13,368 nucleotides of DNA from a virus (lineage: Duplodnaviria > Heunggongvirae > Uroviricota > Caudoviricetes): the IMG/VR virus record IMGVR_UViG_3300029846_000275. One strand, given 5' to 3'. The notes beneath the pieces are model-generated. The model searched no databases and had not been told where the DNA came from. It saw only the letters and a list, made by a program, of their open reading frames with translations. The position numbers were made by a program, and so were the translations under genes. This document shows positions 1 through 13,368 of this stretch, piece after piece (the stretch's first letter is position 1; every line of letters begins with the position of its first letter).

Positions 1-8758: not shown

Positions 8759-8878
8759 TTAATATTTGACTGTTTTAGCTTCCAGTTGCCGTAACGTCTC
8801 ACGACCACTCTGGCGCACGAGTTCCACCACCTGCCCTTTAATTTTTTCCCGCTCTTCTTGTGTAAAAACTTTTGCCAC
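8759..8878 (-). CDS. Hypothetical small protein (39 aa), GTG start
   Basis: Strong SD (AAGGGGGA) 4-5 nt before GTG at 8878; product VAKVFTQEEREKIKGQVVELVRQSGRETLRQLEAKTVKY; lies 40 nt downstream of the rep stop. Confidence 0.3.
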   Translation of the reverse strand: MAKVFTQEEREKIKGQVVELVRQSGRETLRQLEAKTVKY

Positions 8879-8918
8879 AAGTCCCCCTTAAAATTACCTC
8901 ATGACCTGAAATCAAAAC

Positions 8919-9884
8919 TTATCCTCTGAAACCAGGCGGAATTTCTGTATCCGGTTCAGAAATATGATTCACACAACGCTGTACAGGTGAACGTCCCAGG
9001 CGGATGACCAGTTCGTCCCATTTTTCGCGGAGTTTTGACGGGCTCATGATGTTTTTTACCCAGAATGGATCCCGCTGTACCCGACCAAACATTTCGCAAA
9101 TTTGTCTGTGGCTTCTGCCATCCAGCATCCGCATTGTGCGCACGTCATTGGCCCAGGCTGTCCAGTTAGGCTCTTTTGGTCGCATGATCTCTCCATCGTC
9201 GCTGGCAGCCTGTTCGTAAAGGTTCACGATCCGCCCCCAAATCCACTGCGCACACGCCAAATCCTCCCTGCTACCCCACTGGCGTTTTTTCACACTAAAC
9301 ACAACCGCGTCGGGGTTCCGGGTTAAAAAATCCTGTTCAGTCGTCTGCGGGTCCGGTTGCGAAGCTTCCGGACGAAAAGTGTTTTTATTCTCTGTAGTAA
9401 TCTCTGTTGTATTCTCTGTAAGATCATCAGGCCATTTTGACCCGATGACATTGGGTCGTTTTGAACCAATGGAGCGTTTCATTTTGACCTCTTCCATCGT
9501 GTCATTTTGACCTGATGGAGCGGCGCATTTTGAACCGATGGATTCGTTCAATTTGCCACCATCTAAAAGCTCGCTCCCATAGTTGATCGTGTAGAAATTG
9601 GTCATATCGCGCTTTGATTTATTGAGCTTTTCACAACGCAAAAGCCCCAGCGTTTTCAGACTTGCAAACGCGCGCTTTAACGTTGACTCTGACCAGAATG
9701 GGAACTGTTCCAGCCATTGTTCCGTTGTGTTATAAATCCAGCGAACACCATCACATTCCATACCGGAGTTGGTATCTCTCAACCAGTAGTGCAGTTGTTG
9801 CAAAACAATGGCTTCGTTTAAGCCGATTTTCATTGCCAGCTGCGTGTTTATAACCAGTGGGCGTTCAGCAAAAAGAAGACTCAT
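8919..9884 (-). CDS. Lambdoid O-type replication initiator; the origin iterons lie inside its coding sequence
   Basis: N-terminal HTH-like region; internal repeated IGSK peptide motif encoded by six DNA iterons; position downstream of the cro/cII-like genes; start taken as ATG 9884 (the ORF track uses an upstream TTG at 9938). Confidence 0.75.
   Translation of the reverse strand: MSLLFAERPLVINTQLAMKIGLNEAIVLQQLHYWLRDTNSGMECDGVRWIYNTTEQWLEQFPFWSESTLKRAFASLKTLGLLRCEKLNKSKRDMTNFYTINYGSELLDGGKLNESIGSKCAAPSGQNDTMEEVKMKRSIGSKRPNVIGSKWPDDLTENTTEITTENKNTFRPEASQPDPQTTEQDFLTRNPDAVVFSVKKRQWGSREDLACAQWIWGRIVNLYEQAASDDGEIMRPKEPNWTAWANDVRTMRMLDGRSHRQICEMFGRVQRDPFWVKNIMSPSKLREKWDELVIRLGRSPVQRCVNHISEPDTEIPPGFRG
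9387..9421. repeat. Three ~12-bp A/T-rich direct repeats (ATTCTCTGTAG-like) flanking the iterons; candidate origin unwinding region
   Basis: ATTCTCTGTAG / AATCTCTGTTG / ATTCTCTGTAA immediately downstream of the iterons in the direction of rep transcription, as in the lambda ori layout. Confidence 0.6.
9433..9564. repeat. Replication-origin iterons: six direct repeats of ~20-22 bp at ~23-bp spacing, consensus cATTTTGAcC-GATGGAGCG
   Basis: Copies start near 9433, 9457, 9480, 9503, 9526 and 9549 (the last is degenerate: CAATTTGCCACCATCT); all lie within the rep CDS. Confidence 0.8.
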
Positions 9885-10386
9885 AATTCCATCCAGCTTT
9901 TTGTTGGTATTGCTGTCGATACGCAAGCTTGAAAGCAATTGCTTTTTCTATAAGTTCGTCAGTTTCACGATCTACAACGGCAGGATCTGCAAAAAGCAGT
10001 CCAGATTCCACCACATCGCCATATTCTTTATTTAACCCGGCGATCATGTACGTAATACTTTTTCCATCACTGATCTCACGATACAACCTGAAATCACTAA
10101 TCCGGATAGCCTCCATAATTGCAGGCACTAGCGCTGTGAACTTTTCACGCTTATCCCTGGTGTCGATAGCCTTCCAGCGTTCGAATATCTTCACTCGATT
10201 AACGCTAAGCGCTCGCTGATCAACCGCGCCACCTTCATATGTGACACGCTGAACATCGATGTTCGGGCGCTCTTTCAAAGCCCAGAATGCTTCAGTGATT
10301 AATATCGTCGCCTGCTCCTGTGTCATTCCTGGTCGACATATCCAGGCATCCAGAGCCTCACGAGCCTGTTCAGGAGTGATTTTCAT
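9865..10386 (-). CDS. cII-position ORF (173 aa); possibly YdaT-like
   Basis: ATG at 10386 overlaps the end of the dicC-like gene by 17 nt; the motif KREKFTALVPAIMEAI resembles my recollection of YdaT (REKIQKLIPAIL); family assignment is tentative. Confidence 0.5.
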   Translation of the reverse strand: MKITPEQAREALDAWICRPGMTQEQATILITEAFWALKERPNIDVQRVTYEGGAVDQRALSVNRVKIFERWKAIDTRDKREKFTALVPAIMEAIRISDFRLYREISDGKSITYMIAGLNKEYGDVVESGLLFADPAVVDRETDELIEKAIAFKLAYRQQYQQKAGWNYESSFC

Positions 10387-10597
10387 TGTTCAACCGCCCC
10401 GCCCGCTTCGTCTTACGATATTCGTCATAAACTTTGGGATCATACTGAAGCTCCCCGCCAGATGCCTCCTGTAGACGCATCGCGCGACCTTCAGGAACCA
10501 GTATCCCCCAAGCAGCAACACTTGCCAGTCTCACTCCTGCGGCATTGGCAAGCTTTGTTTTGCTGCCAAAAAAAGTAATTGCGTCAACTTTAAGCAT
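10370..10597 (-). CDS. dicC: Cro-like small HTH regulator, DicC-like (75 aa from the ATG)
   Basis: Divergent from the dicA-like gene; GAGGGGG SD 6 nt upstream of ATG 10597 (the ORF track begins at TTG 10600); HTH segment TKLANAAGVRLASVAAW. Confidence 0.65.
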   Translation of the reverse strand: MLKVDAITFFGSKTKLANAAGVRLASVAAWGILVPEGRAMRLQEASGGELQYDPKVYDEYRKTKRAGRLNNENHS

Positions 10598-10610
10598 CAA
10601 AGCCCCCTCT

Positions 10611-10628
10611 TGTTAGATTTTTCTAACA
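10611..10628. promoter_or_regulatory. Candidate repressor operator: perfect inverted repeat TGTTAGA-N4-TCTAACA in the dicC/dicA divergent intergenic region
   Basis: TGTTAGATTTTTCTAACA; the same 7-bp half-sites recur downstream of dicA. Confidence 0.6.
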
Positions 10629-10677
10629 TTATTGTGCGCGGGATACCTAAGTCAAGAAAAATTAGAATTACCTAACT

Positions 10678-11085
10678 ATGGATACAAGAACCCTAGGCCA
10701 GCGAGTTCTGGCGCGACGAAAAGAATTACGCTTAACACAACGAGAAGCTGCGCGCCTCGCTGGAGTTGCTCACGTCACAATTTCACAATGGGAAAGAGAC
10801 GAAACCCAGCCAGTCGGAAAACGATTGTTTGCTTTAGCGGATGCTCTGAAGTGCTCACCTACATGGCTAATGTTTGGTGACGAAGACAAGGCACCAGTGC
10901 CTGCACAAGAACTTCATGTGGAAACAGAGCTAACTCCCAACCACAAAGAATTGATCGAATTATTCGATGCTCTTCCATCTTCCGAGCAGGAAGCCTTGCT
11001 GTCTGAAATGCGCGCAAGAGTAGAAAACTTCAACAAACTCTTCGAAGAAATGCTTAAAGCGCGTAAAAATAAATCAATAAAATAA
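10678..11085 (+). CDS. dicA: DicA-family XRE/CI-type repressor (135 aa)
   Basis: 135 aa with N-terminal HTH (LTQREAARLAGVAHVTISQWERDETQP) and the motifs CSPTW and EMRARVxNFNKLFEE that I recall from DicA; no SD before the ATG (possibly leaderless). Confidence 0.8.
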   Translation: MDTRTLGQRVLARRKELRLTQREAARLAGVAHVTISQWERDETQPVGKRLFALADALKCSPTWLMFGDEDKAPVPAQELHVETELTPNHKELIELFDALPSSEQEALLSEMRARVENFNKLFEEMLKARKNKSIK

Positions 11086-11121
11086 CATTCTTTTCAAGTG
11101 ATTAGTTGCGCCCACTCTTTT

Positions 11122-11139
11122 TGTTAGACCAATCTAACA
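11122..11139. promoter_or_regulatory. Candidate operator in the dicB-operon promoter region: TGTTAGA-N4-TCTAACA
   Basis: TGTTAGACCAATCTAACA, a perfect 7-bp inverted repeat identical in half-sites to the one at 10611..10628. Confidence 0.6.
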
Positions 11140-11157
11140 AAAAACACTTGCCTCTCA

Positions 11158-11174
11158 TGTTAGGTTATTCTAAA
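11158..11174. promoter_or_regulatory. Third, imperfect operator-like site (TGTTAGG-N4-TCTAAAT)
   Basis: About 36 bp downstream of the operator at 11122; left half-site conserved, right half-site degenerate. Confidence 0.35.
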
Positions 11175-11253
11175 TTACTTTCCATCAAGACACCGCACGG
11201 TGTTCTCAGCAAGCAGTTCCGCTACCCCGGCGTTAAGGGGAAATGAGGTCAGC

Positions 11254-11406
11254 ATGGATACTATCGATCTTGGCAACAGCGAATCTCTGGTATGTGGCGT
11301 GTTCCCCAACCAGGACGGTACGTTCACCGCGATGACATATACCAAAAGCAAAACGTTTAAAACCGAATCTGGCGCGCGTTGCTGGTTAGCCAGAAACACT
11401 GACTGA
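11254..11406 (+). CDS. ydfA: Small protein (50 aa), YdfA-like; first gene of the dicB operon
   Basis: ATG at 11254 with GAGG 5 nt upstream; stop overlaps the next start (TGATG); position matches ydfA of the K-12 dicB operon by synteny. Confidence 0.55.
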   Translation: MDTIDLGNSESLVCGVFPNQDGTFTAMTYTKSKTFKTESGARCWLARNTD

Positions 11407-11417
11407 TGAGGCTGACG

Positions 11418-11783
11418 ATGGAATTTAAAGATTTACCGTCTGATGTACAGAAAACAGCAGCTCATACATTGCATTCTGTGCTGCGAGAAATCGGGAAAGA
11501 TATTGCAAGCGAGCCAGCAAAAGATCTGGCCCGGAAAATCAAGACCGCTTTCGTTGAGCTTTATAATGTTGGCACTGACTCTGAAACTGTCGAGACCAAG
11601 ACCGTAAGTTCACCAATATTCTCACTTGAGCCAGGCGTATTATCAGGTGAAATATGCACCGAGATTTCCAGCGAACTGCTTCCGGTAATACGAGAAGCAA
11701 TTTGCCGTCGCGGTTTGGATGGAAGTTACGATCATGACGTCCTGCAAGTTCTCAGGACAATGGTGACTTCACTGGGGATTTGA
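11418..11783 (+). CDS. Hypothetical protein (121 aa) in the position of ydfB/ydfC of the dicB operon
   Basis: ATG at 11418 with GAGG 7 nt upstream (the ORF track begins at ATG 11406); same strand as ydfA and dicB. Confidence 0.55.
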   Translation: MEFKDLPSDVQKTAAHTLHSVLREIGKDIASEPAKDLARKIKTAFVELYNVGTDSETVETKTVSSPIFSLEPGVLSGEICTEISSELLPVIREAICRRGLDGSYDHDVLQVLRTMVTSLGI

Positions 11784-11952
11784 TCCCTGCGTCCTCTAAC
11801 CTTTTGATATAGCGGTCCTCCAAGAAGCGGTAAATTTTGTCGAAATCATCTTTCCCCTCTGGTTTATTCAGAGGATTACAGGACCCGTAAGTAGCGGCAT
11901 ACATTTCAACCGTTTTATCAAAAATATAAGAGACAAATTCTTCTTTAGTCAT
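11752..11952 (-). CDS. Candidate antisense-oriented small protein (66 aa) inside the dicB operon
   Basis: ATG at 11952 with AAGGAA 8 nt upstream; product MTKEEFVSYIFDKTVEMYAATYGSCNPLNKPEGKDDFDKIYRFLEDRYIKRLEDAGIK... is non-repetitive; 3' end overlaps the 121-aa ORF by about 30 nt. Confidence 0.35.
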   Translation of the reverse strand: MTKEEFVSYIFDKTVEMYAATYGSCNPLNKPEGKDDFDKIYRFLEDRYIKRLEDAGIKSPVKSPLS

Positions 11953-12227
11953 ATAGATTTCCTTCTTGGTTATTCGGGATAAGAAGGATACCACCTCGCC
12001 TGACGTGGTTAAAAGCAGGCACACAACACGAAAGCGCACGGCGAAGTTCGTCTCACTGTACGGTGTCGTTAAATTTAATTCGACCGTGCGCTTCCGGTTG
12101 TGGCAACCCGCGAAATGGCGCGGCGGTAAGTATGGCGGGGTTATTCCTTCCCCGTTGAGGACACCGAGTTGTCAGGTTGACCATACGCTTAAGTGACAAC
12201 CCCGCTGCAACGCCCTCTGTTATCAAT

Positions 12228-12280
12228 TTTCTGGTGACGTTTGGCGGTATCAGTTTTACTCCGTGACTGCTCTGCCGCCG
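12228..12280 (+). ncRNA. dicF: DicF small regulatory RNA (~53 nt)
   Basis: TTTCTGGTGACGTTTGGCGGTATCAGTTTTACTCCGTGACTGCTCTGCCGCC followed by a T-run matches my recollection of DicF; lies between the ydfA-C region and dicB as expected. Confidence 0.85.
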
Positions 12281-12448
12281 TTTTTAAAGTGAATTTTGTG
12301 ATGCGGTGAATGCGGCTAAGCGCACGCGGAACAGTTAAAACCAGTGTTATGGGTGGATTCTCTGTATCCGGCGTTAATTGTTAACTGGTTAACGTCACCT
12401 GGAGGCACCAGGCACTGCATCACAAAATTCATTGTTGAGGACGCGATA

Positions 12449-12637
12449 ATGAAAACGTTATTACCAAACGTTAATACGTCTGAAGGTTGTTTTGAAATTG
12501 GTGTCACTATCAGTAACCCTGTATTTACTGAAGATGCCATTAACAAGAGAAAACAAGAACGGGAGCTATTAAATAAAATATGCATTATTTCAATGCTGGC
12601 TCGTTTACGTCTGATGCCAAAAGGATGTGCACAATGA
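12449..12637 (+). CDS. dicB: Cell-division inhibitor DicB (62 aa)
   Basis: Product MKTLLPNVNTSEGCFEIGVTISNPVFTEDAINKRKQERELLNKICIISMLARLRLMPKGCAQ; GAGGA about 8 nt upstream; the ORF track extends it to an upstream start at 12344. Confidence 0.9.
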   Translation: MKTLLPNVNTSEGCFEIGVTISNPVFTEDAINKRKQERELLNKICIISMLARLRLMPKGCAQ

Positions 12638-12825
12638 ATTCAGCATTTGCGCTTGTTCTGACAGTTTTTCTTGTTTCCGGAGAGCCAGTTGATATTGCAG
12701 TCAGTGTTCACAGGACAATGCAGGAGTGTATGACTGCAGCAACCGAACAGAAAATTCCCGGTAACTGTTACCCGGTCGATAAAGTTATTCACCAGGATAA
12801 TATCGAAATCCCGGCAGGTCTTTAA
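12634..12825 (+). CDS. ydfD: YdfD lysis protein (63 aa), start overlapping the dicB stop (ATGA)
   Basis: Product MNSAFALVLTVFLVSGEPVDIAVSVHRTMQECMTAATEQKIPGNCYPVDKVIHQDNIEIPAGL with an N-terminal hydrophobic helix. Confidence 0.85.
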   Translation: MNSAFALVLTVFLVSGEPVDIAVSVHRTMQECMTAATEQKIPGNCYPVDKVIHQDNIEIPAGL

Positions 12826-12918
12826 AACAGTTCCGTAATAAATATCCGGTTTCATTCTTATATGCCAGCAATGGCAGGGATTTGTTCATCCTTAAATCTG
12901 TCATGAGGTTAAAACAAA

Positions 12919-13368
12919 ATGAGTAAAGTCTTTATTTGCGCCGCTATTCCTGACGAACTGGCAACAAGGGAAGAAGGCGCTGTGGCTGTAGCCACAGCCA
13001 TTGAAGCTGGCGACGAACGCCGTGCTCGAGCAAAATTTCACTGGCAGTTCCTGGAACATTATCCGGCTGCTCAGGACTGCGCTTATAAATTTATTGTCTG
13101 CGAGGATAAACCTGGCATACCCCGCCCTGCCCTCGATTCATGGGATGCTGAATATATGCAGGAAAACCGCTGGGATGAGGAGTCTGCTTCTTTTGTCCCG
13201 GTTGAGACTGAATCCGATCCGATGAACGTCACTTTTGACAAGCTGGCCCCTGAAGTACAGAACGCTGTCATGGTTAAGTTCGACACATGTGAAAACATCA
13301 CCGTTGATATGGTTATTAGCGCACAGGAATTGTTGCAGGAAGACATGGCAACATTCGACGGACATATC
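12919..13368 (+). CDS. ydfE: YdfE-like hypothetical protein, partial; reading frame still open at the window end
   Basis: ATG at 12919 with GAGG about 9 nt upstream; 150 codons without a stop to the last base; not in the ORF track because no stop is reached; symbol by synteny only. Confidence 0.5.
   Translation, partial: MSKVFICAAIPDELATREEGAVAVATAIEAGDERRARAKFHWQFLEHYPAAQDCAYKFIVCEDKPGIPRPALDSWDAEYMQENRWDEESASFVPVETESDPMNVTFDKLAPEVQNAVMVKFDTCENITVDMVISAQELLQEDMATFDGHI

What the first reader, a model, noticed from the sequence alone, without database searches (positions are those of the whole stretch)
9383..9884. O-type replication origin with six iterons inside the rep gene, but no helicase-loader partner
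Six ~20-bp direct repeats at ~23-bp spacing followed by three A/T-rich 12-bp repeats sit inside the rep coding sequence, reproducing the lambda O/ori arrangement. The gene expected next (P/DnaC-like loader) is missing: only a 39-aa ORF and then right-end DNA follow, implying a second deletion that removed the loader, nin region, Q and lysis genes. The origin may still be recognised by the initiator.
Basis: seen in the sequence. Interest (0 to 1): 0.5.

Follow-up and report, generated by a model that had tools for sequence, protein, structure and literature searches.

The report
Prophage origin inside a loader-less initiator gene
This is the intact replication origin and initiator gene of a decayed lambda-like prophage in E. 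coli; the "missing" helicase loader was never next to this gene, because complete relatives also lack one and the initiator ends in a peptide shared with the host restart protein DnaT.

Summary
Six 17-bp iterons (9433-9565, spaced 23-24 bp) and three 12-bp A/T-rich repeats (9386-9421) lie inside an intact 321-aa rep gene (8919-9884, minus strand). Synonymous sites are unusually conserved there, and distant homologues carry different iterons at the same place. This is a lambda-type origin, not just a repetitive linker.

Rep is O-type in its C-terminal domain (34% identity to lambda O, E 5e-27). Its N-terminal winged-helix-like domain is not Pfam Phage_rep_O. Its last 20 residues match the flexible tail of DnaT.

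A deletion at 8770/8771 did remove about 11.4 kb (nin-like genes, Q, lysis). It did not remove a loader:
- The 39-aa ORF is the start of the DUF977 gene, which directly follows rep in 57 of 81 close relatives.
- Two complete phage genomes hold no DnaC, lambda P or DnaB homologue.
- In 21 relatives a DnaC paralogue sits between rep and DUF977.

Across viral contigs, DnaT-type tails are followed by a DnaC-type loader (37) or none (34), never by lambda P. Lambda-type tails are always followed by P (6 of 6). My inference is that Rep uses host DnaB-DnaC. The locus itself is ordinary; the tail-loader link is the interesting by-product.

The parts
8919..9884 (-). rep gene: 321-aa O-type replication initiator (stop codon 8919-8921)
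   Evidence: ORF and translation. PHROG 391 'replication initiation O-like', E 1.9e-92. C-terminal half 34% identical to lambda O, E 5e-27. 100% identical products in L004-L007.
9561..9884 (-). N-terminal domain (residues 1-108), the presumed iteron-binding winged-helix domain
   Evidence: AF2 model shows H-H-b-b-H-H-b-b at residues 14-100, pLDDT 63-81. Weak Foldseek hits to the N-terminal domains of RepA_N-type plasmid initiators 4pql, 5kbj and 4pt7, E 0.06-0.4. No Pfam Phage_rep_O hit.
9433..9565 (-). Six iterons, consensus TCCATCgGgTCAAAATG, spaced 23-24 bp
   Evidence: Nearly invariant among 82 related genes; iteron 6 is identical in all 82.
9386..9421 (-). Three tandem A/T-rich 12-mers (ACAGAGAwTAc), the candidate DNA-unwinding element
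   Evidence: The same triple 12-mer follows different iterons in homologues of 46-57% identity: L087, L090, L091.
9345..9569 (-). Stretch of rep under DNA-level constraint (origin core)
   Evidence: Variable third codon positions 18/75 here against 155/246 elsewhere, Fisher p 2.7e-9. First and second positions are more variable here than elsewhere.
8997..9338 (-). C-terminal helical domain (residues 183-296), homologous to the lambda O C-terminal domain
   Evidence: BLASTP E 5e-27. hhalign probability 99.6% against lambda O residues 173-273.
8922..8981 (-). C-terminal DnaT-type tail QRCVNHISEPDTEIPPGFRG (residues 302-321)
   Evidence: 70% identical to DnaT residues 160-179 and 68% to the Rac YdaU tail. 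Protein-level purifying selection in loader-less loci: 12/20 third positions vary against 4/40 first and second positions.
8759..8878 (-). 39-aa ORF: truncated 5' end (36 codons) of the DUF977/Ren-like gene
   Evidence: Pfam PF06163 profile positions 1-36, E 1.9e-6. PHROG 142. 100% identical to residues 1-36 of the HannyBb protein.
8770..8771 (.). Deletion junction 1: DUF977 codon ~36 joined to the ynfO-ydfO intergenic DNA of the Qin-type right arm
   Evidence: At most 1 nt of microhomology. Found in none of the loci held nor in any complete RefSeq E. coli genome.
7560..7574 (.). Deletion junction 2: small-terminase (Nu1-like) region joined to the middle of the tape-measure gene
   Evidence: Mapping on HannyBb. 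Both flanking alignments include window 7560-7574.
9865..10386 (-). cII-like gene (YdaT family) whose end overlaps the rep start by 20 nt
   Evidence: Pfam YdaT_toxin and PHROG 163.
10370..10600 (-). cro-like gene (P22_Cro / DicC type)
10628..10655 (-). pR-like promoter TTGACT-16-AATAAT that reads cro, cII-like and rep through the origin
   Evidence: Consensus scan only.
10678..11085 (+). DicA/CI-type repressor gene, divergent from cro
   Evidence: Pfam HTH_3; annotation in EC93.

Best explanation
Window 9383-9884 covers the N-terminal half of an intact initiator gene (rep, 8919-9884, minus strand) and the replication origin embedded in it. The gene belongs to a Qin/mEp460-type lambdoid prophage remnant at the ydfJ locus.

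Proposed mechanism:
1. Transcription from the pR-like promoter (10655-10628) through cro and the cII-like gene makes Rep and also crosses the origin.
2. The winged-helix-like N-domain of Rep binds the six iterons.
3. The resulting nucleoprotein complex destabilises the adjacent triple 12-mer A/T-rich element.
4. The lambda-O-like C-domain and the flexible DnaT-type tail bring in the replicative helicase.

This replicon type does not need a phage-encoded loader. It takes the host DnaB-DnaC complex, most likely through the tail, and some close relatives carry their own DnaC paralogue as an optional extra. The deletion at 8770/8771 truncated DUF977 and removed the nin-like, Q and lysis genes, but left the pR-cro-cII-rep/ori unit complete. 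The remnant could therefore still fire in situ if derepressed.

Shown here: the repeats, their position, DNA-level constraint on them, homology to lambda O, the tail match, the deletion map, the loader-less state of complete relatives, and the link between tail type and loader type.

Inferred: iteron binding, unwinding at the 12-mers, use of host DnaB-DnaC, the tail as the docking element, and present-day activity.
For: Repeats are real and far above chance.

Geometry matches lambda. Lambda iterons lie at gene nt 349-433 with A/T-rich DNA next to them; here iterons lie at nt 320-452 and the 12-mers at nt 464-499.

DNA-level constraint. Variable third positions are 18/75 in the origin against 155/246 outside, p 2.7e-9, while first and second positions are more variable there.

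Homologues of 39-57% identity have periodic repeats of different sequence at the same gene position: 23-24 bp with this N-domain type and 15 bp with HTH_36-type N-domains.

The C-domain is homologous to lambda O.

Loader-less state is native:
- DUF977 starts at +44 nt in 57 of 81 close relatives and in the window. The DnaC paralogue, when present, lies at +10 nt between rep and DUF977.
- HannyBb and mEp460_ev081 whole genomes hold no DnaC, lambda P or DnaB homologue.
- mEp460_4F5 also has none between cro and Q.
- EC93 carries the same module at 100% identity with an intact DUF977 and no loader.

Tail:
- It matches DnaT and Rac YdaU, both of which are followed by DnaC-type genes.
- In an unbiased scan of viral contigs for IPPGFRG-stop, 75 tail proteins in 9 clusters are followed by a DnaC-type gene in 37 cases, nothing in 34, lambda P in 0 and DnaB in 0.
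- Six O-type proteins with lambda-type tails are all followed by lambda P.
- The tail is under protein-level purifying selection in loader-less loci.
Against: - No experiment shows that this origin fires or that Rep binds the iterons.
- The N-domain has no Pfam Phage_rep_O match. The structure model is weak (mean pLDDT 55.6) and the fold matches are not significant (best E 0.06).
- No DnaT-DnaC interaction has been documented (PMC5778457).
- The 2026 preprimosome structures place the DnaT C-terminal domain on PriA and suggest the N-terminal domain as the DnaB/DnaC recruiter (PMC13377028). The tail's partner could therefore be PriA or something else.
- DopC combines an O-like N-terminus with a DnaT C-terminal motif and is paired with a lambda-P-like DopE (PMC5509034). 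This is a possible counter-example to a strict tail-loader rule.
- 'None within 3.5 kb' does not exclude a loader elsewhere on incomplete contigs.
- The viability of HannyBb and the mEp460 derivatives is taken from their deposition as phage genomes, not tested here.
- The window's deletion junction is unique, so the activity of this particular remnant is unknown.
Confidence: 0.7

Rival explanations
1. One reading: the module once had a P/DnaC-type loader gene right after rep, and the deletion ending at 8770 removed it. On this view the origin is orphaned and cannot load a helicase.
For: 21 of 81 close relatives (Rep 92-95% identical) do have a DnaC paralogue immediately after rep. Lambda, Rac and many lambdoid prophages pair O with a loader (PMC2669165).
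Against: The window keeps the rep-DUF977 intergenic spacing (+44 nt) and the first 36 DUF977 codons, which is the loader-less arrangement. In loader-bearing relatives the loader lies between rep and DUF977. Every relative with Rep at 96% identity or above lacks it. Two complete phage genomes lack any loader.
Confidence: 0.05
2. Same origin and initiator, but the DnaT-type tail docks on PriA (or PriA-PriB), not on DnaC. Rep would mimic DnaT and assemble a restart-type primosome at the opened origin, and that primosome would then load DnaB.
For: The only structurally defined partner of the DnaT C-terminal region is PriA (PMC13377028). No DnaT-DnaC contact is documented (PMC5778457). The tail is shared with DnaT.
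Against: On phage initiators the tail co-occurs with phage-encoded DnaC paralogues (37 of 71 loci) and never with lambda P. That pattern is expected if the tail reads the loader type and is not obviously expected for a PriA contact. The text I could read does not say which DnaT residues touch PriA. hhalign finds no homology to the DnaT three-helix bundle beyond the tail.
Confidence: 0.15
3. The rep/ori unit is a dead relic. The sequence is intact only because the deletion is recent, and it no longer functions, for example because a factor encoded in the deleted DNA was required or because the repressor keeps it permanently silent.
For: The prophage has lost 11.4 kb and about 10.4 kb in two deletions. 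The junction is unique to this window. A repressor gene is present. Natural 290-aa Rep variants that lost four iterons show that such origins do decay in prophages.
Against: Rep is 100% identical to the alleles in other contigs, and all six iterons and all three 12-mers carry the majority sequence. The genes following rep differ among loader-less clades (DUF977, DUF1627, Dam, ParB-like). No conserved downstream partner is therefore evident.
Confidence: 0.2
4. The repeats are only a repetitive peptide linker (…SIGSK…SIGSK…VIGSK…TENTTEITTEN) and have no function as DNA.
For: The repeats do encode a low-complexity, predicted-disordered linker (residues 109-175, pLDDT below 50).
Against: The 23-bp period is not a multiple of 3, so successive iterons are read in different frames. 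Synonymous positions are more conserved than non-synonymous ones in this stretch only. Iteron sequence changes with the N-domain type across clades while the position is kept.
Confidence: 0.02

Closest known systems
Phage lambda O protein and ori-lambda
   Same: The origin lies inside the initiator gene, in the segment coding the inter-domain linker. Several iterons spaced 20-24 bp are followed by A/T-rich DNA (lambda annotation). The gene follows pR-cro-cII. The C-terminal domain is homologous (E 5e-27, hhalign 99.6%).
   Different: Six iterons instead of four, with unrelated sequence. The N-domain is not Pfam Phage_rep_O. The A/T-rich element is a triple 12-mer. No P gene follows. The lambda-type C-terminal tail (…TNTDWIYGVDL) is replaced by a DnaT-type tail.
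Rac prophage YdaU-YdaV(-YdaW) module and other lambdoid modules with DnaC-type loaders (e.g. O157 Sakai Sp4, Sp10, Sp12; PMC2669165)
   Same: YdaS/YdaT-like regulators lie upstream, the initiator ends in the same tail (…VNTVSLPDSAIPPGFRG), and a DUF977-family gene lies downstream. 21 of 81 close relatives of this Rep carry a YdaV-like DnaC paralogue.
   Different: YdaU is a DUF1376 protein that shares only the tail with this Rep. The window and its nearest relatives have no DnaC paralogue.
E. coli DnaT (primosomal protein i)
   Same: [quoted passage not shown]
   Different: There is no homology to the DnaT N-terminal domain or three-helix bundle. DnaT is not an origin-binding initiator. The label 'Primosomal protein I' on the phage gene in LR597641 and LR595868 rests on the tail alone.
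DopC/DopE (domesticated lambda O/P; Brezellec et al. 2017, PMC5509034)
   Same: A chimera of an O-like N-terminus with a DnaT C-terminal motif.
   Different: DopC has lost its iterons, is chromosomal, and is paired with a lambda-P-type protein. Here the lambda-O-type C-domain is kept, the iterons are present, and no P is present.
Iteron plasmids whose Rep uses host DnaB-DnaC (pSC101, R6K, RK2 in E. coli; my own knowledge) and lambda-dv plasmids
   Same: What it would work like: a single element-encoded initiator plus iterons and an A/T-rich element, with the helicase and loader supplied by the host. The pR-cro-cII-rep/ori unit left in the window corresponds to the lambda-dv replicon minus P.
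   Different: No DnaA box lies near this origin. It is not homologous to those plasmid Rep proteins, beyond weak fold resemblance to the RepA_N N-terminal domain.

Membership tests
Lambda-type origin embedded in an O-type initiator gene | Array of direct repeats (iterons) inside the initiator ORF, in the inter-domain linker region | tested here: met
   Six iterons at gene nt 320-452; lambda has them at nt 349-433.
Lambda-type origin embedded in an O-type initiator gene | A/T-rich segment immediately after the iterons in the direction of transcription | tested here: met
   Triple 12-mer at 9386-9421, A+T 0.70-0.72, the maximum within the gene.
Lambda-type origin embedded in an O-type initiator gene | C-terminal domain homologous to the lambda O C-terminal domain | tested here: met
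   BLASTP 34% identity, E 5e-27; hhalign probability 99.6%.
Lambda-type origin embedded in an O-type initiator gene | N-terminal domain of the Pfam Phage_rep_O family | tested here: not met
   No hit at E up to 0.1. The N-domain matches PHROG 391/6493/428 initiator families and looks winged-helix-like in a low-confidence model.
Lambda-type origin embedded in an O-type initiator gene | Lambda P-type loader gene directly downstream | tested here: not met
   Absent from the window, from 81 close relatives and from two complete genomes.
Lambda-type origin embedded in an O-type initiator gene | The repeats are constrained as DNA and are present in homologues | tested here: met
   Third-position variability 18/75 against 155/246, p 2.7e-9. 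Repeats at the same position in 12 further homologues.
Lambda-type origin embedded in an O-type initiator gene | The initiator binds the iterons and the origin fires | not testable with these tools
   Needs EMSA or footprinting and a mini-replicon assay.
Initiator + DnaC-type loader module (Rac YdaU-YdaV type) | DnaC/IstB-type AAA+ gene directly after the initiator gene | tested here: not met
   Not in the window or in relatives with Rep at 96% identity or above. Present at +10 nt in 21 of 81 relatives with 92-95% identity.
Initiator + DnaC-type loader module (Rac YdaU-YdaV type) | Initiator ends in the …(S/T)xPDxxIPPGFRG tail | tested here: met
DnaT (primosomal protein i) | C-terminal flexible tail motif | tested here: met
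   NF002770 positions 160-179; PDB 2ru8, 6aep, 9zbt.
DnaT (primosomal protein i) | DnaT three-helix-bundle C-terminal domain and N-terminal oligomerisation domain | tested here: not met
   hhalign aligns only 18 tail residues. The whole-protein NCBIfam score is 16.3 against a cutoff of 201.
Qin/mEp460-type lambdoid prophage (context) | Synteny ydfJ'-ydfK-pinQ-tfaQ-tail genes … DicA/DicC-type switch, DicF, DicB | tested here: met
   Window 1-8770 is 100% identical to the Qin region of strain 14EC033. DicF RNA lies at 12229-12280. Annotation of the EC93 prophage agrees.

The most novel reading that the evidence does not exclude
The roughly 20-residue C-terminal tail (…SxPDxxIPPGFRG) may be a portable docking peptide for DnaC-type helicase loaders, or for the DnaB-DnaC complex.

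Support from this work:
- The tail has been grafted onto at least six unrelated initiator architectures and onto DnaT.
- It decides which loader an origin uses. Lambda-type tails go with P, and DnaT-type tails go with a DnaC-type loader.
- It lets lambdoid phages drop their own loader and live on host DnaC.

If true, it would also identify the long-sought element through which DnaT hands the restart primosome to DnaB-DnaC.
Probability: 0.35. Interest if true: 0.7.

Novelty: new member of a known kind. Interest (0 to 1): 0.4.

Why it matters
For this locus the result is a correction. The remnant keeps a complete replicon (promoter, cro, cII-like gene, initiator and origin). It should not be scored as replication-dead just because no loader gene is present. 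A derepressed remnant of this kind could over-replicate the neighbouring chromosome.

More generally, annotation pipelines and prophage 'intactness' calls that expect an O-P pair will misjudge this common enterobacterial module. Thousands of members exist, mostly labelled 'hypothetical protein', with no Pfam domain.

The by-product is a strict association between the initiator's C-terminal tail type and the loader type. The DnaT-type tail is also conserved where no phage loader exists. This gives a concrete, testable handle on an open question stated in the 2026 preprimosome paper: how DnaT recruits DnaB/DnaC.

Tried and rejected
- Pfam and NCBIfam on Rep gave nothing useful apart from the DnaT tail. 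PHROGs gave the family.
- A PDB sequence search returned only the tail match.
- hhalign of a 16-sequence Rep alignment against DnaT and YdaU tested for deeper homology. Only the tail aligns, so I dropped the idea of an 'O-DnaT fusion' at domain level.
- The AF2 model was poor, built from a shallow alignment of sequences at least 68% identical to the window's Rep, and gave mean pLDDT 55.6. The fold searches were indicative at best. I do not rest anything on them.
- I looked for DnaA boxes near the origin and found none.
- I searched the literature for the tail motif (PPGFRG), 'initiator-solo', and DUF977 with replication. All returned zero papers. My recollection that Weigel and Seitz (2006) describe initiator-only phage modules could therefore not be verified. 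Only their ILH-type terminology is confirmed, second-hand.
- I read the 2026 preprimosome paper for the role of the DnaT tail. The text does not name the residues at the PriA interface.
- I considered DUF977 as a cryptic loader and rejected it. It is also present after the DnaC paralogue in loader-bearing relatives, and it is replaced by unrelated genes in other loader-less clades.
- I looked for the window's deletion junction in 5,426 E. coli genomes and in all loci held, and did not find it.
- Three of the 81 loci (L049, L057, L058) have neither a DUF977 nor a DnaC-type gene after rep. I did not examine them further.
Full report
**What is in the sequence**

The finding's interval lies on the antisense strand of a 966-nt ORF. 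This rep gene runs on the minus strand from the ATG at 9884 to the stop at 8919-8921 and encodes 321 aa.

Read on the rep strand, six related 17-mers occur:
- iteron 1, 9549-9565
- iteron 2, 9526-9542
- iteron 3, 9503-9519
- iteron 4, 9480-9496
- iteron 5, 9457-9473
- iteron 6, 9433-9449

Start-to-start spacing is 23, 23, 23, 23 and 24 bp. The consensus is TCCATCgGgTCAAAATG. TRF finds the 23-bp period. Four copies match the consensus with at most 3 mismatches, against 0.04 expected, and none of 200 shuffles reaches four. Iterons 1 and 4 are degenerate in their left half.

Directly after iteron 6 come three tandem 12-mers (ACAGAGAwTAc) at 9386-9421. This is the most A/T-rich part of the gene, at 0.70-0.72. 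The only caveat is that the iteron core is about 17 bp and two of the six copies are weaker.

**Is it an origin or just a repetitive linker?**

Three results argue for a DNA element.

1. A 23-bp period puts successive iterons in different reading frames.

2. Synonymous sites are conserved. I compared 59 distinct alleles from 82 genes whose Rep is at least 92% identical.
 - Third-codon-position diversity falls to 0.013-0.029 across gene nt 316-540 (window 9569-9345), against 0.05-0.39 elsewhere.
 - First and second positions are, if anything, more variable there.
 - Variable third positions number 18/75 inside against 155/246 outside (Fisher p 2.7e-9). Variable first and second positions number 37/150 against 68/492.
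 - Iteron 6 is identical in all 82 genes.

3. Homologues of only 39-57% identity have periodic repeats at the same gene position but of different sequence.
 - GGGCAAAaCCCA at a 23-bp period in L087.
 - A 15-bp period in proteins with HTH_36-type N-domains, such as L088.
 - These are followed by A/T-rich DNA.

The triple ACAGAGA 12-mer itself is conserved at the DNA level in four clades that have different iterons.

The geometry matches lambda. There the annotated iterons lie at O gene nt 349-433, spaced 20-24 bp, with A/T-rich DNA next to them.

**What Rep is**

- Pfam gives no Phage_rep_O hit. PHROG 391 'replication initiation O-like' matches end to end at E 1.9e-92.
- BLASTP against lambda O aligns Rep 147-294 with O 135-270 at 34% identity, E 5e-27.
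- A 16-sequence profile gives hhalign probability 99.6% over the C-domain only.
- An AF2 model is weak (mean pLDDT 55.6). It shows a helix-helix-strand-strand-helix-helix-strand-strand N-domain (residues 14-100), a disordered segment (109-175) that the iterons and 12-mers encode, a helical C-domain (183-296) and a disordered tail.
- The best PDB fold matches are N-terminal domains of RepA_N-type plasmid initiators, but they are not significant (E 0.06-0.4).
- The family is large and modular. HMMER finds 12,364 cluster representatives at E up to 0.001, with the N- and C-domains each found in other combinations.
- Close members are mostly annotated 'hypothetical protein' with no Pfam domain.

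**The tail**

The last 20 residues (QRCVNHISEPDTEIPPGFRG) are 70% identical to the C-terminus of E. coli DnaT and 68% identical to that of Rac YdaU. Profile comparison shows that nothing else in Rep is homologous to either protein.

[quoted passage not shown] **The 'missing loader'**

The 39-aa ORF after rep (8759-8878) is the first 36 codons of a DUF977/Ren-like gene. I surveyed 81 other loci with Rep at least 92% identical (80 IMG/VR contigs plus phage HannyBb):
- 57 have DUF977 starting 44 nt after the last rep codon, as in the window. This group includes every locus with Rep at 96% identity or above.
- 21 have a YdaV-like DnaC paralogue at +10 nt, followed by a YdaW/DUF977 gene.
- 3 have neither.

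Other evidence that the loader-less state is native:
- The complete genomes of HannyBb (45.3 kb) and mEp460_ev081 (45.9 kb) give no tblastn hit to DnaC, YdaV, three lambda-P-type proteins or DnaB beyond noise.
- Pfam on the HannyBb early genes finds DUF977, QueH, DUF968, DicB and an exonuclease, but no loader.
- mEp460_4F5 has a 69%-identical Rep with the same iterons and 12-mers. It has no loader between cro and Q.
- mEp460 was one of the phages sequenced in a study which reports that its 26 focus phages complete both the lytic and lysogenic cycles (PMC9836094). I did not verify whether mEp460 is among those 26, nor how the two derivative records relate to the reference phage.
- E. coli EC93 carries the window's 8771-11000 at 100% identity with an intact DUF977 and no loader.

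The loader-less arrangement is thus the native state of this module, and the deletion did not create it.

**The deletions**

I mapped the window on HannyBb:
- Window 10501-8770 equals HannyBb 30703-32434.
- Window 8743-7560 equals HannyBb 43802-44974.
- Window 7574-5000 equals HannyBb 10092-12657.

Deletion 1 has its junction at 8770/8771 with at most 1 nt of microhomology. It removed about 11.4 kb: the rest of DUF977, the nin-like genes, Q, the lysis genes and the cold-shock and gnsB genes.

Deletion 2 has its junction within 7560-7574. It removed about 10.4 kb: the terminase, head and tail-shaft genes and the 5' part of the tape-measure gene.

Window 1-8770 is 100% identical to the Qin-type region of strain 14EC033. 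No complete RefSeq E. coli genome, and no locus I fetched, has junction 1.

**How helicase loading most likely works**

I asked whether the tail type tracks the loader type.

O-type proteins with lambda-like tails (…D-x-x-T-x-W…) from five clades of at most 50% identity, plus lambda itself, are all followed by a Phage_lambda_P gene.

Proteins with the DnaT-type tail from seven such clades gave:
- a DnaC-type gene in one case;
- no recognisable loader in five;
- an unidentified 137-aa ORF on a 1.5-kb contig in one.

I then ran an unbiased scan of IMG/VR for IPPGFRG followed by a stop codon. It returned 80 loci. The 75 tail-bearing proteins of at least 150 aa fall into 9 clusters covering at least six architectures:
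- this Rep family;
- a 320-aa variant;
- a 356-aa family that shares only the tail;
- YdaU/DUF1376;
- DnaT-CTD-like proteins;
- others.

Within the next 3.5 kb, 37 are followed by a DnaC-type gene, 34 by nothing recognisable, 0 by a lambda-P type and 0 by a DnaB type. Four had too little flanking DNA.

In the 60 loci of the window's clade that lack a DnaC-type gene (the 57 plus the 3 with neither), the tail is under protein-level purifying selection. In its last 20 codons, 12 of 20 third positions vary but only 4 of 40 first and second positions do, and IPPGFRG is invariant. The tail therefore has a job that does not depend on a phage loader.

The simplest reading is that the tail engages a DnaC-type loader, phage-encoded where one is present and otherwise the host's. 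This replicon would then run on host DnaB-DnaC, much as iteron plasmids do in E. coli (the plasmid comparison is from my own knowledge).

This is an inference from co-occurrence, and there are caveats:
- The only structurally defined partner of the DnaT C-terminal region is PriA. The authors of that work favour the DnaT N-terminal domain as the DnaB/DnaC recruiter (PMC13377028).
- DopC, an O-like N-terminus with a DnaT C-terminal motif, is paired with a lambda-P-type DopE (PMC5509034).

**State of the remnant**

A pR-like promoter (10655-10628), cro-like and cII-like genes, rep and the whole origin are intact. A DicA-type repressor gene lies divergent from them. No DnaA box is nearby.

What remains corresponds to a lambda-dv-type replicon without P. 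If the module does not need a phage loader, the remnant may still be able to fire when derepressed. Whether it does so is untested.

**Comparison with known systems, and verdict**

In architecture this is a lambda-type origin-in-initiator. It is a member of the O family by its C-domain, but it has a non-Phage_rep_O N-domain and no P partner.

It is related by tail and by context (YdaS/YdaT-like regulators, DUF977) to Rac-type initiator plus DnaC-loader modules, of which it is a loader-less form. It is not a DnaT.

Lambdoid prophages with lambda-type, DnaC-type and DnaB-type partners of O are documented (PMC2669165). I could not verify from the papers available whether loader-less modules have been formally described.

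The locus itself is an ordinary, already-sequenced module in a decayed prophage. The correction about the loader and the link between tail type and loader type are what is worth keeping.

Noticed in passing
P0016-P0021 (290-aa Rep variants) compared with window 9434-9526: Several E. coli contigs encode a Rep that lacks exactly residues 116-146 (31 aa, 93 bp, equal to 23+23+23+24). This is an in-frame loss of four iterons by recombination between iterons 2 and 6. It resembles the classical in-frame ori-minus deletions of lambda (my own knowledge) and probably marks origin-dead prophages.
   Followed up: partly
window 9386-9421; P0026; L087, L090, L091, L096, L224: The triple 12-mer ACAGAGAnTAC is conserved as DNA across clades that have different iterons. 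It coincides with a mosaic breakpoint: P0026 is identical to the window's Rep through residue ~167 and then switches to a different C-domain and tail. It may serve both as the unwinding element and as the recombination joint between the 'N-domain + iterons' module and the 'C-domain + tail (+ loader)' module.
   Followed up: partly
L151, L160, L167, L175 (IMG/VR): These contigs encode phage proteins of 270-275 aa whose C-terminal ~95 residues are 61-63% identical to DnaT residues 83/86-179 (bundle plus tail). No loader gene lies within 3.5 kb. They are candidate phage relatives or sources of DnaT.
   Followed up: no
L104 and 22 similar loci (IMG/VR): A ~356-aa protein family shares nothing with Rep except the 20-residue tail (NNQRCVNHISEPDnEIPPGFRG, 95-100% identical to the window's tail). 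It is mostly loader-less: 17 with none, 4 with a DnaC-type gene. The near-identity of the tail on an unrelated body suggests recent exchange of the tail-coding segment.
   Followed up: no
window 12229-12280 (+) and 3340-3538 (-): Rfam finds DicF sRNA (72.5 bits) and the IS009 RNA family (226.8 bits). This fits a Qin-type prophage that retains the dicBF region.
   Followed up: no
window 7560-7574: This is the second deletion junction, joining the Nu1-like small-terminase region to the middle of the tape-measure gene. Both flanking alignments to HannyBb include these 15 nt, suggesting recombination at a short shared sequence. The 734-aa ORF 5623-7827 runs across the junction.
   Followed up: partly
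P0001, P0003, P0004 (448 aa): Some database entries fuse the YdaT-like cII gene and rep into one 448-aa product carrying PF06254. In the window the two ORFs overlap by 20 nt in different frames, so these are probably frameshifts or annotation artefacts.
   Followed up: no
LR597641.1 and LR595868.1 annotations: The rep gene is labelled 'Primosomal protein I' (that is, DnaT) in both mEp460-derived records. The label rests only on the 20-residue tail and is misleading.
   Followed up: yes
window 1-1284 (-): ydfJ is truncated at the prophage boundary, annotated 'missing N-terminus' in 14EC033. It is followed by ynfT, ydfK, pinQ, tfaQ and tail-gene remnants. This places the element at the Qin attachment region.
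   Followed up: no

What the first reader, a model, noticed from the sequence alone, without database searches (positions are those of the whole stretch)
11752..11952. Antisense-oriented 66-aa ORF with a strong RBS inside the dicB operon
A well-formed ORF (AAGGAA SD, ATG start, non-repetitive product) lies on the strand opposite the dicB operon, between the 121-aa ORF and dicF, and overlaps the 3' end of the 121-aa ORF. It is either an unrecognised gene whose transcription would interfere with read-through into dicF and dicB, or a chance ORF; I do not recognise the protein.
Basis: seen in the sequence. Interest (0 to 1): 0.45.

Follow-up and report, generated by a model that had tools for sequence, protein, structure and literature searches.

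The report
Real prophage gene in sieB slot
The antisense 66-codon frame is a genuine, conserved prophage gene of unknown function, sitting where phages lambda and P22 keep their sieB exclusion gene and preceded by the same conserved DNA that forms part of the antisense RNA sas in P22.

Summary
The ORF (11752-11952, minus strand) is exactly as described. It is a real gene. Homologues down to 29% identity keep a full-length frame, and dN/dS is 0.08-0.33, including the codons that no other gene overlaps. RefSeq already annotates it as a hypothetical protein (WP_000159335.1) and PHROGs holds it as phrog_34441, so it is uncharacterised rather than unrecognised. AlphaFold gives a soluble two-helix hairpin with no informative structural match.

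Two things are new. First, in 12 lineages examined it is paired tail-to-tail, with a 27-56 nt overlap in 11 of them, with a gene of the early-left operon that carries one conserved C-terminal domain. Second, about 40 nt upstream lies a roughly 35-nt element that is 32/35 identical to the 3' part of phage P22's antisense RNA sas. The same element precedes sieB in lambda and P22, ymfI in K-12 prophage e14, and about 15 other unrelated ORF families (12 of 63-163 aa).

The gene is therefore one alternative cargo of the lambdoid sieB slot. It is probably expressed from the repressed prophage and silenced by a sas-like antisense RNA when the dicB operon is switched on. That mechanism and the protein's role are inferred, not shown.

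The parts
11752..11952 (-). 66-aa gene (the finding). A soluble, predicted two-helix hairpin protein of family phrog_34441 / WP_000159335.1.
   Evidence: establish the ORF, its annotation and its homologues. dN/dS is 0.08-0.33. AlphaFold2 gives pLDDT 81.5 with helices at residues 3-22 and 31-54. GRAVY is -0.68 and no stretch looks like a transmembrane segment.
11959..11964 (-). Shine-Dalgarno sequence AAGGAA, five bases before the ATG.
   Evidence: Read directly from the sequence.
11960..11988 (.). Inverted repeat TCCTTCTT / AAGAAGGA. One arm covers the Shine-Dalgarno sequence and the other covers the candidate -10 region. It forms a stem-loop on either strand.
   Evidence: All 26 distinct leaders have such a hairpin. 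Duplex energy between a leader's own arms averages -8.65 kcal/mol, against -6.23 for arms taken from different leaders, and 0 of 5000 permutations reached the observed mean. Pair counts show changes on both sides at 4 pairs. Folding energy shows no strand preference.
11985..11993 (-). Candidate extended -10 promoter element TGGTATCCT for the 66-aa gene. The predicted start of transcription is near 11978. This is a prediction only.
   Evidence: TGnTAnnCT is kept at a fixed distance of about 40 nt from the ATG in every leader, including Morganella L080 and Cedecea L005, which lack the core element. The promoter scan did not report it.
11990..12023 (+). Conserved core ACCACCTCGCCTGACGTGGTTAAAAGCAGGCACA, homologous to the 3' part of the P22 antisense RNA sas. 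It contains the CCAC/GTGG and GCCTG/CAGGC stems.
   Evidence: 32 of 35 positions match the P22 sas read cluster published in PMC13397905. Nearly every position is the same in the window, P22, lambda, e14 and an SfII-like prophage. It is present in 152 phage records and in at least 120 IMG/VR contigs.
11418..11783 (+). Convergent partner gene of the dicB operon (121 aa from 11418, or 125 aa from 11406). It has a variable N-terminal domain and a conserved C-terminal helical hairpin of about 45 aa that always accompanies the 66-aa gene family.
   Evidence: Searches show the domain structure and its linkage to the 66-aa gene. It matches phrog_33007. AlphaFold2 gives only pLDDT 59, with helices at 8-28, 32-49, 77-97 and 102-118.
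11386..12010 (.). Mosaic module (partner gene, 66-aa gene and leader) that stands where K-12 Qin has ydfB-ydfC.
   Evidence: A blastn comparison of the window with MG1655 Qin shows homology at 11005-11385 and again from 12011.
12229..12280 (+). dicF, the downstream small-RNA gene of the operon. Given for context.
   Evidence: Rfam RF00039, 72.5 bits.

Best explanation
The ORF is a genuine accessory gene of a Qin-like lambdoid prophage. It occupies the position that sieB holds in lambda and P22: inside the early-left operon (here dicBp-ydfA-121aa-dicF-dicB), on the opposite strand, and tail-to-tail with a promoter-proximal operon gene.

Shown here:
- The protein is under purifying selection.
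- Its upstream region carries the same conserved element that lies upstream of sieB in lambda and P22 and that forms the 3' part of the P22 antisense RNA sas.
- The same element precedes many unrelated small genes, so this is a cargo slot with a shared control region.
- The 66-aa gene family always travels with one particular C-terminal domain encoded on the operon strand.

Inferred:
- In the repressed prophage the gene is transcribed from its own promoter. The candidate is the extended -10 TGGTATCCT, which would give a leader of about 26 nt.
- When DicA repression is lifted, operon-strand RNA covering 11950-12023 acts as the antisense. This RNA would be a sas-like species with two stem-loops, or the long transcript itself. 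It pairs with the Shine-Dalgarno and start region and shuts off translation, as sas does to sieB in P22.
- The soluble two-helix protein most likely acts by binding another protein. The best candidate is the helical-hairpin C-domain of its convergent partner.
For: Gene reality:
- dN/dS is 0.08-0.33 in all divergent pairs, including codons 1-55, which no other gene overlaps. Fisher p ranges from 2e-3 to 4e-10.
- Full-length homologues occur in E. coli, Shigella, Cedecea, Klebsiella, Edwardsiella, Providencia, Morganella and Atlantibacter.
- Three deposited phage genomes carry a family member: mEp460_ev081, SfII and EPP-1. mEp460_ev081 is described as a functional temperate phage in PMC10448788.

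Position:
- In each of the 10 fetched loci the gene lies antisense within the early-left operon. A CI- or DicA-like repressor gene is 0.1-0.8 kb beyond the partner.
- In Cedecea it lies antisense between cro and a cII-like gene.
- Lambda sieB (34482-35036, plus strand) abuts the end of N. P22 sieB converges on gene 24.

Control element:
- The window core at 11990-12023 is 32/35 identical to the sas read cluster of P22 (PMC13397905).
- It aligns with the regions upstream of P22 sieB, lambda sieB and e14 ymfI.
- P22 sas is a cis-antisense RNA that switches sieB translation (PMC12197685, PMC7067206, both citing Ranade and Poteete 1993).
- The stem-loop next to the core is kept by covariation in 26 of 26 leaders.

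Cargo slot: about 15 further unrelated ORF families, 12 of them 63-163 aa, follow the element at 37-42 nt.

Partner linkage: 12 lineages examined carry the same partner C-domain, joined to three kinds of N-terminal region, one of them no N-domain at all.

Analogous locus: in K-12 e14, ymfJ is strongly induced late in the SOS response (log2 4-4.8), while ymfI changes much less (PMC11002266).
Against: - No transcript, start site, ribosome footprint or protein was seen here. The promoter is a prediction, and the scan tool did not call it.
- In P22 and lambda the mapped or annotated sieB promoter lies between the core and the ATG, a gap of about 73 nt. Here the gap is only about 43 nt, so the promoter must sit differently.
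- The stem-loop folds equally well on both strands, so the strand on which it acts is not settled.
- The protein has no similarity to SieB or to any Pfam, NCBIfam, PADLOC, PDB or BFVD entry.
- Among the near-identical E. coli copies, the single-variant full-length sequences are 9 non-synonymous and 1 synonymous. Several copies are cut by IS elements. Constraint may therefore be relaxed in cryptic prophages.
- No terminator was found downstream.
Confidence: 0.6

Rival explanations
1. The gene and its partner form an exclusion and self-immunity pair, following the logic of SieB and Esc. The prophage-expressed 66-aa protein harms incoming phages. The partner C-domain, made early from the operon strand by a phage of the same type, neutralises it. 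This refines the best explanation rather than contradicting it.
For: The gene sits in the same slot and behind the same control element as sieB. The cargo is always inherited together with one partner domain that is encoded in the lytic operon. Both are predicted helical hairpins and could pack together.
Against: There is no homology to SieB or Esc and no match to any defence model. The protein is soluble, whereas SieB is described, from general knowledge, as a membrane protein. No interaction or phenotype data exist. The physical overlap alone could account for the two genes being inherited together.
Confidence: 0.2
2. The gene acts mainly as a transcriptional roadblock. Convergent transcription from its promoter lowers read-through from dicBp into dicF and dicB, and the protein is secondary.
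For: The gene converges on the operon inside it and no terminator lies between them. In Cedecea the cassette sits between cro and a cII-like gene, another early operon.
Against: Purifying selection acts on the amino-acid sequence. The slot accepts many unrelated proteins, which suggests that the cargo is what matters. In the P22 precedent the regulation runs from the operon strand onto the gene (PMC12197685).
Confidence: 0.1
3. The gene and its partner are a toxin-antitoxin-like addiction pair. One protein is toxic and the other neutralises it, and the overlap of the 3' ends adds antisense control.
For: Two small genes are strictly co-inherited and their 3' ends overlap in 11 of 12 lineages.
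Against: The genes are not an operon but converge. No toxin, antitoxin or DNA-binding domain was found in Pfam, NCBIfam or PADLOC. Neither protein is a hydrophobic type I toxin. IS-disrupted copies of the 66-aa gene survive in genomes.
Confidence: 0.07
4. It is a chance ORF with no product.
For: The window holds 60 ORFs of at least 60 aa. Recent polymorphisms in E. coli are mostly non-synonymous.
Against: dN/dS is 0.08-0.33 with significant Fisher tests. The frame is kept down to 29% identity across eight genera. The Shine-Dalgarno sequence and start codon keep a conserved spacing.
Confidence: 0.02

Closest known systems
Phage P22 sieB / esc / sas (Ranade and Poteete 1993, as summarised in PMC12197685 and PMC7067206; sas reads in PMC13397905) and lambda sieB
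   Same: In both cases the gene lies on the strand opposite the early-left operon and tail-to-tail with a promoter-proximal operon gene. The conserved core sequence upstream of the start codon is the same, with 32 of 35 positions matching sas. A covarying stem-loop sits next to the core.
   Different: The protein is unrelated: 66 aa and soluble, against 192 aa for P22 SieB, with no alignment. There is no conserved internal start like esc. The core lies about 43 nt from the ATG instead of about 73 nt, so the promoter must be placed differently. The 3' ends overlap a partner gene by 32 nt, whereas sieB only abuts N or lies close to gene 24. No expression data exist for this locus.
E. coli K-12 prophage e14 ymfI / ymfJ / ymfK
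   Same: The same core element (1 mismatch in 22) lies about 40 nt upstream of ymfI. ymfI is antisense to the early-left operon and overlaps the 3' end of ymfJ by 63 nt. The CI-like repressor gene ymfK lies next to ymfJ.
   Different: YmfI and YmfJ show no convincing similarity to the 66-aa protein (22% identity, poorly aligned) or, by inspection only, to its partner. Both are also uncharacterised.
K-12 Qin ydfB-ydfC
   Same: They occupy the same place in the dicB operon, between ydfA and the structured region upstream of dicF.
   Different: They are unrelated sequences, both on the operon strand. K-12 keeps only the outer edge of the core element, from 12011 onward, and has no antisense gene.
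Lambdoid 'morons' such as lambda bor and lom (general knowledge)
   Same: It is a small accessory gene set between or against lytic genes and probably expressed from the prophage. The core element with a cargo gene also occurs next to lysis and terminase regions (L196 and L098).
   Different: No terminator was found, and G+C content is not distinct. The shared, conserved control element is not part of the moron definition.

Membership tests
phrog_34441 / RefSeq WP_000159335.1 family (function unknown) | Full-length match to the family profile. | tested here: met
   E-value 1.5e-50 over residues 1-66 of 66. The same CDS is annotated in BL21(DE3).
sieB-slot gene under sas-type antisense control (P22/lambda) | Lies antisense inside the early-left operon, converging on a promoter-proximal operon gene near the immunity region. 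| tested here: met
   compared with lambda and P22.
sieB-slot gene under sas-type antisense control (P22/lambda) | Conserved sas core sequence upstream of the start codon. | tested here: met
   32 of 35 positions match P22 sas. The alignment with P22, lambda and e14 is, and the lambda match is.
sieB-slot gene under sas-type antisense control (P22/lambda) | Own promoter that is active in the lysogen. | not testable with these tools
   Only a candidate TGGTATCCT at 11985-11993 is available. It was not reported by the scan. The P22 promoter and start site are annotated at a different spacing.
sieB-slot gene under sas-type antisense control (P22/lambda) | An antisense RNA is made from the operon strand and blocks translation. 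| not testable with these tools
   No RNA data are available for this locus. The plus strand 11937-12040 folds into stem-loops like sas.
SieB protein family | Sequence similarity to SieB, a protein of about 190 aa with an internal Esc start. | tested here: not met
   No BLASTP alignment with E <= 100 to P22 SieB. The protein is hydrophilic, with a maximum Kyte-Doolittle value of 0.31. The internal Met17 is not conserved.
Type II toxin-antitoxin | Two-gene operon with a recognisable toxin or antitoxin domain. | tested here: not met
   The genes converge. No hits in Pfam, NCBIfam or PADLOC.
Type I toxin-antitoxin (hok/sok-like) | Small hydrophobic membrane toxin. | tested here: not met
   GRAVY is -0.68 and there is no hydrophobic stretch.
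Moron (independent transcription unit in a prophage) | Own promoter and own terminator. | tested here: inconclusive
   There is a candidate promoter only. No intrinsic terminator lies in 11300-12500.
HK022 put antitermination RNA | Sequence and structure similar to putL or putR just downstream of the early promoters. | tested here: not met
   The core has no match, even with up to 3 mismatches, in HK022 22000-31000. No Rfam hit other than DicF. The two stems are much shorter than those described for put in PMC9378689.

The most novel reading that the evidence does not exclude
The sas/sieB upstream element is a portable control module that marks a hypervariable slot for accessory genes expressed in the lysogen, across lambdoid prophages of Enterobacterales. 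In the IMG/VR loci fetched, about 17 ORF families follow the element, including the two branches of the 66-aa family. Lambda and P22 sieB and K-12 ymfI are further cargoes. Within that slot, the 66-aa protein and the C-domain of its convergent partner would form a new two-protein exclusion and self-immunity pair: the effector is made by the prophage, and its antidote is made early by the same phage type.
Probability: 0.2. Interest if true: 0.7.

Novelty: new variant of a known kind. Interest (0 to 1): 0.5.

Why it matters
The gene itself is a small unknown. Its setting, however, links an uncharacterised family to one of the few phage antisense-RNA switches that have been studied experimentally. 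It also shows that the conserved sas core can serve as a sequence tag for finding small prophage genes that are probably expressed in lysogens, which is where exclusion and defence functions usually sit. These include ymfI in K-12, and all the cargo families searched lack an assigned function. The gene is carried by the standard laboratory strains of the E. coli B lineage (BL21, REL606), so tests are easy to run. It also means that in those strains the dicF-dicB transcript has to pass through a convergent gene that K-12 lacks.

Tried and rejected
- Searches against Pfam, NCBIfam, PADLOC and PDB sequences gave no usable hit for the 66-aa protein or its partner.
- Foldseek searches of the model against PDB and BFVD gave no match below E = 0.89, as expected for a helical hairpin.
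- The exhaustive profile search of 1.84 billion representative proteins found only 10 proteins at E <= 1e-10.
- The partner alone modelled poorly (pLDDT 59), so no fold search was run on it.
- The idea that the two adjacent stem-loops are a put-like antitermination RNA was dropped.
- Reading the inverted repeat as a DNA operator was rejected, because the loop length varies from about 6 to 17 nt between lineages.
- Reading it as an integron attC-like site was rejected: it overlaps the ribosome-binding site rather than following the ORF, and no integron integrase is nearby.
- The test for which strand the hairpin acts on, by folding energy, was inconclusive.
- YmfI and YmfJ were compared with the 66-aa protein and its partner. 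YmfI aligned poorly with the 66-aa family (22% identity), and YmfJ was compared with the partner only by inspection; neither looked related.
- Literature searches for the protein accession, for SfII orf36 and for an antisense gene in the dicB operon found nothing on this gene.

Full report
**Observation.** The minus-strand ORF is exactly where the finding places it. The ATG is at 11952-11950 and the TGA at 11754-11752, giving 66 codons. AAGGAA lies at 11964-11959. The ORF overlaps the last 32 nt of the plus-strand 121/125-aa ORF (11418 or 11406 to 11783). It lies 277 nt from dicF, which Rfam places at 12229-12280 with 72.5 bits. The window is a Qin-like prophage. Its 11400-12450 segment is 99.4% identical to the E. 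coli B lineage. Length alone means little, because the window holds 60 ORFs of at least 60 aa.

**Is it a gene?** Yes.
- PGAP annotates the same CDS in BL21(DE3) as hypothetical protein WP_000159335.1.
- It is annotated in phage mEp460_ev081, which PMC10448788 describes as a functional temperate phage.
- It matches phrog_34441 over its whole length, with E = 1.5e-50.
- 388 of 5426 complete E. coli genomes carry it almost unchanged.
- Protein searches found full-length relatives at 89, 88, 73, 57 and 54% identity. A profile search added Morganella, Providencia, Atlantibacter and Klebsiella. A branch at 29-33% identity occurs in Shigella phage SfII (SfII_36), and a 40%-identical relative of that branch occurs in Edwardsiella phage EPP-1.
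- Nei-Gojobori dN/dS is 0.08-0.33 for every divergent pair. That includes codons 1-55, which no other ORF overlaps.
- Synonymous sites are hit far more often than non-synonymous ones, with Fisher p from 2e-3 to 4e-10. Of 107 variable alignment columns, 51 are third codon positions.
- One caveat applies. Among the near-identical E. coli copies, the single-variant full-length sequences are 9 non-synonymous and 1 synonymous. Some copies are cut by IS1 or other insertions. Constraint may be relaxed in cryptic prophages.

**The protein.** AlphaFold2 on a six-sequence alignment gives a helical hairpin, with helices at 3-22 and 31-54 and pLDDT 81.5. The protein is acidic (pI 5.3) and hydrophilic, with no transmembrane stretch. 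Pfam, NCBIfam, PADLOC, PDB sequences, and Foldseek against PDB and BFVD gave nothing usable. A profile search of 1.84 billion representative proteins found only 10 at E <= 1e-10.

**A conserved convergent partner.** In 12 lineages examined, a gene on the opposite strand runs into the 3' end of the 66-aa gene family. The overlap is 27-56 nt in 11 of them.
- The partner has two parts. Its N-terminal region varies: one kind in the window, another in L003, L004 and EPP-1, and none in SfII, Klebsiella and Morganella.
- Its C-terminal domain of about 45 aa is conserved (ISSELLPVIREAI.RRGLDG.YDHDVLQVLRTMVTSLGI in the window) and is always present.
- In Cedecea the pair sits between cro and a cII-like gene instead of after the repressor. 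It is again antisense to an early operon, and the partner there is reduced to the C-domain.
- The partner model is weak (pLDDT 59). It suggests two helical hairpins joined by a disordered linker.
- Modelling the complex was not possible.

**Relation to K-12.** Window 11386-12010 (partner, 66-aa gene and leader) stands where K-12 Qin has ydfB-ydfC. Homology resumes at 12011.

**The upstream element.** Alignment of the leaders showed a block about 40 nt upstream of the ATG that is better conserved than the protein: GCCTG(T)CTTTT(A/C)ACCACnTCAGGCnnGGTGG. It is followed by TAT(C/T)CTT and an inverted repeat whose second arm covers the Shine-Dalgarno sequence.
- In those contigs the core is followed at 37-42 nt by the start codon of the 66-aa family or of about 15 other unrelated ORF families, 12 of them 63-163 aa. 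They include zinc-ribbon proteins, a probable membrane protein and several 147-aa proteins.
- The ten cargo families searched have no assigned function.
- The inverted repeat is present in all 26 distinct leaders. Each 5' arm pairs better with its own 3' arm than with the arms of other leaders: -8.65 against -6.23 kcal/mol, with 0 of 5000 permutations reaching the observed mean. It folds equally well on both strands.
- Most of the other cargo genes inspected also have a convergent gene overlapping their 3' end and a CI-like repressor gene beyond it. A few lie next to lysis or terminase genes instead.

**What the element is.**
- The core matches K-12 e14 with 1 mismatch in 22, at L076 439-460. 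That is about 40 nt upstream of ymfI, which overlaps the 3' end of ymfJ next to the repressor gene ymfK.
- It also occurs in 152 phage records.
- In lambda it lies at about 34403-34431, just upstream of sieB. sieB (34482-35036) is the plus-strand gene set against the pL operon, and it abuts the end of N.
- In P22 it lies upstream of the annotated sieB promoter and RNA start.
- The P22 antisense RNA sas, as sequenced in PMC13397905, contains the core. Window 11990-12023 is 32/35 identical to sas positions 79-113. Nearly every core position is the same in the window, P22, lambda, e14 and the SfII-like prophage.
- Reviews describe sas as a cis-antisense RNA of about 105 nt. It pairs with sieB mRNA and switches translation between SieB and Esc (PMC12197685, PMC7067206, both citing Ranade and Poteete 1993).
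- Both P22 sas and the window's plus strand fold into a stem-loop next to the GCCUG/CAGGC hairpin.

**Explanation.** The 66-aa gene is an alternative cargo of the lambdoid sieB slot and shares its control region. I infer three things:
1. It is expressed from the repressed prophage.
2. Its promoter is the extended -10-like TGGTATCCT at 11993-11985. That motif is the only one kept at a fixed distance from the ATG in all leaders, even those without the core.
3. When the dicB operon is derepressed, operon-strand RNA across 11950-12023 silences its translation, as sas silences sieB.

This reading also explains why the stem-loop covaries although half of it would lie in the promoter of the minus-strand gene: the hairpin would belong to the plus-strand RNA. 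Weak support comes from e14, where ymfJ is induced 16- to 28-fold late in the SOS response and ymfI much less (PMC11002266).

None of this was measured for the window's locus. The spacing between core and ATG (43 nt, against 73 nt in P22) shows that the promoter arrangement is not identical.

**Protein function.** The function remains unknown. The protein is not SieB and not a recognisable toxin, antitoxin or defence protein. The strict linkage to one partner domain encoded in the lytic operon suggests that the two proteins interact. It allows an exclusion and self-immunity reading on the SieB/Esc pattern, to which I give about 0.2.

It is possible but untested, and the protein-level selection speaks against it being the gene's main role.

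**Verdict.** The gene is real but already annotated as hypothetical. It is a new variant of a known arrangement (a sieB-slot gene with a sas-type element), with an unrelated cargo protein and a conserved convergent partner. Interest is moderate. It rests mainly on the wider pattern of a shared control element in front of many unknown small prophage genes.

Noticed in passing
window 11990-12023; loci L087-L205 (IMG/VR); L076 439-460; L206 1903-1932; L207 2654-2686: The core element upstream of the 66-aa gene precedes about 15 other unrelated ORF families (12 of 63-163 aa; the ten searched have no assigned function). It also precedes lambda and P22 sieB and K-12 e14 ymfI. It looks like a shared control module for a variable gene slot.
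   Followed up: partly
L196 and L098 (IMG/VR contigs): The same core with a cargo gene also occurs away from the immunity region, next to lysis genes and HNH/terminase genes. That is another classic site for accessory genes.
   Followed up: no
L073 2656-2862 (E. coli YPE10) and L084 3154-3360 (phage SfII): The 68-aa convergent partner gene is not annotated in these records, although it is conserved and matches phrog_15476. PGAP and the SfII authors called only the antisense 63-aa gene.
   Followed up: partly
window 12030-12041 and 12084-12095: A 12-nt inverted repeat (GAAAGCGCACGG / CCGTGCGCTTCC) lies upstream of dicF. The 5' end expected for the 190-nt DicF species that RNase III produces in K-12 (PMC10448788) would fall at about 12091, inside the second arm. 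A similarly placed repeat with a different sequence occurs in L008.
   Followed up: partly
L005 3568-3897 (Cedecea): Here the cassette lies between cro and a cII-like gene. The partner has lost its usual stop codon, giving a 109-aa ORF that reads antisense through the whole 66-aa gene.
   Followed up: partly
window 11905-11952 (codons 1-16): The first 16 residues (MTKEEFVSYIFDKTVE) are almost unchanged down to 54% overall identity, and few nucleotides change. This could reflect an extra constraint from an element on the opposite strand. No convincing promoter was found there.
   Followed up: no
L069, L070, L071; proteins P0009, P0010, P0015, P0016: Several E. coli copies of the gene are truncated by IS1 or by other insertions after codon 16-45. 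Single-variant sequences among intact copies are mostly non-synonymous (9 to 1).
   Followed up: partly
window 3340-3538 (minus strand): A full-length Rfam match to IS009 (RF02111, 226.8 bits) lies elsewhere in the window.
   Followed up: no
window 1-8770 versus the rest: No complete E. coli genome in the collection holds the whole window as one place. The first 8770 nt are 100% identical to two genomes (ydfJ, pinQ and tail genes). The immunity and dicB part matches other strains best, so the prophage is a mosaic.
   Followed up: no
L077-L079 3714-3899 (Providencia): A CsrA-family gene (PF02599) lies immediately upstream of the family member in Providencia prophages, on the operon strand.
   Followed up: no

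Follow-up and report, generated by a model that had tools for sequence, protein, structure and literature searches.

Positions 12228 to 12280 of the window, by which we mean the whole 13,368-nt stretch of DNA analyzed here, hold what on sequence grounds is a genuine copy of dicF, which encodes a prophage small RNA that inhibits Escherichia coli cell division and is found here in its customary position; no feature of the sequence speaks against this identity. Very probably, the gene belongs to a Qin-type lambdoid cryptic prophage located between ydfJ and rspB, and its product acts by the mechanism described for E. coli K-12. DicF has been known since about 1990, and nothing about dicF itself is new here. 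The identity of the gene, its context, the conservation of its flanking structures, and the operator/promoter architecture were read directly from the window and its relatives.

Identity and alleles of dicF

A sequence-only reading of this DNA had placed a 53-nt DicF sequence at 12228-12280 and had proposed an Rfam/Infernal search for it. That search, performed on the whole window with the DicF covariance model (RF00039), gave a match on the + strand at 12229-12280 with a score of 72.5 bits, above the gathering score of 48. The match was full length (model positions 1 to 52 of 52), with an E value of 1e-14, or of 1.8e-15 when the search was limited to 11000-13368. As nt 2 of DicF is the first position of the Rfam model, position 12228 corresponds to the annotated 5' end in K-12. 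Comparison with K-12 dicF (b1574, NC_000913.3 1649382-1649434) confirmed the assignment, since 52 of the 53 bases of the window gene (12228..12280, + strand) were identical. The sole mismatch was found at nt 53, a G in the window and a C in K-12, and this nucleotide is unpaired in the Rfam consensus. All residues implicated in target pairing in K-12 lie within nt 1 to 52 (PMC5069750), and the target-pairing residues are thus unchanged in the window.

A degenerate core pattern was then used on viral and genome collections and yielded 127 further DicF loci, or 130 matches together with those already fetched. These 130 loci carried 13 DicF alleles, among which the K-12 allele was found 71 times and the allele with G53 (the second most common) 22 times, and the unpaired seed regions of DicF were nearly invariant across them. 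In agreement with the earlier remark that the gene is invisible to an ORF track, no ORF of at least 40 aa overlapped 12228-12280 in the ORF scan, and the RefSeq annotation of the dicF stretch in strain EC93, the closest genome, consists of protein-coding genes only. The record of phage Tritos labels the same element DicF.

Pairing of DicF with its K-12 targets

In K-12, pairing of DicF with ftsZ, xylR, and pykA was verified using compensatory mutations; the 5' end of DicF pairs with xylR, and its 3' region pairs with ftsZ and pykA (PMC5069750). DicF alone was shown to cause filamentation (PMC5069750). With RNAduplex, the window and K-12 alleles of DicF gave duplexes with the ftsZ initiation region of -38.9 and -38.5 kcal/mol, respectively, values equalled by 44 of 500 shuffles. 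The best ungapped pairing, which was identical for the two alleles, joined DicF nt 25 to 36 with ftsZ positions -12 to -1 across the Shine-Dalgarno sequence (11 of 12 positions paired) and was equalled by 506 of 1000 shuffles. The case for DicF-ftsZ pairing at this locus is thus made by analogy, from published experiments on residues that are identical here, and not from computed complementarity.

The DicF terminator

The 3' end of DicF consists of a GC-rich hairpin followed by a U-run, as expected of a Rho-independent terminator. The terminator (12243..12285, + strand) comprises two stems, 12243-12249 with 12273-12279 and 12251-12255 with 12265-12269, and a T5 run at 12281-12285. DicF had been described as ending in a T-run; the TTTTT is indeed present, but it lies directly past the end of the gene at 12280. 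The hairpin (12243-12279) folded at -16.6 kcal/mol, compared to -15.9 kcal/mol for the K-12 allele, with the same shape, and this fold was only modestly better than that of shuffled sequences (z = -1.76). Across 95 distinct cassettes (see below), the two terminator stems were 100% and 99.8% paired. The hairpin loop carries the ftsZ-pairing residues. The 9-nt loop and the bulge in the stem kept this terminator from being flagged by a simple terminator scan.

A conserved, structured cassette surrounds dicF

The gene lies within a cassette of about 420 nt (12029-12445) that hardly varies among loci and is about 97% identical to K-12, whereas the upstream genes differ; in the alignment, K-12 homology picks up again only near 12011-12030. 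The cassette was predicted to fold at -161.7 kcal/mol (z = -5.4 compared to shuffles), and its three key helices were 96 to 100% paired in the 95 distinct cassettes. The helices were kept almost wholly by invariance or wobble changes, and changes on both sides were seen in 9 pairs only, most of them in apical regions that vary. The cassettes resemble one another too closely for a decisive covariation test, and the support that covariation gives to the flanking helices is weak.

According to PMC10448788, RNase III generates a 190-nt DicF precursor in K-12, and RNase E is needed for the 53-nt species. The features of the cassette fit this published scheme, and we placed the candidate cleavage sites from the fragment sizes. 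At the upstream end, the minimum free energy (MFE) fold contains a conserved hairpin whose stem measures about 16 bp and whose apex varies (12029..12096, + strand; stem 12029-12045 with 12079-12096). Its stem was 98.4% paired across the 95 cassettes, and its loop sequence was variable. Counted back from the DicF terminator, a 190-nt RNA would have its 5' end near 12091-12096, where the stem of this hairpin closes on its 3' side, and the hairpin is thus a candidate for the RNase III substrate giving the precursor. We made this assignment from the 190-nt size, because the RNase III cleavage reported to fall "between positions 813 and 814" (PMC10448788) follows a numbering that the available text does not define. 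A 76-aa ORF (11966-12196) that overlaps the upstream hairpin region had no Pfam match and was treated as noncoding.

The mature 5' end of DicF (12227/12228) falls in the AU-rich loop of a small hairpin in the MFE fold (12218..12239, + strand), which was 99.6% paired and probably provides the context for RNase E cleavage. Downstream of the gene, a structured spacer between dicF and dicB (12280..12442, + strand) is closed by a predicted 29-bp duplex of 12280-12308 with 12413-12442. This duplex was 95.9% paired in the 95 cassettes, with mostly wobble-compatible changes, and its 3' arm extends to the Shine-Dalgarno sequence of dicB. In K-12, the 3' end of DicF is reported to arise by termination or by RNase III cleavage of read-through RNA, which gives a 72-nt form (PMC10448788 and PMC5069750). 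A 72-nt form would end within the 5' arm of the 29-bp duplex, and this duplex may thus be the 3' RNase III site.

The spacer of the window lacks 6 nt after about position 12346 (CAAAAAC to C). This deletion was found in none of the 118 other loci with full flanks and in none of the 94 other distinct cassettes; the top-ranked genome match in the cassette search, for instance, measured 427 bases compared to 421 for the window, its spacer being 6 bases longer. The missing bases would sit near the apex of an internal hairpin, within a hypervariable segment for which several unrelated alternative sequences occur among the loci, and the predicted architecture of the spacer is the same despite the deletion. 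Moreover, the spacer and the start of dicB (12278-12481, + strand) matched the Rfam model of STnc100 (RF02076), a Salmonella and gammaproteobacterial sRNA candidate, at 35.6 bits (E = 1.6e-05), which is below the gathering score of 47, and the equivalent region of K-12 scored 34.4 bits. The alignment spans the full model of 206 positions, including the long-range closing helix. By the Rfam criterion, the spacer is thus not a member of this family, and the match suggests that it is a diverged relative of the region listed in Salmonella as an sRNA candidate.

Genes of the operon

As claimed by the sequence-only reading, dicF lies upstream of dicB and ydfD. The dicB gene (12449..12637, + strand), encoding a cell division inhibitor of 62 aa, begins 168 nt downstream of dicF and was recognized by Pfam PF05358 (E = 3.4e-40); its product is identical to that of K-12 at 61 of 62 residues. 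The start of ydfD (12634..12825, + strand) overlaps the dicB stop. YdfD, a lysis protein of 63 aa (PMC8835842), matched Pfam DUF1482 (E = 2.1e-26) with 62 of 63 residues identical to K-12, and ydfD is followed by the start of a recE-like exonuclease gene.

The same reading had placed a ydfA-C region upstream of dicF, and this part did not hold. The K-12 order ydfA-ydfB-ydfC-dicF-dicB-ydfD is represented here by ydfA, dicF, dicB, and ydfD only. The first gene past the putative promoter (11254..11406, + strand) is ydfA-like (DUF1391; Pfam PF07151, E = 4.3e-27), and ydfB and ydfC are replaced. We found no counterpart of YdfB or YdfC in the window. The ydfB/ydfC position is occupied by a 121-aa ORF (11418..11783, + strand; phrog_33007, E = 1.2e-82) that has no detectable similarity to either protein and is followed by an ORF of 66 aa that is convergent with the operon (11752..11952, - strand; phrog_34441, E = 1.5e-50) and is annotated in EC93. 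Both phrogs are phage families of unknown function. The two ORFs overlap by 32 nt at their 3' ends, and the ATG of the 66-aa ORF is preceded, at a distance of 7 nt, by a good Shine-Dalgarno motif, AAGGA. The 66-aa ORF is antisense to the dicBp transcript, which must cross it before reaching dicF. No convincing promoter for it was found in a consensus promoter scan. This arrangement of ydfA, 121-aa ORF, and 66-aa ORF is kept in the 186 complete genomes that cover at least 80% of 10600-13368, including E. coli B/BL21 and C strains.

Control region

Upstream of the operon, the window encodes a DicA-family helix-turn-helix repressor of 135 aa (10678..11085, + strand; Pfam HTH_3, E = 1.5e-14), which has the same length as K-12 DicA and is 57% identical to it over 132 aa. 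A Cro/DicC-like regulator gene (10370..10597, - strand; Pfam P22_Cro, E = 4.9e-12; "Cro/CI family" in the EC93 RefSeq annotation) is divergent from the repressor gene. In DNA sequence, the cro-like gene and the ydfA flanks are near K-12, and the repressor gene is far more diverged. A palindrome search revealed three operator-like sites of the form TGTTAG-N6-CTAACA, compared to 0.48 expected, and a count of three was reached in 2 of 200 shuffles. Two lie downstream of the repressor gene, at 11122-11139 (perfect) and at 11158-11175 (2 mismatches), and the third, also perfect, lies between the cro-like and repressor genes at 10611-10628. K-12 carries the same half-sites at the aligned positions. 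A search with N7 spacing gave nothing relevant, the correct spacing being N6.

PMC10448788 places dicBp downstream of dicA and describes it with operator sequences. We placed the putative dicBp of the window by position, between the repressor gene and ydfA at 11148..11176 on the + strand, where the hexamers TTGCCT (-35, 11148-11153) and TAAATT (-10, 11171-11176), separated by a 17-nt spacer, align with TTGACC and TAATCT just downstream of dicA in K-12. The palindrome at 11158-11175 overlaps the putative -10 element. The consensus promoter scan did not find dicBp, whose hexamers match 8 of 12 consensus positions, under the scan threshold of 9 of 12. That this promoter and the DicF terminator were missed by the scans is uninformative, since both are just outside the scan rules. 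The simple terminator scan found no intrinsic-terminator-like site on the + strand between 11180 and 12228.

The conserved operator half-sites suggest that the diverged repressor of the window would repress dicBp. As a separate observation, a repressor only 57% identical to DicA that faces K-12-like half-sites is of interest for a possible cross-immunity of the two repressors. Rem derepresses dicBp in K-12, and to our knowledge, rem is the only known antirepressor gene for this promoter. A tblastn search gave no match to Rem in the window; rem is present in EC93.

According to three studies (PMC10448788, PMC5069750, and PMC8835842), DicF, DicB, and YdfD are each toxic in K-12 and are transcribed from the DicA-repressed dicBp, with transcripts that span ydfA to dicF and ydfA to ydfD and a 22-fold derepression upon deletion of dicA (both PMC10448788). 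A preprint (PMC11430063) lists additional promoters upstream of dicF and dicB; the 2023 study found no evidence for such extra promoters (PMC10448788). The proposal that the element carries three growth-inhibitory functions under one repressor-controlled promoter thus stands in part. The three functions are supported by the K-12 experiments, and the single promoter is the best-supported view (PMC10448788); at the present locus, one repressor-controlled promoter for dicF, dicB, and ydfD is plausible. Repressor control would fit the DicA homologue and the operator-like palindromes, but the homologue is only 57% identical to the K-12 protein.

Prophage context and distribution

The window opens in ydfJ (1-1284, - strand) and continues with ynfT, ydfK, pinQ, tfaQ, and tail-gene remnants. 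By blastn, bases 1 to 8770 are 99.97% identical to strain 14EC033, and 8770-13368 is 99.7% identical to a Qin-like prophage in strain EC93 whose boundary is marked by an integrase adjoining rspB. By these alignments, the element is a Qin-type lambdoid prophage that has suffered deletion and occupies the same site as Qin in K-12 (ydfJ to rspB). The mosaic junction at about 8770 falls within the DUF977 gene of the EC93-type prophage and removes rem, hokD, and the lysis region, such that the replication and immunity region directly adjoins the tail-gene remnants. Among the complete E. coli genomes of the collection, none contained the whole window in one piece. In the left part of the window, we also observed a full-length match to RF02111 (IS009) at 3340-3538 on the - strand (226.8 bits compared to a gathering score of 117), which lies inside the tfaQ-like tail-fiber assembly gene (3306-3881, - strand).

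The DicF cassette was found in 4721 of 5426 complete E. coli genomes (87%); the number of places per genome had a median of 2 and reached 10 at most. It was also present in temperate phages, including Tritos, mEp460_ev081, and Stx2-converting/PPompW phages. A strict pattern scan with one genome per species, which understates the spread of diverged DicF relatives, returned 7 loci, in Escherichia, Shigella, and three metagenome bins. The latter are exact DicF cores on contigs of metagenome-assembled genomes assigned to Veillonella parvula, "Proteobacteria bacterium," and Collinsella sp. (L009, L010, and L011), and they are most likely mis-binned E. coli prophage sequences rather than signs of real hosts.

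Proposed mechanism and alternatives

We favor a mechanism that follows K-12, from whose experiments we would expect expression, processing sites, Hfq binding, and target regulation at the window locus by analogy. The DicA-family repressor would hold the PL-like dicBp (about 11148-11176) off. Upon a lapse of repression, a polycistronic RNA would run through ydfA, the 121-aa ORF, and the 66-aa ORF (antisense to the latter) into the DicF cassette. RNase III would cut the upstream hairpin at 12029-12096 to give the 190-nt precursor, and RNase E would set the mature 5' end by cutting at 12227/12228. Two routes would lead to the 3' end, namely, intrinsic termination at the hairpin and U5 (12243-12285) and, on read-through transcripts, RNase III cleavage within the 29-bp spacer-closing duplex; read-through transcripts would also supply DicB and YdfD. 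Hfq-bound DicF would then pair with xylR through its 5' region and, through its hairpin loop and 3' region, with the ribosome-binding site of ftsZ; it would also pair with pykA. Together, these pairings would block translation and lead to filamentation.

An intact dicF might effectively never be made in a heavily deleted prophage whose upstream region was remodeled and whose rem was lost. Such a silent relic would be in keeping with the join of 14EC033-like and EC93-like sequences at 8770, where the lysis, rem, and hokD region is missing, with the lack of a Rem match in the window by tblastn, and with the convergent 66-aa ORF between promoter and dicF, which could interfere with read-through. 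We nevertheless consider it unlikely. No damage is seen in the putative promoter, operators, hairpins, terminator, dicB, or ydfD, all of which differ little from functional copies, and the ydfA/121-aa/66-aa arrangement is retained in the 186 complete genomes. Moreover, PMC10448788 reports that stationary-phase DicF accumulation and spontaneous, urea-induced, or heat-induced derepression are Rem independent in K-12. About equally unlikely is the view that the hairpin, U5, and RNase III duplexes serve mainly to attenuate and process a PL-type transcript and so set the level of dicB/ydfD mRNA, the sRNA being secondary. This view can draw on the 1,146-nt ydfABC-dicF transcript that ends at dicF in wild-type K-12 and on a longer read-through form that accumulates only upon RNase E inactivation (PMC10448788), as well as on the reach of the 29-bp duplex to the dicB Shine-Dalgarno sequence and on a U-run of only 5, which suggests a leaky terminator. 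It is compatible with an sRNA function, however, and in K-12, filamentation results from DicF alone, with ftsZ, xylR, and pykA under its control (PMC5069750); a terminator alone would not need the unpaired seeds that are nearly invariant in the 130 loci.

We give even less credence to a special behavior of the variant operon (EC93, E. coli B and C), which seems to us very unlikely. Here, transcription of the 66-aa gene would collide, or its RNA form a duplex, with the dicBp RNA, such that output of DicF, DicB, and YdfD needs a second signal; or DicF would be made from an unrecognized promoter within 11953-12028; or the 6-nt deletion would shift RNase III processing or dicB translation. A chance resemblance or a degraded dicF pseudogene fragment is practically excluded, being refuted by the E value of 1e-14, the full-length model match, the identity at 52 of 53 bases, and the synteny with dicB. 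A functional dicF of a Qin-type prophage, working as in K-12, thus remains the preferred reading. Its importance is small beyond correct annotation: an ORF-only annotation, such as the RefSeq annotation of EC93, misses one toxic regulator of the prophage. Two descriptive points are mildly new, namely, that a sizeable minority of strains (the 186 complete genomes) is without ydfB/ydfC and carries the convergent ORF and that the prophage of the window has lost rem.

Comparison with known systems

The window differs from K-12 in carrying G53, in the 6-nt spacer deletion, in having unrelated ORFs, of which one is on the other strand, in the place of ydfB/ydfC, in a repressor 57% identical to DicA, and in being without rem. 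It shares with the K-12 Qin dicF the U5 tail, the hairpin, and structured flanks of about 200 nt upstream and 170 nt downstream, and as in K-12 Qin, dicF is directly upstream of dicB-ydfD at the same chromosomal site, between ydfJ and rspB. Unlike the loci of EC93, B/BL21 and C strains, and phages, the window lacks the 6 spacer nucleotides that those loci carry, and EC93 keeps upstream the rem, hokD, and lysis genes that the window is without. With EC93, the window has in common the whole of 8770-13368 (99.7% identity), including its repressor, both ORFs (121 and 66 aa), and G53; the latter allele also occurs in phage Tritos.
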